Part shown: positions 1-64,000 of the stretch, in pieces
Numbering within the stretch: the first letter of the stretch is position 1
How the letters are laid out: each line of letters opens with the position of its first letter
Source: Candidatus Latescibacterota bacterium
Lineage (GTDB): Bacteria > Latescibacterota > UBA2968 > GCA-2709665
Reading direction: 5' to 3'
Length of the DNA stretch: 64,000 bases
NCBI GenBank assembly: GCA_965219995.1
Contig: CBDCOX010000002.1
Span: 4,736,001 to 4,800,000, forward strand
Translations under genes and position numbers: made by a program
The notes under the pieces: generated by a model
The model's database searches: none
The model's input: the letters and a program-made list of their open reading frames with translations, nothing else
What the model was told of the DNA's origin: nothing

Positions 1-163
1 TGTCCGGCAGGACCTCGCGACGCGGCCACGTGAGCGTGATGCTGCGCCCCTGGTCGTTGGGCGTGTCGAATGCCCGGACGCCGGCCGGCGCCGTTTCGGC
101 TGCGCCTGCCGGTGCGGCGGCGATGACAAGAGCGAGAAGGAACATTAGATGCGCCATATGCAT
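1..163 (-). CDS. Secreted/membrane protein, N-terminal part only (signal peptide followed by FN3-like 'DTPNDxGxxITLTW' segment); runs off the window edge
   Basis: Manual translation from ATG at 163, which overlaps the upstream stop (TAATG): MHMAHLMFLLALVIAAPAGAAETAPAGVRAFDTPNDQGRSITLTWPRREVLPD. Hydrophobic signal with AxA cleavage site. Not in the ORF track because it is truncated. Confidence 0.7.
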   Translation of the reverse strand, partial: MHMAHLMFLLALVIAAAPAGAAETAPAGVRAFDTPNDQGRSITLTWPRREVLPD

Positions 164-1284
164 TACGATTCGATCCTTTCGGCGTTTGCGCGGGGTATCA
201 CGGCGCGTTGTCCGTCTTCGAGCTGAACTTCCAGCACGCGTACCCTGATTTCCGATTCCACGGCCGCCAGTTCGGAAGGCAGTGAAGTGACGACACCGGT
301 TTTTCCGAAATACGGCGCGCGTATCGTACGGATCGGATCTCCAACGGAAAGGCCTTCCCGCGCCACGGATGCCTCGGCGACGGTTGAGCGGCCCGTGTCC
401 GGGACGATGATCTCGGGACGAAGCACGCCCGCCCGGATCTGGGTTGCCCCGGATATCGAGGCTTCGTCTCCGTTTCTTTCATTCAGAATGTCGAATGTCT
501 TTCGCGCCATGGCGATGTCGCCGAATCCTTCCGTGACCACCACCGTAAGGCCGATTTCCTCGGCGCCGGTAATGGCCACGCCGAGGTCGTAACCCAGCAG
601 GCTCCGCAGGTCGTGGTCGCGGATGCCCCCGCCAATGAGACCTGCCGCGCCGATTTCCCGGGCTTTCCGGATCAGGTCCAGGGTGACCAGGCCGCCGGCG
701 ATGAGGATCTTTCCGGTACACGAGGCGTCGATCCGGTCTTCCGGAAGCCGCTCGCCGGGGGTTGCGGCGAGCGTATGGATCGCACCCCAGCTCTCGCCGC
801 CGATTCCGAAAATGCCCTGAAGAAAGGCGCCCACGGTTTCGACGACCACCCCTTCGCCCGGAATGGTTTCCACAACGACGCCGTCCACGTAGGCTTTCAC
901 CTGTACGGGACGGGGCGGACCCCGCAGAATCACCTGGCCGGTGACCGGCGAAATGCTCTCCACGGTGCCGGTGACCGGAGACTCAACCGTGGTCTTGAAC
1001 CACCTGATGAACGGCCGGGTCTCGGCGAGAGGTTCCCCGGATTCGACCGGCTCACCCTCGTTCTTGAGCATGAAGGCGGGAAGTTCGTCGGGGGTGACGC
1101 CCAGCCTGTTGACCAGGTTCAGGGTGGTCACGTCTCCGGGCAGTTCGGTCCGGGCGACCACCCGGTCGCGCTGCACGGATTCTCCCTCTGAAACCAGCAC
1201 CTCACCGGTGAGCGGGAGCTGCCGTCTCTTTCGTATGGTTGCCCTGCGGGTGACCCGCAGTCCGGGTGTGTACGTATGCGCCAT
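163..1284 (-). CDS. Conserved hypothetical protein (barrel-sandwich-hybrid-like repeats, C-terminal KOW-like motif), typical neighbour of GlmL-like genes
   Basis: 373-aa ORF. 'VSEGESVQRDRVVA' and 'NEGEPVESGEPLAE...VESPVTGTV' resemble biotinyl/lipoyl/RnfC-N hybrid motifs. 'VGDPIRTIRAPYFGKTGVV' is KOW-like. Confidence 0.8.
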   Translation of the reverse strand: MAHTYTPGLRVTRRATIRKRRQLPLTGEVLVSEGESVQRDRVVARTELPGDVTTLNLVNRLGVTPDELPAFMLKNEGEPVESGEPLAETRPFIRWFKTTVESPVTGTVESISPVTGQVILRGPPRPVQVKAYVDGVVVETIPGEGVVVETVGAFLQGIFGIGGESWGAIHTLAATPGERLPEDRIDASCTGKILIAGGLVTLDLIRKAREIGAAGLIGGGIRDHDLRSLLGYDLGVAITGAEEIGLTVVVTEGFGDIAMARKTFDILNERNGDEASISGATQIRAGVLRPEIIVPDTGRSTVAEASVAREGLSVGDPIRTIRAPYFGKTGVVTSLPSELAAVESEIRVRVLEVQLEDGQRAVIPRANAERIES

Positions 1285-1287
1285 GGG

Positions 1288-2358
1288 TCAGACTTTCATC
1301 TTCGGATCCAGGGCGTCTCGCAGGCCGTCGCCGAGCAGATTGTACAGGGTGACGGTGATAAAGATCGCGAACCCGGGTACGATCACCAGCCACCACGCCG
1401 AAATATTGTTCCGGGCGCCGGCGAGAATCGCGCCCCAGGTGATGGCCTCGGCAGGTACCCCGATGCCCAGAAAGCTGAGGCCGGATTCGGCCAGGATGGC
1501 GCCCGCAACGCCGAACGCCGCCGGAATCAGTACGGGCGCAATCGCGTTTGGCAGAATATGGATGAACATGATCCGGCCGCTGGAATATCCCAGGCTCTTG
1601 GCCGCGGAAACAAAGTCGTAGCTCCTTACCTGCAGAAACTGCGACCGGGTGAGCCTCGCGATCCCCACCCAACCCGTAAAGCCGAGAATAATCATCACGA
1701 AGAAGAGGCTGGGGGGGAAAAACGCGGCGACCGTGATGATCAGAAAGAGGGCGGGGATGGCGGCCCAGAGCTCGAACACACGGGAGAGAATCAGATCGGT
1801 CCAACCCCCGAAGTAGCCGGCCAGCGCGCCGAGGGCAACGCCGATGATCATTGAGATCGCCACGGAGACCAGTCCGATGGTGAGCGCGTATCGGGTTCCG
1901 TGGATCAGCCCCGAGAGTACGTCCCGGCCCAGCCGATCCGTACCCAGGAAATGCGCCGCGCCCGGCGGCATGTATTTGTCTGCGAGACGGACGTCGCTGG
2001 GACCGTAGGGAACGGGCGGGAATATTGCCGATTCGGATCTCAGGCGTTTGAAGTTCTTCCTTCTTCTGAGCGGCGCCGGCCAGTCGGCCAGCCCGAGATA
2101 GACGGCGTACTGGCGAAAGGCGGGGAAATAGGTCTTGCCCCTGTACTTCATATAGTACGGTTTGTTTCCCGCCAGGAAGTCCGCGAAAACCGCCGTGAAC
2201 GCGAGAACGCCGATCGCCGCCAGGCTGAAAAGGGCCGGACGGTTCTTCCTGAACTGACGCCAGACCAGCTTCGAATAGGTCTGGCTCTCCTGTTCAGCCC
2301 CGGATTCAGTCGATGCGGCGTCGGCTTCGGCGATTTCGCCGGATGCAGCGGTTTCCAT
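1288..2358 (-). CDS. Peptide/nickel ABC transporter permease (OppC/DppC family)
   Basis: 'HFLGTDRLGRDVLS', EAA-like loop 'FVSAAKSLGYSSGRIMFIHILPN', C-terminal 'GDGLRDALDPK'. Start placed at ATG 2358 (METAASG). Confidence 0.92.
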   Translation of the reverse strand: METAASGEIAEADAASTESGAEQESQTYSKLVWRQFRKNRPALFSLAAIGVLAFTAVFADFLAGNKPYYMKYRGKTYFPAFRQYAVYLGLADWPAPLRRRKNFKRLRSESAIFPPVPYGPSDVRLADKYMPPGAAHFLGTDRLGRDVLSGLIHGTRYALTIGLVSVAISMIIGVALGALAGYFGGWTDLILSRVFELWAAIPALFLIITVAAFFPPSLFFVMIILGFTGWVGIARLTRSQFLQVRSYDFVSAAKSLGYSSGRIMFIHILPNAIAPVLIPAAFGVAGAILAESGLSFLGIGVPAEAITWGAILAGARNNISAWWLVIVPGFAIFITVTLYNLLGDGLRDALDPKMKV

Positions 2359-2362
2359 GGGT

Positions 2363-3664
2363 CTATCCCTGAAGGCGGGAAAATTCGATGCGCGGATCCA
2401 CAACTTTCAGGAGGATGTCCGCAAGCAGAATGCCAAGCAACGAAAGGAACGAACCGATGGTCAGAATGGCCATGACCATCGGATAGTCGCGTACGAGTAC
2501 GGATTGCACGCCCAGATATCCGAGGCCCGGAATGGTGAAAATGGTCTCGATAAAGACCGAGCCGGCGATGATGGCCGGAAGCAGATTCGCGAGGATCGTC
2601 ACGATGGGGATCAGTGAGTTGCGGAAGACGTGCCTCAGAACCACGACCTTTTCAGGCAGCCCCTTCGCCCTGGCGGTGCGTACGTAGTCCAGCCTGAGGT
2701 TTTCCAGCATGCTGGTGCGCATGAATCGGGAAAGGCCGGCGAAGCTGGCGTAGCTGGAGGCCAGTACCGGCATGGCCAGGTGGTGGGCGTGGTCCGTCAG
2801 CAGGCGCCAGAAGCCCCAGTCGGATGAGGCGTCCAGAGACTGGATGCCCGAGGCGGGAAACCAGTACAGAAAATCCTTGTTGCAGAAAAAGACAATCAGA
2901 AGCATGCCAACCCAGAATGAAGGCATGGACCACAGGATGAAGGTTCCGGTTGTGAGCGTGCGGTCGGTCCGGGTGTCCTGTTTCACGGCCAGCCAGATAC
3001 CGAGCGGAAGACCGATGACATACGCGATGATCAGGCTGATGACGTTGATTTCGATGGTGATGGGCACGCGCGCGAGGATATGGGAGATGACCGGCTGCTG
3101 GTCTTTGAAGGAACGTCCGAAATTGAGTGTGACAAAGCGCCGGTCGAAGAGATGGAAGAGCAGCAGGCCGGCGCCGGTATACTCGTAGTTGTTCTCGAGT
3201 TTGACGGTCTTGCTCTCCCAGAAAGAGGAAAGGACGAGCGCCTTTGCCTCGTCCGGGTGACGTTCCTCGAAACTGCGAAGGAACCGGGCTTTACGCGCCT
3301 CGTATTCCAGTGAGGCCAACTCGCTTCTTTCCGAGGTGTCCAGTTTCGAGAGATAGACGTCGACGCGGCGGCCCATGCGTTCGAAGTTGCTGAGCGGCTC
3401 CACGTGAAGAACCAGGCTCGACAGCCAGTTCAGGTACTGAACGTGCAGCGGCATGTCGAGGCCGAGTTGTCGGCGAAGGTCCTCGCGCGTTTTTTCGAAA
3501 TCGGACTGCCGATCCGTAGAAATGCCCTCCTCCCCCGCCATGCCGCCGAGAAAGAAGTCGACCGGGTCGCCGGGAGCGAGATGCATCACCAGGAAGGAGA
3601 TCAGGGTGATGCCGATCATGGTCGGGATCATCAGCAGGCTGCGCTGCAGGATGTACTGGATCAT
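2363..3664 (-). CDS. Peptide/nickel ABC transporter permease (OppB/DppB family) with a ~100-aa extracytoplasmic insertion
   Basis: 'LAPGDP', 'LGLDMPLHVQYLNWL', 'NFGRSF', EAA loop 'DYVRTARAKGLPEKVVVLRHVFRNSL', 'DPRI'. Confidence 0.92.
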   Translation of the reverse strand: MIQYILQRSLLMIPTMIGITLISFLVMHLAPGDPVDFFLGGMAGEEGISTDRQSDFEKTREDLRRQLGLDMPLHVQYLNWLSSLVLHVEPLSNFERMGRRVDVYLSKLDTSERSELASLEYEARKARFLRSFEERHPDEAKALVLSSFWESKTVKLENNYEYTGAGLLLFHLFDRRFVTLNFGRSFKDQQPVISHILARVPITIEINVISLIIAYVIGLPLGIWLAVKQDTRTDRTLTTGTFILWSMPSFWVGMLLIVFFCNKDFLYWFPASGIQSLDASSDWGFWRLLTDHAHHLAMPVLASSYASFAGLSRFMRTSMLENLRLDYVRTARAKGLPEKVVVLRHVFRNSLIPIVTILANLLPAIIAGSVFIETIFTIPGLGYLGVQSVLVRDYPMVMAILTIGSFLSLLGILLADILLKVVDPRIEFSRLQG

Positions 3665-3742
3665 CTGCCTTCAGGCCTCTCCGTGCCGACGTCTGTTCAT
3701 TCGCGATTGCAACAGGATCCGGTCGTCTCCCCTGCCCCAACC

Positions 3743-5584
3743 TTATTGGTACAACCGGTTCGAGGCGCCTACCCACCATTCCTGGGTATTCGCGCCAATG
3801 GCATACCAGTTGTCACCCGCAAAACGCCTGCTGTACGAAAAGGCGTTGCGGGACTTCCACAGAAACGTATACGGTTGCTCGTCGTGCAGGATTTCCTGGA
3901 ATCGCCGGTAAAGCTGAATTCGCTTGTCCATATCGAACTCCCTGCGGTAGGATTCCAGGATGCGGTCGACCTCCTCGTTCTTGAAGCCGATGTAGTTCGA
4001 CCCCTGCCCCTCGGACTGCGAGGAGTGCCAGATCTGATAGGAATCCGGCGGCGTACGCAGGCTTCCGGTCCACCCCAGCGTACACGCGGCAAAATCCTTT
4101 TTTCGAACGACCCGGTCCAGGAAGATGGTCCAGTCCAGTTCCCGTACCTCGCAGGCGATTCCGATGTCCTGCAGTTCGTATTGCAGCGCGAGGGCGATGT
4201 CTTTGCGGAGCTGGTTCCCCGAATTGACGAGAAATTCAAATTTGAAGGGGCGTTTCCTGCCGTCGATGACCTTGTCCAGGATGCCGTCGTTGTCGCTGTC
4301 GGCCCAGCCGGCCTCCTCCAGAAGGTCAAGCGCTCTGTCGGGATCGTAGGCATGGGGCTCCAGGCTGTGGTTGTATTCGGGCCGGAATTTGTGGATGGGG
4401 CTCTCAACGGCTTCCGCCAGACCGAACATGAGGTTCACCACCATGCTCTCACGGTCGGTGAGATACGTCATCGCTCTGCGCACGCGCTTGTCGCGAAAGA
4501 TGGGGTGCGCGTTGTTCCAGCCGATGTACACGTACCCCGAAGAATAGATTACGCTTTTCTTGAATCGCCTGATAAAATCCGGAGACCAGCTCTTGTCCTT
4601 GAACTGAAGGGGCCTGAGCCCGAAAAAGTCGATATTGCCGTTCGTGAGCTCGATAAACGCGGCCTCCTGATCATTCACGATCTTGAAGACGATCTTTTCC
4701 ACGTAGCCCTTGGGCATCAGATCGGTCCGGTCCCCTCCCCAGTAGTTGGGATTGCGTGTCAGTATCACCTTTTGCCCGGTGACCACGTCTTCGTCCCAGT
4801 CTGCCACGAGGTACGGCCCGGAACCGAGCATCTTCCGGTGGAATCCGGTGTTGAATTTCTCGGCGAACTGCTGTACTCGCTCCGCGTGGGGGCCGCTTTC
4901 CCAGGAACCGTCGATGAGACTTCCGATGTCGACGGGATCCATCAGGCCGTCGGGGTCGTAGAAGTGCTTGGCAAGAATCTCCATGCTGCCCAGGGAGATA
5001 TTGTTTCTGAAATAGGGTTCCCGGCAGACGAAACTGATTCTGTATTTGCCCTCCTGTTCAACGTCGCTGATAGCCGCGAAATAGTTTCGAAGCGAAGCCG
5101 CCAGAACTTTCGGGTTCTTGATGACCTTGATGCTGAAGAGGACGTCGTCCGCCGAGAGCGGCTTGCCGTCTGCGAAGTGGACGTCCTCGCGAAGGTCGAA
5201 CGTGTAGATGAGCTTGTCTTCCGATACCGCCGGGGGCCCTTTCGCGACCAATCCTCTGAGATTGTAAGGCGATTCGTCCTCGATGTCCAGCAGCGACTCG
5301 AAGATGTACTGGTGTACCGTGGAAGCGCCTGAGTCGTTGGAGACGTAAGGGTTGAAATTCTCCGGGTCTGAAAGAAAGTGGCGAACCATCCAGTCGCCGA
5401 ATTGAGGCTTGTCGTCGCCGGAATACATCGCAGCCACTCTCTCCGTGCCGTCCAGTACGATCGCCGGGTCCTTCCTTGTATCCATCAGCGTTTTCTGAAC
5501 CCGCTGCCAGGGCGTTTCGCCGTTGCAGGGGGCCGCAAAGAAAAAACACATGCCGAAGATTGCCAATCCGCGCCAGGGTCCCAT
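3743..5584 (-). CDS. Peptide ABC transporter substrate-binding protein (SBP family 5, AppA-like)
   Basis: Signal peptide; 'DPENFNPY', 'YTFDLREDVHFADGKPLSADDVLFS', 'GSGPY', 'FRDKRVRRAM', 'QEILHDEQPYTFL'. Confidence 0.92.
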   Translation of the reverse strand: MGPWRGLAIFGMCFFFAAPCNGETPWQRVQKTLMDTRKDPAIVLDGTERVAAMYSGDDKPQFGDWMVRHFLSDPENFNPYVSNDSGASTVHQYIFESLLDIEDESPYNLRGLVAKGPPAVSEDKLIYTFDLREDVHFADGKPLSADDVLFSIKVIKNPKVLAASLRNYFAAISDVEQEGKYRISFVCREPYFRNNISLGSMEILAKHFYDPDGLMDPVDIGSLIDGSWESGPHAERVQQFAEKFNTGFHRKMLGSGPYLVADWDEDVVTGQKVILTRNPNYWGGDRTDLMPKGYVEKIVFKIVNDQEAAFIELTNGNIDFFGLRPLQFKDKSWSPDFIRRFKKSVIYSSGYVYIGWNNAHPIFRDKRVRRAMTYLTDRESMVVNLMFGLAEAVESPIHKFRPEYNHSLEPHAYDPDRALDLLEEAGWADSDNDGILDKVIDGRKRPFKFEFLVNSGNQLRKDIALALQYELQDIGIACEVRELDWTIFLDRVVRKKDFAACTLGWTGSLRTPPDSYQIWHSSQSEGQGSNYIGFKNEEVDRILESYRREFDMDKRIQLYRRFQEILHDEQPYTFLWKSRNAFSYSRRFAGDNWYAIGANTQEWWVGASNRLYQ

Positions 5585-5607
5585 CGTTTGCCTCCTTGTG
5601 ACGCCCG

Positions 5608-7389
5608 TTAATGAGGGTAAAGGTCCAACGCCCGGTTCCAGGCGGCAACCCGCTCGACCGGATCCGCGTCCGGAAATGGAAGCGGTCGGCCGCGGCCGTC
5701 CAGTATCAGGCCGGCCACGCCGCCCTTGACCGTCCGGCGAATCGTCTGACCGGGTCCGGCGCCGGCGTCCCAGCCCGACTCGGGATGCAGGCTGACGTCT
5801 GCCTCCTGACCGGGGCCCACGTCCAACATGTGGATGGCGCCGACGTTCAGGTCGCCGGATCCGGCGCCGCCGGCCCGGGCGATTTCATACGTGGCGCAGA
5901 CTTCACCGGGTTTGCCGTCGCCGGACGGCGCAACGCACGTTCCCAGATCCACCAGGCAGTCCCGTTCGAATACCTCGGCGGCGGCCTGCTCGTTGACGCT
6001 TGTGAGCACACCCAGGTGAGGCATCATGAAGATGCTGTCGACCGCCAGCCGGGTAAATCCCTGAGGCTGGAACGCGTCGATCAGCATGGCCGCGGACTGC
6101 GCCCGCCGGGGCGCGTGAGAGAGAACGCCGCCGCTGCCCACCAGGAGGTCCAGGTCCGGCATGTGAATCAGGCTTTCGCCCGCGCCGGACTGGTCGAACG
6201 CGTCGGAAAGGGTGCGTTCCGTCTGCACGCCCTTGAGGCCCACGGCCAGGGCGCGGTGCTGGTCGAACGCGAGGCGCAACGCCTCACGTGCGATGGCCTG
6301 CTCGAGTTGCAGTTCCTCCAGGGTCTGGGGGACGGTCGTTGGGCGGATCATCTTGTTCTTGACGCGGTCCCTGAGGTCGGCCTCGTCGATTTCAAACGGC
6401 ACCCAGCGCATCACGTTCGCCAGACCGGCCTCGGCCAGCACGTTGGAGATGCTGTACGACATTCCCAGGTTGGCGCTTACGGTCCGGTTGAACGTCCCGT
6501 CAAATACACTGAAGACGTCCGTGGTCGCCCCGCCGATGTCCACGCCGACGACGTTGATGTTCCGACGGCGGGCGACCGTCTCGATCAACAGGCCGACCGC
6601 TCCGGGTGTGGGCATGATGGGCGCGCCCGTCCATTCCATCAGCTTCCTGTACCCGGGCGCCTGCGCCATCACGTGTTCAAGGAAGAGGTCGTGGATTACC
6701 TGTCGCGCCGGCCCGAGGTTTTCGCGTTCCAGCAGGGGGCGGATGTTGTCCGTGGTTTTCAGCGCGGTTTTGTCGCCCAGGACCTCGCGGACGTTTTCTC
6801 TCGCGTCCTTGTTTCCGGCAAAGATCACGGGAAGCCGGAAACCGGCGCCGAACCGCGGCCTGGGGTCTGCCGCTGCGATGAACTCGGCGAGTTCCACAAC
6901 GTGGCTTACGGTGCCGCCGTCCGTTCCCCCCGACAGAAGCACCATGTCCGGTCGCAAATGGCGGATGCGTTCGATCTTCTGGTGGGGCAGGCGGCCGTCG
7001 TTGGACGCGAGGACGTCCATCACGATGGCGCCCGCGCCAAGGGCCGCACGCTGGGCGCTTTCCCCCGTCATCGCCTGGACAACCCCGCCCACCATCATCT
7101 GGAGGCCGCCTCCGGCGCTGCTCGTGGACACATAGATGTCGACGCCGCGGCGGCCATTTGCGGGCGTGACGATGCGTTCGCCTTCCAGGATGACGCGACC
7201 GGAGAGTTCTTCAACCTCCTGTATGGCGTTGAGGACGCCCCTGGTGACGTCTTCGAACGGAGCTTCGACCGTTGTAGGCGCCTCGCCGCGGCAGGTCTGC
7301 CGGTAGCACTCTCCCTCTTTTTCTATAAGGATGGCCTTGGTGGTCGTGCTGCCGCAGTCCGTGGCGATGATGACGTCCGGCTTATCCAT
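5608..7389 (-). CDS. GlmL/MutL (glutamate mutase L) family ASKHA-fold ATPase
   Basis: Phosphate-1 motif 'TDCGSTTTKA', 'SSAGGGLQM', 'GGTDGG', 'MPTPGAV', phosphate-2 motif 'VDIGGATTDVFS', 'GSGGVLSH'. Confidence 0.85.
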   Translation of the reverse strand: MDKPDVIIATDCGSTTTKAILIEKEGECYRQTCRGEAPTTVEAPFEDVTRGVLNAIQEVEELSGRVILEGERIVTPANGRRGVDIYVSTSSAGGGLQMMVGGVVQAMTGESAQRAALGAGAIVMDVLASNDGRLPHQKIERIRHLRPDMVLLSGGTDGGTVSHVVELAEFIAAADPRPRFGAGFRLPVIFAGNKDARENVREVLGDKTALKTTDNIRPLLERENLGPARQVIHDLFLEHVMAQAPGYRKLMEWTGAPIMPTPGAVGLLIETVARRRNINVVGVDIGGATTDVFSVFDGTFNRTVSANLGMSYSISNVLAEAGLANVMRWVPFEIDEADLRDRVKNKMIRPTTVPQTLEELQLEQAIAREALRLAFDQHRALAVGLKGVQTERTLSDAFDQSGAGESLIHMPDLDLLVGSGGVLSHAPRRAQSAAMLIDAFQPQGFTRLAVDSIFMMPHLGVLTSVNEQAAAEVFERDCLVDLGTCVAPSGDGKPGEVCATYEIARAGGAGSGDLNVGAIHMLDVGPGQEADVSLHPESGWDAGAGPGQTIRRTVKGGVAGLILDGRGRPLPFPDADPVERVAAWNRALDLYPH

Positions 7390-7729
7390 TCAGTCGGTTG
7401 TCCGCCTCCACCAGAGAGTCGATCAGCGTCTGCACACTCCGGCGCTTCTCCAGAAAACGCACGAATCGATTGTATTCCACGCCTGAGAAGATAAGGTTGA
7501 CAAAGGGCGAAAGAAAAGTCAAAAACTGACTGCCTATAAAGTTGAACGGCTTGCCGGCTTCGAGTACCATCAGGGCGGGTGTGGTCATTTGCCGGCGAAC
7601 CACGAACGCCGCCATTTTCGCCGCCAGCGCACGTTCTTCCGCCGTGATGCGGTCATCCGGCGGGTCGACGGCGAAAGCGTGATCGAACCAGGTTCTAAGG
7701 CGCTGCATCCGCGAGGCGGGCTTCGACAT
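7382..7729 (-). CDS. Conserved hypothetical protein (115 aa)
   Basis: Overlaps both neighbours, consistent with translational coupling. Amphipathic 'PALMVLEAGKPFNFIGSQFLTFLSPF...FLEKR' segment. Confidence 0.75.
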   Translation of the reverse strand: MSKPASRMQRLRTWFDHAFAVDPPDDRITAEERALAAKMAAFVVRRQMTTPALMVLEAGKPFNFIGSQFLTFLSPFVNLIFSGVEYNRFVRFLEKRRSVQTLIDSLVEADNRLNG

Positions 7730-8135
7730 AGGCGATGACCTCGTCGCGATTGTCGCGATACCGCAGGAAACAGCCCCGAAACGGATCGAGCCGGTGCGGG
7801 CGGACGAAAGGGCTTAGGAAGACGCCGTCCGGCAGGACCGCATGCCGGCGGATACGACCCCAGGGAGTTGTCCGCCGCGCGCCCAGGTGGGCGATCAGGA
7901 CGTGCTCCTGGAGGAGTGCGTATCGCGTGGGAGCAAAGTAGCGGGACATCGAGGCCGTAAGCAGTACGGCCGCCAGGAAACCGAACGCGGGCGTTTCGAA
8001 GGCGAGGGCCACGAGCACCGGCACCCCGAGTATGATCAGGACGAGCAGGGCCGTCTTTACGGGCGGCTCATGCCGGAGGGGATGGACGGTCCAGCGGAGT
8101 TCGGTGGCGGTTGAAGGGGTTCCCGTTCTGTCCAT
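7695..8135 (-). CDS. Small membrane protein (2 TM helices plus a PH-like C-terminal domain)
   Basis: Two hydrophobic helices followed by 'YFAPTRY...GVFLSPF...RLDPFRG'. Confidence 0.7.
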   Translation of the reverse strand: MDRTGTPSTATELRWTVHPLRHEPPVKTALLVLIILGVPVLVALAFETPAFGFLAAVLLTASMSRYFAPTRYALLQEHVLIAHLGARRTTPWGRIRRHAVLPDGVFLSPFVRPHRLDPFRGCFLRYRDNRDEVIAYVEARLADAAP

Positions 8136-8220
8136 GCGCGCAGGAAATCGAGGATATTGAGGACGGTGGGCCGGCCTGCTTGAGGCACGCCGGCGGGGGA
8201 TCCTCTGCCGAAACAGTTTC

Positions 8221-9096
8221 TCAGATAATTCGCCGGACGATCCGGGGTTCCCGTGTCCCGTCGCCCAGGTTCCAGGCGTCCGTTCCGTACTTTGTTTCGA
8301 CGAGGTGCTCCGCGTCGACCTTTTCCTCCGCGGTCAGGCAGGATTCAGTCAGTGCGATGCCCAGGGTCATCTCGAAGCCTTCGCGCAGGGCGCATGCGAC
8401 CGCGTTGAATCCTGCGGGTCGACCGGCTTCCGCCAGTGAGATGGTGTGTCGGTCCAATTCCCGCCGGAAGCGTTCTTTCAGGGGTTGACCGCGGTCCGGC
8501 ATCAGATCGATGAGTCGCTTGTGTTCCGGGCCCAGCAGCAGCGAACCGTGCTGAAGGAGCACGTCGCCGAGGCGCCGCTGGGCGCTGCCGATGATCTTCC
8601 TGCCGTCGAGCGTCACCTCGTACTGCGTGGTACTTGAGAAGCAGGGGGACGTCAGTCCTTCGCCCCGCGGCGACGTGGCGGGAGATCGGCGGGGCTCGAA
8701 CTCGGCCGCGACGCCGAGGAGTCTCAGCCCCGCAACCAGGCAGGCGCTGATCTTCCGGTACGACTCCTGAATGGACCCGCCCAACAGCGGGTCGTCGGCC
8801 CGGCACAGTACGCTGTAGGTGAGTTCGTTCCAGTGGAGTACGGCGCGTCCGCCGCTCGGTCGGCGTACGAGGTGGATTCCGCGATTTCGGCATCGATCCG
8901 CATCGACTTCGCGGCCGACCCTCTGGGCATAGCCGAATGATACGGCGGGCGGCTTCCAACCGAACGTCCGGACCGTGGGCGGCGAGCCGTCGCCCGCGAC
9001 GCCGCGAACAATGGCCTCATCCGCGGCCATATTGAAAAAGGCGTTTCCCGATCCGGTGTTCAGGAAACGCCATGGACGCGATCTGGTGTCAAGCAT
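8221..9096 (-). CDS. lipM: Lipoate-protein ligase A family protein, LipM-like octanoyltransferase
   Basis: 'NMAADEA', 'RRPSGGRAVLH', 'CF...YE...GRKIIGSAQRR...LQHGSL'. No LplA C-terminal domain. Lies downstream of the fab cluster. Confidence 0.8.
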   Translation of the reverse strand: MLDTRSRPWRFLNTGSGNAFFNMAADEAIVRGVAGDGSPPTVRTFGWKPPAVSFGYAQRVGREVDADRCRNRGIHLVRRPSGGRAVLHWNELTYSVLCRADDPLLGGSIQESYRKISACLVAGLRLLGVAAEFEPRRSPATSPRGEGLTSPCFSSTTQYEVTLDGRKIIGSAQRRLGDVLLQHGSLLLGPEHKRLIDLMPDRGQPLKERFRRELDRHTISLAEAGRPAGFNAVACALREGFEMTLGIALTESCLTAEEKVDAEHLVETKYGTDAWNLGDGTREPRIVRRII

Positions 9097-9099
9097 GTC

Positions 9100-9930
9100 T
9101 CACGAAACTCCCAGCTTCTCCAATGCCTCTTTCGCCGCCATCTGTTGTGCTTCCTTCTTGCTGCGGCCCTTTCCGAAGCCCATGCGTTCACCGCCGATCA
9201 GCACCTCGACACTGAACATCTTGTGGTGGTCCGGCCCGTCTTCCGAGCTGACCATATAACGGGGGTGGCCCCGGCCTTCGCCCTGCGTATGCTCCAGAAG
9301 GGCGCTTTTGAAATTGAGGTGGCTGTTGTTGGCGACAATCCCCTCTATGTTGCACAAGAGGTGGCGTTGTACGAAGGCATCCGCGGCCTTCAGGCCGCCG
9401 TCGAGATAGATCGCGCCGAGAATGGATTCAAACGCATCCCCGATGATCGAGGTCCTGTCGCGCCCTCCCGCGAGGTCCTCTTCCTTGCTGAGCAGGATGT
9501 GGTGACCGAGTCCGATTGCCCGGCCCCGTTGCGCAAGAATGACCTTGCTTACGAGTACGGATTTGATCTGTGTGAGATCGCCTTCGCGTTTGTTCTGAAA
9601 TTTACGATACAGGTTTTCGGTTACCAGCAGGTCCAATACGGCGTCGCCCAGAAACTCCAGGCGTTCGTTCGAAGCGATGCTTCCTTCGTCCATCGAATAG
9701 GCGTAGGAGCGGTGTTTGATCGCCTGGACCAGGAGATCGGGATCCGAGAAACGATAGCCGAGCCTTTCCTGGAGTTTTTCCGGGGAATGCACTTCCCGGT
9801 CGCGCGTGAGCCAACGCGTAATCGTATGTCGAATGGTGGCAAGTCCGATAGGCGTCAACCTCCAGGCGCTTGCGCGGCCGCCGATCCGGTCGCCTGGCGA
9901 CCCTTCCAAATTCCCGCAGTTGAGGTTCAC
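9100..9930 (-). CDS. rnc: Ribonuclease III
   Basis: Signature 'NERLEFLGDAVL', 'DAFESILGAIYLDGG', dsRBD 'GKGRSKKEAQQMAA'. The true start is uncertain (GTG 9930 overlapping the fabF stop, or GTG 9792). Confidence 0.96.
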   Translation of the reverse strand: MNLNCGNLEGSPGDRIGGRASAWRLTPIGLATIRHTITRWLTRDREVHSPEKLQERLGYRFSDPDLLVQAIKHRSYAYSMDEGSIASNERLEFLGDAVLDLLVTENLYRKFQNKREGDLTQIKSVLVSKVILAQRGRAIGLGHHILLSKEEDLAGGRDRTSIIGDAFESILGAIYLDGGLKAADAFVQRHLLCNIEGIVANNSHLNFKSALLEHTQGEGRGHPRYMVSSEDGPDHHKMFSVEVLIGGERMGFGKGRSKKEAQQMAAKEALEKLGVS

Positions 9931-11180
9931 CGGCCGTCGTATTTGCGCATGGCGAGCACCGCGTTGTGCCCCCCGAAGCCGAAGGAGTTGTTCATGGCCA
10001 CCCTGACCGGCATTTCACGGGCCGCGTTCGGCACGTAGTCGAGGTCGCACTCCGGATCCGGATATTCGTAGTTGATCGTGGGAGGCACCCGGCCTCGATG
10101 GATGGCCAGGAGGCAGGCGATGCTCTCGATTGCGCCGGAAGCGCCCAGCAGGTGGCCCGTCATGGATTTGGTGGAACTGACCGCGGCGTGCTTCGCATGA
10201 TCGCCCAGGACCGATTTGATGGCCGCGGTTTCGGTTCGGTCGCCGATCGGGGTGGAGGTGCCGTGGGCATTGATGTAATCCACGTCTTCCGGGTTCAGTC
10301 CGGCCTGGTCCAACGCGATTTTCATCGCCCTGGCTCCGCCCTCGCCGCCCGGCGCCATATCGGTCACGTGATACGCGTCCGCAGTGAACCCCGCGCCGGC
10401 GATCTCCGCGTAGATCCGCGCCCCCCGCCCACGCGCGTGTTCCAGTTCTTCCAGTATGACCGCGCCCGCACCCTCACCGAGCACGAATCCGTCGCGTTCC
10501 ATGTCGAAGGGCCGGCTGGCCGCCTGCGGATCCTCGTTGCGCGTGGACAGCGCCTTCATGGAAGCGAAGCCGCCCACCGACATCGCGCTTACGGCCGCTT
10601 CGGCGCCGCCGGTGACCATGGCGTCGGCCTCGTTGTGCCGGATCTCCCTGAATGCGCTTCCGATGGCGTGCGCCGCGGAGGAACACGCCGATACCGTCGT
10701 GTAGTTCGGCCCTCGCGCGCCCAGCAGGATGGAAACCTGACCGGAAGTCATGTCGGGAATCATCATGGGAATGAAAAAGGGGCTGATCCGTCGCGCGCCT
10801 TTTTCCATGAGGACGGTATGCTGTTCTTCGAAGGTCCAGATGCCGCCGATGCCGGAACCGATGACCACGCCCATACGGTCGGGGTTCACGGCGTCCACGT
10901 CCAGGTCCGCGTCCGTCACGGCCATTTGTGCGCAGCAGATGGCGTACTGGGTGCACAGATCGTTCCGCCGAACCAGTCTCCGGTCGAGGCCGAACCGGTT
11001 CGGGTCGAAGTCCTTCAATTCGGCAGCGAACGTGACCCGGAAACCGTCCGGATCGAAACGTCTGATGCGATCGACGCCGCTTTCTCCGTTAAGCAGCGCA
11101 TCCCAGTAGGCGTCGGTGTTCAGTCCGTTCGGCGCGAGTACGCCGAGGCCTGTCACCACAACCCTTCGGATTCCGTTCAA
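9927..11180 (-). CDS. fabF: 3-oxoacyl-ACP synthase II
   Basis: 'RRVVVTGLG', active-site 'SACSS', 'INAHGTST', 'GHLLGASG', 'NNSFGFGGHN'. Confidence 0.97.
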   Translation of the reverse strand: MNGIRRVVVTGLGVLAPNGLNTDAYWDALLNGESGVDRIRRFDPDGFRVTFAAELKDFDPNRFGLDRRLVRRNDLCTQYAICCAQMAVTDADLDVDAVNPDRMGVVIGSGIGGIWTFEEQHTVLMEKGARRISPFFIPMMIPDMTSGQVSILLGARGPNYTTVSACSSAAHAIGSAFREIRHNEADAMVTGGAEAAVSAMSVGGFASMKALSTRNEDPQAASRPFDMERDGFVLGEGAGAVILEELEHARGRGARIYAEIAGAGFTADAYHVTDMAPGGEGGARAMKIALDQAGLNPEDVDYINAHGTSTPIGDRTETAAIKSVLGDHAKHAAVSSTKSMTGHLLGASGAIESIACLLAIHRGRVPPTINYEYPDPECDLDYVPNAAREMPVRVAMNNSFGFGGHNAVLAMRKYDGR

Positions 11181-11277
11181 GGGTACCTTCTCTCAATTTC
11201 AATGTTGGCGTCGGCGCGGAGTCATGGAGAATCCGATTGCTGTCGCAACGCGACCCGGCAGCCATCGGAGCGGCGGG

Positions 11278-11520
11278 CTATTCGTTGAGGCGTTGTTTCA
11301 GATAATCCGTGACGTCGCTTACGGTTTCCAGCTTCTCGGCGTCTTCATCCGGGACTTCCATATCGAATTCCTCTTCGAAGGCCATCACAAGTTCCACCGT
11401 ATCGAGTGAATCCGCGCCCAGATCATCTATGAAATGGGCTTCCGGGGTGACGCTGTCGGCGTCAACGCCCAACTGGTCTACGATAAGATCGACGACTTTC
11501 TGCTGAATATCTTCGGCCAT
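11278..11520 (-). CDS. acpP: Acyl carrier protein
   Basis: '[20 protein letters not shown]'. ATG at 11520 is preceded by an AGGGAG RBS. Confidence 0.97.
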
Positions 11521-11616
11521 GGCAATGATCTCCCTCCTTTGTGGCGAACGGCGGCCCCCGCTCTGCAACGGCACGACCTTCCGTTCACGACTGTTACCAG
11601 ACGGTTCACGTTTGTC

Positions 11617-12363
11617 CTACATTACCATCCCGCCGTCCACCACCAGGACCTGCCCCGTGACGTATGCCGCGTCGCTCGATGCCAGAAATGCGACCGCGGC
11701 CGCGATATCTTCGGGTTTTCCCGGCGTTCCCAGCGGAACCTGTTCAAGGATCTTTTCTTTCAGATTTTCAGGGAGTTTTTCCGTCATTTCGGTAGGAATA
11801 TATCCAGGCGCGATCACGTTGGCCGTAATTCCCCTGCTTGCCAGTTCTTTCGCGGCCGTCTTCGTCAGGCCGATGAGTCCGGACTTCGCCGCCGTGTAAC
11901 CGGCCTGTCCGGGGTTGCCCATCAGTCCCGTTACGGACGAGATATTGATGATTCGTCCGGACCGGGCCCTCATCATCGGCCTCACCGCCGCCTGCATGCA
12001 CAGGAACGCCCCCTTCAGATTGACGTCGAGAACCGCGTCCCAGTCGCCGGGTTTGAGTCGCATCAACAGGCCGTCGCGGGCAATTCCGGCATTGTTGACC
12101 AGAATGTCCAGGGCGCCCCAGCGATCCAGAACGGCCTTGAAAAGGGCTTTGACGTCGGCCGGGTTCGCAACATCCGCCTGCAGGGCGAGCGCGCTGCCGC
12201 CCCGCCCTTCGATGCCTTCCGCGACAGCCTGCGCGCGGTCGAGGCTCCGGCTGGCGCAGACCGCCACCCTGGCGCCTTCGTCCGCCAGCCGGTTGGCGAT
12301 GGCTTCGCCGATCCCGCGTGATCCGCCGGTGACGATTGCGGTCCTGTCCTTCAGCCGATTCAT
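11617..12363 (-). CDS. fabG: 3-oxoacyl-ACP reductase
   Basis: 'TGGSRGIG', 'NNAGIARD', 'YTAAK'; position in the fab cluster. Confidence 0.96.
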   Translation of the reverse strand: MNRLKDRTAIVTGGSRGIGEAIANRLADEGARVAVCASRSLDRAQAVAEGIEGRGGSALALQADVANPADVKALFKAVLDRWGALDILVNNAGIARDGLLMRLKPGDWDAVLDVNLKGAFLCMQAAVRPMMRARSGRIINISSVTGLMGNPGQAGYTAAKSGLIGLTKTAAKELASRGITANVIAPGYIPTEMTEKLPENLKEKILEQVPLGTPGKPEDIAAAVAFLASSDAAYVTGQVLVVDGGMVM

Positions 12364-13280
12364 ATCGTAAGACCTTCCAGGTCGTGAAGGGTTCCGACCG
12401 ACGAAACGGCGACGCGCTTGTCGATGCGTCGCATCAGTGCCTTCAGCGTTTTTCCCGGCCCGGCTTCAATCGCCCGGTCCACGCCTTCCGAAACCAGCCG
12501 CGTCATGGACTCCGTCCATCGGACGGGCGAAATCACCTGTCTGATCAGAAGGTCTTTGAGCAAGTCCGGATCGGTCGTGGGTTCGGCCGTCGTATTCGGC
12601 ACAACGGGGATGCGCGCCGGTGAGAATGGCACGTTCGCGAGGGCGCCCTCCAGCGTACCCAGGGCGGATTGCATGAGTCCCGAGTGAAAAGCGCCGCTGA
12701 CCTGGAGTTCCACGACCCGTCGGGCGCCTTCGTCCGACGCCTTCTGCATCGTCCGTTTCACGGCGGTCGGCTCGCCCGAAATGACGACCTGGCCGGGGCA
12801 GTTGAAGTTGGCGGGCACGACCACGACATTGGGACCCTGCATGTTGCAAAGATCCACGACCGCGCTGTCGCTCTGACCGATGATGGCCGCCATGGTGCCG
12901 GGGTGCATCTTTCCCGCGGCATGCATGGCCCGCCCCCGGATCCCGACGATCCGGACGCCGTCTTCCAGAGACATCACACCGGCGGCGACCAGCGCCGCCA
13001 ATTCGCCCACGCTGTGTCCCGCTACGAAATCGGGGTGGATGCCCCGGTCCTTCAGGATTTCGAATACCGAGATGCTGTGCGCGAAGATGGCCGGCTGTGT
13101 GATGGCCGTTTGTTTCAGGGATTCTTCCGGACCGTCGAAACAGAATGTCTTCAGCCCCGTCTCGGAGATCCGGTCCGTCAGATTGAACACGTACTGGGCG
13201 ATCGGGGAGGCACTGTAAAGATCGCTGGCCATCCCCACGTATTGCGCGCCCTGGCCGGGGAATAGAAAGGCTAAGGACAT
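12360..13280 (-). CDS. fabD: Malonyl-CoA:ACP transacylase
   Basis: 'FPGQGAQ', 'GHSVGE', 'SGAFHS'. Confidence 0.96.
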   Translation of the reverse strand: MSLAFLFPGQGAQYVGMASDLYSASPIAQYVFNLTDRISETGLKTFCFDGPEESLKQTAITQPAIFAHSISVFEILKDRGIHPDFVAGHSVGELAALVAAGVMSLEDGVRIVGIRGRAMHAAGKMHPGTMAAIIGQSDSAVVDLCNMQGPNVVVVPANFNCPGQVVISGEPTAVKRTMQKASDEGARRVVELQVSGAFHSGLMQSALGTLEGALANVPFSPARIPVVPNTTAEPTTDPDLLKDLLIRQVISPVRWTESMTRLVSEGVDRAIEAGPGKTLKALMRRIDKRVAVSSVGTLHDLEGLTI

Positions 13281-13338
13281 AATGGCCCGAAAACGTGTCT
13301 TCGCGTGGCTTCCGGCCGCCGGCTCAGGAATAACAGCA

Positions 13339-14334
13339 TCAATAAGCCCATTTCACGAGGGCGCTGCCCCATGTGTACCCGGCCCCGGCGCTGGCCAGTA
13401 CAATATAGTCGCCCTGTTTGATACGGTTCTGTTCAACCGCTTCGGAAAGGGCGATGGGGATGGTGCCGCAGGTGGTGTTCGCATAACGATCGATGTTGAC
13501 AAGGACGCGTTCCGGCGCAAGCTTCATCCGGCGGGCCGTGGCATCGATGATTCGTTTATTTGCCTGGTGGGGCACGAGAAGGGCGATATCGTCGCCGCTG
13601 AGCCCGTTCCGCTTCAGCAGATCGGCCGATACCGAGGCCATGCTGCTGCTGGCGAACTTGAGAACGCGTGGACCGTCCTGGTGAACGTAGTGCATCTTTT
13701 TGTCCACCGTTTCGTGGCTGGCCGGACGAAGGCTGCCGCCGGCCGGCTGGCAGAGGTATTGGCCGCCCGACCCGTCCACGTTCAGAATAAAGTCCCTGAT
13801 GCCGGACCCCGAATCGTCGGGTTCCAGGAGGACGGCCCCCGCCCCGTCTCCGAACAGGACGCAGGTTTCCCGGTTCGTGTAGTCGACGACCGAACTCATC
13901 TTGTCGGAGCCGATGACAACCACCTTGCGGTGTGCTCCGCTTTCGACGAACTGACCGCCGACGATCAAGGCGTACAGGAACCCGCAGCAGGCGGCGGAAA
14001 GGTCGAACCCCCACGCGTTTTCGGCCCCCACCTCGTGCTGCACCAGACACGCGGTGGCGGGATAAACCATGTCCGGTGTAACCGTCGCGACGATGATCAG
14101 GTCGATTTCATTTGCATCCAGGTCCTTCTGTTCGAGCAGCGCCTCCATCGCCCCGGCGGCCATATGTGAAGCGCCCAGGCCGTCGTCGAGGATGCGGCGT
14201 TCTACGATACCCGTCCGTGTTCGAATCCATTCGTCCGTGGTATCTACCATTTCTTCAAGGTCGGCATTCGTCAGCCGGCGTTCGGGGAGAAAGCGGGAGA
14301 CGCCGGTGACGGCAGCATTGACTTTTTTATTCAT
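13339..14334 (-). CDS. fabH: 3-oxoacyl-ACP synthase III
   Basis: 'WIRTRTGIVERR', 'AACCGF', 'FGDGAGA', 'PHQANKRII', 'ANTT'. ATG at 14334 (alternative TTG at 14340). Confidence 0.95.
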   Translation of the reverse strand: MNKKVNAAVTGVSRFLPERRLTNADLEEMVDTTDEWIRTRTGIVERRILDDGLGASHMAAGAMEALLEQKDLDANEIDLIIVATVTPDMVYPATACLVQHEVGAENAWGFDLSAACCGFLYALIVGGQFVESGAHRKVVVIGSDKMSSVVDYTNRETCVLFGDGAGAVLLEPDDSGSGIRDFILNVDGSGGQYLCQPAGGSLRPASHETVDKKMHYVHQDGPRVLKFASSSMASVSADLLKRNGLSGDDIALLVPHQANKRIIDATARRMKLAPERVLVNIDRYANTTCGTIPIALSEAVEQNRIKQGDYIVLASAGAGYTWGSALVKWAY

Positions 14335-14390
14335 AGGCAAGGGTGACGATTCAGGGAATGACGGACGGGTGGCGCGGCCGGGGCCGGCAA

Positions 14391-14573
14391 TCAGACGCTT
14401 TCGCCTTCGGTGACTTCGCGGCCGTTGTATTGTCCGCAGTTGGCGCAGACCCGGTGAGGTCTGCGCGGCTGCCCGCAGTTGGGACAGGCGGAGAACGCGG
14501 GTCTCCTCAGCTTCCAGTGCGCGCGCCGTTTACCGGTCCTGGAATTGGAACTTCTGCGTTTGGGGTGCGCCAT
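14391..14573 (-). CDS. rpmF: 50S ribosomal protein L32 (zinc-ribbon form)
   Basis: MAHPKRRSS...CPNCG...PHRVCANCGQY; AAGGAG RBS upstream. Confidence 0.96.
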   Translation of the reverse strand: MAHPKRRSSNSRTGKRRAHWKLRRPAFSACPNCGQPRRPHRVCANCGQYNGREVTEGESV

Positions 14574-14587
14574 TTCAATTTGCTCCT

Positions 14588-15100
14588 TCAGGATTGTTCC
14601 TTGAGTGCCCTCAGGGCCTCCCAACGGGGATCAATTCGGGTTGACGTGCAGTTACACTGCGTAAGGTTGAGGTTTTCGCCGCATGTCGGACAGAGCCCCT
14701 CGCAGGACGACTTGCACAGGGGATTCAGCGGCATCTCAAGCAGGATATAGTCCTTGATCTCCTCGCCAAGGTCCACCTTGTCTCCGGACTCATCCAGAAA
14801 GATGAGCGTTTCGTCTTCATCGTCCTTCATGGCTTCCGGCCGGGTCTTCTGAAACACGAACCTGAAGTCGCACGCCAGTGAGAACGAGACGGGTTCCAGG
14901 CACCGCACGCACTCGAGACGAAGGTCGGCGTGCGTCTCGCCGCTTGCCGAAATGGACTCGCCCATCTTGACGAATTCGATGCGCGTCTTGATGGGGCCGA
15001 CGAATTGCAGGTGCTCGTCCTGAATATGCAGTTCGTCGGGTGTCTCCTCCCAGTCGAGACTGGCCTTGCCGTCCTCGAGTTCGTTGAGCGCGACGATCAT
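14588..15100 (-). CDS. yceD: YceD/DUF177 family protein
   Basis: 'CVRCL...LCKSSCEGLCPTCG...DPRWEAL'; canonical position upstream of rpmF. Confidence 0.92.
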   Translation of the reverse strand: MIVALNELEDGKASLDWEETPDELHIQDEHLQFVGPIKTRIEFVKMGESISASGETHADLRLECVRCLEPVSFSLACDFRFVFQKTRPEAMKDDEDETLIFLDESGDKVDLGEEIKDYILLEMPLNPLCKSSCEGLCPTCGENLNLTQCNCTSTRIDPRWEALRALKEQS

Positions 15101-15134
15101 TCAAAGGATCCGATCGGATTTCAAGGTGCCGTAC

Positions 15135-15545
15135 CTATTCAATTGCTCCGAAGAAGAACGCGATTTCGTCGTCGGCGGTTTCGACTGAATCCGATGCGTG
15201 TACGGCGTTTCGCTGTACGTTCGTTCCGAAGTCCCTGCGAATGGTGCCCCTGGCGGCCGCGGCCGAATCGGTGACGCCCACAATCTCCCGAAGGAGCAGG
15301 ACAGCGTTTTTCCGCTCCAGCGCGACCGGCACCACCGGGCCGGACGTCATGAAATCGATCAGGCCGTCAAAAAAGGGCTGTCCCTCGTGAACGGCGTAGA
15401 ACCGGGTCGCGCCCTCGTACGTGAACCTCGTCGATTTCAGGTTCCGGATCCTGAACCCTCTGTCTTCCACGCGTTTGAGAATGGCGCCGATAGCGTTCTT
15501 TGAAACCGCGTCGGGTTTGATAATCAACAATGTGCGTTCCGGCAT
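15135..15545 (-). CDS. ndk: Nucleoside diphosphate kinase
   Basis: 'ERTLLIIKPDAV', 'GTIRRDFG', catalytic 'NAVHASDS'. Confidence 0.97.
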   Translation of the reverse strand: MPERTLLIIKPDAVSKNAIGAILKRVEDRGFRIRNLKSTRFTYEGATRFYAVHEGQPFFDGLIDFMTSGPVVPVALERKNAVLLLREIVGVTDSAAAARGTIRRDFGTNVQRNAVHASDSVETADDEIAFFFGAIE

Positions 15546-15608
15546 CGGCGCTGGTGCTTTCCATCCGCGTTCGGGTGGTCAGGTTCGCGTATCACGCTGA
15601 AGATGAAG

Positions 15609-15637
15609 AAGATAGATTTTCTCGCAAGCTTTGTCAA
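15609..15637 (-). promoter_or_regulatory. Sigma70-type promoter for the ndk-fab run
   Basis: Minus strand TTGACA (15637-15632), 17-bp spacer, TATCTT (15614-15609), about 60 bp upstream of ndk. Confidence 0.7.
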
Positions 15638-15654
15638 TATCAAACTTTGAATTA

Positions 15655-15689
15655 CAGCTGTTAGCTGTCAGCCTTCAGCCATCAGCTAA
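15655..15689. repeat. Heptamer tandem repeat (CAGCNNT) x5
   Basis: cagctgt tagctgt cagcctt cagccat cagctaa. A shorter run lies at ~15755-15775 and a related run at 18761-18802. Confidence 0.75.
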
Positions 15690-15812
15690 GAGCGAAAGAT
15701 CAAGAACCAGAATCCGCAGTTCCCTGAATTCTCCGCCACCTGCGAGTATTGGGTCAGCCGTCAGCTAACCAGCGGCGATGTCAGTTTGTCGAAGTCCGCG
15801 GAAGGTACAATT

Positions 15813-15837
15813 GTAGGGGTGACCCTTGTGGTCGCCC
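15813..15837 (+). repeat. GTAG-type REP-like palindrome
   Basis: GTAG GGGTGACC CTTGT GGTCGCCC. Related copies at 18884-18907 and 57595-57619. Confidence 0.75.
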
Positions 15838-15856
15838 GCCTTTTTTGGCGCCGCCG

Positions 15857-16201
15857 TCACGATTTGCTCAGCAGTGATCTCAAATGAAATCCCGCCACCG
15901 CGGCGAGCGCCGCGACAAGGCCGCCGATCAACGCCGTGAGCGCTACCAGCGCCGACGGATGCGAGAAACTGGCGATACCCGCGATCTTCACGGTGAGAAT
16001 GCCGCCGGATTGAAGATGGACATAGCCGGCCGAGGCAAGCCAGAGGATGCCGGCGCCGCCGAAACCGGCGCCCAGCGCTTTCCACGCCGACGGCGCTTTC
16101 CAGAATCCCGCCGCGAACGCCGCGACGCCGATTCCCCACCATGGCAGCGTCAGGCCGGCAATCAGGCCGAGAATCAGGACGTATAGAGCGGTTGAAATCA
16201 T
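15857..16201 (-). CDS. Small integral membrane protein (~4 TM helices)
   Basis: ATG at 16201 (MISTALYVLILG...LPWWGI...). The ORF-track extension to 16507 runs through a repeat and is considered spurious. Confidence 0.75.
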   Translation of the reverse strand: MISTALYVLILGLIAGLTLPWWGIGVAAFAAGFWKAPSAWKALGAGFGGAGILWLASAGYVHLQSGGILTVKIAGIASFSHPSALVALTALIGGLVAALAAVAGFHLRSLLSKS

Positions 16202-16204
16202 ATA

Positions 16205-16342
16205 AAAGCGGTGAGAGGGTAGAGGGGAGACGGGAGACGTGAGATATTGTGTGCCCCGTGTGGTTTCACATCTTGCCAGAGGCATTAAGGTAGAATCAAT
16301 CGGGCAAGGACGTCTTCTACCGTCTACCGTCTTACGTCTCAC
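16205..16342. repeat. Dispersed palindromic intergenic repeat (MITE/RU-like), copy A
   Basis: Core gagatattgtgtgcccc...tagaatcaatcgggcaaggacgtcttctaccgtctacc is the reverse complement of copies B and C. Its end contains the TGA stop of the upstream acylase gene. Confidence 0.85.
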
Positions 16343-18759
16343 GGTTTTCCGACCAGCGTCAGTCGTTCCACGATACGTCCTTCGCCTTCGTCCGGCGTCT
16401 GCATGAACAGCAGTTCGTCCAGTTCTCCCCGCACCCATGTATCCACAAATGAGTCGTAGTGGGGGCTGCCCGGGTTGCCGGATTGCCCGCCCGGGTAGAT
16501 CCCCCACGCCCTCACCTCAGGGCCCATTTCGACAACCATCCGCCAGCACGGTCCGTGGCCGCGGTTCGATGCGTTGACGATGTCGCGGCCTCCGCCAACG
16601 AACAGGTTCATGCGCGAGAATTCGGGAATCCTCAGCAGATGCCTGACTTCAGCTCCCTTGTAGCGCCCCCACTTCCAGGCGTCGCTTACGGGTCCCAGCT
16701 TTCCAGTTAACTCAGCACACGTCGACGCAAACGTGCTGCGGGCGAGCTCTGCGAGCGTCTCGACAGGTTCCGTTCGCACGTTGTCATACCACGCGGCGTT
16801 GGGCTCACCGAGAATCATCTCAACCGTACGATCGCTGGACGGGAGCTGCAGACCCGGCCCCGGTCCGCCGAATTCATCGATCCAGATTGCCCGGTAAAGC
16901 TTGCCCCACCAGGTGTTGAATATTGTTGGCGCGATCTTCTTTGCGTCGGCGAAATAATCCCAGTTCTTGAGTACCTGGTAGATGGCCGCTTCGTCGGGTT
17001 TGAGAGATCCTGGTTCGATGAACGTCAATAAAACGGGCAGAACCGACCGGGCGTGCAGATTCTGCGTGTCGAGTTGAAGGGCGCGGAAGTCATCGGGCGT
17101 GATTTCCGTCATTTCGGCCAAACGTTCGTTGATTCGCCGCCCGCGCATAGGCGACGAATAGCCCGGTTTCAGCCAATACGGATAGTTCGTGTCCGCGGGG
17201 AGCTGGTTGGCGGAACTCACAAATCCGCGGGCGGGATTCCTGATATGTGGCTTGTGGGCGTGCGGTATCCAGTCCTGCCAGTCGTGGAGTGGATCCGTGC
17301 CATCGGAAATGAAAACGCCCTGGCCCTCCCATTTTGCCGGAAATTTGCCGTTGTGCCAGATCGCGATGTTTCCCTCAACGTCGGCATACGCGAAGTTCTG
17401 GGCCGGCGCGCTCAGGTGGACGATTGCATCGACGAATTCGTCGTAGTTGCCCGCACTATTCAGTCGATGAACGGTGAGCCATTCGTTGCTGCCGTCGTGG
17501 CCCACCCACCTGAGCGCGTGGAGTTCGGGTATCCTAGAGTCGGATGGCGTATCGCGTGAATCCCGCACGATGGGTCCGTGATGGGTGTAGCGAACGGTGT
17601 CCATAAAGGTCTCCTCGTCCCGGACCCTGAATTCTTCGACCGCCATTTCGACGGGGCGCCACGTGCCGTCGTGGAGGTACTCCCGGCGTGTTTCGTCCCG
17701 GAATCTGATCTCGTACCAGTCAGATACATCCGCTCCGGCATTGGTGAATCCCCAGGCGATATTGCGGTTGAAACCGATGACGACACCCGGACCTCCAGGT
17801 AGCGAAACGCCGTACACGTTGACCGTGGGGCTGACGAGTTGAATCTCGTACCACAGCGACGGGAGCGAGAGCCCGAGGTGAGGGTCGTTCGCGAGTATGG
17901 GATACCCGCTTTTTGTTCTGGCGCCCGATACCGCCCAATTGTTGCTGCCGTTGGCCGCCCCGGTATCCGCGCCGTACGACCCTCGCTCGAACGGCACATC
18001 CGGCCGGATGACTCTGCGCGGTTGGAAATTCCAGGGGGTTCCCGCAGGTACCACCGTATCGTCGCCCACCACGTCCGACGCGAACAGGTCTCTCACAACG
18101 GCCTCTCCGAATCGGTTGAGGGTGTGGGTCATCCTGAGGTCCGAATTCCGGCCGCTCAGCATCCAGGCCATGGACTTGATCAGGATCGCACACTTCAACG
18201 GCGTCCAGGGTTCCGGGTTGTAACCCAGAAGTTTGTATTCGACGGGGAAGTCTCTTGGGCGCAGGCCGTCGATGTACGCGTTGACGCCCTCCGTGAACGC
18301 CGTGACGGAGCGCCTTGTCCGGGGTTCGGCCATGATTTCCCTGAGCGTGTTTTCGGCGCCGTATACGAGCCCCGCGCGTCTCTGATGCCGGTCGCGCTCC
18401 AGTGCGCCGGGTCCCAGGATTTCCGCCAGGCGCCCGGCGGTCGCGGCGGTCTGAAACTCCATCTGCCAGAGGCGGTCTCTTGCCGTCGCGTATCCCTGGG
18501 CGAAAAACAGGTCCCGATCGTTTTTCGCGAAGATATGCGGCACGCGGCGGTGGTCGTAGAGAACGGTTACGGGTTCGCGAAGACCCTCGAGCCGCAGGTT
18601 TCGTTCCGCGGCAGGATCGCCTGTCTCGGCATTCTGCCAGAACCCGTGAAAGGGACTCAGGAATCTCCCCGCCGCCGGAAATCCCCCGATGCGGGTATCC
18701 AGGACAATTACGACGACAAGGGTCGCAGTAGCCGATATGAGGAATTTGATTGAGGGCAT
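16339..18759 (-). CDS. Penicillin acylase family Ntn-hydrolase (acyl-homoserine-lactone acylase/PvdQ-like)
   Basis: 'VPHIFA...AQGYATARDRLWQME', nucleophile motif 'GSNNWAV', 'ANDPHL', 'PGGQSGNPGSPHY'. N-terminal membrane anchor. Confidence 0.93.
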   Translation of the reverse strand: MPSIKFLISATATLVVVIVLDTRIGGFPAAGRFLSPFHGFWQNAETGDPAAERNLRLEGLREPVTVLYDHRRVPHIFAKNDRDLFFAQGYATARDRLWQMEFQTAATAGRLAEILGPGALERDRHQRRAGLVYGAENTLREIMAEPRTRRSVTAFTEGVNAYIDGLRPRDFPVEYKLLGYNPEPWTPLKCAILIKSMAWMLSGRNSDLRMTHTLNRFGEAVVRDLFASDVVGDDTVVPAGTPWNFQPRRVIRPDVPFERGSYGADTGAANGSNNWAVSGARTKSGYPILANDPHLGLSLPSLWYEIQLVSPTVNVYGVSLPGGPGVVIGFNRNIAWGFTNAGADVSDWYEIRFRDETRREYLHDGTWRPVEMAVEEFRVRDEETFMDTVRYTHHGPIVRDSRDTPSDSRIPELHALRWVGHDGSNEWLTVHRLNSAGNYDEFVDAIVHLSAPAQNFAYADVEGNIAIWHNGKFPAKWEGQGVFISDGTDPLHDWQDWIPHAHKPHIRNPARGFVSSANQLPADTNYPYWLKPGYSSPMRGRRINERLAEMTEITPDDFRALQLDTQNLHARSVLPVLLTFIEPGSLKPDEAAIYQVLKNWDYFADAKKIAPTIFNTWWGKLYRAIWIDEFGGPGPGLQLPSSDRTVEMILGEPNAAWYDNVRTEPVETLAELARSTFASTCAELTGKLGPVSDAWKWGRYKGAEVRHLLRIPEFSRMNLFVGGGRDIVNASNRGHGPCWRMVVEMGPEVRAWGIYPGGQSGNPGSPHYDSFVDTWVRGELDELLFMQTPDEGEGRIVERLTLVGKP

Positions 18760-18760
18760 A

Positions 18761-18802
18761 GAGCGATCAGCCGTCAGCTTTCAGCGTTCAGCTTGAAGCG
18801 AA
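18761..18802. repeat. Heptamer tandem repeat (CAGCNNT) x6
   Basis: gagcgat cagccgt cagcttt cagcgtt cagcttg aagcgaa. Confidence 0.75.
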
Positions 18803-18883
18803 ATACCAATCGGTCGACATCATCGGCGTGACGGGTTAAGCAAGAGGTCTGACGCCATCAATTGACGGCGTATCCGTCGATTT

Positions 18884-18907
18884 GTAGGGGCGGTTCGCGA
18901 ACCGCCC
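18884..18907 (+). repeat. GTAG-type REP-like palindrome
   Basis: GTAG GGGCGGTTC GC GAACCGCCC, a perfect 9-bp stem. Confidence 0.78.
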
Positions 18908-18918
18908 GAAATGCGGAA

Positions 18919-19377
18919 TTACCCATGCGCCCTGCTGTCCTTGACTTCAATCCCCTTCGCCTCCGCGAATGCGGTCGCCGCGGCGATGATTTCGGGTTTG
19001 ACTGTCTGGTTGACGCTATAACTCATTCCGCCAAAGTTAATCGCAACGCTTTTCTCGTTGTTGAGGATGAATTCGACCTTCTTCGTTTCAACGTGAATCT
19101 CAGCGATCGAAGGCCACGAAATATCGTCGTGCCGGAACAAGCCTTTCTCAATCTCCAGATTCGCATCCCTAAACGCTATAATGTGCTTGTTCATCTTTGG
19201 TACGAGACCAACGAAGGTCAAGATAAGCAGCCCCGCCACCAACTGGGCTGTGCCCAATAAGGTGCTGTTCTCCAAATAGATGAATCCTAAAACTACGAAC
19301 AATACACCCATAGCGGTTTGGGTCAGGAGAAACCCCCGCGTTACAGGTACGGTAAGGTCGAAAGTCTGCTCTTCCAT
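18919..19377 (-). CDS. Membrane protein (2 TM helices plus PH-like domain), paralog of 21486-21938
   Basis: GAGGAGG RBS. Shares TFDLxVPV, IxWxxIxEIxV, SYxxNQxVKPxII and FAxxKGIxVxDSR with the paralog. Confidence 0.8.
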   Translation of the reverse strand: MEEQTFDLTVPVTRGFLLTQTAMGVLFVVLGFIYLENSTLLGTAQLVAGLLILTFVGLVPKMNKHIIAFRDANLEIEKGLFRHDDISWPSIAEIHVETKKVEFILNNEKSVAINFGGMSYSVNQTVKPEIIAAATAFAEAKGIEVKDSRAHG

Positions 19378-19664
19378 TGCGGGACCCTCCTCATTAATCG
19401 AACCGTGAGTAATCGCGGCCTGCCTGACCGTTGATTACTTTGTCGATGCCATGACACTTCAAGACATCGTTTGGACCAAGCCAATGCGCATGGGATGCGG
19501 GCTACGGGTTAATATACGACTACGACAGCAAATGTGAGAACCAAAGATATACTGGCCGCGGTTTCAGATTGCCCGGGTTGCACGGGTTGTCTTTTTCGAT
19601 CCGCTCTTCATGCCTATATTGTGCGGGGGAATTCAACTGGCATTTTGCGGAGGATGGCGAGGCG

Positions 19665-20432
19665 ATGCGGATTCTGATTGTCGATGGTTGGACCCATGAA
19701 GGGAACCGGACGCACGCGCTTGCGGGATGCGAGGAGCAGACGCGCGTGTTCGAGTCACTCGTTCGAGAGTTCCAGCTTGAGGCGGATATTCGGATTGTCG
19801 GGACGCAAAGCGACGCCGGGCCGGCAGATCTGAATCTCAGTACATTCGATGCCGCGGTCTGGACGGGCGGGGGCGGAAATATCTACGAGAACGACACATT
19901 CAACCGGCGCCAACTCAGGCTGGGCGAACGCGTCCTTGAGGAGGTACCGCACGTCTGGGGCAGTTGCTGGGGGTTTCAGGTCATCACGACCGTCTGCGGC
20001 GGGGAGGTGGCGCCCGCCCGCGCGCCGGAAATCGGCATCGCGAATCACATCACGGTCCGACCGGTGGATTTCGCCGAGACCCTTTATTGCGGAAAGCCAC
20101 ACACGTTCGATGCGCCCGCCCATCATTTCGACGAGACCGCCCGGCTGCCCGCCAGGTTCGACATTGTCGCGGAAAATGCGACAACGCTACAGGCCGTCGT
20201 ATCAAGAGACCGGCGCATCACGTGCACGCAATACCATCCGGAATTGCCCTATGACTACATCGGAAGGCTGATGATGCACTGGGCGCCCAATTACAGGTCG
20301 ATGTTCACGGAGGAGGCGTTTCAGGAGTTGCTGGCGGGGTTGAAGAAGAAGGAGAGGGAAGAAAAAGACCTGAGGAAGGTCGAATTCAGAAACTGGCTGG
20401 AATTCGTGAGGAAAGGCACAGATTTCGATTAA
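19665..20432 (+). CDS. Type 1 glutamine amidotransferase-like protein
   Basis: 'WTGGGG', nucleophile elbow 'GSCWGFQ', 'QYHPE' (Cys-His-Glu triad). ATG at 19665. Confidence 0.88.
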   Translation: MRILIVDGWTHEGNRTHALAGCEEQTRVFESLVREFQLEADIRIVGTQSDAGPADLNLSTFDAAVWTGGGGNIYENDTFNRRQLRLGERVLEEVPHVWGSCWGFQVITTVCGGEVAPARAPEIGIANHITVRPVDFAETLYCGKPHTFDAPAHHFDETARLPARFDIVAENATTLQAVVSRDRRITCTQYHPELPYDYIGRLMMHWAPNYRSMFTEEAFQELLAGLKKKEREEKDLRKVEFRNWLEFVRKGTDFD

Positions 20433-20455
20433 TTCAGAATCAAGTGATCCCCCTC

Positions 20456-21440
20456 TGTCATTCTGAGCGCAGCGAAGAATCTCCCGTCTTCGCGATCGTC
20501 CAATACCTATTAGCGCGTTAAACTCATTGGCACGGACACATCGCCGGCATGGCGCGATGCAGGCAGACAGGAGTGTCTGCCCCACCCTCACTTCCCCAAT
20601 GGCTATTGCAAAACCTGTCATTCTGAGCGGAGTCGAAAACCGCCTACCAAAACGTGGTCATTGCTTGCGTTGAGCTTGTCGAAACGGCTTGTCGAAATGC
20701 CCGTATATGGGGATCCCATCGACACACGTGCCGCCTGTGGCGTCGATTGAGTACCAGGAGCCTGGGTATCAGCCGATGCCGCAGTAGATCCTTCGTCAGC
20801 CGGCCTGCCGATAATTCTCTGGCAGGCCTGACGGCTTCCTCAGGATGACATGTTGGGCGAGGGTGTAACGGATGCCTTTCGGGGATGATGATGTACACGC
20901 ATGTCATTCTGAGCGCAGCGAAGAATCTCCCGTATTCTCAGTCGTCCTATACACAGCAACGCGTTAAACTCATTTGCGCGGACAGATCGTCGGCATAGCG
21001 CGATGCAGGCAGACAGGAGTGTCTGCCCCACCCTCACTTCCCCAATGGCTATTGCAAAACCTGTCATTCTGAGCGGAGTCGAAGACCGCCTACCAAAACG
21101 TGGTCATTGCTTGCGTTGAGCTTGTCGAAACGGCTTGTCGAAATGCCCGTATATGGGGATCCCATCGACACACGTGCCGCCTGTGGCGTCGATTGAGTAC
21201 CAGGAGCCTGGGTATCAGCCGATGCCGCAGTAGATCCTTCGTCAGCCGGCCTGCCGATAATTCTCTGGCAGGCCGGTCGCTTCCTCAGGATGACATGTTG
21301 GGCGTAGACTTGACCCAGACACTTCGCCAATGGCTATTGCATAGCATGTCATTCTGAGCGTAGCGAAGAATCTCCCGTCTGTTCGGTCGTCCTTAACGCC
21401 AAATTACGCGCCAATCACATCTGCGCGTGGACTTCGTCAG
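20456..21440. repeat. Composite tandem repeat, ~446-bp unit x2 plus a partial third unit, built from REP-like palindromes (BIME-like mosaic)
   Basis: Units start with TGTCATTCTGAGCGYAGCGAAGAATCTCCCGT at 20456, 20902 and 21347. About 300 bp of the core is near-identical between units 1 and 2. Confidence 0.9.
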
Positions 21441-21485
21441 AGTGCGAGTGAGCAGGTTGCCGCATTGAAGCGCGGCGCGGTGTCA

Positions 21486-21938
21486 TCAGCTTCGACTGTC
21501 TCTGACGGGAATTCCCTTCACCGCCGCGAACTCATTCAGCGTCTCGATGATTTGGGGTTTTACGATCTGGTTGTCAACATAGCTCAGACTAAATCTCCAT
21601 TTCACGCGTTTTCCCTCCTTGAGCCCGATTACCACTTTCATCAATTGTACTTGAATCTCAGAGATTGTCTCCCAGGGAATCGTAAGTTTCCTGTACAAAC
21701 TCCCGTCAATCACGAGGTGCGCATCGTGAAACGTAACGACATATCTGTGTACACGCGGCGTCAATGCAACGAAAAGCAGGAATATCAAACCGAAGGCGAA
21801 TTGCACACCGCCGAAAACATCGTCACCCCTCAGCGTGCTGAAGTAACCGCTGGCGATCTCGATAATGCCAAAAACCGTCCAGGTCACGATCATCAAACGG
21901 GATACAGGGACAGAGAGATCGAATGTTCGGGAATCCAT
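21486..21938 (-). CDS. Membrane protein (2 TM helices plus PH-like domain), paralog of 18919-19377
   Basis: End-to-end similarity with the 152-aa paralog. Confidence 0.8.
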   Translation of the reverse strand: MDSRTFDLSVPVSRLMIVTWTVFGIIEIASGYFSTLRGDDVFGGVQFAFGLIFLLFVALTPRVHRYVVTFHDAHLVIDGSLYRKLTIPWETISEIQVQLMKVVIGLKEGKRVKWRFSLSYVDNQIVKPQIIETLNEFAAVKGIPVRDSRS

Positions 21939-22483
21939 GGCAGCGGTGTTCTTTAGGGAACGGATTTAAACCAGTAGGATCCCGCCCGGGTACCGAGCGT
22001 ATCCTTCGGCCGCATTGAAACTGAATCGCGGCCCACAATTGGCACATACACGAACCATATCTAAAGATACGCTCTTGTGCGTTGAAAAGAGCACCAAAGT
22101 TGGTATGGCGTCGTACCGGAAATTACCTCGATTGCGAGTTGTAATCATCCACCTGCCTTGTGGTACAGGCACCCATTTCGCACAGAAAATTCGCCGGAAC
22201 GGTTGTTTTCTGGTATCTCCCTATCGCTGCTAATGCGTTCAGGTCCATTTGTGAAGTCTAGATTTCCCTTGACTCAAAGGGAATCTTGGATTTCCTTCTT
22301 TGTCTGGCGAATGAATTCGGGTGGTGTGGTTTGCGGTTGGGTTTGGCTGTTGCGAAATTGAGTCGTCCCGTTCACTCGACCTCTGGGCGCGAGGAGTGAA
22401 GAGCAGAGCCGGATGTTCTTCAGCACTCGCGCGGTTTCAACTCGGGGGCGGGGAGACGGGTTTTTTGTCCACGTTGGGATGGT

Positions 22484-24118
22484 ATGCGGTCCATATCAGA
22501 GTTTCTGAGCGGCAAGACGCTGTTCGTGACGGGCGCAACGGGGTTTCTGGCGAAGGGATTCGTGGAGAAGATCCTGTTTTCGTCCCCCGAAGTGGTGCGG
22601 ATCTATCTCCTGATCCGGCCTCGGTCGCGTTCCAACGGACAGATCATTTCCGAAGCGGAACGGCTGGAGTCGGAGGTGCTTCAGTCCCGCGCGTTCGCGA
22701 GGCTCCGCGAGAAGTGGGGCGCCGCGTTTCAATCGGTGATGGCGGAAAAGATCGAACCGGTGGCCGGCGATCTGACCGAAGACGGTCTTGGGATTTCCTC
22801 GGGGCAGCGCGAGCGCCTCATTGAGGAGGTTGATTTCGTCGTCAACTTTGCCGGGACCGTGGTCTTCGACGAGCCCATCGACAGCGCGCTCGAGCAGAAC
22901 ACGATGGGCGCCGCCCGGGTATTGGCGTTCGCGAAGTCCTGCCGGAAAGCCGCGCTCGTTCATGTGTCGACGGCGTACGTCAGCGGGACCCGGACCGGCC
23001 AAATTCCCGAGGCCCCGTTTCCCCAGGACCGGAGCGTAACGGACCTCATCAACGGAAGCGCGGCAGGATTCGACCTCCAGGGCGAGATCGACGCCATTCG
23101 GACCTTTGCGAAGAAGGTGAAGGCGGCGTCCGACGAGCCCGAATTGGAGGCGGCGTTCCTGAAGCAGCTCCGGCGCCAGGACCGCGGCAAACGCGTGACC
23201 GACTATCGGAAGGCGCACCAGGTCGAGGCCCTCCGCGAGCGCTGGATCCGGAAGCAGCTGGTGGATGAAGGGATGCGGCGGGCCAGGCGCTTCGGATGGA
23301 ATGACAGCTATACGCTCACGAAGGCGATGGGCGAGCAGTTGATCGTAAAGTCGCGCGGCGATCTGCCGACGGCCATCGTCCGGCCGGCGATCGTGGAAAG
23401 CAGTCTCGAGGACCCGGAGCCGGGCTGGGTCGAGGACCTGAAAGTCGCCGATCCGCTGATCGTCCACTACGGCAAGGGCCGGCTGTCGAATTTTCCCATC
23501 GATCCCGGGATCGTCCTGGACATTATCCCCGTGGATGTACTGAACAATGCCGTCGCCGCAGTGCTTCCTCAGGTACACGGATCGCGCGAGATGAAGGTCT
23601 ACCACGTGGCGTCGGGCTCGCAGAATCCGGTCCGGGCGAGCGAAGTGGTGGAACATGTTTACGGGTACTTCAAGACCTCGCCCCTGCGCGACCGGAAAGG
23701 GCAGCCCATCGAAGTTCGGCCCTGGCAGTTCATCAGCAGACGCCGGTTCTCCTGTATGGTCCTGTTGAAATACAAGCTTCCGCTGCGCCTCCTCAAGGCA
23801 GCCGTAGACTATTTGCCAACCCGGTGGGTTTCCCGGTACAGGCGCCGGGTGATGGTAATGGAAGCCATACTGGTCAGGCTCGAGTCCCTGCTCGACATTT
23901 ATTGCGGGTACACCCATCTGGACTGTGAATTCGAAACGGAGAATACCCGCCGGTTGTTCCAGGCGCTGAATCCTGAGGACCAGAGGGTCTTCAACTTCGA
24001 CGTGACGCGCATCAACTGGCGGGAATACTTCCAGGAGATCCACATTCCGGGATTGAAACACCACGTGTTGAAAGAAGGGGACGGGGCGGTTTCCACGCTG
24101 ACCGCCGGGGCCGTTTGA
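22484..24118 (+). CDS. Fatty acyl-CoA/ACP reductase, alcohol-forming (FAR; NAD_binding_4 plus male-sterility C-terminal domain)
   Basis: 'GKTLFVTGATGFLAKGFVEKIL', 'HVSTAYV', catalytic 'YTLTKAMGE', 'RPAIVESSLEDPEPGW', C-terminal 'FNFDVTRINWREYF...HIPGL'. Confidence 0.92.
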   Translation: MRSISEFLSGKTLFVTGATGFLAKGFVEKILFSSPEVVRIYLLIRPRSRSNGQIISEAERLESEVLQSRAFARLREKWGAAFQSVMAEKIEPVAGDLTEDGLGISSGQRERLIEEVDFVVNFAGTVVFDEPIDSALEQNTMGAARVLAFAKSCRKAALVHVSTAYVSGTRTGQIPEAPFPQDRSVTDLINGSAAGFDLQGEIDAIRTFAKKVKAASDEPELEAAFLKQLRRQDRGKRVTDYRKAHQVEALRERWIRKQLVDEGMRRARRFGWNDSYTLTKAMGEQLIVKSRGDLPTAIVRPAIVESSLEDPEPGWVEDLKVADPLIVHYGKGRLSNFPIDPGIVLDIIPVDVLNNAVAAVLPQVHGSREMKVYHVASGSQNPVRASEVVEHVYGYFKTSPLRDRKGQPIEVRPWQFISRRRFSCMVLLKYKLPLRLLKAAVDYLPTRWVSRYRRRVMVMEAILVRLESLLDIYCGYTHLDCEFETENTRRLFQALNPEDQRVFNFDVTRINWREYFQEIHIPGLKHHVLKEGDGAVSTLTAGAV

Positions 24119-24139
24119 CCGGCTTGCGGGGTTTAACGA

Positions 24140-26080
24140 ATGAATCGGAACCAATCAGTTCCCGTGCACCGAATGTTGTTGCAGGATCCCGCCCGGTTGG
24201 GAGCCGCTTACGACCAGGCGGCCACGGAGCTGATCGCGGCCGTTGAGCCCGAGGGCTATTTCACGGGGTGGACGGCCGGGGATCTGGCGTGGCCGGCTGG
24301 CGGCGCCGGCGAGGTCGGCCTCCAGGGTTTGCGCAAGCGGGCCCGGATCGTGGACGCGATCTACCAGGGTGTACCCGGTTTGCGGGACAGCCGCCTGAAG
24401 GAGGCGCACGACCATTTCGCCGAACTGACGCCGGCTTACCACGAAGGAAACCGCATCTACCTGCGGCTCAGGGATGAATTCGTTGGCAGCGGCGCCGGAA
24501 CCGGCCCGGATTTTCTGAAACTGTACCAGTCCCTGTACGTGGATGCGCTCGCGAAAGGGGACGATTTTTCGCCGGACCCTGCCGAAACCGCACTGGCGCG
24601 AGCCCGGATCTCCCGGGTGCCGCTGTCGCACGCCAGGGCCGTTGCGGAAGCGCTGCCCAGCGTGACGACTGACGACGATCCGCGCTGGAAGGTGGAATAC
24701 GCCTGTACGGTAGATGGCGAGACCTGGAATGGAACCCTCCGGGAACTCCTTGAAGACGTGGCGCAGCGGACCCTGCACTACATCGCGGCCGGAGAGCTTC
24801 TCGCCACGCGCTACAACACCTACAATAACCTGGGCTGGTTTGGCAGTTCGGTGTGGAAGGTGGTCGCGGAAGCCGACGTGCGACTGTGTCGGATGGAGGA
24901 ATCGGATCCCGCACGCTCGGAGAGGCTAAAGGCCGACGTTGACCTGACACGCAGCATGCTCGTGGAGTTCCTGGCGGCGCACCGGGAGGACCCCGCCCGG
25001 CTCAGGCCTGAGAACTACTGGTACGGGCAACCGTACAGCTATCTGACGCGGGACATGATCGACGTGAGCGTCCGGATCGCTGAGGGCGTGAATTCGGCGG
25101 CAAGGGACCTGGACGGGGTGGCGGAGATGGCGCTCCCGCCCCTGCTGGCGGGCACCCACGTCGGCCGGTTTCTGGACTACGCCCACGTGGGCGTGACCGA
25201 GGAACTGACGTCCTTCCAGCGAAAGATCCGGATGTTGCGGTGGGCGAGTCGGTGCTGGCGGGTGGGAAAGCGCCGCCGGCAAATCGCGGACGAGAACCTG
25301 GGGCCGTCACAGCGGCACGAACGCGCGTGGGAGGTCTGGCTGGATTGGTCCCGGGACACGATGAACGCCTTCGGAATCCGGCTGGAAGTGACGATCGCAC
25401 CCTTGTTCCGGACGCTGGTCCGTGAAATGGACCTTGCAGCCGGCGGTCAGAGGATACTGTTCCTGCCGTCGCACCAGAGCATGCTCGAGCATTTCGTGGT
25501 GTTTTCCGTCTTCAACGATCCGGTGTTCCTGGATGCGATGGGTTGGGATCGGTCCCGCCCGGTCGTCCAGCTCGCCCGAACGGGACTGGCGAAGTCGACG
25601 TCGGTGAAGATCGGGTCCCATGAGATCAGTATCTTCGGGATGTCACCGGACAAGTTCGACCGGATGTTCGAGACGGTCGACGGTTTCATCACCCGTGACA
25701 GCGTGGATATCTCATCCCATACGATTCCGCGCATCCTGCAGGAGATGGAGCGCCGTCCGGGTGTGATCTATCCGATGGGCACGACGGCTTCGTTCGACGT
25801 GCAGTTGTTCCCGCTGCAGCACGCGCTTTTCGCGAAACTGCCCCAGGACGTCGTGATGGTCCCGATCGTGTTTCGGGGCAGCCACGCGCTCTGGCCCAAG
25901 TGTCCGGCGCGCAATCTGAATATCAATCCCGGCGTGATCGAGGCGGTGATCCTGCCCCCGATGCCGGGAGAGACCACGTTGCTGCCGCGCCGCCGGTCCC
26001 TGCGCATCCAGCTGGAGGCCGCCAATCTGCTTCAGGCGGTACATATTTCAAACCTGCTGAATCCGGAACCCTCGCGATGA
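24140..26080 (+). CDS. Divergent glycerolipid acyltransferase (PlsC/LPLAT-like C-terminal domain) with a large unassigned N-terminal domain; candidate DHAP acyltransferase
   Basis: Block I 'LFLPSHQSMLEH' (HX4E instead of HX4D), block III 'IYPMGT' (cf. FPEGT), block IV 'MVPIVFRG'. The role is inferred from context. Confidence 0.65.
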   Translation: MNRNQSVPVHRMLLQDPARLGAAYDQAATELIAAVEPEGYFTGWTAGDLAWPAGGAGEVGLQGLRKRARIVDAIYQGVPGLRDSRLKEAHDHFAELTPAYHEGNRIYLRLRDEFVGSGAGTGPDFLKLYQSLYVDALAKGDDFSPDPAETALARARISRVPLSHARAVAEALPSVTTDDDPRWKVEYACTVDGETWNGTLRELLEDVAQRTLHYIAAGELLATRYNTYNNLGWFGSSVWKVVAEADVRLCRMEESDPARSERLKADVDLTRSMLVEFLAAHREDPARLRPENYWYGQPYSYLTRDMIDVSVRIAEGVNSAARDLDGVAEMALPPLLAGTHVGRFLDYAHVGVTEELTSFQRKIRMLRWASRCWRVGKRRRQIADENLGPSQRHERAWEVWLDWSRDTMNAFGIRLEVTIAPLFRTLVREMDLAAGGQRILFLPSHQSMLEHFVVFSVFNDPVFLDAMGWDRSRPVVQLARTGLAKSTSVKIGSHEISIFGMSPDKFDRMFETVDGFITRDSVDISSHTIPRILQEMERRPGVIYPMGTTASFDVQLFPLQHALFAKLPQDVVMVPIVFRGSHALWPKCPARNLNINPGVIEAVILPPMPGETTLLPRRRSLRIQLEAANLLQAVHISNLLNPEPSR

Positions 26081-26170
26081 CGAACCGGACCGGAATGTTC
26101 GGACACTTTGTACGAAATCCCAGGGCCGCGTGCCTCGGGCCCCGCCCGTTGAGCTAACCAGGAATACGTT

Positions 26171-28018
26171 ATGCCTGAATGGGGAATAGCAACGCTTGCC
26201 GCAGCGGCCATTCTGCTGGTTGCGCTTCTGCCCAGACGGAGGGGGTCCGGAAGCGAACCGGACGAGTTTTTCGATCATTCCGAAGCGGAACGGTTTCCCC
26301 ACAAGTGGGGATACACGGACACGCGGTTCGAGTTTGTGGACGATCGGACGCTGAAGGTGACCGGCAGCCGGTACCCCATCTCGGGATACCGCATGCCGTT
26401 TCTGATCGACTTTGTGGAGGACGTGCTGGGCATTACGATCCGGAGGGAAGACGCGTTTGCCGAGCGCGCCGATATTGAAGCGCAGGAACCGAACGTGGAC
26501 GCGGCGTTCCGGAGTGCGATGAAGAAACGGTTCGGAGGCGGGCGGGTTTCATTCGATCCTGAAGCCAGGCTGATGCACAGCCACGGACAGCTGAGCGTGG
26601 AGGAAGTGTACCGCGTGATGTATGGAGATTCGCTTCCCAGGCTGGTCGACCTGGTGTTCTATCCCGAGGAGGAGGCCGACGTCAAGGCCATGATCGACCT
26701 CGCCAACGTGCATAACGTGTGCCTGGTGCCCTATGGCGGCGGGACGAACGTGAGCGGCGCGCTGGCGTGTCCGGCCGAGGAGCGGCGCACGATCGTTTCC
26801 GTGGATATGCGACGGATGGACCGGGTGGTGTGGATTGACGAGGCCAATCTTCAGGCCTGTGTCGAGGCCGGGATTTCGGGTAAGGCGATGGAGAGGGCGC
26901 TGGGAGATCGGGGGTACACGTCCGGACACGATCCCGACAGCGTGGAATTGTCCACGATGGGCGGCTGGATCTCGACAAATGCGAGCGGGATGAAGAAGAA
27001 CCGGTACGGCAATATCGAAGACATCGTGCTCGAGGCCACGCTGGTGACGCCCACCGGCGAAATCGCAACCCGCCAGGTCACGCCCAGAAACTCCACGGGC
27101 GTCCAGCCGCGGGGATTGCTGTTCGGAAGCGAAGGCAATTTCGGCATTATCACCACGGCGGTGATCAAGATTCATCCGATCCCCGAGGCGCGCAAGTACG
27201 GGGCGCTCGTTTTCCCGGCTTTCGAGAAGGGCGTTTCTTATCTGAAGGCGCTCCGGCAGACCGGCATGCTGCCCGCGAGCATCCGCCTGGTCAACAACAA
27301 CGAATTCCGGTTCGGACAGGCCCTGAAAGGGGAGCCGTCGTTCCTGAAGGGCGTCAAGGAAAAGATCCAGAAATTCGTCCTGTTGAAGGTGCTGGGTTTC
27401 GATCCGATGAAGATGGGCGCGTGCACCATCGTGATGGAGGGCACGCACGACGAAGTCCGCCAGCAGGAACGCACCATCTTCAGCCTGGCGAAGAAATACG
27501 GCGCCAAAAGCGCGGGCGCCAGCAACGGCAAGCGAGGATATTCGCTGACGTTCGGCATCGCCTATATTCGCGATTTCCTGAACCAATACGGCATTCTGGG
27601 CGAAACCTTCGAGACGTCTGTCCCCTGGGACCGGATCCACCGGGTTTGCAGTGCGGTATCGGAGGAACTGGTGACGCAGGCCGCCGCGCACAACGTGACG
27701 GGGAAACCCTACCTCTCGTACCGGGTGACGCAGACCTATCATACGGGCGTCTGCATTTATTTCACGATGGGTATTTACGGCAAGGGCCTGGAAAAGCCCG
27801 GCCGGACGTTTCACGCGATCGAACACCGGCTTCGGCAGGTGATCCTGGACAATGGAGGGTCTCTGTCGCACCACCACGGCGTTGGAAAGGTGAGGAAGGA
27901 CTTCCTGCCGCAGATCCAGAGCGATAACAGCATCCAGGTGATGCGTCAGGCCAAGAACGCGATGGATCCGAACAACATCTTCGGGATCCGGAATGGCGTT
28001 TTCGGGGAAATGGACTGA
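26171..28018 (+). CDS. agpS: Alkyl-dihydroxyacetonephosphate synthase (FAD-linked, VAO family)
   Basis: 'WGYTD', 'PYGGGTNVS', 'GHDPDSVELSTMGGWISTNASGMKKNRYGNIED', 'GSEGNFGII', 'SIRL', 'IAYIRD', 'FETSVPW', 'RVTQTYHTGVCIYF', 'GGSLSHHHGVGK'. These match AGPS motifs as I recall them from the eukaryotic enzymes. Confidence 0.92.
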   Translation: MPEWGIATLAAAAILLVALLPRRRGSGSEPDEFFDHSEAERFPHKWGYTDTRFEFVDDRTLKVTGSRYPISGYRMPFLIDFVEDVLGITIRREDAFAERADIEAQEPNVDAAFRSAMKKRFGGGRVSFDPEARLMHSHGQLSVEEVYRVMYGDSLPRLVDLVFYPEEEADVKAMIDLANVHNVCLVPYGGGTNVSGALACPAEERRTIVSVDMRRMDRVVWIDEANLQACVEAGISGKAMERALGDRGYTSGHDPDSVELSTMGGWISTNASGMKKNRYGNIEDIVLEATLVTPTGEIATRQVTPRNSTGVQPRGLLFGSEGNFGIITTAVIKIHPIPEARKYGALVFPAFEKGVSYLKALRQTGMLPASIRLVNNNEFRFGQALKGEPSFLKGVKEKIQKFVLLKVLGFDPMKMGACTIVMEGTHDEVRQQERTIFSLAKKYGAKSAGASNGKRGYSLTFGIAYIRDFLNQYGILGETFETSVPWDRIHRVCSAVSEELVTQAAAHNVTGKPYLSYRVTQTYHTGVCIYFTMGIYGKGLEKPGRTFHAIEHRLRQVILDNGGSLSHHHGVGKVRKDFLPQIQSDNSIQVMRQAKNAMDPNNIFGIRNGVFGEMD

Positions 28019-28028
28019 CGATAGATGA

Positions 28029-28217
28029 AGACCTGAAAACGGTGAGACGTAAGTCACGGTAGACGGTAGTTAAAGGCGGTGAGACGTAAAACGGTAGACG
28101 GTAGAAGACGTCCTTGCCCGATTGATTCTACCTTAATGCCTCTGGCAAGATGTGAAACCACACGGGGCACACAATATCTCACGTCTCCCGTCTAACGTCT
28201 ACCCGTTCTTCAGGTCT
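28029..28217. repeat. Dispersed palindromic intergenic repeat, copy B
   Basis: AGACGGT/AGACGTR heptamer arms around the shared core. Outer inverted repeat agacctgaaaacgg / ccgttcttcaggtct. Confidence 0.88.
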
Positions 28218-28257
28218 ATGTGTGAGCGGAATTTGACTCTGACCTGGAAGGTCACGT

Positions 28258-29064
28258 ATGTTCAACGGTAAAGTCGTCGCGATCACCGGTGCGTCGTCGG
28301 GTCTGGGCGCAACGCTGGCTCTGGCGTTCGCGGAAGAAGGGGCGGACCTGGCCCTTTTCGCGCTCGACGACGGCGTCCACGAAACGGCGGCTGAATGCCG
28401 GGAGCGCGGCAGCCGCGTGACGACCGCCACGGGCGACGTAGGAAAACCGGCGGACTGCGAGGGCTGGATCGACGCCGCGGTATCCGGACTGGGAGGCGTG
28501 GACTACCTGGTTGCGTGCGCGGGAATCAGCATGTGGGCGCGGTTCGACGAGGTGGAGGACCTGGCGATTTTTCGCAGGTTGATGGAAACGAACTACCTGG
28601 GTATCGTGCACTGCGTGTACTACGCGCTGCCTCATCTGAAGGCACGCGACGGGATGGTGGTGGCCATTTCCTCCATCCAGGGCAAGATCGGGGTTCCCCT
28701 GCACACGGGTTACGTGGCGTCCAAGCACGCCGTTCAGGGGTTCTTCGAGTCGCTGCGGACAGAACTGCTGGACACCGGCGTGGACGTGCTGACCGTGCTG
28801 CCACACTGGCTGCGCGGGACCAATCTGCGCAAGGCGGCCTTCGGCAAGGATGGCGGGGCTCTCGGCGGATCGAGCCGGAAGCACAGCAGGGAGTCGATAT
28901 CCCTGGACGACGCAAGCACGGCCATCATCGACGCGATGAAGAAGAGGAAGCGGGAACTGATCATCCCGTTCAAGCTCAGATTTCTGCCGTGGCTGCACCT
29001 GATCAATCCGAAGATCGTCGAATATCTGGTCACACGCGGGGTGGCGAAGCAGGAAAAAGGGTAG
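28258..29064 (+). CDS. SDR oxidoreductase, DHRS7B/PexRAP-like; candidate acyl/alkyl-DHAP reductase
   Basis: 'VVAITGASSGLG', 'ISSIQGK', catalytic 'YVASKHAVQGFFESLRTEL'. The SDR call is certain; the subfamily is inferred from motif resemblance and context. Confidence 0.8.
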   Translation: MFNGKVVAITGASSGLGATLALAFAEEGADLALFALDDGVHETAAECRERGSRVTTATGDVGKPADCEGWIDAAVSGLGGVDYLVACAGISMWARFDEVEDLAIFRRLMETNYLGIVHCVYYALPHLKARDGMVVAISSIQGKIGVPLHTGYVASKHAVQGFFESLRTELLDTGVDVLTVLPHWLRGTNLRKAAFGKDGGALGGSSRKHSRESISLDDASTAIIDAMKKRKRELIIPFKLRFLPWLHLINPKIVEYLVTRGVAKQEKG

Positions 29065-29103
29065 GCGCGGGTCGAGTCGGCGGCCGGCGGCGCGGGACCG
29101 GAT

Positions 29104-29790
29104 TCAGGAAAAGATCCCGTCCACGTCCAGGTGTTTATCAATCAGTTCGGGCATGCGTCCGAGATGCCCCGAATCCACGTCCACGCCGGGATCGAATGGC
29201 ACGATACCCAGTGAGTCGACCCCGGTGAGGCGAGAAATCACGTCCGGACTGCCGCGGGCGGCCCTCGGATCGCCGGGCCCGGTTGTGTTAAAGACAACGC
29301 CCCGGGTTTCCAGGTTGCGGGTTTTCGCGGCTTCGAGCGTGAGCAGGGTGTGATTGATCGTGCCGAGCGCCGCGCGGGCGACCACCAGCAGGGGCAGGCC
29401 CAGGCGGGCGGCAAGGTCCGCGACCAGGAGGTCGTCCCGAATTGGAACCAGCAGCCCGCCGACGCCTTCGACCAGAACGGTGTCATGAAGGCGTATCAGG
29501 CGGCTATATGCGGCCACGACCGGTTCCAGCGTGATCTGCCGGCCCTCCAGTTCGGCGGCCATGTTCGGCGACAACGGCGCTTCGAGTCGCACCGGATTGA
29601 TGAGTTCAAGATCATCGGAAACGCCTGCCGACCGGATGAGGAGTCGTGCGTCGGCCGCGCCTCCCGACGAGATGGGCTTGAAGACGCCCACGTCCACGCC
29701 CCGCCTGCGCAGAACGGCGGCGATCCCTGCGGTGATGGCGGTCTTGCCTGCGCCGGTGTCGGTGGCGGTGACGAAGACTCCCCTGGTCAT
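29104..29790 (-). CDS. bioD: Dethiobiotin synthase
   Basis: 'FVTATDTGAGKT', 'FKPISSG', 'VEGVGGLLVP', 'LGTINHTLL'. Confidence 0.96.
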   Translation of the reverse strand: MTRGVFVTATDTGAGKTAITAGIAAVLRRRGVDVGVFKPISSGGAADARLLIRSAGVSDDLELINPVRLEAPLSPNMAAELEGRQITLEPVVAAYSRLIRLHDTVLVEGVGGLLVPIRDDLLVADLAARLGLPLLVVARAALGTINHTLLTLEAAKTRNLETRGVVFNTTGPGDPRAARGSPDVISRLTGVDSLGIVPFDPGVDVDSGHLGRMPELIDKHLDVDGIFS

Positions 29791-29810
29791 AGTCTTGTTG
29801 TTCCCGGAAG

Positions 29811-31181
29811 TCAGGCCGCGTCCGTCACTTCGCGGATGGACTCGTAGGCGATATCCAGCAGCTTTTCGAGATCGCGGTCGGAAATGGCCAGGGGCGGCAT
29901 GAGGACGATGGTGTCCCCAAGGGGGCGGATGAGCAGACCCCGTTTTCGGGCCTCGACGCAGACGCGGTTACCCATTCTTTCCGACGTCGGATACGGCCGG
30001 CCGTCGGACCTGTCGGCAACCAGTTCGATGCCGGCGATGAACCCGCACCGGCGCACGTCGCCCGCGTGCGCGAGGGTCCTGAAGCGGTCGAGTCCGCGCG
30101 CGAGAAGCCGTATCCTGGGGCGCAGCGACGCCAGTACGTTGTGGCTCTCGAATCGTTCGATGGCGGCCAGCGCCGCGGCGCAGCCGAGCGGATTGCCTGT
30201 AAACGTGTGGCCGTGGAATAACGTCCTGCCTTCGCTGTCTTCGCCCAGAAACGCATCGAAGATCTCGCTGGTCGTCAGCGTCGCGGCTACGGGCAGGTAA
30301 CCGCCCGTGAGGCCCTTGCCCAGGCAGAGAATGTCCGGCGCGACGTCTTCTTTCTCACAGGCGAACATGGCGCCCGTACGGCCGAAGCCGGTTGCGACCT
30401 CGTCAGCGATGAGCAGCACGTCGTGCGCCCTGCAGAGCTCGGCGACCCTCTGTAGATAGCCCTCAGGATGAACCAGCATCCCGCCCGCGCCCTGAATGAG
30501 GGGTTCGATGATGAAGGCCGCGATGCGGTGGGCGTCCCGTTTCAGGATTTCTTCGATCGCCCGCAAGCAGCCCTGGTTGCACGCATTTTCGCGGGCGCAG
30601 AACGTACAGCGATACGGATGGGGCGCCGGGGCATTCAGCGACTTGAACAGGAGCGGGCCGTACGCCTTGTGAAAAAGGTCGATATTCCCCACGCTCATGG
30701 CGCCGACGGTGTCGCCATGATAGCTCCGCTCGAGGCTCAGAAAGCTGGTTTTTCCAGGTCTCGGATCCGGTCTTTGCCGCCAGTACTGGAAGGCGATCTT
30801 GAGCGCGATTTCTACGGCGCAGGCGCCCGTGTCCGAGTAGAACACGCGGTCCAGACCGGCAGGCGTGATTTCCACAAGTTTCTCGGCCAGCCGGATCGCG
30901 GGTACGTTGGAAAGTCCCAGCAGCGTGCTGTGCGCCACCCGGTCCAGTTGTCCGCGGATGGCGGTGTCGATTTCCGCGGCGCGGTGACCGTGCACGTTGC
31001 ACCACATGGAGGAGTAACCGTCGAGGTACTGGTTCCCGTCGATGTCTTCCAGGTAGACGCCGTCCGCGCGCGCGATGACGATGGGGTCCTCGCGCGCGTA
31101 CGTGCGCATCTGGGTGAACGGGTGCCAAACGAGGCGCCGGTCGAGGTCTTTCAGGCGGGCGTTTTCATCGGGGACTTCCAC
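29811..31181 (-). CDS. bioA: Adenosylmethionine-8-amino-7-oxononanoate aminotransferase
   Basis: 'VWHPFTQM', 'SYHGDT', 'DEVATGFGRTG', PLP lysine in 'LGKGLTGGY', 'FHGHTFTGNP'. Confidence 0.96.
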   Translation of the reverse strand: MEVPDENARLKDLDRRLVWHPFTQMRTYAREDPIVIARADGVYLEDIDGNQYLDGYSSMWCNVHGHRAAEIDTAIRGQLDRVAHSTLLGLSNVPAIRLAEKLVEITPAGLDRVFYSDTGACAVEIALKIAFQYWRQRPDPRPGKTSFLSLERSYHGDTVGAMSVGNIDLFHKAYGPLLFKSLNAPAPHPYRCTFCARENACNQGCLRAIEEILKRDAHRIAAFIIEPLIQGAGGMLVHPEGYLQRVAELCRAHDVLLIADEVATGFGRTGAMFACEKEDVAPDILCLGKGLTGGYLPVAATLTTSEIFDAFLGEDSEGRTLFHGHTFTGNPLGCAAALAAIERFESHNVLASLRPRIRLLARGLDRFRTLAHAGDVRRCGFIAGIELVADRSDGRPYPTSERMGNRVCVEARKRGLLIRPLGDTIVLMPPLAISDRDLEKLLDIAYESIREVTDAA

Positions 31182-31208
31182 GGGGCCGGATCCACCCGGA
31201 AAATTTGG

Positions 31209-32144
31209 TTACTGCATGCTTGCGCCGATGCTCTCGAGGATGTCAATCGGCATTTTGCAGACCATTGTGTACGCGGGGTCGTAGACGTTGCCCACGTCGT
31301 ATTCCACGGCCTGGCCCATGAGGATGTGAATGGACCGGGCATCCAGGCCGTAGTCTTCCTGGAGGAATCGGATCAGCTCGGTGGTGGCGTGCTGCGTCGC
31401 CTGGTCCAGCGGTCGGGCGTTGCCCACGGCCATCACGTGGGTTTCGTTGATTGCCCTGGGCCACTGAATGGTCTTGCCCTTCAGAAGCCGCAGCGTGAAG
31501 GTTACGTCGAAGGAGATTTCGATACCCGTGCCCGCGATTTCGCCGTCGCCCTGCACGGCGTGGCCGTCGCCGATGTGGAACAGCCCGCCCTCGACGAAGA
31601 CGGGGAAATACACGGTGACGCCCTGGACGAACTCCCGGTAGTCCATGTTGCCGCCATGCGTATCGGAAGTGGCGGTGGAGATGGCCTGGCCGCGGGGCGG
31701 CGCCACACCGAAGCAGCCCACCATTGGTTTCAGGGGGATCCGGAGCCTGCCGATGGGGAGGTCGTCGAAGCCGATGGGCGTGGCCGTGTTGTTGTCGAAG
31801 TCTATTTCCCAGTCCAGGAGGCGGCCTCGGTCGTCGTCGAATTCGGGCCTGTACCCGAAGTCAAGGACGTTGGCGGCGACAACGCCCGACGTGTATCCGA
31901 TATTGCGGTTGGGCGCCAGTTTGTCGAAGGTAACCGCCAGCGTATCGCCCGGTTCCGCGCCCTCGAGGTAGAAGGGCCCCGTCTGGGGATTGCCTGCCGG
32001 CGTGACGGGTTTGCCCGTGGCATCGCTTCCGCCGGCGTCCACCGTGGTGGTTGTGACGGTGTCGCCGCTTGCGACGTGCAGCACCGGGTCGTGCGCGCCG
32101 ATGGCGGTGTGATAGGTTTCAGGGACGAAGTGGTGGTGAGCCAT
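31209..32144 (-). CDS. Acetamidase/formamidase family protein
   Basis: 'NPQTGPFYLEGAEPGD', 'HGGNMD', 'GDGHAVQGDGEI...IE'. ATG at 32144 with a GAGGAG RBS. Confidence 0.92.
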   Translation of the reverse strand: MAHHHFVPETYHTAIGAHDPVLHVASGDTVTTTTVDAGGSDATGKPVTPAGNPQTGPFYLEGAEPGDTLAVTFDKLAPNRNIGYTSGVVAANVLDFGYRPEFDDDRGRLLDWEIDFDNNTATPIGFDDLPIGRLRIPLKPMVGCFGVAPPRGQAISTATSDTHGGNMDYREFVQGVTVYFPVFVEGGLFHIGDGHAVQGDGEIAGTGIEISFDVTFTLRLLKGKTIQWPRAINETHVMAVGNARPLDQATQHATTELIRFLQEDYGLDARSIHILMGQAVEYDVGNVYDPAYTMVCKMPIDILESIGASMQ

Positions 32145-32227
32145 GTGTACTCCTCTAAAGAAAGTGCGGGTCAGGCGATCGGCGGTTCCTGGAACCCGCC
32201 GGCGGGCGCCCGGTTTCGGTGGTTTCG

Positions 32228-33148
32228 TTACTGGGGTACCGCGATCATGCGGATGTTCGAGGGTGCTTTCCACGCGGACGCCCAGGTCTGGCCATGGTCC
32301 CCGCTCCCGTAAAGAGTGTCGTCCACGACCGACCACGCCTGGCCGTCCGGCGTGAAGCCGACGTGGAAGGTATCGATATTGCCCGCCGTGGTCTCGGGGA
32401 ACCCATTGGTGACGTGCGACCATTCGCGGCCCGCGTTCTCGGTCCGGTAGAGTTGGCCCTGGGCGTCTCCGCGGGGCCCCGTGCTGACCGATGCCAGAAG
32501 GCATTCCGGTTCTTCAGGGTGCACGGCGATGGCCCGGCCGTAGAAATAGGGAAAGCCGTCGGGGCGGTGCTGCCAGGACCTCCCGCGGTCGTCGCTGAGA
32601 TAGACGGCCCGGGCCGTGTTCGCGTAGACCCGGTCGGCTTCCACGGGCGACGTGGCGACCTGATGCACGTCCGGGTGCAGGTCCGGCGTGACGGGTTCCC
32701 AGGTGCGGCCCCGGTCGGGCGAACGCATGATGCTGCCCACGTGAATGTCTGCGTAGACCCAGCCGTCCCGGGTGGAGGCCATGCTCCGGACGGCCGCGGG
32801 GCCGCCCCAGGGCGTGTACCAGTCATCGCGGCACTCGAGCGCGTCGAAAGCGTCCAAACGTTCGGCACCGGCTTCCGTCACGGCGTAAACGTGGGGCGCC
32901 TCCACGCCCACGAGGAAGCGCAGCGGTTCTTCCTCGAGGATGAGAACGCATTCTACAGGCTCTTCGATACCGGTTGCCAGGGTCCGCGTGCCGTTCTGCG
33001 ACAGGACGGCGACTTCTCCGTCTTGCAACGCGGCGAGGCCTGTGGACCGGCCTTCCGCGATGGCCTGGACGCCGCCGTCGATAACGGGTTGCGGTGCGGT
33101 CTCCCCGCCATTCAGGGTATACAGGGTGTCACGGGTGGCGATTAACAT
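32228..33148 (-). CDS. BNR/Asp-box beta-propeller protein (WD40/YVTN-like)
   Basis: Repeated Asp-boxes: SPDRGRTW, SDDRGRSW, TENAGREW, SGDHGQTW. Confidence 0.85.
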   Translation of the reverse strand: MLIATRDTLYTLNGGETAPQPVIDGGVQAIAEGRSTGLAALQDGEVAVLSQNGTRTLATGIEEPVECVLILEEEPLRFLVGVEAPHVYAVTEAGAERLDAFDALECRDDWYTPWGGPAAVRSMASTRDGWVYADIHVGSIMRSPDRGRTWEPVTPDLHPDVHQVATSPVEADRVYANTARAVYLSDDRGRSWQHRPDGFPYFYGRAIAVHPEEPECLLASVSTGPRGDAQGQLYRTENAGREWSHVTNGFPETTAGNIDTFHVGFTPDGQAWSVVDDTLYGSGDHGQTWASAWKAPSNIRMIAVPQ

Positions 33149-33229
33149 ACCGGCTCCTTTCGCACAGGATGTTGTCCCGCGGGATGCGGTTCCCGATGGC
33201 GTCTCTCAGACCCGGTCGAGCGCGGCCCC

Positions 33230-34294
33230 TCAAAAGTAGCGGACATCGCGGCCCCCGTCCGGCAACGGCAGGTCGACCGCGCGGTGTTCGTCCGCGGCCC
33301 GATTCCAGGCCAGGCAGAGTTCCAGTACGTTGCGCGCGTGTTCCGGGGTCACGTCGAGCGGATGACTGTCGCGGACGGAGTGGACGAAGCGTTCGACCGC
33401 GGCGTCGATGGTATCGTTCTGAGCGCGGTAGAACACGCGGGGAGCGCCCCCGTCGTCTTTGTGCCAGACGATGCCTTCCATGACATCCAGATGCGCGCGG
33501 GCGATACCGTCGGCGCCGACCACTTCCATTTCCCAGGCCGGTGCGCCGCAGGAGACGTTGAAGATGATGTCCATGGATCCCATACGCCCGTCTTCGAACC
33601 GGACGGTGCCCTTGCCGGTATCCATCCAGATGCTGTGCGGCGTGGCCAGGTTGTCGTATTCGGCATAGGCGCGCACGGCGGGTGAATCGATGAGCCAGAG
33701 CAGCAGGTCCGCGGCGTAGACGCCCAGGGAAAGCCCGATGCCGCCCTGTCCGGGGCCGAATTCGCCGCTGCCTTCGAAGACCGTTCCCGGCCCGAAGCAG
33801 CCGTGCTGAATCCATGCCCTCGACGTGATGACGCGTCCGACGGCCCCGTCCCGCACCCGGGTCGCCATCGCGCGGATGGCGCCGTCTTCCCGTCCGGGCA
33901 GCAGGGCGGACAGCAGCACGTCGTTTCGGCGGGCCGCGGCGATCATGGCGTCCGCGCCCTCGAGGGTCATGCACATCGGCTTGCTGATAAAGGCGTGCGC
34001 GCCCGCGTCCATTGCCTCGGCCGCCTGTTGCGGCTTCAGCCTGTCCCGGCACGTCACGAACACGAGGTCGAGCGACTCGGCGCGGACCATCTCCGGCACC
34101 GTGGCATAGCCCCGGACGCCGTATTGGGCGCCGAACGCCTCTCTCGATTTCATACCGAGTCTGCCGAGGGTTTCGTCGCTCTGGTCCAGATGCGCGTACG
34201 CCGCCAGGTCGATGTCCGGGTTACGCATCGCGGATCGGGCAAACGCGTTCGAATAGTAGGATCCGATGCCGCACACGCCCGCTCTCAGCGCCAT
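33230..34294 (-). CDS. Gfo/Idh/MocA family oxidoreductase
   Basis: Rossmann 'GVCGIG', 'SKPM' (variant of EKP). ATG at 34294. Confidence 0.85.
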   Translation of the reverse strand: MALRAGVCGIGSYYSNAFARSAMRNPDIDLAAYAHLDQSDETLGRLGMKSREAFGAQYGVRGYATVPEMVRAESLDLVFVTCRDRLKPQQAAEAMDAGAHAFISKPMCMTLEGADAMIAAARRNDVLLSALLPGREDGAIRAMATRVRDGAVGRVITSRAWIQHGCFGPGTVFEGSGEFGPGQGGIGLSLGVYAADLLLWLIDSPAVRAYAEYDNLATPHSIWMDTGKGTVRFEDGRMGSMDIIFNVSCGAPAWEMEVVGADGIARAHLDVMEGIVWHKDDGGAPRVFYRAQNDTIDAAVERFVHSVRDSHPLDVTPEHARNVLELCLAWNRAADEHRAVDLPLPDGGRDVRYF

Positions 34295-34544
34295 GGTTTC
34301 GTTCTCCCCGTTCCCGATGACGAACGGCGTCGACTCGCGGATCAACCCGCCGGTCTTCCCGTCCCTCGCCGCGCGTACTCACTCGCCGTTCGCGCGGGTA
34401 TTCATGTCAAAATCAGCGGCATTGTCAAGCGCAATCGTTCACGTATGCGGGCTGGCGCGGGTGCGTGGCGCTCCCGGACGGAAAGGAGCCCTGGTGCCGG
34501 GAAATGCCGGACTCGCAATCAGAAAACACGTGACAGGAGGCTGA

Positions 34545-35987
34545 ATGAACCAGGGTAAAACCGGGATTCGGCTGGAGACGGCGGACGAGGCGCGGCTGCG
34601 CGCGCACCATTCGCCGGCCGTCAGGGACACCGGCGAACAACTGTGCGGGATCCGGGAGCTTTTTTCAAAAGAGGCGTCCCTGTCCACGGATTCCCTTGCG
34701 CGGTACGGGCGCGCATGGACGCGCAGCCACCTGCAGGACGGGGACGTCAGACGCGCGGTGGACCTCGCCGACCGCGCGCGGGACGACTTCGACGCGCTGG
34801 TCACGGTGGGCGTTGGAGGGTCCGACCTGAGCGCGCGGGTCTTCCACGACGTACTCAATCCCGCGTACCACAATCTCCTGACCCCAGATGAACGGGGCGG
34901 CGCGCCGGAAGTCTACTTCGCCGGTGATACCTTCGATCCGAGGCGGCTGAGGGCTCTGCTGGGGATGCTGGACCGGCGCGGGGTACTGGAACGCACCCTC
35001 TTCAACGTGATCAGCAAATCCGGGCGCACGGGCGAGACTGTCAGCGCGTTGATGGTGGTGCGGGAATGGCTGTTGCGGCGCGCCCACGGGAACAGGAAAG
35101 ATAGGCGTAGCTACATTGTGGCTACAACGGGGTCGGACGCAGGCAGCGCCCTGTATGCAATGCACGGGCAACGTCCGTTCTACGGCGACACGCCGCTGCC
35201 CGTACCCGAGGGCGTGGGAGGCAGGTTTTCGGCATTTTCGCCCGTGGGTACGTTCTTCCTGGCGATGACAACCGGAAAGCGGACGACACCCGGTTCTCGC
35301 GTCAGGGCCCTGCTCGGCGGGGTTGCCTGGGCCGACGCGCGCTGGGGCCTGCCCCGCAAGGACGAGCGCAACATCGCCTACCGCCTCGCCCGGTGGCTGC
35401 ATCTCCACGAACGGTACGGGGGGAAGCGGGCGCTGGTGTTCTACAACTACGCGGACAACCGGTGTCTCGGAACCTGGTTCCAGCAGCTGTACGACGAATC
35501 GCTGCAGGAACGGGGCGGCGGCCTCCACGTCGTCCCCGTCGTCGGACCGTCGGGCAACCACTCCGTTCTGAACGGGATCGTTGGCGGCCGTGCGGACCGG
35601 GCGGTTCTCTTCGTACACTGGGAGGACCTGGGGCGGGACCTGCAAATCCCGGATGGAGCGGAAATCAGGGGCGAGACGGCGTCGTTCGGCGGGCTGCGTA
35701 TGAGCGAGGCGCAGTCGATTTCTTACCTTGGCACGCGCAGGGACTTTTCCGCGCGCGGGATTCCAATCGCGACGCTGCACGTTGCACGGCGGGACGAGAG
35801 ACACCTTGGCGCCCTGATGCGCGTATTGATGGATACCGTCGCGGTGAAGGGACGCCTGCAGGGCCTGCACGTCAACGACGCGGGCGAGGTGGATCCCGCC
35901 GCCGATCTCACGTATTCGCAGGCCGGCGTGGAAGGATATAAACAGCGAACGCACGAGCTGGTGCATCAGATGAAATCCCGGCGCTGA
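34545..35987 (+). CDS. pgi: Glucose-6-phosphate isomerase (divergent)
   Basis: 'GVGGSDL', '[10 protein letters not shown]', 'VGGRFS', 'QQLYDES' (Glu), 'GNHS' (His), 'QAGVEGYK' (Lys). Confidence 0.85.
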
Positions 35988-36115
35988 CGCATCGCCGCGG
36001 ACAGCAGGAGGATTGCCGGAAAGGCGGGGCCGGGCTTCCTGTTGTGCCGCCATTTTGTTCTGATTATCTTGGCCGCTGGCGCGGTTTATCCGAAAGAGAG
36101 AAAGGGAGCGGATCG

Positions 36116-38308
36116 ATGGCTGTTGAGATTGGCGGCTTGCGGGTAAGCGAGATCCTTTACGATCTGGTCGGCGATGAGATCGCCCCCGGCACGGATGTGG
36201 CCCCGGATGCCTTCTGGACGGCGCTGGGAGAGATCGTCCGGGATCTGGGCCCGGGGAATCGGGCGCTGCTGCAAACGCGGGACTGCATTCAGGAGAAGAT
36301 GGACCGGTGGTACCGGGAGAGGAAGGCCCAGCCCATCGACCGGGAGGGGTACCGGGCATTTCTGGCCGACATCGGCTACCTGGTGCCGGAGGGCGACCAT
36401 TTCGAGCTGACCACGGCGCGCGTGGATTCCGAAATCGCAAATGTTGCCGGCCCCCAGCTGGTGGTGCCGGTGGACAATGCGCGTTACGCGCTGAACGCGG
36501 CGAATGCGCGTTGGGGCAGTCTTTACGACGCCCTGTACGGAACAGACGTGATTCCGGAGGAGCCCGGCGCCGAAAAAGGCGACTCCTACAACCCGGTCCG
36601 GGGAGCACGGGTGATCGAAGCGGCGGAAGCGTTTCTGGATGACGTGGCGGGTCTGGCATCCGGTCGATGGTCGGAGGCGACGCGTTTTGCCCTGGAAGAC
36701 GCGGACGGGACCCGACGGCTCGTTGTCGCGCTTCGGAGCGGTGCGGAGGTCGGCCTCGCTAACCCCGAACAGTTCGCCGGGTACCGGAAGGATGAGGGCG
36801 AACTCTCGAGCGTGCTGCTGGTGAACAACGGTCTTCACGTAGAGATCCGGATCGACCGGAACCATCCGGTTGGCGCCGCGCATCCCGCCGGCGTCAGGGA
36901 CGTCCTGCTGGAGGCTGCGGTGACGACGATCCAGGACTGCGAGGACTCGGTTTCGGCCGTGGATGCGGAGGACAAGGCGCGTGTATACGCCAACTGGAAC
37001 GGAATCATGAAGGGAACGCTGGTGACGACCTTTGACAAGGGCGGTCGGCCGATGACGCGGCGGCTGAATCCGGACCGGGAGTTTACGGCTCCGGACGGCG
37101 GGGCCTTCGCCCTGCCGGGACGGAGCCTCCTGCTGGTGCGGAACGTCGGCATCCACATGTACACCGATAGCGTGACGACCGGCGACGGCGAGGAGATTCC
37201 CGAGGGGTTTCTGGACGCGATGGTGACCGCGCTTGCGGCCAAACACGATTTGAAGCGGGAGGGCGGATTCGTAAACAGCCGCGCGGGCAGCATCTACATC
37301 GTGAAACCCAAACTGCACGGACCGGATGAGGTCGCGGCCACGATCCAACTGTTCGAGCGCGTGGAAGCGGCGCTGGGACTGGAGCGCAATACGCTCAAGG
37401 TCGGCATTATGGATGAAGAGCGAAGGACCACGGTAAACCTGAAAGCGGCGATTCGTGAGGCGCGGGACCGGGTGGTGTTTATCAATACAGGATTCCTGGA
37501 CCGGACTGGCGACGAGATCCATACGAGCATGGCAGCCGGTCCGATGCATCCGAAGGCGGACATCAGGGCGCAACCGTGGCTTGCGGCGTACGAGGACTGG
37601 AACGTGGACGTGGGTGTGGAGACCGGCTTCAGCGGCAGGGGGCAAATCGGGAAAGGGATGTGGACGATGCCGGATGAAATGCGGGAGATGGTGGAGACCA
37701 AGGTTGGACATCCGGAAGCGGGCGCGAGCACGGCGTGGGTGCCGTCCCCCACGGCGGCGGTTCTTCATGCCATGCACTATCATCGGGTGGACGTCTCGGC
37801 CAGGCAGGCGGAGCTTGCCCGGCGGGGGCGGGCGAACCTGGACGATATCCTCACGCCGCCGCTGCTGGACCGCGAACTGACGGGGGACGAGATCCAGCGG
37901 GAGCTGGACAACAACGCCCAGGGCATCCTGGGCTACGTCGTGCGGTGGGTGGACCAGGGCGTGGGATGCTCGAAGGTTCCGGACATCAACGACGTGGGCC
38001 TGATGGAGGACCGGGCGACGCTGCGCATTTCCAGCCAGCACATCGCCAACTGGCTGCACCACGGGATCGTGAGCGAAGCGCAGGTGCGGGCGACTTTTGA
38101 GAAAATGGCGGCCCTGGTCGACGAGCAGAACAGCGGGGATCCGGACTATCGGAACATGGCGCCGGACTTCGATCGAAACGTCGCGTTTCAGGCCGCGCTG
38201 GACCTGGTGTTCGAGGGTACGGCGGAGCCGAACGGCTATACGGAACGGGTGCTGCACCAGCGGCGGCGTCAGGTGAAAGAGCGGGGAGACGCTGGACGTG
38301 AGACTTGA
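36116..38308 (+). CDS. glcB: Malate synthase G
   Basis: 'GPQLVVP', '[13 protein letters not shown]', 'DCEDS', 'RNVG', 'MDEERRT', 'NTGFLDR', 'CSKVPD', '[12 protein letters not shown]'. ATG at 36116. Confidence 0.97.
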
Positions 38309-38321
38309 GACGGGTTGTTCA

Positions 38322-38349
38322 TTGACTTTTCTCGCATGACGTGTAACTT
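38322..38349 (+). promoter_or_regulatory. Putative sigma70 promoter for the molybdoenzyme operon
   Basis: TTGACT (38322), 16-bp spacer, TAACTT (38344), about 50 bp upstream of the ATG with its AGGAGG RBS. Confidence 0.4.
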
Positions 38350-38399
38350 AGGTACCGCTTCTTTCGGTGTGCAATTGTCCGAATTCAGGAGGGCGGGAT

Positions 38400-40592
38400 A
38401 TGCAGGCCCAGGGCGAATTGAAATCCGTCGGGCAGCGGGTGGCCAGGCTGAACGGACCGGATATCGTGACGGGGCGGATTCAGTATGCCGACGACGTCCA
38501 GCTTCCAGGCATGCTTTATGGCCGCATCCTCCGCAGCCCGCACGGTCACGCGCGTATCCGGAAAATCGATACGTCCAAAGCCAGAGCGCTGCCCGGGGTG
38601 GTGGACGTGGTGTGCGGCCCGGACGTGCCGGAACTGTCGATATTCGAATCCAAAGAGGTCTGCTACCAGGGGCAGAAGGTGGCGGCCGTTGCGGCCGTGG
38701 ATCCGGATATCGCGGACGACGCCCTTGCGTTGATCGAGGTGGACTACGAAGTGTTGCCCGCGGTTGTGGACCCCGTACACGCCATGGATCCCGACGCTCC
38801 GGAGGCCGTCCTGGGCGCGCCGACCAAGGATGTAAGGGATCCGGACGGCCGAAGACTGCGGAACGTGACCGCCTTTAACGTACTGGAAGAGGGAGACGTC
38901 GAGCGGGGATTTGCGGATGCGGACGCCGTCTTCGAGGCGGAATACCAGGTGCCCTTTTTCAACCAGACCTACATGGAGCCGAACGCGGCCACGGCGCGCG
39001 TGGAGGCGGACGGAAGGCTGACGGTATGGGCCGCCGGACAGGGCACCTTCACGAAGCGCGAGGGCCTCGCAGAGGCGCTGAACATCCCCGAGGGACGAAT
39101 CCGCGTCATCATGACCGAGACCGGCGGCAGCTTCGGCGGCAAGAACCGGATCAATATCGAGGCGCATACGGCGCTGCTGGCCATGCGCACCGGTCGCGCG
39201 GTGAAGGTCACGATCAATCGCGGGGAAGACTTCCGGGACAGTCGACCGGGGCCCGGGTGCTGGGTGCGCCTGAAGACGGGCGCCCGCAAGGACGGGACGC
39301 TGACCGCCGTTGAAGGACGAATCGTCTGGGACGGTGGCGTCCTGGGCAGCGGCGGGGCCGCGAACCGGTTGCTGGGACCCTACAGGATTCCCAACGTCAG
39401 GCTGGAGGGGATGGCCGTCCGGACCAACAAACCCGGGCCGGGCGCGTACCGGGCCCCCGGAGGGCCGCAGACGGCGCTGGCGAGGGAGTCCAATCTGGAT
39501 ATGCTGGCAGAAAAGCTTGGGATCGATCCGGTGGAGATCCGCTTGAAGAACGGGCTGGGCAAGGGAGACAATCCGTTGATGCAGCACGACTGGCTTAAAG
39601 ACACCATCCGGAAGGCCGCGGAGACCGCGAAATGGGGACGGCGCGACCTGAAGCCCAACCAGGGCATGGGAATCGCGGTTGGGGACTGGCACAACGCGGC
39701 GGGCCCAACCAATGCGCTCGTGACGATGTCGGCGGACGGGTCGGTGGCGCTGGTGACCGGTCAGGTGGACATCACGGGTCTGCATACGGTGATGGCGCAG
39801 GTGGCGGCCGAGGAACTGGGCGTGCCCGTCGAAAAGGTAACGGTGCGTCTCGGAGACACGGATACAGTGCCCTACGCGTCATTGAGCGCGGGAAGCAAGG
39901 CAGCGTATTCGGCCGGAACGGCGGCGAGGGAGGCGGCCCGGGAGGCACGTGATCAGTTGTTGCGCCTGGCCTCCGAAAAACTGGAGGCCGCCGTCGACGA
40001 CCTGGTCATCGCAAACGAGCGGGTGCAAATCGTCGGCTCGCCCGACCATGCCATCGGCCTGGGCGAATTGGCCGCCGAAGCGATCGAGTCAAGCGGCGCC
40101 GTCAATGGCCGGTGCGTGCTGAGCAGTGTTCCCACCTATCCCTCGTATTCGGTAAACGTCGCCACCGTGGAGGTGGACCCCGGCACCGGACAGGTCCGGC
40201 TGATCGACCTGGTTGCGGGTCAGGACGTGGGCAGGGCGCTCAACCCTCTGCTGGTGGAGGGTCAGATACAGGGCGGCGCCATCCAGTCCATCGGATTCGG
40301 CCTGATGGAGGGATACCGTTATGACGAGACGGGCCGGATGCTGAATCCCAATCTCCTGGACTACGCCATCCCGACGGCGCTGGACGTGCCCAACATTCAA
40401 ACGGTTATGGTCGAAGACCCGTGTGAGCACGGGCCCTACGGCGGCAAGGGCGTAGGGGAGCCACCCATTATTCCGGGAGGCGCAGCGGTGGCCAACGCGA
40501 TCTTCGACGCTGTGGGCGCGAGGGTCCGGGAACTCCCCATGACGCCTGAGCGGGTGGTGGCGGCGTTGCAGGAAGCCAACAACGGACGGTAA
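38400..40592 (+). CDS. Xanthine dehydrogenase family molybdopterin-binding (large) subunit
   Basis: 'RSPHGHARI', 'GGSFGGK', 'AYRAPG', 'EGQIQGG', catalytic Glu in 'GKGVGEPP'. Confidence 0.93.
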   Translation: MQAQGELKSVGQRVARLNGPDIVTGRIQYADDVQLPGMLYGRILRSPHGHARIRKIDTSKARALPGVVDVVCGPDVPELSIFESKEVCYQGQKVAAVAAVDPDIADDALALIEVDYEVLPAVVDPVHAMDPDAPEAVLGAPTKDVRDPDGRRLRNVTAFNVLEEGDVERGFADADAVFEAEYQVPFFNQTYMEPNAATARVEADGRLTVWAAGQGTFTKREGLAEALNIPEGRIRVIMTETGGSFGGKNRINIEAHTALLAMRTGRAVKVTINRGEDFRDSRPGPGCWVRLKTGARKDGTLTAVEGRIVWDGGVLGSGGAANRLLGPYRIPNVRLEGMAVRTNKPGPGAYRAPGGPQTALARESNLDMLAEKLGIDPVEIRLKNGLGKGDNPLMQHDWLKDTIRKAAETAKWGRRDLKPNQGMGIAVGDWHNAAGPTNALVTMSADGSVALVTGQVDITGLHTVMAQVAAEELGVPVEKVTVRLGDTDTVPYASLSAGSKAAYSAGTAAREAAREARDQLLRLASEKLEAAVDDLVIANERVQIVGSPDHAIGLGELAAEAIESSGAVNGRCVLSSVPTYPSYSVNVATVEVDPGTGQVRLIDLVAGQDVGRALNPLLVEGQIQGGAIQSIGFGLMEGYRYDETGRMLNPNLLDYAIPTALDVPNIQTVMVEDPCEHGPYGGKGVGEPPIIPGGAAVANAIFDAVGARVRELPMTPERVVAALQEANNGR

Positions 40593-40607
40593 GAGGAGGT
40601 CGAAGAA

Positions 40608-41504
40608 TTGAATCGTTTCGAATATTTCGCTCCCGCGACCGTGCGGGAGGCCGTTGAGGTACTGAACGACCGCCCGGGTGCGAAGTTGCTGGCCGGGGGC
40701 ACGGACCTGCTGGTGCAGATGAAGGAACGGATGCGGACCCCCGATACACTGGTGGATATCCGGCGGATTCCCGGCGCTGACGAACTCCGCTTCGACAGAA
40801 AATCCGGACTCACGATCGGGGCGGCCGTGACCATGCGTCAGGTGGAGCTTATGCCTGCTGCACAATCACATTACGCGGGACTTGCCGAAGGCGCCCGTGT
40901 GGTGGGTTCTTTCCAGATCCGTAACCTCGCGACCATCGTCGGCAATATCTGCAATGCGGCGCCTTCCGCGGATACGGCGCCGGGATTGATCGTGCACGGC
41001 GCGAAGGTGAAGGTCGCCGGTCCGACGGGACGGCGCGCAATGCTCGTGGAGAATTTCATGACGGGTCCCGGCCGGACCACGCTCCGGGACGGAGAATTCG
41101 TGGTTGGCCTCCACGTACCGGTTCCATCTGCGCGGACCGGGTCGGCCTTTATGCGGCACACGCCCAGAGGCGCAATGGATATCGCGATGGTGGGTGTGGG
41201 CGCGGCCGTGACGCTGGCGCCGGGAACCCGCGCCTGCCAGGACGTCCGCATCGTGCTGGGCGCCGTGGCGCCCACGCCCCTGCGGGCGAGGGCGGCCGAG
41301 CGGTTGCTGAAAGGACAGCGGCCGACCGGTGAGTTGATCGCGAGGGCGGCGGAAACGGCGGCTGAAGAGGCCCGCCCGATCAGCGACGTTCGAGGTTCGG
41401 CGGAATTCAGACGCGAGATGGTGCGGGTGCTGACGGGTCGGATGGTTAGTGCGGCGTTCGATAACGCGCAGGAACGATCGGGCAACAAAAGGAGGGCGGC
41501 GTGA
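40608..41504 (+). CDS. Xanthine dehydrogenase family FAD-binding (medium) subunit
   Basis: 'LAGGTDL', 'QIRNLATIVGNICNAAPSAD', 'PISDVRGSAEFR'. Confidence 0.93.
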   Translation: MNRFEYFAPATVREAVEVLNDRPGAKLLAGGTDLLVQMKERMRTPDTLVDIRRIPGADELRFDRKSGLTIGAAVTMRQVELMPAAQSHYAGLAEGARVVGSFQIRNLATIVGNICNAAPSADTAPGLIVHGAKVKVAGPTGRRAMLVENFMTGPGRTTLRDGEFVVGLHVPVPSARTGSAFMRHTPRGAMDIAMVGVGAAVTLAPGTRACQDVRIVLGAVAPTPLRARAAERLLKGQRPTGELIARAAETAAEEARPISDVRGSAEFRREMVRVLTGRMVSAAFDNAQERSGNKRRAA

Positions 41505-41998
41505 ACCACGAGATCCAATTGAACGTCAACGGCACTGTCTACGACCTCTCTTTAGAGCCGCGTAAGACGCTGCTGGCCGTTTTGAGGGACCGCCTTGGGC
41601 TGACCGGCACCAAGGAGGGTTGCTCCACCGGCGACTGCGGCGCCTGTACGGTTCTGATCGACGGTGAGCCCGTCACGTCCTGCCTGGTACTCGCCGTTGC
41701 CGCCGCCGGTCGGGAAATTACGAGCGTGGAGGGTGTCGCGGACAGGGCCTCGTTGCATCCGGTCCAGGAGGCCATGGTAAGTTCAGGCGGGCTGCAGTGC
41801 GGCTTCTGCACGCCAGGATTTATTGTCTCATCCTATGGGCTTCTGCAGAAAAATCCCTCGCCGTCCGAGGACGAAATCCGGCGGGCCCTCGCAGGCAATC
41901 TCTGCCGGTGTACCGGATATACGAAAATTGTGGAGGCGGTGCAGGAGGCCGCAAAGCGAATGGCCGGTAAAAAGGAACGGAAACGGGCAGCCGCGTAG
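41501..41998 (+). CDS. Xanthine dehydrogenase family 2x[2Fe-2S] (small) subunit
   Basis: 'GCSTGDCGACTV...SCL', 'QCGFCTPG', 'NLCRCTGY'. Confidence 0.95.
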   Translation: MNHEIQLNVNGTVYDLSLEPRKTLLAVLRDRLGLTGTKEGCSTGDCGACTVLIDGEPVTSCLVLAVAAAGREITSVEGVADRASLHPVQEAMVSSGGLQCGFCTPGFIVSSYGLLQKNPSPSEDEIRRALAGNLCRCTGYTKIVEAVQEAAKRMAGKKERKRAAA

Positions 41999-42214
41999 GT
42001 TGTTGGACTGATCGGGTGAAATCGGTATCTTCGAAAACGCCGTGTCGCATGACGCGGCGTTGTTCGGTATCAGGCGTAGAACCGGGGGTACGCCGCCGGG
42101 AAGGACCGGGTTCACGACGCGTTGAAAATCTGTTTTGTAAGGTCCAGCCAATAGGCGCATAGGAATCATCGCCGCGTCCTGTCGGCATGATGAAACAGGA
42201 GGAATGAAACAGCC

Positions 42215-43234
42215 ATGGCGAAGTACAAGGCGGGCATCATCGGATGCGGGGGCCGGGGCCGCGGTCATGCACAGGGGTATGCCGCATCGCCCGAGGTCGA
42301 AATCGTGGCGTGCGCGGATCCGGCCGAGGCGGCCAGGGTAAACCTGGCGGAACAATTCGACGTTTCGCAAACCTACGGCGACTACCGGGAAATGCTGGCG
42401 CGAGAGGATCTCGACTTCGTCAGCGTGTGTACCTGGATCGGGATGCATCGGGAAATGGTCATCGCGGCGGCCGAGAGCGGCGCGCGGGCCATTCATTCCG
42501 AGAAGCCGATGGCGCCCACGTGGGGCGATGCGAAAGCGATGGTTCGGGCCTGCTGCGACCATGGCGTCACCATTACGTTCTGCCACCAGCGTCGTTTCGA
42601 GCGGTCTTTCAAAAAGGCGAAGGCCCTGGTACATGAAGGGGCGATCGGGCAGCTTATCCGGGTGGAAGGCGCGTGTCCCAATCTTCTCGACTGGGGCACG
42701 CACTGGTTCGATATGTTCTTCTTCTACAATGACGACGCGCCTGCCGAGTGGGTGCTGGGGCAGATCGATGCTTCCGAAAAGCGCGAAATATTCGGCGTGG
42801 AGGTGGAAGCGGGCGGGCTTTCGTGGGTGCGCTGGCGGAACGGGCTGGAGGGATTGCTCGCTACCGGCGACGCGGCCCTGAAGGGCGTAGCGAACCGGCT
42901 GATCGGCACGTACGGAATCATCGAAGTGATTGGAGGGCGAGACAGGCCCCCGATCCGGATCATGCGCCCGGGCTCGGACTGGGAGGTCCCGGATCTGCCG
43001 GGGCCGCAGGTGAATCCGACGGTGCTCTCGGTGCTGGATCTCATAGATTGCGTCAAGACGGGGCGGGAACCGGAGTTGAGCGGCCGGAAGGCGCTGCAGG
43101 CAACGGAGCTGATCTTTGCGACCTATGAGTCCAGCCGCCGCCGCGGGCGGGTGGACCTGCCCCTGGACGTGGAGGATTCCGCGCTGCTGACCATGCTGGA
43201 CGAAGGGTCGATCGGCGGGGAGAGAAGTAAGTGA
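42215..43234 (+). CDS. Gfo/Idh/MocA family oxidoreductase
   Basis: 'GIIGCGGRG', 'EKPMA', 'LLDWGTHWFD'. AGGAGG RBS. Confidence 0.92.
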   Translation: MAKYKAGIIGCGGRGRGHAQGYAASPEVEIVACADPAEAARVNLAEQFDVSQTYGDYREMLAREDLDFVSVCTWIGMHREMVIAAAESGARAIHSEKPMAPTWGDAKAMVRACCDHGVTITFCHQRRFERSFKKAKALVHEGAIGQLIRVEGACPNLLDWGTHWFDMFFFYNDDAPAEWVLGQIDASEKREIFGVEVEAGGLSWVRWRNGLEGLLATGDAALKGVANRLIGTYGIIEVIGGRDRPPIRIMRPGSDWEVPDLPGPQVNPTVLSVLDLIDCVKTGREPELSGRKALQATELIFATYESSRRRGRVDLPLDVEDSALLTMLDEGSIGGERSK

Positions 43235-43242
43235 GTCCGTGC

Positions 43243-43296
43243 GAAAACGGACCCGCATGGGGTTAGAGACCGGTATCGCTGACCGACTATCACTAA
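43243..43296 (+). pseudogene. 3' remnant of a HigB-type toxin gene
   Basis: In-frame reading E-N-G-P-A-W-G-*-R-P-V-S-L-T-D-Y-H-* ends 16 bp before higA. '...V.(I/L).DYH*' is the characteristic HigB C-terminus. Confidence 0.6.
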
Positions 43297-43312
43297 ATAT
43301 TCTGGAGGCAAA

Positions 43313-43600
43313 ATGCTGCCGGAAAACCGAATTACGACCCATCCTGGGGAAGTTCTTCTGGAAGAATTCCTGAAGCCCCTGGAAATTACTCAGGTGGCGT
43401 TCGCCAGGCACATCGAAGTACCTCTCCAGAGGGTGAACGAGATCATCCGTGGCAAACGAGGCGTAACCCCGAATACCGCCTGGCTGTTTGCTCAAGCTCT
43501 GGGAACGACGCCGGAGTTATGGTTAAATCTACAACGTAATCATGACCTGGCCAAGAGCCGACCCGATAAGGAAATACAGAAACTTCAAGCGGTGGGATAG
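43313..43600 (+). CDS. higA: HigA family antitoxin (HTH)
   Basis: 'THPGEVLLEEFLKPL', 'RVNEIIRGKRGVT', 'WLNLQ..HDL'. GGAGG RBS. Confidence 0.93.
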   Translation: MLPENRITTHPGEVLLEEFLKPLEITQVAFARHIEVPLQRVNEIIRGKRGVTPNTAWLFAQALGTTPELWLNLQRNHDLAKSRPDKEIQKLQAVG

Positions 43601-43624
43601 ATCAGGATTTACCAGGAGGATCCC

Positions 43625-44257
43625 GTGAGTTTTCAGGTGTATGATTATCGAATGGATGTGTGCAACATGCTCGTCACGCCCTGGATCCGGTCGCGTTTTC
43701 TGCGGATGGAGCCCGGCGAATCTGCATCGCTGCACAGCCACGATCTGGGCCACGAGATCTTCCTTGTGCTCGCCGGCCGGGCTGAGTTTACGATCGACGG
43801 CGGCGTCAGGGAGGTGGGCCCCGGACAGCTGTGCGTGGCGCTCGCCGACGAAATCCACTCGGTGCGGACCGTGGGGGATGAGCCGATGACGATGTACCTG
43901 TCCGTCACCCCGCACATCCAGCCCACGCACACGGGTCGGACCGGGGCCGGTGAGCGGTTGCCGACCCGCTTCGCGCCTTCGAGCGCATACGACGTAGCGC
44001 CGGACGACGCGCCGTCGATGGCGGACGTGGTCGACCGCAACATGGAGGCGGCTCGCGCCCTGGCGCGTGATGTGGCTGCGCTGGTCCGGACGCAGGAGGA
44101 GACGGCAGGTCGCCTGCGGGGTGGCAGCAAGCAGGATGCCGTGGAGGCGCGGGAAGCGGTGTGGGGCGCGCTATACAATGTGTACAGACATGCATACGAT
44201 CTCGGGGACGCGTGGAATGCGCTGGCGGACCGGGTGGAGCGGATGCAGGACGGTTAG
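43625..44257 (+). CDS. Cupin domain protein with a helical C-terminal extension
   Basis: Cupin motifs 'LHSHDLGHEIFLVLAG' and 'EIHSVR'. GTG start after AGGAGG. Confidence 0.85.
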   Translation: MSFQVYDYRMDVCNMLVTPWIRSRFLRMEPGESASLHSHDLGHEIFLVLAGRAEFTIDGGVREVGPGQLCVALADEIHSVRTVGDEPMTMYLSVTPHIQPTHTGRTGAGERLPTRFAPSSAYDVAPDDAPSMADVVDRNMEAARALARDVAALVRTQEETAGRLRGGSKQDAVEAREAVWGALYNVYRHAYDLGDAWNALADRVERMQDG

Positions 44258-44325
44258 GCGTCGAGAGTTTCCATGCGCCGCGGTACATTTGCGGCTGCCG
44301 ATTGCGGGGAGAAAGGACAATCGCG

Positions 44326-45417
44326 ATGGCTCGCGTCAAACTCGGCGTCGTGGGATGCGGCGCAATCGCGCAGGTTCAGCATCTGCCGAATCTGGCGGGG
44401 TTGACAGAGGAATTCGAGGTCACCACCGTGTGCGATCTGTCGCCGGGGCTTGCCGCCTGGGCCGCGGAGACGTTCCACGTGCCCGCTTCGGTGACGGATT
44501 ATCGCCGGCTTGTCGCGTCGGATGACGTGGAAGCGGTGCTCCTGTGCCATTCCGACCCCAAGACCGAAGCGGCCGTCGCCGCACTGGAGGCCGGAAAGCA
44601 CGTATTGATTGAAAAGCCGGTCTGCTTTACGCTGAGTGAGGCGGATGCGATCGTAGATGCGGCCGATAGGGCCGGCGTGGCGGCACAGGCGGGGTATATG
44701 AAGGTGTACGATCCGGCGTTCGAGACGGCGAATGCCGAAGTGGACGGGATGACGGATATTCGCTTCGTCCAGGTGAACCATCTGCACCCGGACAACCGGC
44801 TCCATCTTCGCCAGTTCAGGCTGGAGCGGTTTGACGACCTGCCCGCGGGACCCGTGGCGGAGACGCGCGAGGCCCGGCAGTCGGCGGTTCGCGAGGCGAT
44901 CGGCGAGGCGCCGGAAGACGCGGTTCGTGCGTTCTTCACGCTTTCGGGAAGCATGATCCACGATCTGTACTGTCTTCGCGCGATGTTGGGGACGCCGGCG
45001 TCGGTGGTCAGCACGGAGGTATGGAACGAAGGGCGGGCGATTTCAACGGTACTGTCCTACGGCAACGGCGCGCGTTGCGTGGCATCCTGGGTGGACCTGC
45101 CGGATCTGTGGGACTTCAAGGAGACCCTTGAGGTGTACGGCGGCGACCGGCGCGTGCTGGTTTCCTATCCAACCGGATTCGCAAGGGGGATTCTGTCCAC
45201 GGTTGTCATATACGAGACGGACCCCCGGGGGGAGACGTCCGCCCGGCGGCCGGCCGTGGCATGGGAAAGTCCGTTCGTGCGGGAACTGCGCCACTTCCAT
45301 TCGTGCATAACAGGACGGGAAGCCTGCCGGACGCCGGTGACCGACGCCAGGGAAGACATCAGGTTGATTATCGATATCACCCGGTCATATATGGAATGCA
45401 GGCCGATACCGGCATAG
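44326..45417 (+). CDS. Gfo/Idh/MocA family oxidoreductase
   Basis: 'GVVGCGAIA', 'HVLIEKP', 'GYMKVYDP', 'SMIHDL'. ATG at 44326. Confidence 0.92.
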   Translation: MARVKLGVVGCGAIAQVQHLPNLAGLTEEFEVTTVCDLSPGLAAWAAETFHVPASVTDYRRLVASDDVEAVLLCHSDPKTEAAVAALEAGKHVLIEKPVCFTLSEADAIVDAADRAGVAAQAGYMKVYDPAFETANAEVDGMTDIRFVQVNHLHPDNRLHLRQFRLERFDDLPAGPVAETREARQSAVREAIGEAPEDAVRAFFTLSGSMIHDLYCLRAMLGTPASVVSTEVWNEGRAISTVLSYGNGARCVASWVDLPDLWDFKETLEVYGGDRRVLVSYPTGFARGILSTVVIYETDPRGETSARRPAVAWESPFVRELRHFHSCITGREACRTPVTDAREDIRLIIDITRSYMECRPIPA

Positions 45418-45442
45418 TGGAAGGAAGGTGGAAATTCAAAGA

Positions 45443-45462
45443 GCCCGGGACGGCTCCCGGGC
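45443..45462. terminator. Hairpin between convergent genes, possible bidirectional terminator
   Basis: GCCCGGGA-CGGC-TCCCGGGC, a perfect 8-bp stem with only weak U-tails. Confidence 0.5.
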
Positions 45463-45502
45463 GTTCGTGTGTACTACGAGATCCCTATGGCAGGAGTAAC
45501 GG

Positions 45503-46462
45503 CTACTGTGCGCCGTCCGACACAGGGTAGAGGGTCAGTCTGCCTCTTCGTCCCGCGCCCTCATCGGCAACGATCAGCGTACCGTCCGCGGCGAAGGCGA
45601 TTCCTTCAACCTGACGATGCCACTTTGCGGGGAACTTCCTGACCACAACAACCTTCCCGTCCGGCGTGATTTCCGCAATCGCACCCTGGCGGGCGGCAAC
45701 GACGTACAAATTCCCCGAAACCGGATGTCGTTCGATTCCAGAGGGATGGAATCTTCGGCCTTTGATGTGTCGAGCGAATTCCTTAACCGGTATCAGGATA
45801 CGACCGTTTTCTTTCATCTGTCTTTCATCAGTCGACCACTTGTATATGGCCACCTTCCCTGACGTTTCAAGGCTGCGAGCTTCCTTGCACATCAACAGAA
45901 GTACACGCATGCCCTGGTCATACGCCAGGCCCTCGATTTCAAAATCCCGGCCAATCCCGGTCGTGTAGACATTGAAGAGAACGGACTCCCCGGCAATTCC
46001 CTCTTCAAACTCGTAGAGCCGTCCGGTACTTGTGACCATGAAGATCTTGTCGCCAGTCGCGGCAATACCCTCAAAATCACCGGCAACCGGGTGAATCAAA
46101 TCCGCCAGCTGGAATGCCTTGACGATTAACCCCTGCTGATAGTCGATCTCGAAGACGATCGCCCTTTCGTCGTTGTGCGCCAGGAGCCGGTTGTCGGCGG
46201 TCATTGCCAGACCGGAGACCTCCTCCAGTTCCCGCGGGAGCTTCCAATGCGTTGCGGTCTCGGGATCCAGGGGATAACTGTCGAGAGATGATTTCCTTTC
46301 TGACGCCGCCGTTGATTGCGCTGGCGAGCGTGCGCTTGAAACGCCCTGATCCGGGCCTGACCGATCTCCGATGATCTCCGCGGATGCATCCTCACCGAAT
46401 CCCATTGCCAGCAGGCAGAGAAGAATGCCGGGACCGGGACAGTTGAGCGAAAAATTCATCAT
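45503..46462 (-). CDS. Exported SdiA-regulated/YjiK-like beta-propeller protein
   Basis: Signal peptide; repeated blades 'EEVSGLA', 'HNDE', 'DFEGIA', 'EIEGLA', 'HPSGIE', 'QVEGIAF', 'ADEG'. Confidence 0.82.
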   Translation of the reverse strand: MMNFSLNCPGPGILLCLLAMGFGEDASAEIIGDRSGPDQGVSSARSPAQSTAASERKSSLDSYPLDPETATHWKLPRELEEVSGLAMTADNRLLAHNDERAIVFEIDYQQGLIVKAFQLADLIHPVAGDFEGIAATGDKIFMVTSTGRLYEFEEGIAGESVLFNVYTTGIGRDFEIEGLAYDQGMRVLLLMCKEARSLETSGKVAIYKWSTDERQMKENGRILIPVKEFARHIKGRRFHPSGIERHPVSGNLYVVAARQGAIAEITPDGKVVVVRKFPAKWHRQVEGIAFAADGTLIVADEGAGRRGRLTLYPVSDGAQ

Positions 46463-46534
46463 GTTGTCATTCGTTTCCGTTTTTCCGTTTCGTCAGCGTC
46501 GCCACAGATGGTCGCTCTGGCTCAGATCCACCGG

Positions 46535-47503
46535 TTACAGGCTCGAGTCGGCCTCGACTTCGGTCAATTCTACGTCTTTGATGCGTTTTTTTCCTTTCTT
46601 CTCTATATTCCGGACAAGAGCGGGCAGATCGGCGGATTGATTCGCGGAGAAATCATACCCGACGACAACCGTACCGTCATCATTCTCGATCACTTCCGCC
46701 ACGTTCCACTTGATGCTGCCCGAGTCGAGAGAAGGGCCGGTTGCCTTTTGCGCTGCATTGACGTTTGTTGCATGCACGTCGAGCCGGAAGTCGCTGACAT
46801 TCCCGTCGACATCTTCCCCGGACGCGGAGGTACGGTCCGATTTCTTCCGGGAGACAATTTTCCAACCCGAAAGTATCGGTGGCTCTGCTGCATAGTTGGT
46901 CTTCCACACGCCCAGCGTTATGGTGACAAAAGCCAGCGATGCGATGAACGCGACCGTCGTAAGCTGGGTGCCTGCAGCCAGCCCGATCCCGATGACGATG
47001 AACATGTAGACCGCATCCATCGTTTCTTTGAGCGAGATCCGGAAGCTGACCGCGGCCACGATTCCCGCAAGGCTGAACGCAAGGGCAAGACTGCCCTTAA
47101 CCAGGAAGACGACCAGCGAAATCGCGACAGGCATCACGAGGAGCGTGTGCGCAAAGGACTGGCTGTAATTCTTGAGCGGCCGCGTCCAGGAATACACCCA
47201 GGTGATCGGCAGGGTAACTGCGAAGGAAAGCACCAGAGCGACCACAACCGGAATCGTGTGCGCCGGATCGAGCAGGCGGTTGATCCCCTCCTTGATGTTT
47301 CCCAGTGGTATCGCGGAGTCGGACCCCGATCCGAGCGACTTTCCAACGAAGATGCGCTCGCGCTCCTCGGCAACGTAATGGAGGATTTCCGGATAAATGT
47401 GGAAAATCACATTGAGAATGACAAGCCAGGTGACATAGTAGATCACCAGACGGACGATGATATTGTTGGACAAGGCACCCTCCCTCATTAGCCAGCCCTG
47501 CAT
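46535..47503 (-). CDS. DUF4956 family membrane protein
   Basis: 'SLALAFSLAGIVAAVSFR..LKETMDAVYMF..IGIGLAAG' is the DUF4956/MgtC-like core. Confidence 0.82.
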   Translation of the reverse strand: MQGWLMREGALSNNIIVRLVIYYVTWLVILNVIFHIYPEILHYVAEERERIFVGKSLGSGSDSAIPLGNIKEGINRLLDPAHTIPVVVALVLSFAVTLPITWVYSWTRPLKNYSQSFAHTLLVMPVAISLVVFLVKGSLALAFSLAGIVAAVSFRISLKETMDAVYMFIVIGIGLAAGTQLTTVAFIASLAFVTITLGVWKTNYAAEPPILSGWKIVSRKKSDRTSASGEDVDGNVSDFRLDVHATNVNAAQKATGPSLDSGSIKWNVAEVIENDDGTVVVGYDFSANQSADLPALVRNIEKKGKKRIKDVELTEVEADSSL

Positions 47504-47719
47504 CCCTCACGGAGATTGAGAAATTGGTTCGGAGTCCTGGAGGATCGATCTTGCGGTCGGTAGTCTGACTTGCTGTTCCCGCCAGTCGTCAGATTCTGTT
47601 CGGAAACTTGCCGCGAACTCCGGTGCGGATCCGCGGATGCCCATTGACGACAATATACACTGCCATAGCGAAAATTCAGATCGAAAATTTCCTGGCGTTT
47701 GGGCAGGAATGGCGCGTTG

Positions 47720-50440
47720 TTAGAACATGAATCCGCCGCGCAGATACACTCCCGTCAAATCGTCACCTCTTACGACGGCCGCACTTACCGTGTGCCTGCG
47801 GTTCAGAAAGGACAGCCAGAATCCACCCCCGATACCGGTGTGCCACTTGCCGGCGCTTGAAGGATCGCCGTCGTAAAATACCCTGCCGGCATCGGCTGTG
47901 CCGAACAGCCCCAGTTCACCCGCAACGAAGAGGTTGATCTCTGCGAGAACGAGCCGAAGTTCGGAATTTCCGAACAGCGAGGTATCTCCCGCGAACCTGT
48001 TTTTCTGGTATCCGCGTAAATTTCCGCCCGATATTCCAGTGCCGACAACGCCGGTCCCACCCAGAAAAGCGCTTTCAAAAAACGGATAGGATCCCCAGAC
48101 CTTCCTGGCGCCGCCTCTCACGGCGAGTGTCGGCCTGGTCGGCATACGTACAGTCAGGTACGTACTGGCTTCTCCTTTTATGCTGCCGAACATGGAATCC
48201 ACGTTCCACATTTCCGGGTAGATGGCTGCGCCGACCATGACCCGGATCCCCCGAGTGGGATACCCCGGGTTGTTCCGCGTATCGAACCTGATTTCGCCCT
48301 GTGCGCCAATCTGACCGAAAGCGCCCACACCGTAGAGCTGGTTGTCCATGGAACCGATCAGCGTCCCTTTGTTGGATCCGGATGGGGTGTTGGAATACTT
48401 GATGACAGGACCAAAGTGGACGTTTAATCTCGACCGAAGCGAAGCCAGGCTGAAACCGGACATTTCTTCCCTGTAGTCCGCTCCTCGATACTCCAGCGCC
48501 GGCGCAAGAACGAGAGAATATCTCGTCACCTTATAAAACGAACGTGGTCGTCGAATTTCCGTTTCATTGCCGAAGCCGTAGAACCGCAGCGACCGGATAC
48601 CGGAGAAATCAAAGCGGACGTTCGCGTCGAATTCACGCAGGGGTCGACGAAAATGGCCGGTATATGAGAGAAAGGGTCTGACGCTTTCGAAACCGTTCAC
48701 TCCCGCGAGCCCGGCTACAAATGTGTGTTGTGCGGAGAAAGGGTCTTTCCGATAACCGAAGTACTGCCGGGTGTGAAGTAAACCCGTATACACGGTCAGG
48801 TCCGGATCGATCATGAATATGGGCAGACTTCCGGACCGTTTGCCCCAGTCCAGCGCGTACCTGGCGTTCGGTGTGTGGGTTCCGTGGGGCCGTTGGTACG
48901 AGCTCTCGTCGATCCTCGCTCCCTCGCCGGTGACAAACCGGTTCTTTCCGCGCGAATCGTAAAACCGGGTCTTCGAGGCGCCGGATTCGGATCCATTCGT
49001 CAGCGTGTCATCCCCGCCGCCGCCGTCGATGTGGACGACAATCGGGCCCCCGGGTCCGGACACTTCCGCACGGTCGTCTCCACCCCGAAGGTGGATCCGG
49101 ACTTCCCGCGTTTCTCCCGGTTGAAACGTCCGCTGGAAATAGGGCGGCTTCTTCTCTCCCGCGGCACCCTTCATCAGACCGATTCGGACGTTGAGATTCC
49201 CGTCAGGCAGGTGCTCGCAGTGGACGTACTCGTCCTTGTCCGTCGTTTTGATTTCGGCCTCACGGTTGATCATCTCGTAGTATCGGCCTGCGAATTCGGG
49301 CAGTGCGTCTCGCCGCGATTTGAGCGCCCGGGTCAAAGATTCGCCAATCAGGGAGTGAAACGGCGGCGGCAGCTTCCGCACGGCGTTGTCGATGACCGGG
49401 TCCGGCAGATCCTTGCGAAAGGCCGACACGACCGAGTTCCAGGCGGCTCTATCGAGTTCGGCCAGGAATTCCCGGTCTATTTCCCATCCGGTCATTGAAA
49501 GGCCGATCAGGCTGGGGAACTTCTCCTTAAACTTGATCTGAATGGGAAAGCGTCCTCGCGCGATCGCCATCGCAACGCCTTCGAAGTGGATGAAGGCCTG
49601 GTCGCGGTCCTCCGGAATCGGCAGCCACGTGTAACAGTCGCCATCGGGAAACCGCGCCCATCTCCACTGACCGTAGTGGCGGTCCTTGTCATTGACGAGA
49701 AAGTCCATCAGTCTCGCTTTCAGAAAGGCCCGGGCATCGACGCGGTTGCAGGGGCTTTTCTCCAGGTGGTCCCGCAGCTTGTCCGTACCGCTGACCTTCC
49801 GCGAACCGGCGAATCCGGGCGCGTCGTCCTTACCTTCCGACGGGTGTTCCTGCAGCATTCCGATAAGGCCGGCGAATCGCTCCCGATATTCCTTCAGTCT
49901 CGGATCGTCCGGAATAACGACCAGCGTATGCCTGGAATGCAGGATGCCGGCTGCCTCCATCAGCGGATCGACCACGAGCGCGCCCGTCGGCAGCATCGCG
50001 CAGATCAGATCGTGAAGGACGTCGCCCACGACCGTATTGGCGATTTCGTCAGGGACCCTCCTGGTCGCGTCCTTGTCCAGCGAACGAACCGTGTACCGCC
50101 GGCCGTCTTCCCCTGTAAAGTGCAAAGAGACGGACTGTCCGAAGCCGCCGGTGCGAAGCGGGGTCAGGCCGCCGCCGACGCCGTCGAGGTCAAGGACCGC
50201 GACCTCGACGGGGGTATTCCACAGGTCCCGGTAATTCGCCCCGTAGAACCAGCGTTTGAGCCCGTCGGCGCGAAATCTCTCCCCTGGAATCACCTTATGG
50301 GTTCTTGCTCCGGGCGGAGGAACGGATCGGTGAATCCTTGACCCTGGAGCCGGCGAATCCTTCTGAGATGCGGATGCTGCCGGAACCGAAAGGGCGAACA
50401 CGAGCAGGAGATTAAGGGGGTTCCACCAGGAAAGTACCAT
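47720..50440 (-). CDS. Omp85/BamA-TamA-type outer-membrane protein with an N-terminal atypical kinase-like domain
   Basis: Signal peptide; 'GGFGQS', 'DKDRHYGQW', 'PIPEDRDQAF'. Barrel motifs 'DTRNN..YPTRG', 'LRGYQKNRFAG', 'DAGRVF', C-terminal Phe. Confidence 0.78.
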   Translation of the reverse strand: MVLSWWNPLNLLLVFALSVPAASASQKDSPAPGSRIHRSVPPPGARTHKVIPGERFRADGLKRWFYGANYRDLWNTPVEVAVLDLDGVGGGLTPLRTGGFGQSVSLHFTGEDGRRYTVRSLDKDATRRVPDEIANTVVGDVLHDLICAMLPTGALVVDPLMEAAGILHSRHTLVVIPDDPRLKEYRERFAGLIGMLQEHPSEGKDDAPGFAGSRKVSGTDKLRDHLEKSPCNRVDARAFLKARLMDFLVNDKDRHYGQWRWARFPDGDCYTWLPIPEDRDQAFIHFEGVAMAIARGRFPIQIKFKEKFPSLIGLSMTGWEIDREFLAELDRAAWNSVVSAFRKDLPDPVIDNAVRKLPPPFHSLIGESLTRALKSRRDALPEFAGRYYEMINREAEIKTTDKDEYVHCEHLPDGNLNVRIGLMKGAAGEKKPPYFQRTFQPGETREVRIHLRGGDDRAEVSGPGGPIVVHIDGGGGDDTLTNGSESGASKTRFYDSRGKNRFVTGEGARIDESSYQRPHGTHTPNARYALDWGKRSGSLPIFMIDPDLTVYTGLLHTRQYFGYRKDPFSAQHTFVAGLAGVNGFESVRPFLSYTGHFRRPLREFDANVRFDFSGIRSLRFYGFGNETEIRRPRSFYKVTRYSLVLAPALEYRGADYREEMSGFSLASLRSRLNVHFGPVIKYSNTPSGSNKGTLIGSMDNQLYGVGAFGQIGAQGEIRFDTRNNPGYPTRGIRVMVGAAIYPEMWNVDSMFGSIKGEASTYLTVRMPTRPTLAVRGGARKVWGSYPFFESAFLGGTGVVGTGISGGNLRGYQKNRFAGDTSLFGNSELRLVLAEINLFVAGELGLFGTADAGRVFYDGDPSSAGKWHTGIGGGFWLSFLNRRHTVSAAVVRGDDLTGVYLRGGFMF

Positions 50441-50756
50441 TGTTGTCCCTTACGTTTCAGGGTGGTTCGGAAAACCTTAAGCTGTCCGAAGGTTGTCTCG
50501 GTAACGGTCCTTTCCCGTGCGAGAGTGATCCTGAATATTAACCTTGATTCGTCATTATTCGGGGACGTTAATTCGAATATGTGCAAGTGAATAAAGGCGA
50601 TTTAACTGCTGATTTCTATGATGCTTCAGGTCACTGGACGTGAACGGAAAAAATGTCCTTCCGGACGACCTCTTCGGCGCGTTTCGCAGCGATACCCTTT
50701 GTGCCTTTTTGTGCTTTTTGTGGCCAATTTAACGGTTGTCTTTTTTCGAATTGAGG

Positions 50757-53006
50757 TTAAAACCCGAATCCGATCGCCGCGTTGATCTTGATATCCTTTT
50801 TCTGCGTGCTCACAATATCGACGCGAATGGGTCCCAGAAGCGTTGTGGTGACATAGCCTCCAACTCCGAAACCGTGGATGGGGGTATAATCCTGCTCCGG
50901 ATTTGAACTCATATCATAGAGTCCGCCCTGATAGAAGATCCCGATCCCACTGCGCGGCAGGGATTCCCAGAATTTGACGTGCCTCCATATGGATACGCCG
51001 ACCGATGCGAACCTGGCAGCCCTCAATTCATCCCGCTTGAGTCCGACCACCGGCAATGCCGCGCTGCTGAAATGTCCTGCACCGCCCAATGGGAAGAATT
51101 CAAATACTGGAGCGGGCTGTGTCACATAGCCTCCGTAGGACCAGAGGCCGACACTCCATCCCGACCGGGGACTTGCGTGGAACGCGAATCGGGTTTGAAT
51201 CTGCTTATGTGAAAACGTCCGGTGGACCCACTTCGCGCGTGTCTGAAAATAGACGCCCTGTGTTGGCACCATCGAGTCGTCTCGCGTGTCAATTCCTGCG
51301 GTTAACCATAAGCCGGGCAGGAATTCGGACGCGTCGCCTATCGAACGGGCCGCATAGTGGATACGGGCGTGCTCCAACTGATACCCTGCCTGGAAACCAC
51401 CCCAGCTGTGGAACAACGCCTGCAATCCAAGTCGCGAGCGAAAACGCCTTTCCTTGTACCCGCCCTCACGTTGCCGATTTCGAAAATACAAACGGTCCTG
51501 GTCCCATCCCTGGATCTCCCCGAGCAGACCGAGGCGCCCGGATGTCCTGAAAATCATGACCAGTTCAGCGAAATTCAAATTTCCCACCAGACCGCGAAGG
51601 TGGAGTTCCGATATGCGGCCAAGTGTACTTTGATGCGCAATCTCGCCCAGCACCGAAACCCGGTAATCGTTGTTGTAATGAATCCCCACTTTCAACTCGC
51701 TCGGGGGGTTTTCGAGCACGTGAAAGACCAATTCGGTCTCGCCTTCATGATAGAAGACGTGAAAATCCACCGTCTGAAACAATCCTGTGGCGTGCAACCG
51801 CGCGCACTCGCGTTCGAGTTCCTTAAAGGATATCGGCCTGTTGACGAACTTTTCCAGCCGTACCTTGAACCGGGTCTCCGAATAGCGCTGTACGCCCTCT
51901 ATCCGAACCCGGTCGATTACCACTTCCGGCGGTATATCCGCCCACATATTGATATCGAACTCTTCCGGCAATCTGGACGTTCTTGGTTTTCCGACGCTTC
52001 TTGGTACACCAAGCGTCTGCAATGCGATCCAGATCTCGTCCATTTCCTTTTCAGTTGCCTGTTCACCAATCGGAATCAGGGTATACGACCGATTGAAATC
52101 GCTTCCATCGAAGTTGTGCAGTTCGGGCAATATCAACACATGGGAGCGTTCCCGGTTTGCGATTTTTCTTTCTTCTATCCGAAAACTGACGGCCTGGTCG
52201 ATGACGTCGATAATATCCTGAATTTCCTCTTTTAGTGTACGCAGGGGCGTGGCGCAGTCCACGGCAATGACAAAATCGGCGCCAGCGTCCAATGCGACGT
52301 CCACCGGCAGGTTATTGACGATGCCGCCATCCACGAGATGGGTGTGTTCCGTACTCAGCGGCGCAAACACTCCTGGAACGGAAATGCTCGCTCTGATTGC
52401 AGCACCGAGCGAGCCGTTATCGATCACGACCTGTTCTCCGGACAGAATGTCGGTTGCAATTGCACGAAAAGGCGTTGGTAGTTGATCGAAGTCGTTGCGC
52501 GCCCTGTAGGTTGCGCCAATGGTCAGTTGATTGAGGAATTGATGGATCTTCTGTCCGGCAAAGATTCCATAAGGCAATTTCAGTTTCAGCTCTTCAAGGT
52601 GCAATGCGAGCATCTGACGGTCGGCCATTGGTTTACGGTTCATGTTCGACAGGCGCCGGTCCGGGCTGTTGCTGGTGATCTCCCACCAGTCGGTTTCCAG
52701 GATTACACGCTGGAGATCGTCAACGGAATATCCCGCGGCGTACAGACCCCCAACCAGGGCGCCATAACTTACCCCCACAATCATATCTATAGGTACGCCT
52801 TCGCGCTCCAGTACGCGCAACACGCCGATATGGGCGCCTCCGCGCGCGCCTCCTCCACTGAGTACTAGCGCGACCCGCGGTCTCTCGGCCGCAGACGAAG
52901 GACGCGTGCTGAATACGACGGAAACGGAACACAAAAGGAGCAGACCGAAAACGGTCAGGCGTTGAGTCATCCGACCTCTGGTCGTGTTCGTTATCTCGTC
53001 CGACAT
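50757..53006 (-). CDS. Patatin-like phospholipase-POTRA-Omp85 barrel fusion (PlpD/type Vd-like)
   Basis: 'LSGGGARGGAHIG', nucleophile 'GVSYG', 'DGG', POTRA-like segment, 'DTRDD..PTQG', C-terminal 'IGFGF'. Confidence 0.9.
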   Translation of the reverse strand: MSDEITNTTRGRMTQRLTVFGLLLLCSVSVVFSTRPSSAAERPRVALVLSGGGARGGAHIGVLRVLEREGVPIDMIVGVSYGALVGGLYAAGYSVDDLQRVILETDWWEITSNSPDRRLSNMNRKPMADRQMLALHLEELKLKLPYGIFAGQKIHQFLNQLTIGATYRARNDFDQLPTPFRAIATDILSGEQVVIDNGSLGAAIRASISVPGVFAPLSTEHTHLVDGGIVNNLPVDVALDAGADFVIAVDCATPLRTLKEEIQDIIDVIDQAVSFRIEERKIANRERSHVLILPELHNFDGSDFNRSYTLIPIGEQATEKEMDEIWIALQTLGVPRSVGKPRTSRLPEEFDINMWADIPPEVVIDRVRIEGVQRYSETRFKVRLEKFVNRPISFKELERECARLHATGLFQTVDFHVFYHEGETELVFHVLENPPSELKVGIHYNNDYRVSVLGEIAHQSTLGRISELHLRGLVGNLNFAELVMIFRTSGRLGLLGEIQGWDQDRLYFRNRQREGGYKERRFRSRLGLQALFHSWGGFQAGYQLEHARIHYAARSIGDASEFLPGLWLTAGIDTRDDSMVPTQGVYFQTRAKWVHRTFSHKQIQTRFAFHASPRSGWSVGLWSYGGYVTQPAPVFEFFPLGGAGHFSSAALPVVGLKRDELRAARFASVGVSIWRHVKFWESLPRSGIGIFYQGGLYDMSSNPEQDYTPIHGFGVGGYVTTTLLGPIRVDIVSTQKKDIKINAAIGFGF

Positions 53007-53513
53007 CCGGTTGCCCGTTTCAAATGTAATGGTTCGGTTTTGACGTCGCATAACGCGAAAATCCAACAATCGCCTCGCGAAAAGCGCAGATTCCCAATCG
53101 GGAACGACGTATATTCAAGATAGTTAACGGTGTGTTTCAATTGCAAGCCCTTCATGGCTGCAAGGACACAGAGAACGGTACCGGTTTGCACGCTTTGGAA
53201 CCCGGTTGGAGCTTAAACGACGTTCGATATATTCTTCGGCATATAGAATCCCCTGAAAGCCCTAAAGATGTCAAGGTTGAAGGTTTGTCGAATGGTACTG
53301 AATTTGTCCCGGATTCCACTTTATCGCCGTTAATGGTCGATTTGTTTCGATGTTGCGTTGCTTTCGTCGGAAATGCGCAGGATCGAGCAGGTCGGATGAA
53401 CATCCGATCCGGAACAGGATTGGTTGACTGAGGCGGATTCGACGCTCGTCCCTCCGGGTTTTTCGCTCCCTTGAATTCAAACAGTGTCCGGAACTCCCGG
53501 CTGGAGGTAGAAT

Positions 53514-56500
53514 ATGGAAAACCTTGCGTTGCACAGCAACGGCAGCCGGCCGTACGTGAGCAGTATTTCTTACAACCACCACGCGTCCAGGATCAACGAC
53601 GGAATCCTGCCGACTGACGAGGCGTCCACGAGCGATACGGCCTGGGTTTCGGCGTCCGAATCCCTGCCGCAATGGGCTACGGTTGTGTTTTCAAGGGTCG
53701 CCCGGGTTGACCGCGTGGCGATTTACTGGGGGACGGGGCGGCTGCCCGAATCCTCACGCCGGATCGAAGTTCAGGGTCGTATTGAGGGTGCGTGGGTCAC
53801 CCTTTCGGCGCGGGAAATCCGGGCGCCCGAGCCAAAAACCGAGTTGGTTTTCGAACCTGTTCAGGTTGAAGCAGTGCGGATCTGGCAGGACGCGGACGGA
53901 GGCCCGGAATCGACGCCGGGCCGGATGCACGTCGCGCAGCTGGAAGCGTACGGCGAGTTCGTGGAAGGTCGAGCGGTGGATTTTCCGGGAATCCGGGACG
54001 CACTCAGGGAGGAGTGGGAACGCAATTTTTGGCAGGCGCGGCGGGAGATTACACGGGAGGTCCTGGAACGGATCGACCGGTCCCCCGCGCGCCGGTCTGC
54101 GACCGGACCGGTGGGGGTTGACGAAATCGCGCGGGCGCGGCGCAACCGTGCGTCCACGGCGTGGGGAAGGGCACAGGCGGAGAAGATCCTTGAGGACGCG
54201 TCGTGGTGGCTGGACAAGGACGATGAATTCATCTACCGGTTCATACCCACGCAGAATCCGCGTGCGATTTCGCCGAGTTACGAGCGGGGTTGTCCGATCC
54301 ACGGCGGCGGCCGCAAGTGCATGCGGACGAATACGGCGCTGGAGTACCGGTGGCAATGCGTCATTGGCGGGGAGTGGTGGTACAACGGTGCGGTCGTGGA
54401 CAATCCGGTCACGGGTGAGCCGGTGGAAGTGCTTGACGACGACGACGGATGGACCGCGCCCGAGGGGTTCGCCCATCCGGGGACGATTTATCACTTCAAT
54501 TCCGCGTGGCGATATTATGTGCTTACAAAGCTGTTCTTTCATCCTTACGAATTGACGGTCCCGTCCGGGGATGCCTATACCGGCGACAGGGCCATTCTGC
54601 AGTTGTCGCGCGCCTATGCAATTACAGGAGATGAGCGGTACGCCCACAAAGCCGGCGTAATGCTGAACCGGCTGGCGGAGGTCTACCGGTACTACAACGG
54701 AACGGTGGACGAACAACGCCCGCTGACCCGCGGCTATGTAGTGCAGGTGAGCTGGGAAGAAATGCTGATCTATAACTGTATGTCGGCCTGCGACCTTGTG
54801 ATGGACTCGATGTTGAAAGACGAAGCGCTCCTGGCCTTCTTCAGGGCAAAGGGCGACTGCGACTACAACGGGGACGGGCGCGTGGATTTCGAGGACATAC
54901 GCTACAATATCCGGCACAACCTGTTCGGCTATATGTACGAGTGGCTGCACCGCGCCATGGCGATCCAGACCGGGGATTACATCATCCGGGAAGGGCTGGT
55001 GCTCTGGGCGCTGGGCGAAATGCTCGGTAATGAGGAACTGGTAGACGAAGCCATCGAAGGTCGGTACGGGCTGGCCGTGAATTTGACCAACAACACGTTC
55101 CGCGACGGAAAGTGGTGGTACGACGCGCCCGGCTACTCGGTCAGTTCGATTACGCGGACGATTCTGGACCGGTTGTGTTCAATGAAGGGCACGGAACGGC
55201 TCCGGGATCCCCGCCTTCGGATTCGCGAGTCCATTGAGTTCGCCCGGAACATATACTGCGATGGCCGGATTCCCGCCATCGGCGATACCGGCGGCGGCGA
55301 CTCCAGGAAGAAGGTGCTGGATCCGCTCGCGAACTGCGATGTTGAAGAACTGGCATACATCCACACCGGTGACGACGAGTATCGGAACCGACTGCTCGCG
55401 CTTTCGAAAGGCGCTGTCAACGGGGCCAGGGCGCGATATGCCGATGCGAACCTGCTGTTTCACGCGGATGCGGTAACCGGGACCGCCGCCCCGCATGTGC
55501 CGTGCACGACGCTATTCCACGACTCAGGCATCGCGATCCTCAGAACGGGGAGCGAAGTAACGACGAGGAAGCATCTGGTTCTGAACTTCGGAAAGGGCAG
55601 CGGCGGACACGGGCACCGGGACAAGCTGTCAATCAACCTGATTGCGTTCGGGTACGATCTGGCGTGCGATCTGGGGTATCCGACGACGTTTACGCACAAG
55701 AAGGTGGACGGGTGGGAGAAGCATACCGCCAGCCATGCGACCGTATGCATCGACGGCCGGGCACAGGAGATCGCCACGGGCAGCCTGCGGTTCTTCGGAC
55801 GAACGCCGGGAATGCAGGCCGTCTGCGCATCCGGAGAACGGGCGTATCCGGGATGCGCCGGGGTGTACGAGCGGACGCTTGTTATGGTGGATGCGCCGGG
55901 ATCCGACACGTATGTCTTTGATCTGTTCCGCGTCCAGGGAGGCGCGACCCACGACTATATGTTCCGGAGTCTGAGCGGGGACGACGGCGAGGGCTTCAGT
56001 ACGGAGTTTCCCGCCGGGACGAAGACGGTGCGCCAGCCCCGGGGTACGGCGGCCGGGGAGGACGTCGCGTTCGGGACATTGCCGGGTCCGGGATATATCA
56101 AGGATGTCAGCCGGACGTTCTGTTCGGGCACGTGGTCGGCCACGTGGGGGGCGGGGGACGAGGACAGTACGGGCATCCGTCTGACGATGCTGGGGAATCC
56201 CGGCCGGGAGATTATCAACGGAAAGGGAGAAGGATTCGGATTTTTCGGCCAGAGCCCGTGGGATGCCTGTGTGGCGGTGAGACAATCGACCGAAGGCGGC
56301 GAGTCGATCTTTGGGGGCGTGCTGGAGCCGTTCCAGGTCGACCCGTTCGTCAGGTCGGTGAAAGCCTTGGACGTGTCCGGCGGTATCGGCGCAATGGTAT
56401 GCCTGGATGGCAGAACCGATTACCTGCTTCGCAGGTTGGCGGAGGGGGAAGTCTGTACTGCTGAAATCGACGGAGCACCGGTGACATTCGACGCGGAAGT

Positions 56501-57149
56501 GGCAAGGGTTACCGTGTATGAGTCGGGCGGGTGCGACTTGCACATCCTGCATGGAATCTGGCTGCAATTCGGGGACGAGGTCCTGGAAGGCGGCGCCTTG
56601 CCGCTCGGCAGGGTGGATACCGTCGATCCGGGAGGCGATTCGGTCGTTTTGGACCTGGATTCGGGAGACGGGATCGTGGAAGGGGATGTGGTCGTATTCA
56701 ACAATCCGGACTATACGTGCAATTCCAGCTACGAGGTTGCCACCGCCGAAGCGATGGATGGAAACCGGTTCAGAATCGGGTTAAGCATGTCCCTGAACCT
56801 GTCGGAAGGCGTGGTACGAGCGGTAGACAGAGAGCGCGGGTTATTTGCAACGGACACGTGCATGACCAAGCTGGAAGCGTGTCCGGGTGGTCTGTTCGAC
56901 GGGAAGGCGGTCCACTCGGCGGGCAGAGCCCTCGGCGCGATCGAAACCGCGGGGAAAGACATCCTCGGGCCGGAAGAACGGACATTCGCGAGCGGGACGG
57001 GCGGCGGGAGTGCGTCTTTGAGCTGTTTCAGGTTCCTGGATCCGCGCTCGGCGTCGGGGTTGAACGTGGGGGACCGGTTCCTGGTGTGCGACCTGACCGC
57101 AGGCGACCGGTTCGAGGTGATGCGATCGGCATTCAGGACCGTCGCGTGA
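53514..57149 (+). CDS. Large heparinase II/III-like polysaccharide lyase with an N-terminal discoidin (F5/8C)-like domain
   Basis: N-terminal 'RINDG...TAWVS...PQWATV'; (alpha/alpha) region 'AYAITGDERYA'; 'PAIGD', 'GHGHRDKLSINL', 'DLGYP', 'HTASHATVCIDG'. GGAGG RBS. Confidence 0.8.
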   Translation: MENLALHSNGSRPYVSSISYNHHASRINDGILPTDEASTSDTAWVSASESLPQWATVVFSRVARVDRVAIYWGTGRLPESSRRIEVQGRIEGAWVTLSAREIRAPEPKTELVFEPVQVEAVRIWQDADGGPESTPGRMHVAQLEAYGEFVEGRAVDFPGIRDALREEWERNFWQARREITREVLERIDRSPARRSATGPVGVDEIARARRNRASTAWGRAQAEKILEDASWWLDKDDEFIYRFIPTQNPRAISPSYERGCPIHGGGRKCMRTNTALEYRWQCVIGGEWWYNGAVVDNPVTGEPVEVLDDDDGWTAPEGFAHPGTIYHFNSAWRYYVLTKLFFHPYELTVPSGDAYTGDRAILQLSRAYAITGDERYAHKAGVMLNRLAEVYRYYNGTVDEQRPLTRGYVVQVSWEEMLIYNCMSACDLVMDSMLKDEALLAFFRAKGDCDYNGDGRVDFEDIRYNIRHNLFGYMYEWLHRAMAIQTGDYIIREGLVLWALGEMLGNEELVDEAIEGRYGLAVNLTNNTFRDGKWWYDAPGYSVSSITRTILDRLCSMKGTERLRDPRLRIRESIEFARNIYCDGRIPAIGDTGGGDSRKKVLDPLANCDVEELAYIHTGDDEYRNRLLALSKGAVNGARARYADANLLFHADAVTGTAAPHVPCTTLFHDSGIAILRTGSEVTTRKHLVLNFGKGSGGHGHRDKLSINLIAFGYDLACDLGYPTTFTHKKVDGWEKHTASHATVCIDGRAQEIATGSLRFFGRTPGMQAVCASGERAYPGCAGVYERTLVMVDAPGSDTYVFDLFRVQGGATHDYMFRSLSGDDGEGFSTEFPAGTKTVRQPRGTAAGEDVAFGTLPGPGYIKDVSRTFCSGTWSATWGAGDEDSTGIRLTMLGNPGREIINGKGEGFGFFGQSPWDACVAVRQSTEGGESIFGGVLEPFQVDPFVRSVKALDVSGGIGAMVCLDGRTDYLLRRLAEGEVCTAEIDGAPVTFDAEVARVTVYESGGCDLHILHGIWLQFGDEVLEGGALPLGRVDTVDPGGDSVVLDLDSGDGIVEGDVVVFNNPDYTCNSSYEVATAEAMDGNRFRIGLSMSLNLSEGVVRAVDRERGLFATDTCMTKLEACPGGLFDGKAVHSAGRALGAIETAGKDILGPEERTFASGTGGGSASLSCFRFLDPRSASGLNVGDRFLVCDLTAGDRFEVMRSAFRTVA

Positions 57150-57344
57150 ACAATGACAAAGAAAACGGCCATTACCAGAGGCCCCAAGGTAGTGGTATCT
57201 GCGGGCTGAGGACCGATTGGACGATTCTCAGGTGCCGCTAAAGGTTGGCTACCTCTGGTGCCTGGGCAATGGCTTGCAAGACAAGATAGATCCGGGCAAT
57301 TGGGAAGTCAACAGTAAATCGTCGATCCAACCGCTGCACCGGTA

Positions 57345-57565
57345 AAGGCGGGGAGACGGAAGAGGGTAGACGGTAGTTAAAGGCGGTGAGACGTAAGACG
57401 GTAGACGGTAGAAGACGTCCTTGCCCGATTGATTCTACCTTAATGCCTCTGGCAAGATGTAAAACCACGCGGGGCACACAATATCTCACGTCTCCCGTCT
57501 AACGTCTACCCGTTCTTCAGGCATTCATTGCCTCTCCCCTCTTACGTCTATCGTCTCCCCGCCTT
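57345..57565. repeat. Dispersed palindromic intergenic repeat, copy C
   Basis: Core nearly identical to copy B. Bounded by a perfect 14-bp inverted repeat AAGGCGGGGAGACG / CGTCTCCCCGCCTT. Confidence 0.88.
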
Positions 57566-57594
57566 CGCCAGAGGTCTGCGCCATCGATCAATTC

Positions 57595-57619
57595 GTAGGG
57601 GCAACCCTTGTGGTTGCCC
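57595..57619 (+). repeat. GTAG-type REP-like palindrome
   Basis: GTAG GGGCAACC CTTGT GGTTGCCC, nearly identical to the copy at 15813-15837. Confidence 0.78.
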
Positions 57620-57683
57620 GCCTTTCGACTGTTTCTCTTCGTGTCTTTGTGTCTCCGTGTGAGCTGATTCCTGTCCGGACGGG

Positions 57684-58310
57684 TCACACGGTCCGGATAA
57701 GGGCGATCAGGTCCCGGGTTGCGGCTTCCGGACCGGCCTGGCAGCAGACAGCCGATATGACTGCGACGCCGTGTGCCCCCGACCGTACCACGTCTGCCGC
57801 GTTCCCGGCGCCGATACCGCCGATGGCGACTACCGGCGCAGGGACGGCGCGGGCGAAGTCGGCCAGCTTTTTCAGTCCCTGCGCTTCGCCGGCGTCGCTC
57901 TTGGACCCGGTGGGAAAGACAGGCCCGAATCCCACGTAGTCCGCGCCGTCCGCGATGCCGCGGCGGGCTTCGTCTAGACTGCCGGCGGACACGCCGATGA
58001 TCCGCCCGGTCCCAAGGAGACGCCTGGCGAGCGCGACCGGGAAATCGTCCTGTCCCAGGTGTACGCCGTCGGCTTCCGCGGCGAGGGCGACGTCGACGCG
58101 GTCGTTGACAATGAGGGGGACGCCCAACCGCGAACAGGTATTCCGCATGGTGCGCGCGGTCTCGATCATGTCGCGGGTGTGTCCGGTTTTCTGCCGGTAC
58201 TGCACGGTGTCCGCACCGCCGTCGACGGCCATGCGTGCAAGATCGGCATGGGTGTGGCGGGTCTGAAGGACGGTATCCGTGAGTACGTGGAGTGCCCCGA
58301 TTTTCTTCAT
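57684..58310 (-). CDS. thiE: Thiamine-phosphate synthase
   Basis: 'QYRQK', 'IVNDRVD', 'GVHLGQDD', 'GPVFPTGSK', 'AIGGI'. ATG at 58310 overlaps the thiD stop. Confidence 0.93.
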   Translation of the reverse strand: MKKIGALHVLTDTVLQTRHTHADLARMAVDGGADTVQYRQKTGHTRDMIETARTMRNTCSRLGVPLIVNDRVDVALAAEADGVHLGQDDFPVALARRLLGTGRIIGVSAGSLDEARRGIADGADYVGFGPVFPTGSKSDAGEAQGLKKLADFARAVPAPVVAIGGIGAGNAADVVRSGAHGVAVISAVCCQAGPEAATRDLIALIRTV

Positions 58311-59104
58311 CTGTCGCCGTCGAGAAAGTAGAAGTGATGGGTGGGTCCGCGGCCCCCGCCAATGTCGAGTCCGCGGCGAATGGCTTCGGTTACGTACGTC
58401 TTGGCGTTTTCGACGGCGGATATGACGTCGCAGCCCTTCGCGAGGTTCGCCGCGATCGCGGCCGATAGAGTGCAACCCGTACCGTGCGTGTTCCGGGCCG
58501 CAATTCGTCCTCGTGAAAAAACGGTGATTTCGGAACCGTCGTAAAGTACGTCCACCGAGGCGTCGTGATCGCACAGATGCCCGCCTTTCACGAGCACGGC
58601 CCCGGGGCCGGCATCGAAGATGACGCGGGCAGCCGTCTTCATGTGATCCAGGGTGTCGACGGGCATCCCGGCCAGAAACCCGGCTTCGCGCAGGTTGGGC
58701 GTAACGAGCGCGGCCAGGGGAAGGAGGCGTTCTTTCAGGCCGCGAACGGCTTCGGGTTCAAGCAGTCTGGCGCCGCTGGAGGAGACCATCACCGGGTCGA
58801 CGACGACGTTGGGCGCGCGAAATCCGGCGAGTCTGTCGGCGACGACGTTGACCACCCGTTCCGAAGACAGCATCCCGGTCTTCACCGCGGATACGTCGAA
58901 GTCATCGAATAACGCATCGATCTGGGATTCGACGAGGTCTGCCGGCAGTTCGAACGACTGCCTGACCTCTCTCGTGTTCTGTGCGGTCACCGCAGTGACA
59001 ACCGAGAGGCCGTAAACGCCGTTGGCGTGAAAGGACTTGAGGTCGGCCTGGATACCCGCGCCGCCGCCAGGGTCGGAACCGGCAATGGTGAGGACCTGTT
59101 TCAT
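58307..59104 (-). CDS. thiD: Hydroxymethylpyrimidine/phosphomethylpyrimidine kinase
   Basis: 'TIAGSDPGGGAGIQADLK', 'VDPVM', 'TPN', 'KGGH', 'THGTGC'. Confidence 0.96.
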   Translation of the reverse strand: MKQVLTIAGSDPGGGAGIQADLKSFHANGVYGLSVVTAVTAQNTREVRQSFELPADLVESQIDALFDDFDVSAVKTGMLSSERVVNVVADRLAGFRAPNVVVDPVMVSSSGARLLEPEAVRGLKERLLPLAALVTPNLREAGFLAGMPVDTLDHMKTAARVIFDAGPGAVLVKGGHLCDHDASVDVLYDGSEITVFSRGRIAARNTHGTGCTLSAAIAANLAKGCDVISAVENAKTYVTEAIRRGLDIGGGRGPTHHFYFLDGDR

Positions 59105-59766
59105 GACGGCTGCGGATGACCTGGGCCGGGTGCGGATGCCCAGGCCTCAATATAGCCGGTCACGGCAGACGGGACATCATCCGCGGCGAGGATTCCGGAC
59201 ATAACGGCAGCGCCCGCGGCGCCGTTTTCCTTGCAGGCGGCGACCCGTCCGGGTGTGATACCGCCCAGGGCGTAAACGGGAAGGGATGACCATTCCGTGG
59301 CGCGGCGCAGGGCCCCGGCCCCCGCGCCGGGACCGGTTCCCGGTTTCGAACCCGGACTGTAGATCGGGCCGAAAGTGATAAAGTCGGCGCCGTCGGCCTC
59401 CCTGCATTCCTCCCGGTTGTGGGTTGAACGGCCGATGAGCAGATGGTCTCCGTATTGCTGACGAATTCTCGATGGGGCGGGTCCGTATGCCGGAAGATGG
59501 ACGCCGGCCGCGCCGATGTCCCGCGCGAGCCCGGCATGCGTGTTGACGAGCAGGCGCGCGTCGTAGTCTTCGACACGTCGCTGAAGGCGCGCCGCCAGCC
59601 GACGGAGCTTGCGCATTTCAAGTTGCTTTTCCCGCAGCTGGACGAGGCGGACACCGGCGTCCAGCGCCTCCGCGAAAACGTCCTCCAGGTCACGGGGCGC
59701 ACACGTTTCCCGATCTGCAATGAGATAGAGGGTCGGAAGGTGCTTCGCGTGCGGAGTTTCATTCAT
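59101..59766 (-). CDS. ThiE paralog, probably a TenI-like thiazole tautomerase
   Basis: ThiE fold ('VQLREK', 'STH', 'ALGGIT'), but 'NT' replaces 'ND' and 'GVHLP' replaces 'GVHLGQ'. Lies directly after thiG. Confidence 0.7.
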
Positions 59767-60538
59767 GGCCGGCCACGCCCTCCATCGGCGTGGAAGCGGT
59801 GGCGTAGAGCTTTTGGGGGATGCGCCCGGCCTCGTACGCAAGACGGCCCGCGCGGACCGCCTGACCCATGGCTTCGGCCATCACTACCGGGCGGCGGGCG
59901 CCGGCCACGGCCGTATTCAGCATCACGCCGGCGCAGCCGAGCTCCATCGCCTCCGCGGCATCGGAGGCAGTGCCCACCCCGGCGTCCACGATCACGGGGA
60001 GGTCGACCGTGTCCAGGATGATGCGGAGATTGTAGGGGTTGCGAATGCCCATTCCGGAGCCGATGGGCGCGCCGAGGGGCATGATAGCGGCACAGCCGGC
60101 GTCTTCCAGCTTCTTACAGGTTACGGGGTCGTCGTTGCAGTAGGGCAGCACCGTGAATCCGTCCTGAATCAACTCGTTCGCCGCTTCCAGCAATCCCGCA
60201 ACGTCCGGAAAGAGGGTGTTCTCGTCTCCGATGACCTCCAGCTTGATCAGATCGGTATCCAGGGCTTCGCGCGCGAGCCTGGCCGTGAGCACGGCGTCCC
60301 GGGCGGTGAAGCATCCCGCGGTATTGGGCAGCAGCGTGAACCGGTTGCGGTCGATCAGATCGACCAGGCTTTCGCCGGATGGGTCGTTCAGGTTGATCCG
60401 GCGGATGCCTACGGTCACGATATCCGCACCGCTGGCGCGGATGGCGTCCAGCATAACCTGCATATTGGGGTACCGCGCCGTTCCGATAATGAGACGGGAA
60501 TCGTAGATCGTGCCGGCAATGGTCAGACCATCAGACAT
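59759..60538 (-). CDS. thiG: Thiazole synthase
   Basis: 'LPNTAGC', Schiff-base Lys in 'IKLEVIGD', '[12 protein letters not shown]', 'DAGVG'. ATG at 60538. Confidence 0.96.
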
Positions 60539-60591
60539 ATTCCCCTCGTTGAATCGTGTCTCGGACACGCGGGTATCGCGCTTTCGGGCAA

Positions 60592-60798
60592 CTATCCACC
60601 CTGGACCGCGGCGATGATGTCCACCCTGTCGCCGCTGCCCAGCCGCGTTGAATTCCACTCCGCCCGGGTCACGATTTCGGCGTTGACGGCAACCGCAATG
60701 CCCCTGCGGTCCGGATCGTGCGAAAGGTCGATCAGCAGGTCCCGGATGGATATGCCGCCGTCGACGGTCCTGTTTTCTCCGTTCAGCGTGATCTGCAT
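60592..60798 (-). CDS. thiS: Sulfur carrier protein ThiS
   Basis: MQITLNGE...'[10 protein letters not shown]'...C-terminal 'VQGG'. Confidence 0.95.
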
Positions 60799-60997
60799 GG
60801 CGAATTGTCTCAGAAGCTGCTTTAAAATTCCCAGCGGTCTTCGCGCGGCTGCAAAAGCGCCGGTCGGCGTTGGGCAAATCCACCCGTATTGAGAGGTCGA
60901 GGCTGCGCTCGCTCGCCTCTCTTGGGCGGATTCTCCGGCCTTGACCGTCACTTTTTCGCTCGCGCTCGGGACTCACCAGTAATTTCAAAACAGCTTC

Positions 60998-62134
60998 TCA
61001 TGCGGCGAATCGGTCGATGCCGAAGGGTCGGATTTCCTCCGGCGTGATTCCCGTGAGTACTAGCTCGGCTATGGTACAGGCGGTGACGGGCGCCAGCAGG
61101 ATGCCCTTCCGATAGTGGCCCGTGGCCATGATAAGGCCTTCGACCGGCGTCTTCCCGAGGATGGGCGCGTCGTCCCGGCTGCCCGGCCGAAGACCGGCGG
61201 CGGCTTCAATGATCGGCAGGTCGTAAATCCCGGGAACGACCTCCCAGGCTGCGCGCAGGAGCTCGAAAATGCCGCCCGCCGTCAGGCTGCTGTCGTAACC
61301 CATTTCTTCTGATGTGGCCCCCAATACGAGGCGACCTCGATCCTTCGGACACAGGTAAGCGACGGTCGATGACGCGGTGCGGTTGTACCAGACGATGGTT
61401 TTCAGGGTGCAGTCGCCGGTCATCTGCAGCCTGAGGATCTGGCCGCGGACAGGTCGCACCGGTGGTTTTGCGGCATCCGGCAGACCCGGAATGAGACGCG
61501 ACCAGCAGCCTGCTGCCAGAATGACCACAGCCGCAGGGAACGATTCATCGCCGGCCACAACGCCTTCGACCCGGTTCCGTGCGATGCCGATGTTCTCGAC
61601 CGGCGTGGATTCAACGAGGGATCCGCCGGCTCTCAGGAATGCCTGCCGCAGGGCCTGCACCAGGCGCCGGTTGTCCACCTGGTGGTCTCCAGGGCACCAG
61701 ACTGCGGCGCCGACCTGGGGCGAGAGTTGCGGCTCTCGCGCACGGGCCTCAGCGCCGTTCAGCCATTCCACGGGCAGGCCGAGGTCCTGCTGGTAGTCGT
61801 AGCGGAAACGCAGGTATTCGATATCGTCGCGGGTGACACCCACCAGAAGGACGCCGTCGGGGCGATAGCCCACGCACATTCCGCTCTCGGATTCGAGTTC
61901 GGCGACAAAGTCCCGGAAACGCTCGAGACTCTTCAGGCCAAGCCGAAGGAGCCCCTCCTCTTCGTGTCGCACCTCCGCCAGCGGCGTGAGCATACCGGCG
62001 GAAGCCCGGCTGGCGGCCTGACCCGCACGGTCCCGATCGAAGATCAGGACGTCCCGCCCCGCCCTGGCGAGTCGCCAGCCGATGCCGAGTCCGATAACGC
62101 CCGCGCCCACGATAATGATCCGGTCCGATGCCAA
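60998..62134 (-). CDS. thiO: Glycine oxidase
   Basis: 'IVGAGVIG', 'ASAGML', 'PVRGQ', 'GLRP', 'GHYRKGILLAP'. First gene of the thi operon. Confidence 0.93.
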   Translation of the reverse strand: MASDRIIIVGAGVIGLGIGWRLARAGRDVLIFDRDRAGQAASRASAGMLTPLAEVRHEEEGLLRLGLKSLERFRDFVAELESESGMCVGYRPDGVLLVGVTRDDIEYLRFRYDYQQDLGLPVEWLNGAEARAREPQLSPQVGAAVWCPGDHQVDNRRLVQALRQAFLRAGGSLVESTPVENIGIARNRVEGVVAGDESFPAAVVILAAGCWSRLIPGLPDAAKPPVRPVRGQILRLQMTGDCTLKTIVWYNRTASSTVAYLCPKDRGRLVLGATSEEMGYDSSLTAGGIFELLRAAWEVVPGIYDLPIIEAAAGLRPGSRDDAPILGKTPVEGLIMATGHYRKGILLAPVTACTIAELVLTGITPEEIRPFGIDRFAA

Positions 62135-62169
62135 CGGATACGGTCCCAGGGGATTTGAATACAGCTTCT

Positions 62170-62207
62170 AAAAAAGCCGCCGCCCTCGATCAGGTCGAAA
62201 AGCGGCT
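62170..62207 (-). terminator. Intrinsic terminator forming the TPP riboswitch expression platform
   Basis: Minus strand AGCCGC-TTTTCGA-cctga-TCGAGGG-cg-GCGGCT followed by a U-run, located between the aptamer and thiO. Confidence 0.75.
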
Positions 62208-62221
62208 GGGGTGCGATTCCT

Positions 62222-62296
62222 GGACTCCCTGCGCCGGCATAATCCGGATCAGGTTCAAAGGGTATGTTCTCAGCTCGGCGGGCGAGCACCCCTGCG
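62222..62296 (-). ncRNA. TPP riboswitch aptamer
   Basis: Minus strand GGGGTGC...GCTGAGA..ATACCCTTTGAACCTGATCCGGATTATGCCGGCGCAGGGAG fits the THI-box consensus and lies upstream of thiO. Confidence 0.95.
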
Positions 62297-62308
62297 TTGT
62301 TACGCGTT

Positions 62309-62337
62309 AAGATAGCCGTTCGGCCGCCCTCCGTCAA
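62309..62337 (-). promoter_or_regulatory. Sigma70 promoter of the thi operon
   Basis: TTGACG (62337-62332), 17-bp spacer, TATCTT (62314-62309), immediately 5' of the aptamer. Confidence 0.72.
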
Positions 62338-62373
62338 GCGATTCCGCTTGACATCGATCGACGTTTGATTATT

Positions 62374-62531
62374 TAAAGGCGGTGAGACGGGAGTGGGTAG
62401 ACGGTAGAGGATGTGATTGCCCGGTGCGGTTTCATTTCTTGCCGGCGACGATAGGGAAGAATCAATCGGGCAAGGATGTCATCTAACGTCTAACGTCTAC
62501 CGTCTCCCCGCTTTCATCTCACGTCTCACCG
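62374..62531. repeat. Dispersed palindromic intergenic repeat, diverged copy D
   Basis: taaaggcggtgagacg ... agaatcaatcgggcaagga ... tctaacgtctaccgtctc ... cgtctcaccg. Same orientation as copy A. Confidence 0.75.
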
Positions 62532-62547
62532 AATTTAAGGAGGTTAT

Positions 62548-63744
62548 GTGTCGAAATTAACGTTAAGGGTTCACGCGGGACCGCACCGGCGAGTCAACTG
62601 CCCGGTCTCCATACTTTTGGCGAGATCTGAAAAGACGCAACCTACACTCGATCGTCTGGATCGCACCGGGTCCGGTGCGGAGATTGGGAATCTGGCCGGC
62701 AGGAATGGCAGTACCCCGTGCCAGGTCAATCGCGAGGGCGACGCCGTCAGGCTCAGCTGGATCGTGGACGATCTCGCGGCGGGCGAAACCACGGATTACG
62801 GACTGGAATCAGGGGGGCCCGCGGCGTCCGGCGGCGGGGTCGAATTGTCGGAAGCAGGCGAAAGCGTCCAGGTGCGGATCGACGGTACCCATTTCACGAG
62901 CTATTGCTTCGGGAAGGACCTCGTCAGGCCGCACCTCTACCCGGTGATCGGGCCGTACGGGGACGGGATCACGCGCCCGTTGATCAACCAGGGAGAGGGT
63001 GATCACCACCACCACCGTTCCGTCTGGATTTCGCACGGCCACGTAAACGGATGGAACAACTGGGGTGAAGGCGAGGGACACGCGTGGACCCGCCACCAGC
63101 GATTCGACAGCCTGGAAAGCGGCCCGGTCCATGGCCGGATCGTATCGGTCAGCAACTGGGAGGGCGCCGATGCATGGCGCGGCGAGCACGGGTCGAACGT
63201 GATCTGCGAGGAACGGGCGGAGTGGACATTCTACCGGACCGGGCCGGACGTGCGGGTCTTCGACCTGCGCCTCACGCTGACCGCGCCGAAGATCGACGTC
63301 CTTTTCGGAGATACGAAAGAAGGCGGCCTGGCGTCGATCCGCGTGGCCGAATCCATGGAAGTGCGGTCCGGCAAGGGTGGAAAAATCGAAAACGCAATCG
63401 GGGGTGTCAACGAGGACGAAACATGGGGCAAGCGAGCCGCGTGGTGCCACTATACCGGCCCGGTGAACGGCAACCGCGTGGGCGTAGCCATCATGGACCA
63501 TCCCGACAGTTTTCGGCATCCTGTATACTGGCACGTACGCAACTACGGCCTGATGACGGCCAATCCGTTCGGTCATTCGCATTTTTACGGAGACCCGGAT
63601 CGGAGGGGGAACCACGTCCTGCCCCCCGGCAATTCCCTCAACGGCCATTACAGATTCTACGTGCACAAAGGAGACGCGGCTGAAGGCCGGATCACCGATC
63701 GCTATCACGATTTCGCCTACCCTCCTGCGGTGGAGGTCGCGTAG
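62548..63744 (+). CDS. PmoA-family (DUF6807-like) protein of unknown function
   Basis: 'RPHLYPV', 'DHHHHRSVWISHG', 'FGDTKEGG', 'WHVRNYGLMTANPFG'. AAGGAGG RBS. Confidence 0.8.
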   Translation: MSKLTLRVHAGPHRRVNCPVSILLARSEKTQPTLDRLDRTGSGAEIGNLAGRNGSTPCQVNREGDAVRLSWIVDDLAAGETTDYGLESGGPAASGGGVELSEAGESVQVRIDGTHFTSYCFGKDLVRPHLYPVIGPYGDGITRPLINQGEGDHHHHRSVWISHGHVNGWNNWGEGEGHAWTRHQRFDSLESGPVHGRIVSVSNWEGADAWRGEHGSNVICEERAEWTFYRTGPDVRVFDLRLTLTAPKIDVLFGDTKEGGLASIRVAESMEVRSGKGGKIENAIGGVNEDETWGKRAAWCHYTGPVNGNRVGVAIMDHPDSFRHPVYWHVRNYGLMTANPFGHSHFYGDPDRRGNHVLPPGNSLNGHYRFYVHKGDAAEGRITDRYHDFAYPPAVEVA

Positions 63745-63789
63745 ACAACCTTCGCGGCGCGCCGGCTCGCGGAAGGCGAGGACTGCCGG

Positions 63790-64000
63790 ATGGCCGATTC
63801 CTTCAAGCGACCACACATCGTCTTCATCACCACGGACCAGCAGCGGGGCGACTGTACCGGCATCGACGGGCACCCGATTCTGGAAACGCCCCACCTGGAC
63901 CAGCTTGCGAACGAGGGAGTCTATTTCTCGAGAGCGTATTCTCCCTGTCCCGTTTGCGTGCCCGCGCGCATGGTCATGATGACGGGGCAGTCTCCGTACA
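63790..64000 (+). CDS. Sulfatase (formylglycine-dependent), N-terminal part; truncated by the window edge
   Basis: Manual translation: MADSFKRPHIVFITTDQQRGD...TPHLDQLANEGVYFSRAYSPCPVCVPAR (CxPxR motif). Confidence 0.92.
   Translation, partial: MADSFKRPHIVFITTDQQRGDCTGIDGHPILETPHLDQLANEGVYFSRAYSPCPVCVPARMVMMTGQSPY

What the first reader, a model, noticed from the sequence alone, without database searches (positions are those of the whole stretch)
22484..29064. Four-gene bacterial cluster mirroring the complete eukaryotic peroxisomal ether-lipid pathway (FAR, acyltransferase, AGPS, DHRS7B-like SDR)
Seen: four consecutive plus-strand genes, namely a stand-alone alcohol-forming FAR, a PlsC-like acyltransferase, an AGPS with intact FAD and HHH motifs, and an SDR. 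Established: in animals FAR1 makes the fatty alcohol, GNPAT makes acyl-DHAP, AGPS swaps acyl for alkyl, and an acyl/alkyl-DHAP reductase (PexRAP/DHRS7B proposed) yields 1-O-alkyl-G3P. Characterised bacterial ether routes are mostly different (myxobacterial ElbD NRPS-like enzyme, anaerobic PlsA/PlsR and Ger), although agpS homologs are known in myxobacteria. Inference: this is a compact operon for alkyl-glycerol ether lipids with the genes in pathway order, relevant to the sources of environmental or sponge alkylglycerols and to the origin of the eukaryotic pathway.
Basis: partly seen in the sequence, partly recalled or inferred. Interest (0 to 1): 0.92.

Follow-up and report, generated by a model that had tools for sequence, protein, structure and literature searches.

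The report
Bacterial animal-style ether-lipid operon
An uncultured sponge- and coral-associated bacterium carries four adjacent genes that most likely make ether-linked membrane lipids the way animal peroxisomes do, and one of them, an acyltransferase that databases do not recognise, may also have replaced the usual bacterial start of phospholipid synthesis in its whole class.

Summary

- **AGPS** is unambiguous: E 9.6e-151 to solved guinea-pig AGPS, against 8.5e-26 to D-lactate dehydrogenase.
- **FAR** is eukaryote-type, with NAD_binding_4 plus Sterile domains.
- **AT** has no Pfam or PDB hit itself. It belongs to an isolated ~650-aa family with an HX4(D/E) motif.

The colinear cluster recurs in 35 of 66 judgeable related loci, mostly Latescibacterota MAGs.

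It is modular. FAR-AT and AGPS-SDR are the conserved pairs. The SDR ortholog occurs only in AGPS-bearing genomes (120 of 124, against 0 of 44).

In the window's class (132 genomes), PlsY, GpsA and PlsB were found in 0 and PlsX in 1. AT is in 130 and AGPS in 123. So AT may be the housekeeping sn-1 acyltransferase.

An AGPS operon is already known in Myxococcus (AGPS, FAR-AT fusion, NAD-epimerase), and agps hits in Latescibacterota were reported in 2026. I therefore call this a new variant of a known kind.

This scan reached the same reading earlier on other DNA (e1-3114939, e1-777527). No structure tool was available, and there are no lipid data.

The parts
22484..24118 (+). Stand-alone fatty acyl-CoA/ACP reductase (FAR), eukaryote-type two-domain architecture. 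Proposed source of the fatty alcohol.
   Evidence: PF07993 at 6.5e-64 (residues 15-356) and PF03015 Sterile at 2.3e-16 (457-531). PDB 7eoz at 3.1e-89. TGATGFLAK and YTLTK motifs. It is the only strong PF07993 match in the genome.
24140..25201 (+). N-terminal ~355-residue domain of the orphan acyltransferase. Function unknown.
   Evidence: No Pfam or PDB hit. Many invariant residues across 37 homologs. The language-model look-up of a homolog's residues 1-415 gave only noise, scores 0.76-0.78. The boundary at residue 355 is my reading of the alignment, not a structural result.
25202..26080 (+). C-terminal acyltransferase domain of the orphan AT. Proposed DHAP (and possibly G3P) sn-1 acyltransferase.
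   Evidence: H445 in 37/37 with D (27) or E (10) at +5. R480 37/37, YPxGT548 37/37, P575 36/37, and R579, G580, H582 each 37/37. 11 of 37 members hit PF01553, best 8.9e-08. hhalign to an ElbD-like AT domain aligns blocks III-IV at probability 37%.
26171..28018 (+). Alkyl-dihydroxyacetone-phosphate synthase (AGPS), with a hydrophobic N-terminal stretch at residues 4-21.
   Evidence: 4bby at 9.6e-151 and 2uuu at 1.3e-82. PF01565 plus PF02913. HHH loop, ASIRL and RVTQTY segments conserved.
28019..28257 (.). AGPS-SDR spacer, occupied by a MITE-like dispersed repeat of about 175 nt. It is an insertion, not part of the pathway.
   Evidence: 199 blastn hits of this spacer in the genome. A DNA contig of run X6 joins 28020 to 28258, skipping 237 nt. 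It folds into a long hairpin, -79.2 kcal/mol, z -2.25.
28258..29064 (+). Classical SDR. Proposed NAD(P)H-dependent alkyl/acyl-DHAP reductase.
   Evidence: PF00106 at 1.5e-43. NF004825 at 281 bits, over its cut-off. The ortholog is found in 120 of 124 AGPS-bearing and 0 of 44 AGPS-lacking genomes of the phylum. It stays next to AGPS (17 nt away) even where FAR and AT lie elsewhere.

Best explanation
The four genes form an operon for the DHAP (animal peroxisome-type) route to 1-O-alkyl-sn-glycerol-3-phosphate. The proposed steps are:
1. FAR reduces a fatty acyl thioester to a fatty alcohol. This is inferred from the family.
2. The orphan acyltransferase esterifies DHAP to 1-acyl-DHAP. This is inferred from its position and from AGPS's need for that substrate. 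It is the weakest step.
3. AGPS swaps the acyl group for the alcohol, giving 1-O-alkyl-DHAP. This is strongly inferred from close homology with conserved catalytic segments.
4. The SDR reduces the keto group to give 1-O-alkyl-G3P, and probably also reduces acyl-DHAP to lysophosphatidate. This is inferred from its strict linkage to AGPS.
5. The single PlsC-like enzyme encoded elsewhere would then acylate sn-2.

No PEDS1/CarF was found, so the products would be alkyl (plasmanyl) lipids, not vinyl-ether lipids.

The whole class lacks PlsX, PlsY, PlsB and GpsA but keeps one copy of this AT. The AT is therefore probably also the class's housekeeping sn-1 acyltransferase.
For: Gene identities.

Co-conservation:
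- In 79 loci fetched with the AT profile, all four genes are present in the same order in 40.
- Under stricter adjacency rules the count is 35 of the 66 loci with enough flank.
- Median gaps are 64, 94.5 and 110 nt.

Phylum scan of 168 genomes (class of the window = f1-f4 plus G000 = 132 genomes):
- AT 130/132 in the class and 2/36 outside it.
- AGPS 123/132 and 1/36.
- SDR ortholog 119/132 and 1/36, and only in AGPS-bearing genomes.
- FAR domain 128/132 and 3/36.
- PlsY 0/132 and 29/36.
- GpsA 0/132 and 29/36.
- PlsX 1/132 and 33/36.
- PlsB 0/168, with the E. coli control positive.

Own genome (98.6% complete, 2 contigs):
- One AT copy and one PF01553 gene.
- HMMs built from 7 in-phylum PlsY and 7 GpsA sequences find nothing among 59,769 six-frame ORFs. 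Best E-values are 0.74 and 0.051.
- No ElbD-like second FAR and no PlsA/Ger domain PF09989.

AGPS-SDR linkage:
- By my hand count of the coordinate tables, the SDR lies within 2 kb downstream of AGPS in about 110 of the 120 genomes that have both.
- The pair stays adjacent in f4 genomes where FAR and AT are elsewhere.

Two genomes that carry the cluster together with PlsY (G039, G173) show that the AT can also be an add-on tied to AGPS.

Contigs from three metatranscriptome runs (two studies), at 90-95% identity, lie on all four genes. This is weak evidence.
Against: - The AT shows no detectable similarity to GNPAT, PlsB or any solved acyltransferase. The profile search against PDB gave nothing credible. 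The profile search against 1.84 billion representatives gave 66 hits, all from the family itself or its fragments, plus two weak hits at 4e-4 and 7e-4. Its substrate is therefore pure inference.
- The AT persists without AGPS or the SDR in 8 in-class genomes. For two of these (G066, G079) the AT sits at or near a contig end (coordinates), so their AGPS may simply be unassembled. It also persists in G013, G001, G004 and G005. It therefore cannot be AGPS-specific, and in those genomes it cannot depend on this reductase.
- 26 of 66 judgeable loci have the AT alone.
- Glycerol kinase is present (670 bits), so G3P is not unavailable.
- The gene losses map to essentially one clade, so the complementary pattern reflects few independent events.
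- The PEDS1 and WS/DGAT searches had no positive control.
- The RNA contigs bridge no gene boundary and could be DNA carry-over.
- No sigma-70-like promoter or clear terminator defines the operon.
- There are no lipid data for any member.
Confidence: 0.72

Rival explanations
1. The AT is only a housekeeping glycerol-3-phosphate acyltransferase, a functional replacement of PlsY or PlsB. It does not make acyl-DHAP. Its place between FAR and AGPS reflects co-regulation of lipid genes, and acyl-DHAP comes from another enzyme or from a side activity.
For: The AT is single-copy and near-universal in a class without PlsX, PlsY or PlsB. It persists in genomes without AGPS or the SDR. Glycerol kinase is present. 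26 of 66 loci have the AT alone.
Against: GpsA, the normal biosynthetic source of G3P, is absent from 132 of 132 class genomes. No other candidate for acyl-DHAP synthesis was seen in the window's genome, which has one PF01553 gene. The AT travels with FAR-AGPS-SDR into genomes that keep PlsY (G039, G173). FAR-AT adjacency holds in 40 of 66 loci.
Confidence: 0.14
2. The chemistry is as proposed, but the products are minor signalling or stress lipids, as in Myxococcus development, and not bulk membrane lipids. The initiation of ordinary phospholipid synthesis would then rest on an enzyme not yet recognised.
For: In M. xanthus the AGPS route is described as producing minor amounts of ether lipid (passage of bioRxiv 10.64898/2026.06.23.733905 read). 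Some class members lack AGPS and the SDR.
Against: AGPS is in 123 of 132 class genomes and the AT in 130 of 132. No known sn-1 acyltransferase system was found in any of them.
Confidence: 0.1
3. FAR and the AT make wax esters or other fatty-alcohol esters, with the AT acting as an alcohol acyltransferase. AGPS and the SDR would be an unrelated neighbouring pair.
For: FAR-AT occurs without AGPS nearby in 4 of 66 loci and in G013. The AT's acceptor is unknown.
Against: AGPS requires a fatty alcohol and acyl-DHAP, which are exactly what the two upstream genes could supply. The four-gene order is kept in 35 of 66 loci down to about 46% AT identity. The AT is universal in f4 genomes, where FAR sits inside an ElbD-like protein elsewhere in the genome. 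The AT carries glycerolipid-type HX4D blocks.
Confidence: 0.03
4. The 'AGPS' is a glycolate or D-lactate-type flavoprotein oxidase, and the cluster has nothing to do with ether lipids.
For: TIGR00387 GlcD matches at 1.1e-47, far below its cut-off (162.9 against 567.9 bits).
Against: Solved AGPS matches at 9.6e-151 over nearly the full length, including the N-terminal part that D-lactate dehydrogenases lack. D-LDH matches at 8.5e-26 over residues 159-369 only. The HHH loop is invariant.
Confidence: 0.01

Closest known systems
[quoted passage not shown]
   Same: It is a bacterial operon that combines AGPS with a FAR activity, an acyltransferase activity and a nucleotide-dependent reductase. It is the oxygen-compatible DHAP route to alkyl ether lipids.
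   Different: Here FAR and the AT are separate genes. The AT belongs to a different, isolated family with a 355-residue unknown N-domain, and it is not detectable as GNPAT. The reductase is a classical SDR rather than an epimerase/dehydratase-type protein. The gene order is FAR-AT-AGPS-SDR. The host class lacks PlsX, PlsY, GpsA and PlsB. No CarF/PEDS1 was found (no positive control).
Mammalian peroxisomal ether-lipid pathway: FAR1, GNPAT, AGPS, acyl/alkyl-DHAP reductase DHRS7B (pathway as summarised; DHRS7B from the search-listing abstract of PMC13200781)
   Same: The same four enzyme activities are proposed. AGPS is a close homolog (506.5 bits to guinea-pig AGPS). FAR has the same two-domain architecture. 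FAR and the acyltransferase are separate proteins, as in Holozoa.
   Different: The AT is not recognisably GNPAT. Orthology of the SDR to DHRS7B was not tested. There are no peroxisomal targeting signals or C-terminal FAR membrane anchor (recalled feature of FAR1; none is visible). The genes are clustered in an operon.
ElbD / elbB-E ether-lipid cluster of M. xanthus (multidomain FAR, acyl-CoA synthetase, carrier, AGPAT protein)
   Same: The window's FAR is 40-48% identical to the N-terminal FAR part of ElbD-like proteins in sister genomes of the phylum.
   Different: The window's FAR is stand-alone (544 aa, no AMP-binding, carrier or PF01553 domain). The window's genome has no ElbD-like protein.
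PlsX/PlsY and PlsB, the known bacterial systems for the first acylation of glycerol-3-phosphate
   Same: If the housekeeping reading is right, the orphan AT fills the same metabolic position, sn-1 acylation.
   Different: It is an unrelated or undetectably related sequence family with a different architecture. The likely acceptor is DHAP rather than G3P, given the absence of GpsA.

Membership tests
AGPS (alkylglycerone-phosphate synthase, EC 2.5.1.26) | Full-length similarity to solved AGPS, including the N-terminal part absent from other VAO-family flavoenzymes | tested here: met
   4bby at E 9.6e-151, query 44-608 against chain 94-656. 2uuu at 1.3e-82. The next non-AGPS hit is at 8.5e-26 over residues 159-369 only.
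AGPS (alkylglycerone-phosphate synthase, EC 2.5.1.26) | FAD-binding PCMH domain plus cap domain | tested here: met
   PF01565 at 1.4e-37 and PF02913 at 9.6e-37.
AGPS (alkylglycerone-phosphate synthase, EC 2.5.1.26) | HHH loop and the catalytic Tyr and Arg segments (residue roles recalled from the AGPS structure papers, not from a call) | tested here: met
   SLSHHHGVGK, RVTQTY and ASIRL align to the same segments of 4bby. H567, H568, H569, R372 and Y523 are invariant in 17 of 17 sequences.
AGPS (alkylglycerone-phosphate synthase, EC 2.5.1.26) | Acyl-for-alkyl exchange on acyl-DHAP | not testable with these tools
   Needs an enzyme assay.
Alcohol-forming fatty acyl reductase (FAR, eukaryote-type) | NAD_binding_4 Rossmann domain followed by the Sterile (FAR_C) domain | tested here: met
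   PF07993 at 6.5e-64 and PF03015 at 2.3e-16. 7eoz at 3.1e-89.
Alcohol-forming fatty acyl reductase (FAR, eukaryote-type) | Nucleotide-binding glycine motif and YxxxK active site | tested here: met
   TGATGFLAK at residues 16-24 and YTLTK are visible in the translation.
Alcohol-forming fatty acyl reductase (FAR, eukaryote-type) | Four-electron reduction to the alcohol rather than the aldehyde | not testable with these tools
   Inferred from the family only.
GPAT/AGPAT (PlsC, PF01553) acyltransferase superfamily | Significant match to the family profile | tested here: inconclusive
   The window protein has no Pfam hit even at E 10. 11 of 37 family members match PF01553, best 8.9e-08. One homolog carries a precomputed PF01553 and one a JGI name. 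hhalign probability is 37% against an ElbD-like AT domain and 0.3% against the genome's own PlsC. The Atlas look-up of homolog P0061 gave PF01553 clusters at 0.80, a lead only.
GPAT/AGPAT (PlsC, PF01553) acyltransferase superfamily | HX4D catalytic dyad (block I) and blocks II-IV | tested here: met
   H445 37/37. Position +5 is D in 27 and E in 10, with E in the window. R480 37/37. YPxGT548 37/37, with T549 in place of the usual R. P575 36/37. R579 and G580 37/37.
GPAT/AGPAT (PlsC, PF01553) acyltransferase superfamily | Alpha/beta acyltransferase fold | not testable with these tools
GNPAT / DHAP acyltransferase | Sequence relationship to GNPAT or to the AT part of FARAT | tested here: not met
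   The profile of 37 sequences finds nothing outside its own family among 1.84 billion representatives, except two weak hits at 4e-4 and 7e-4. It finds nothing credible in the PDB. This lowers 'is a GNPAT', not 'works like one'.
GNPAT / DHAP acyltransferase | DHAP as acyl acceptor | not testable with these tools
   Inferred from gene order, from AGPS's substrate need and from the absence of GpsA.
Acyl/alkyl-DHAP reductase (DHRS7B/PexRAP, yeast Ayr1 type) | Classical SDR with TGxxxGxG and a Ser-Tyr-Lys triad | tested here: met
   PF00106 at 1.5e-43. TGASSGLG, SSIQG and YVASK in the translation.
Acyl/alkyl-DHAP reductase (DHRS7B/PexRAP, yeast Ayr1 type) | Orthology to DHRS7B or Ayr1 | not tested
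   No reference sequence was available to the tools. The best PDB hits are clavaldehyde dehydrogenase (5.5e-25), an acetoin reductase and 11-beta-HSD1 (about 1e-22), which does not discriminate.
Acyl/alkyl-DHAP reductase (DHRS7B/PexRAP, yeast Ayr1 type) | Functional coupling to AGPS | tested here: met
   The ortholog is in 120 of 124 AGPS-bearing and 0 of 44 AGPS-lacking genomes. It is adjacent to AGPS even where FAR and the AT are elsewhere.
Myxococcus-type AGPS operon (MXAN_1676-1674) | AGPS gene in an operon with FAR and acyltransferase functions | tested here: met
Myxococcus-type AGPS operon (MXAN_1676-1674) | FAR and AT fused in one FARAT protein with a GNPAT-like AT | tested here: not met
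   They are two ORFs separated by 21 nt. The AT family is not GNPAT-like by sequence.
Myxococcus-type AGPS operon (MXAN_1676-1674) | Third gene of the NAD-dependent epimerase/dehydratase family | tested here: not met
   The fourth gene here is a classical short-chain dehydrogenase (PF00106), with no Epimerase-family hit listed.

The most novel reading that the evidence does not exclude
A whole class of Latescibacterota has discarded the canonical bacterial entry into phospholipid synthesis. GpsA makes G3P and PlsX/PlsY or PlsB acylates it. The class instead starts all its glycerolipids from DHAP, as peroxisomes do. An orphan acyltransferase family with a novel 355-residue N-domain would make acyl-DHAP. 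AGPS would convert part or most of it to alkyl-DHAP, and a dedicated SDR would reduce both. If so, these abundant sponge and coral symbionts would have membranes built largely on sn-1 ether lipids. They would also be a major bacterial source of the monoalkyl glycerol ethers found in sponges and sediments.
Probability: 0.4. Interest if true: 0.85.

Novelty: new variant of a known kind. Interest (0 to 1): 0.68.

Why it matters
**Source of environmental ether lipids.** Non-isoprenoid alkyl glycerol ethers are widespread in sponges, sediments and hot springs, and their bacterial makers are largely unknown. This cluster gives a concrete, oxygen-compatible and easily testable gene set in a phylum that is a regular member of sponge and coral microbiomes.

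**A candidate new first-step enzyme.** The acyltransferase is a candidate for a third kind of enzyme for the first acylation step of bacterial phospholipid synthesis, after PlsB and PlsX/PlsY. It would show that the acyl-DHAP pathway, so far a eukaryotic trait, can be the main route in a bacterium.

**Surveys may undercount.** Because profile searches do not see this AT, surveys that score genomes for 'FAR + GNPAT + AGPS' will undercount such bacteria. One example is the GTDB survey in PMC13012113, whose supplementary lists I could not read. That undercount bears on arguments about which bacteria could have donated the pathway to eukaryotes.

Tried and rejected
1. **Rosetta-stone fusion.** The 'longer' search found one 1250-aa protein, P0088, with an AT part plus AGPS domains. 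Pairwise alignment shows AT homology ending near residue 575, then about 85 residues rich in Arg, Pro and Gly, then AGPS from residue 661. I read this as a frameshifted gene call on a single contig and do not use it as evidence.
2. **Structure of the AT.** Structure prediction accepted no jobs. Complex prediction for the AT domain with AGPS was not available. The fold and the N-domain therefore remain unexamined.
3. **Atlas look-ups.** The window's AT is not held. Homolog P0061 gave PF01553 clusters at 0.80. Its N-terminal 415 residues gave only phage-protein noise at 0.76-0.78. These are leads only.
4. **An alternative reductase next to the AT in AT-only loci.** SDRs near the AT in L052, L053 and L027 are only 33-40% identical to one another. 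They are conserved only within close relatives, so there is no consistent second reductase.
5. **Neighbours of stand-alone ATs and of the f4 AGPS-SDR pairs.** These are unrelated genes: M81 peptidase, NfeD/SPFH, UvrD, TPR/FG-GAP proteins.
6. **Promoter, terminator and Rfam scans.** Counts were near the shuffle expectation (3 against 2.2, and 11 against 7.1). There was no Rfam match at E 0.01.
7. **RNA evidence.** All runs were available only as contigs, at 90-95% identity, with none bridging two genes. This does not demonstrate an operon transcript. Parts of the stretch without RNA cover are not interpreted.
8. **In-frame TAG in FAR.** The TAG flagged inside FAR matches of one genus is the natural stop codon read through by the aligner.

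Full report
**Observation**

They are separated by 21, 90 and 239 nt.

The neighbours are unrelated. Upstream lie a penicillin amidase and a glutamine amidotransferase-like gene. Downstream, on the opposite strand, lie a dethiobiotin-synthase-like gene (PF13500) and a class-III aminotransferase. The cluster therefore has clear borders.

Simple promoter and terminator scans were near their shuffle expectations, and no Rfam family matched.

**The four proteins**

- **Gene 1 (FAR).** It has the two-domain architecture of eukaryote-type fatty acyl reductases: NAD_binding_4 at 6.5e-64 and Sterile at 2.3e-16. It matches the solved 'Fatty acyl-CoA reductase' 7eoz at 3.1e-89. It shows the glycine-rich nucleotide motif and YTLTK.
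- **Gene 3 (AGPS).** It is AGPS beyond reasonable doubt. Guinea-pig AGPS matches at 9.6e-151 (506.5 bits) over query residues 44-608. Dictyostelium AGPS matches at 1.3e-82. The best non-AGPS flavoenzyme, D-lactate dehydrogenase, reaches only 8.5e-26 over the FAD domain. The HHH loop and the ASIRL and RVTQTY segments are conserved and invariant in 17 aligned bacterial AGPS.
- **Gene 4 (SDR).** It is a classical SDR: adh_short at 1.5e-43, and NCBIfam NF004825 at 281 bits against a cut-off of 215. The cofactor and Ser-Tyr-Lys motifs are intact. Its best solved relatives are clavaldehyde dehydrogenase, an acetoin reductase and 11-beta-HSD1 at about 1e-22 to 1e-25. They do not tell its substrate.

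**The acyltransferase is the odd one**

The window protein has no Pfam hit even at E 10, no NCBIfam hit and no PDB hit at E 10.

A search of 5.8 billion clustered proteins returned 86 relatives, nearly all 630-690 aa. They are named 'hypothetical protein' in MAGs labelled Latescibacteria, Gemmatimonadetes and the like. One carries a JGI name '1-acyl-sn-glycerol-3-phosphate acyltransferase' and one a precomputed PF01553.

A profile of 37 of them (alignment A1) gave these results:

- It finds nothing credible in the PDB.
- Among 1.84 billion representatives it finds only 66 hits: seven full-length clusters of the family itself, fragments of it, and two weak hits at 4e-4 and 7e-4.
- Scanned one by one, 11 of the 37 members touch PF01553, the best at 8.9e-08.

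The C-terminal ~290 residues carry the glycerolipid acyltransferase blocks:

- H445 is invariant, with D (27 of 37) or E (10 of 37, including the window) five residues on.
- R480 is invariant.
- YPxGT548 is invariant, with T in place of the usual R after it.
- P575 is present in 36 of 37.
- R579, G580 and H582 are invariant.

hhalign aligns blocks III-IV to the acyltransferase domain of an ElbD-like protein at probability 37%. It does not align convincingly to the genome's own PlsC.

The N-terminal ~355 residues are strongly conserved but match nothing.

But this is a separate, isolated family, and no relationship to GNPAT could be shown. No structure prediction could be run.

**Co-conservation**

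The AT profile fetched 79 loci from one-genome-per-species contigs. By their record titles most are Latescibacterota MAGs. tblastn with the four window proteins gave:

| Genes found in the locus | Loci (of 79) |
|---|---|
| All four, in the same order | 40 |
| AT only | 29 |
| FAR + AT | 4 |
| FAR + AT + AGPS | 3 |
| FAR + AT + a weak, non-adjacent SDR | 3 |

I then applied strict rules: same strand, correct order, limited gaps and minimum identities. I counted only the 66 loci with enough flank:

| Arrangement | Loci (of 66) |
|---|---|
| FAR-AT-AGPS-SDR | 35 |
| AT alone | 26 |
| FAR-AT | 4 |
| FAR-AT-AGPS | 1 |

The 13 loci without enough flank split 3, 3, 3 and 4 in the same order of classes. 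Median gaps are 64, 94.5 and 110 nt.

The cluster is therefore conserved but modular.

- In sister genomes where the AT stands alone, AGPS lies elsewhere with the SDR ortholog 17 nt behind it.
- In those genomes FAR is the N-terminal part of a 1200-1500-aa ElbD-like protein. Its domains are FAR, Sterile, AMP-binding, sometimes a carrier, then PF01553 or HAD.

**Phyletic pattern**

I scanned all 168 genomes held for the window's phylum. The window's class is families f1-f4 plus the window's genome, 132 genomes. The other families hold 36.

| Gene | In the class (of 132) | Outside the class (of 36) |
|---|---|---|
| AT | 130 | 2 |
| AGPS (E <= 1e-100) | 123 | 1 |
| SDR ortholog (E <= 1e-45) | 119 | 1 |
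| FAR domain | 128 | 3 |
| PlsY | 0 | 29 |
| GpsA | 0 | 29 |
| PlsX | 1 | 33 |
| PlsB | 0 | 0 (E. coli control positive) |

The SDR ortholog occurs only in AGPS-bearing genomes: 120 of 124, against 0 of 44 without AGPS. The four AGPS-bearing genomes without the SDR are two with a divergent (45-46% identical) AGPS and two fragmented assemblies.

By my hand count of the coordinate tables, the SDR lies within 2 kb downstream of AGPS in about 110 of the 120 genomes with both. Six of the ten exceptions are split over contigs.

In the window's own genome (98.6% complete, two contigs):

- There is one AT and one PF01553 gene, a 233-aa PlsC-like ORF.
- There is no PlsY or PlsX.
- HMMs that I built from seven in-phylum PlsY and seven GpsA sequences found nothing in 59,769 six-frame ORFs with HMMER's filters off. 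The best E-values were 0.74 and 0.051.
- The genome also lacks an ElbD-like protein and the PlsA/Ger domain PF09989.
- PF10520 (PEDS1/CarF) and PF03007 (wax synthase) gave no match, but neither search had a positive control.

**What this means**

AGPS needs a fatty alcohol and 1-acyl-DHAP, and its product needs a keto-reductase. The three partners sit beside it in that order, and the reductase never occurs without it. I therefore hold the DHAP route to 1-O-alkyl-G3P as the function of the cluster, at confidence about 0.72.

The AT step is the inferred one. The AT is single-copy and near-universal in a class that has none of the known sn-1 acyltransferases and no biosynthetic G3P dehydrogenase. 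It is thus the only visible candidate for starting glycerolipid synthesis at all, and DHAP is the natural acceptor.

Two genomes carry the cluster together with PlsY: G039 in the phylum, and G173, reached through locus L055. They show that the AT can also be an accessory tied to AGPS. That fits a history in which an ether-lipid cassette came first and the canonical system was lost afterwards.

**Evidence that cuts the other way**

- The AT persists without AGPS and without this SDR in eight class genomes. For two of them (G066, G079) the AT sits at or near a contig end (coordinates), so their AGPS may be unassembled. It also persists in G013 and in G001, G004 and G005, which also lack PlsY. 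It therefore has an AGPS-independent job and, there, a different or no reductase.
- No consistent second reductase was found near it.
- Glycerol kinase is present in the window's genome, so G3P can be made from glycerol.
- The losses of plsX, plsY and gpsA map to essentially one clade, so the neat complementarity reflects few evolutionary events.
- The apparent AT-AGPS fusion protein is most likely a frameshifted gene call.
- There are no lipid measurements for any of these organisms.

**Habitat and expression**

The 6.9-kb stretch is held at half or more of its sampled words by 11 of the 24 listed runs. They include runs labelled sponge metagenome and marine metagenome.

One sponge run (X6) gave 250 laid contig pieces, 46 of them at 99% identity or more. 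Three metatranscriptome runs from two studies gave 23, 18 and 18 contig pieces, nearly all 90-95% alike. They fall on all four genes, but none bridges a gene boundary. The tool warns that DNA can be present in such libraries, so this is only a weak hint that relatives transcribe the cluster.

**Literature**

- The M. xanthus three-gene operon (AGPS, FAR-GNPAT fusion, NAD-dependent epimerase/dehydratase) and its role in ether-lipid synthesis are described in bioRxiv 10.1101/2025.10.10.681575 (Introduction and the section on the other enzymes read).
- Its PNAS version is PMC13012113 (passages and the PEDS1 section read). That paper searched GTDB with eukaryotic queries and found all four plasmalogen enzymes in 73 genomes, 61 of them Myxococcota. 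The five other phyla are named only in supplements that I could not open. 'Latescibacter' does not occur in its main text.
- bioRxiv 10.64898/2026.06.23.733905 (outline and passages read) reports agps and 'standalone elbD' hits in sponge Latescibacterota MAGs. It calls the phylum newly linked to ether lipids. The passages I read describe neither this operon nor the AT. Its supplementary table 2 may hold more.
- Searches for 'Latescibacter' + 'PlsY' (2 papers; the one I opened, only lists the phylum in a table) and for acyl-DHAP/PlsY/GpsA found no description of the missing canonical genes.

**Earlier notes of this scan**

After forming my reading I looked these up. Two earlier agents reached the same conclusion on other Latescibacterota DNA. 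One is e1-3114939, a close relative sharing 57 of 110 words with this AT. The other is e1-777527, which is marked 'part of it fell' without saying which part. These are not independent evidence. Everything stated above was tested here.

**Verdict**

This is a new variant of a known kind of system. The variant features are a split FAR, an orphan acyltransferase family, a dedicated SDR, and a host class that appears to have given up the canonical bacterial start of phospholipid synthesis.

Noticed in passing
window 28019-28257 (further copies at about window 57349-57521 and 16217-16342): The AGPS-SDR spacer holds a MITE-like element of about 175 nt with terminal inverted repeats. The spacer has 199 blastn hits in this 5.4-Mb genome. 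Many copies fall between genome positions 3.0 and 3.5 Mb. A relative's DNA contig lacks exactly these 237 nt.
   Followed up: partly
L028:13758-14351, L037:13745-14338, L039:13918-15050, L032:13167-13775: In several relatives the same AGPS-SDR (or AT-AGPS) spacer holds small inserted genes: a DUF6036 nucleotidyltransferase, DUF433 and DUF4276. They look like mobile toxin-antitoxin-type or defence modules. The spacers of this operon seem to be insertion hot spots.
   Followed up: partly
L101:6383-10078, L102:4861-9081 (-), L103:3552-7877 (-): Sister lineages carry ElbD-like giants. Two have FAR, Sterile, AMP-binding (and in one a carrier domain) followed by PF01553. A shorter form ends in a HAD phosphatase instead. 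The two examined loci with a HAD part or HAD gene (L101, L103) have a SIS/PGI-like gene upstream and a Zn-dependent alcohol dehydrogenase downstream.
   Followed up: partly
P0088 (public protein, 1250 aa): An apparent AT-AGPS fusion whose junction is about 85 residues of Arg/Pro/Gly-rich sequence. It is most likely a frameshift in the assembly, not a natural fusion.
   Followed up: yes
G150:C8:68072-69016: This is the only PlsX match in the 132 genomes of the class. It sits on a separate contig of an assembly with 7% estimated contamination, so it is possibly foreign DNA.
   Followed up: no
L026:7959-9662, and G099, G043, G156: A second, divergent AGPS type (45-46% identical) occurs in a few genomes. 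In L026 it is followed by a different SDR (27% identical) instead of the usual ortholog.
   Followed up: no
window 26171-26240: The AGPS begins with a hydrophobic stretch (residues 4-21) that the solved eukaryotic AGPS alignment does not cover. It may be a membrane anchor.
   Followed up: no

Follow-up and report, generated by a model that had tools for sequence, protein, structure and literature searches.

A candidate sn-1 acyltransferase in an ether-lipid gene cluster of Latescibacterota lacking PlsY and GpsA

The FAR–X–AGPS–SDR locus

The window, that is, the whole 64,000-nucleotide stretch of Latescibacterota DNA that was analysed, carries four neighbouring genes on its forward strand, the second of which encodes a two-domain protein referred to here as X (Table 1). 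The first-pass annotation, made from the letters of the window, had delimited this reading frame and picked out several motifs, among them PSHQSMLEH, IYPMGT, TRYNTYNNLGWFGSSVWKV (residues 223-241) and YWYGQPYSYLTRDMID (residues 293-308). All of these are found where it placed them, and the frame is that of a real, conserved gene with 86 full-length relatives (465-690 aa; E-values down to 0; 38-100% identity). In genome annotation, the proteins of the X family are all labelled 'hypothetical'.

Table 1. Features of the window discussed in the text
Feature	Position (nt)	Strand	Details
yceD-rpmF-fabH-fabD-fabG-acpP-fabF-rnc operon	15100 to 9100	-	plsX absent
rpmF-fabH spacer, site of missing plsX	14341..14390	-	50 nt; within the operon above
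Fatty acyl-CoA reductase (FAR)	22484..24118	+	544 aa; PF07993 NAD_binding_4 6.5e-64, PF03015 Sterile 2.3e-16
X, candidate acyltransferase	24140..26080	+	646 aa; ATG start; two domains
N-domain of X	24140..25204	+	residues 1-355; bundle of long helices plus a single beta-hairpin (186-199)
Acyltransferase (LPLAT/PlsC-like) domain of X	25205..26077	+	residues 356-646
Two basic helices opening the acyltransferase module	25211..25372	+	residues 358-411; helices 358-384 and 389-411 (AF2 model)
Block I, PSHQSMLEH, catalytic dyad	25466..25492	+	residues 443-451; H445 ... E450, H451; H445 and H451 in 31/31
Block II-like, LARTGL	25571..25588	+	invariant R480 (31-sequence alignment)
Block III-like, IYPMGT	25766..25783	+	residues 543-548; family consensus YPxGTT; no Glu, no Arg
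Block IV-like, VVMVPIVFRGSH	25850..25885	+	P575; invariant R579, G580, H582 (alignment)
Alkyl-DHAP synthase (AGPS)	26171..28018	+	615 aa; FAD_binding_4 and FAD-oxidase_C; hydrophobic N-terminus
Classical SDR, candidate acyl/alkyl-DHAP reductase	28258..29064	+	268 aa; PF00106 1.5e-43

X begins 21 nt after the end of FAR, as a separate open reading frame. Of 79 related loci, 49 have FAR immediately upstream of X, and these 49 loci have AGPS downstream in 40 cases and the SDR in 37. A fusion of FAR and X in one polypeptide was not found among the 86 relatives of 465-690 aa. In the genera g29 and g31, X lies within longer open frames (1042-1098 aa) that resemble fusions; in L080, the single case examined, nothing in Pfam matches the additional upstream stretch, which has the look of read-through in GC-rich DNA. 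The window's AGPS matches guinea-pig AGPS (4bby) over residues 44-608 in phmmer (E 9.6e-151) and, judged by this similarity, is a true orthologue; its hydrophobic N-terminus (residues 2-22) has a KD value of 1.89. The orthologue of the SDR adjoins AGPS in many genomes, the two being present or absent together by family; by analogy, the enzyme is a candidate acyl/alkyl-DHAP reductase. The cluster thus holds all four activities known from ether-lipid synthesis in animals, X standing in the slot of GNPAT. In two Eisenbacteria genomes, FAR–X has a PlsY-like gene next to it and AGPS is absent.

A PlsC-like domain behind a helical N-domain

Searches of Pfam and NCBIfam with X, as the whole protein and as both halves, gave no family match even at E<=10, which puts X below the Pfam gathering cut-off for PF01553; 14 of 31 X relatives match that family at E<=1 (best 8.9e-08). 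Run against PDB sequences, a profile search returned chance matches only (E>=0.12). In the AF2 model (pLDDT 88.9, pTM 0.91), residues 356..646 align to residues 1..247 of the Thermotoga maritima PlsC chain (structure 5kym) at 10% identity, and the alpha/beta fold common to PlsC and GPAT, which defines the LPLAT/GPAT-AGPAT superfamily, is present. The structural check that the first-pass annotation had proposed for the C-domain therefore returned an LPLAT fold with the catalytic His intact. No transmembrane helix is predicted in X, since hydrophobicity over 19 residues nowhere exceeds KD 1.13. The two basic helices that open the module (13 K/R versus 6 D/E in the 57 residues counted) are a probable membrane-surface anchor, by analogy with PlsC.

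The 31-sequence alignment of the family shows H445, H451, R480, P540, T548, R579, G580 and H582 as invariant. LARTGL would correspond to block II, going by its order in the sequence and the fold. Two departures from the usual motifs had been noted at the outset, the Glu at position 450 and the Glu-less IYPMGT, and both are indeed there. Of the 31 sequences, 8 carry Glu at position 450 and the other 23 carry Asp, so that by alignment the family motif is an ordinary HX4D, in which the window's own clade has made a conservative D-to-E swap. The block III motif, as reportedly given by Lewin et al. in 1999, is (F/Y)xEGT(R). At its Glu site X has M546, and the family has M in 14, A in 9, T, V and S in 2 each, and Q and E in 1 each of 31 sequences, which by alignment is an unconstrained site; the Arg site (T549) holds Thr in 28 and Val in 3. 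The first-pass annotation had read the missing block III Glu as a sign of DHAP as acceptor. GNPAT itself retains this Glu, and with the D/E swap local to one clade neither HX4E nor the absent Glu was accepted as an indication of DHAP specificity.

The N-terminal part had been described as unrecognisable and about 400 aa long. The former holds, as nothing known matches the N-domain in our searches; the latter does not, since the domain is of about 355 aa and the PlsC-like module takes over from residue 356. Two motifs are conserved in it, RYNxxxNxxWxG (224-235) and YWYGxxYSYLTRDxxD (293-308). The first-pass annotation had suggested that the N-domain might scaffold AGPS or FAR. Co-folding of FAR with the N-domain, run without controls, scored 0.00, to be read as 'no answer', and speaks neither for nor against such a role. 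The domain would be a possible new functional module, for example a pathway-specific substrate-channelling or regulatory cap.

Loss of PlsX, PlsY and GpsA and the proposed role of X

A survey of the phylum covered 168 genomes, 132 from families f1-f4 and 36 others. Among the 132, X is present in 130, PlsY and GpsA in none and PlsX above cut-off in one, where it sits on a small contig; this comparative-genomic pattern mostly reflects one or a few clade-level events, and the absence of PlsY and GpsA from X-carrying families, with PlsX in 1/132, is new. The other 36 genomes carry X in 2, PlsY in 29, PlsX in 33 and GpsA in 29 cases. Outside the window's class, G008 has X and lacks PlsX, PlsY and GpsA. 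In G031 all four are absent, so the phylum has some other route as well. AGPS occurs in 124/132 genomes of the X families.

The window's own genome (98.6% complete, 2 contigs) is in line with this pattern, as neither PlsY nor PlsX was found in it. The window itself includes the fatty-acid operon in which plsX is missing, and in the X-less relatives G010 (= L088) and G035 (= L089) plsX lies exactly between rpmF and fabH. Further, the genome has one PF01553 match, in a 301-aa frame, and a single match is also the rule in 14/15 genomes of its own genus and 21/21 of genus g11, which means that no extra canonical acyltransferase makes good the loss of PlsX and PlsY. PEDS1/CarF (PF10520) was not found in this genome, and the control genomes were likewise without a match, which makes this absence uninformative. 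PF13685, the Fe-ADH family to which G1P dehydrogenase belongs, gave weak partial matches only, of a kind also seen in 13 control genomes.

Based on these observations, we lean towards X being the sn-1 acyltransferase of the lineage, acting most likely on DHAP and not orthologous to GNPAT, an assignment drawn from comparative genomics. A GNPAT-like role on DHAP had been suggested in the first-pass annotation, and the context supports it, since it fits both the FAR–X–AGPS–SDR cluster and the lineage's loss of PlsX, PlsY and GpsA. A DHAP-first pathway predicts the loss of GpsA, because GpsA reduces DHAP to G3P. X would be a peripheral-membrane enzyme that puts the first acyl chain on the glycerol backbone, at sn-1, most likely by the GNPAT reaction on dihydroxyacetone phosphate. 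With Glu450 (in most relatives Asp) holding it in place, His445 would take the proton from the acceptor's C1 hydroxyl, and this hydroxyl would then attack the thioester of acyl-ACP or acyl-CoA; the invariant R480, T548, R579 and H582 are candidate phosphate-holding residues. The resulting 1-acyl-DHAP would pass to AGPS, where a fatty alcohol from the upstream FAR would take the place of the acyl group. The downstream SDR may reduce alkyl-DHAP, and presumably acyl-DHAP, to 1-alkyl- or 1-acyl-G3P, which the single canonical PlsC of the genome would then acylate. In the window's class, the X module would in this way replace PlsX, PlsY and GpsA.

The acceptor could instead be glycerol-3-phosphate, with X as an analogue of PlsB forming lysophosphatidic acid directly, the link to FAR and AGPS being secondary, or as a dual-specific enzyme with G3P as its main acceptor. 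We regard this as unlikely. AGPS is absent from seven X genomes of fair completeness (G008, G037, G039, G149, G150, G152 and G153); PlsY and GpsA are absent from the tallies of all seven, the cluster SDR is absent at E<=1e-50 from six, G008 gave no SDR match at E<=1e-25, and no other known sn-1 enzyme is present in these genomes. They point to a G3P or dual specificity of X or to another reductase. The fold of X also matches G3P and LPA acyltransferases, and G3P could be supplied by FGGY kinases, of which the window's genome has four matches. However, GpsA is missing throughout the X families, AGPS needs acyl-DHAP and the single-PlsC genomes offer no other DHAP acyltransferase candidate, X is clustered with AGPS and the SDR in 40 of the 49 FAR–X loci, and the block III residues that bind G3P in related enzymes are missing from X. 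A weaker rival, raised in the first-pass annotation and one we think quite improbable, is a specialised PlsC dedicated to sn-2 acylation of 1-O-alkyl-G3P. It would account neither for the sn-1 step nor for the source of acyl-DHAP in the 132 genomes that lack PlsX/PlsY; moreover, a canonical PlsC-like PF01553 gene is kept in every X genome examined, and X persists without AGPS.

Equally doubtful is a role tied to FAR alone, whether as a wax-ester synthase on the fatty alcohol or as half of an AGPS-independent, Elb-like ether-lipid pair. We know of no PlsC-type LPLAT that acts as a wax synthase. FAR–X is nevertheless the most constant pairing, kept without AGPS and SDR in G008, G037, G039 and Eisenbacteria, and WS/DGAT (PF03007) was not found in the window's genome in a search whose controls matched no genome either. 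Further, a HAD hydrolase (PF12710) follows X in Eisenbacteria and G039, recalling ElbB from the elb operon of M. xanthus (PMC9131029). Against such a pairing, X has no adjoining FAR in 30/30 related loci of family f4, whose FAR lies within an ElbD-like fusion bearing its own PF01553 acyltransferase domain, and the loss of PlsX, PlsY and GpsA would be left unexplained. That X is a non-catalytic pseudo-enzyme, regulating or scaffolding the ether-lipid enzymes, appears very improbable: its scores under the PF01553 thresholds, degenerate block III and large extra domain would suit such a role, but the catalytic His, its acidic partner and several Arg/His of the pocket are retained across relatives at 38-100% identity.

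To our knowledge, all bacteria characterised so far reach lysophosphatidic acid by way of PlsB or PlsX/PlsY. In the 132 genomes without these genes (one has plsX), the X family is the evident replacement. Should X acylate DHAP, it would represent a second GNPAT of independent origin and, as far as we know, its carriers would be the first bacterial lineage with its whole membrane synthesis running through the acyl-DHAP route. As a tentative extension, which we hold to be possible and rather less than probable, the Latescibacterota class would have dropped GpsA, PlsX and PlsY and make all its glycerolipids by a eukaryote-like X–AGPS–reductase route, with 1-O-alkyl ether lipids as a bulk component of the membrane, not a speciality, and the N-domain of X as a pathway-specific module. 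The proposal bears on the source of non-isoprenoid alkyl-glycerol ethers in sponges, sediments and stratified waters, settings for which PMC11868695 and bioRxiv 10.64898/2026.06.23.733905 already note agps and elbD homologues of Latescibacterota. It also bears on the origin of the eukaryotic ether-lipid pathway (PMC13012113) and on how genomes are annotated.

Comparison with known acyltransferases

GNPAT/DHAPAT (EC 2.3.1.42) shares with X the superfamily and the catalytic HX4D chemistry. In enzymes of the GNPAT/GPAT1/PlsB type, a large C-terminal domain comes after the acyltransferase core. X does not have this architecture; its acyltransferase is a small C-terminal PlsC-like module that follows a 355-aa helical domain found nowhere else, its block III has neither Glu nor Arg, and it is unfused to FAR. 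Judged by architecture, X is not a GNPAT orthologue. GNPAT and FARAT (M. xanthus MXAN_1675, Tetrahymena TtFARAT) resemble X in their association with FAR and AGPS and in the order of FAR then acyltransferase. According to PMC13012113 and PMC9131029, FARAT is a fusion of FAR with GNPAT in this same order and occurs in M. xanthus and many eukaryotes. In the window, FAR and X are two polypeptides.

ElbD of the myxobacterial elb cluster, a FAR–acyl-CoA synthetase–carrier–AGPAT fusion, likewise brings together FAR and an LPLAT acyltransferase in ether-lipid formation, and f4 Latescibacterota have such a fusion in addition to X; the HAD gene after X at some loci parallels elbB, which accompanies elbD. 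X differs in lacking both an adenylation and a carrier domain; it occurs alongside ElbD-like proteins and does not replace them. PlsC (T. maritima, 5kym) is the structural match, yet identity is 10%, X has the extra N-domain and misses PF01553, and a separate canonical PlsC is present in the genome; the proposed position (sn-1) and acceptor (DHAP) of X also differ. Compared with PlsB, X is without the large C-terminal part and has a different N-domain, while PlsY is unrelated to it in sequence and fold, and X would involve no acyl-phosphate step. Nevertheless, PlsB and PlsX/PlsY (with GpsA) carry out the first backbone acylation, which is the job proposed for X, and the distribution of X is nearly complementary to that of PlsX, PlsY and GpsA.

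An acyltransferase-like protein within an ether-lipid gene cluster

The gene for X starts with ATG and encodes a 646-aa protein, with an N-domain (residues 1–355) preceding an LPLAT/PlsC-like acyltransferase domain (356–646). The ORF and motifs described in the first-pass annotation were confirmed, with PSHQSMLEH at residues 443–451, IYPMGT at 543–548 and two N-terminal motifs at 223–241 and 293–308. X is a conserved gene: a first search returned 86 relatives (38–100% identity, almost all of 633–690 aa), the named ones labelled 'hypothetical protein' except for one JGI call, '1-acyl-sn-glycerol-3-phosphate acyltransferase'. Neither the whole protein nor either half matched Pfam or NCBIfam, even at E ≤ 10. 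The acyltransferase fold proposed earlier was borne out by an AlphaFold2 model built from a 31-sequence alignment (pLDDT 88.9, pTM 0.91; confident), for which PlsC/GPAT-type structures come first in a Foldseek search of the PDB: the top match is T. maritima PlsC (5kym; E 5.8e-4, target-normalised TM 0.62–0.67), with GPAT1, plastid GPATs and PatA next.

Residues H445, H451, R480, P540, T548, R579, G580 and H582 are invariant in the alignment. The chemistry would be that of the superfamily: His445, partnered by Glu/Asp450, would serve as the base, and R480, T548, R579 and H582 would bind phosphate; that X is non-catalytic is highly improbable. The 'HX4E' that had been singled out as special is the ordinary HX4D with a conservative substitution limited to the window's own clade, since residue 450 is Asp in 23 of 31 sequences and Glu in eight (the window and its nearer relatives). 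The absence of the block-III Glu, reportedly part of the motif in canonical enzymes as defined by Lewin et al. 1999, is true of the entire family: the position is unconstrained (M14/A9/T2/V2/S2/Q1/E1), and the Arg following it is replaced by Thr in 28 of 31.

The claim that the N-terminal part resembles nothing known also holds. Its predicted structure consists of bundled, very long helices plus a single beta-hairpin; the domain was modelled confidently by itself (pLDDT 85, pTM 0.83), and Foldseek found no informative structural neighbour (best E 0.1, TM ≤ 0.24). An HMM of this domain retrieved only 47 sequences from 1.84 billion representative proteins, nine of which (607–665 aa) share the architecture of X; the remaining 38 (≤370 aa) may be fragments, and in none of the 47 was the N-domain seen joined to another kind of domain. 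Its own alignment is rich in invariant polar and aromatic residues, and the polar ones suggest that the domain is not just a passive spacer but holds a specific site for binding or catalysis. X would be a non-orthologous, GNPAT-like LPLAT bearing a new domain.

The animal ether-lipid pathway comprises four activities, namely fatty acyl-CoA reductase (FAR), DHAP acyltransferase (GNPAT), alkyl-DHAP synthase (AGPS) and acyl/alkyl-DHAP reductase, the last being an SDR in mammals and yeast. The window's four-gene cluster matches these activities, with X in the GNPAT slot. Among 79 related loci surveyed in species-representative genomes, 49 have FAR immediately 5' of X, and 40 of these contain AGPS and 37 the SDR; the X proteins of the 30 FAR-less loci are more distant (39–46% identity). 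Four of the nine FAR-X loci lacking AGPS stop within 2.5 kb past X, and five (L022, L039, L044, L062, L066) lack it despite enough room.

Several further features were observed in and around the cluster. The AGPS N-terminus (26171–26240) is hydrophobic (KD 1.89 over residues 2–22), suggesting a membrane anchor; peroxisomal AGPS is not known to have one. In at least 13 genomes of genus g11, the FAR alignment crosses one TAG near its C-terminal end, just before X, which may reflect an earlier stop or a FAR/X overlap. The bioD/bioA placement is kept in 18 of the 79 loci, chiefly the nearest relatives, and a lipid-related patatin-like phospholipase is unlinked to the cluster.

Coordinates of the cluster, neighbouring genes and variant arrangements
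Feature	Location	Strand	Remarks
FAR	window 22484–24118	+	PF07993 + PF03015
X	window 24140–26080	+	starts 21 nt after FAR
AGPS orthologue	window 26171–28018	+	E 9.6e-151 vs guinea-pig alkyl-DHAP synthase 4bby, residues 44–608
Classical SDR	window 28258–29064	+	
bioD + bioA	window 29104–31181	-	AAA_26 dethiobiotin synthetase-like; Aminotran_3; convergent to cluster
Patatin-like phospholipase	window 50760–53069	-	PF01734; 770 aa
yceD-rpmF-fabH-fabD-fabG-acpP-fabF-rnc	window 15100 to 9100	-	conserved
ElbD-like fusion, family f4	L085:4284–8504	-	FAR + AMP-binding + PF01553
ElbD-like fusion, family f4	L086:6132–10325	+	FAR + AMP-binding; PF01553 no match at E ≤ 0.001
AGPS adjoining SDR, family f4	L084:4565–8314		example
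FAR-X-HAD hydrolase, later LarA-like gene	L062:4268–13679; L066		Eisenbacteria; PF12710; Lar_N, 515 aa; AGPS-less
FAR-X-HAD hydrolase, later LarA-like gene	L039:4377–12229		genome G039; PF12710; Lar_N, 515 aa; AGPS-less
Divergent AGPS-like paralogue	L036:7959–9662; G038:C96:7953–9662; G151:C4:36341–38050		45–46% identity to window AGPS
AGPS homologue, G168	C1:1753164–1754916		two adjacent frames, query residues 30–424 and 424–613

Loss of PlsX, PlsY and GpsA in the X-carrying families

The window's genome (5.44 Mb, two contigs, 98.6% complete) yielded neither PlsY (searched with PF02660) nor PlsX (PF02504), and its only PF01553 match lies in a 301-aa frame, taken to be PlsC from this match. 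A scan of 168 species genomes of the phylum extended the pattern to the four X-carrying families.

Genomes with each gene, in the four X-carrying families (own genome included) and in the other families
Gene	f1–f4	Other families
X	130/132	2/36 (G008, G034)
FAR	128/132	3/36
AGPS	124/132	1/36
SDR orthologue	119/132	1/36
PlsY	0/132	29/36
PlsX over cut-off	1/132 (G145, small contig)	33/36
GpsA (PF07479)	0/132	29/36

These patterns are clade-level and kin are not independent. Outside the four families, a second data point is G008 (99% complete and not in the window's class), in which FAR-X is present and PlsX, PlsY and GpsA are all missing; its lineage is possibly not independent of f1–f4. G034 has everything, and G031 lacks X and all three canonical genes. 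Exactly one PF01553 match was found in 14 of 15 genomes in the window's genus and in all 21 in g11, so an extra canonical acyltransferase is not compensating. The window's fatty-acid operon lacks plsX, and its rpmF and fabH lie just 50 nt apart; two X-less relatives (G010, G035) have plsX exactly there, with otherwise the same gene order.

Acceptor of X and rival readings

Most simply, X would carry out the first acylation, for which the canonical enzymes are missing. On balance, it is probable that X serves this lineage as sn-1 acyltransferase and that its main acceptor is DHAP. DHAP is favoured because AGPS requires 1-acyl-DHAP, for which the single-PlsC genomes offer no other candidate maker, and because X clusters with AGPS and a reductase of the right class. 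Further, GpsA, which converts DHAP to G3P to feed PlsY or PlsB, is gone along with PlsX and PlsY, as a DHAP-first route predicts. The GNPAT-like role guessed in the first-pass annotation is therefore largely upheld by the cluster and the gene losses, and its motif argument is not.

One concern is that AGPS is missing from seven X genomes of fairly high completeness (G008, G037, G039, G149, G150, G152, G153); the best FAD-oxidase matches in the five examined show 26–32% identity and never span the whole protein. Six of the seven gave no SDR match at E ≤ 1e-50; at E ≤ 1e-25, the cut-off on which the G008 result rests, G008, G037 and G039 gave none either; family tallies recorded neither PlsY nor GpsA in any of the seven. 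G061 and G074 likewise lack AGPS, both genomes being fragmented. As X operates there without AGPS and, where tested, without the SDR, G3P, dual specificity or a different reductase is possible. These genomes favour X being a G3P acyltransferase, as do four FGGY-kinase matches in the own genome that might supply G3P, and we regard this reading as unlikely against the case for DHAP. It is quite doubtful that X is an sn-2 acyltransferase of alkyl-G3P. A FAR-coupled wax or Elb-like function is similarly doubtful; in its favour, two Eisenbacteria genomes and G039 have FAR-X without AGPS, followed by genes reminiscent of the elb cluster.

In a whole class, X looks like the stand-in for the enzymes that canonically begin phospholipid synthesis in bacteria, and the finding reaches further than the single gene first described; the genome-wide loss pattern of PlsX, PlsY and GpsA against X is new relative to it.

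Variant arrangements and known systems

In family f4, an ElbD-like fusion of ~1400 aa begins with FAR and coexists with a solitary X, and AGPS adjoins the SDR away from X. A divergent AGPS-like paralogue occurs in genomes without the standard AGPS-SDR pair, directly 3' of X in L036 and G038 and on a separate contig from X in G151. The 2.0-Mb genome G168 (that of L044) retains FAR-X, and its split AGPS may be a frameshift or pseudogene. The two Eisenbacteria genomes lack AGPS and have FAR-X together with a PlsY-like gene. In these and G039, the HAD hydrolase and LarA-like gene after X resemble the elb cluster, and the arrangement may represent an Elb-like lipid module that works without AGPS; L062 also has a 689-aa unknown ORF and a Zn-ADH between the two genes.

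In the parts of the literature on bacterial ether lipids and Latescibacterota covered by our text search, which misses unnamed proteins, no mention of the X family or of plsX/plsY/gpsA absence was found. Latescibacterota MAGs have been noted to carry homologues of agps and elbD (PMC11868695; see also PMC9426513), with agps in 67 of 92 Black Sea MAGs (PMC11868695). According to PMC13012113 and PMC9131029, an M. xanthus operon consists of MXAN_1676 (AGPS), MXAN_1675 ('FARAT', a fusion of FAR with a GNPAT-like acyltransferase) and MXAN_1674, and FARAT fusions occur in many eukaryotes. In these fusions, FAR precedes the acyltransferase, as it does in the window's FAR-X pair.
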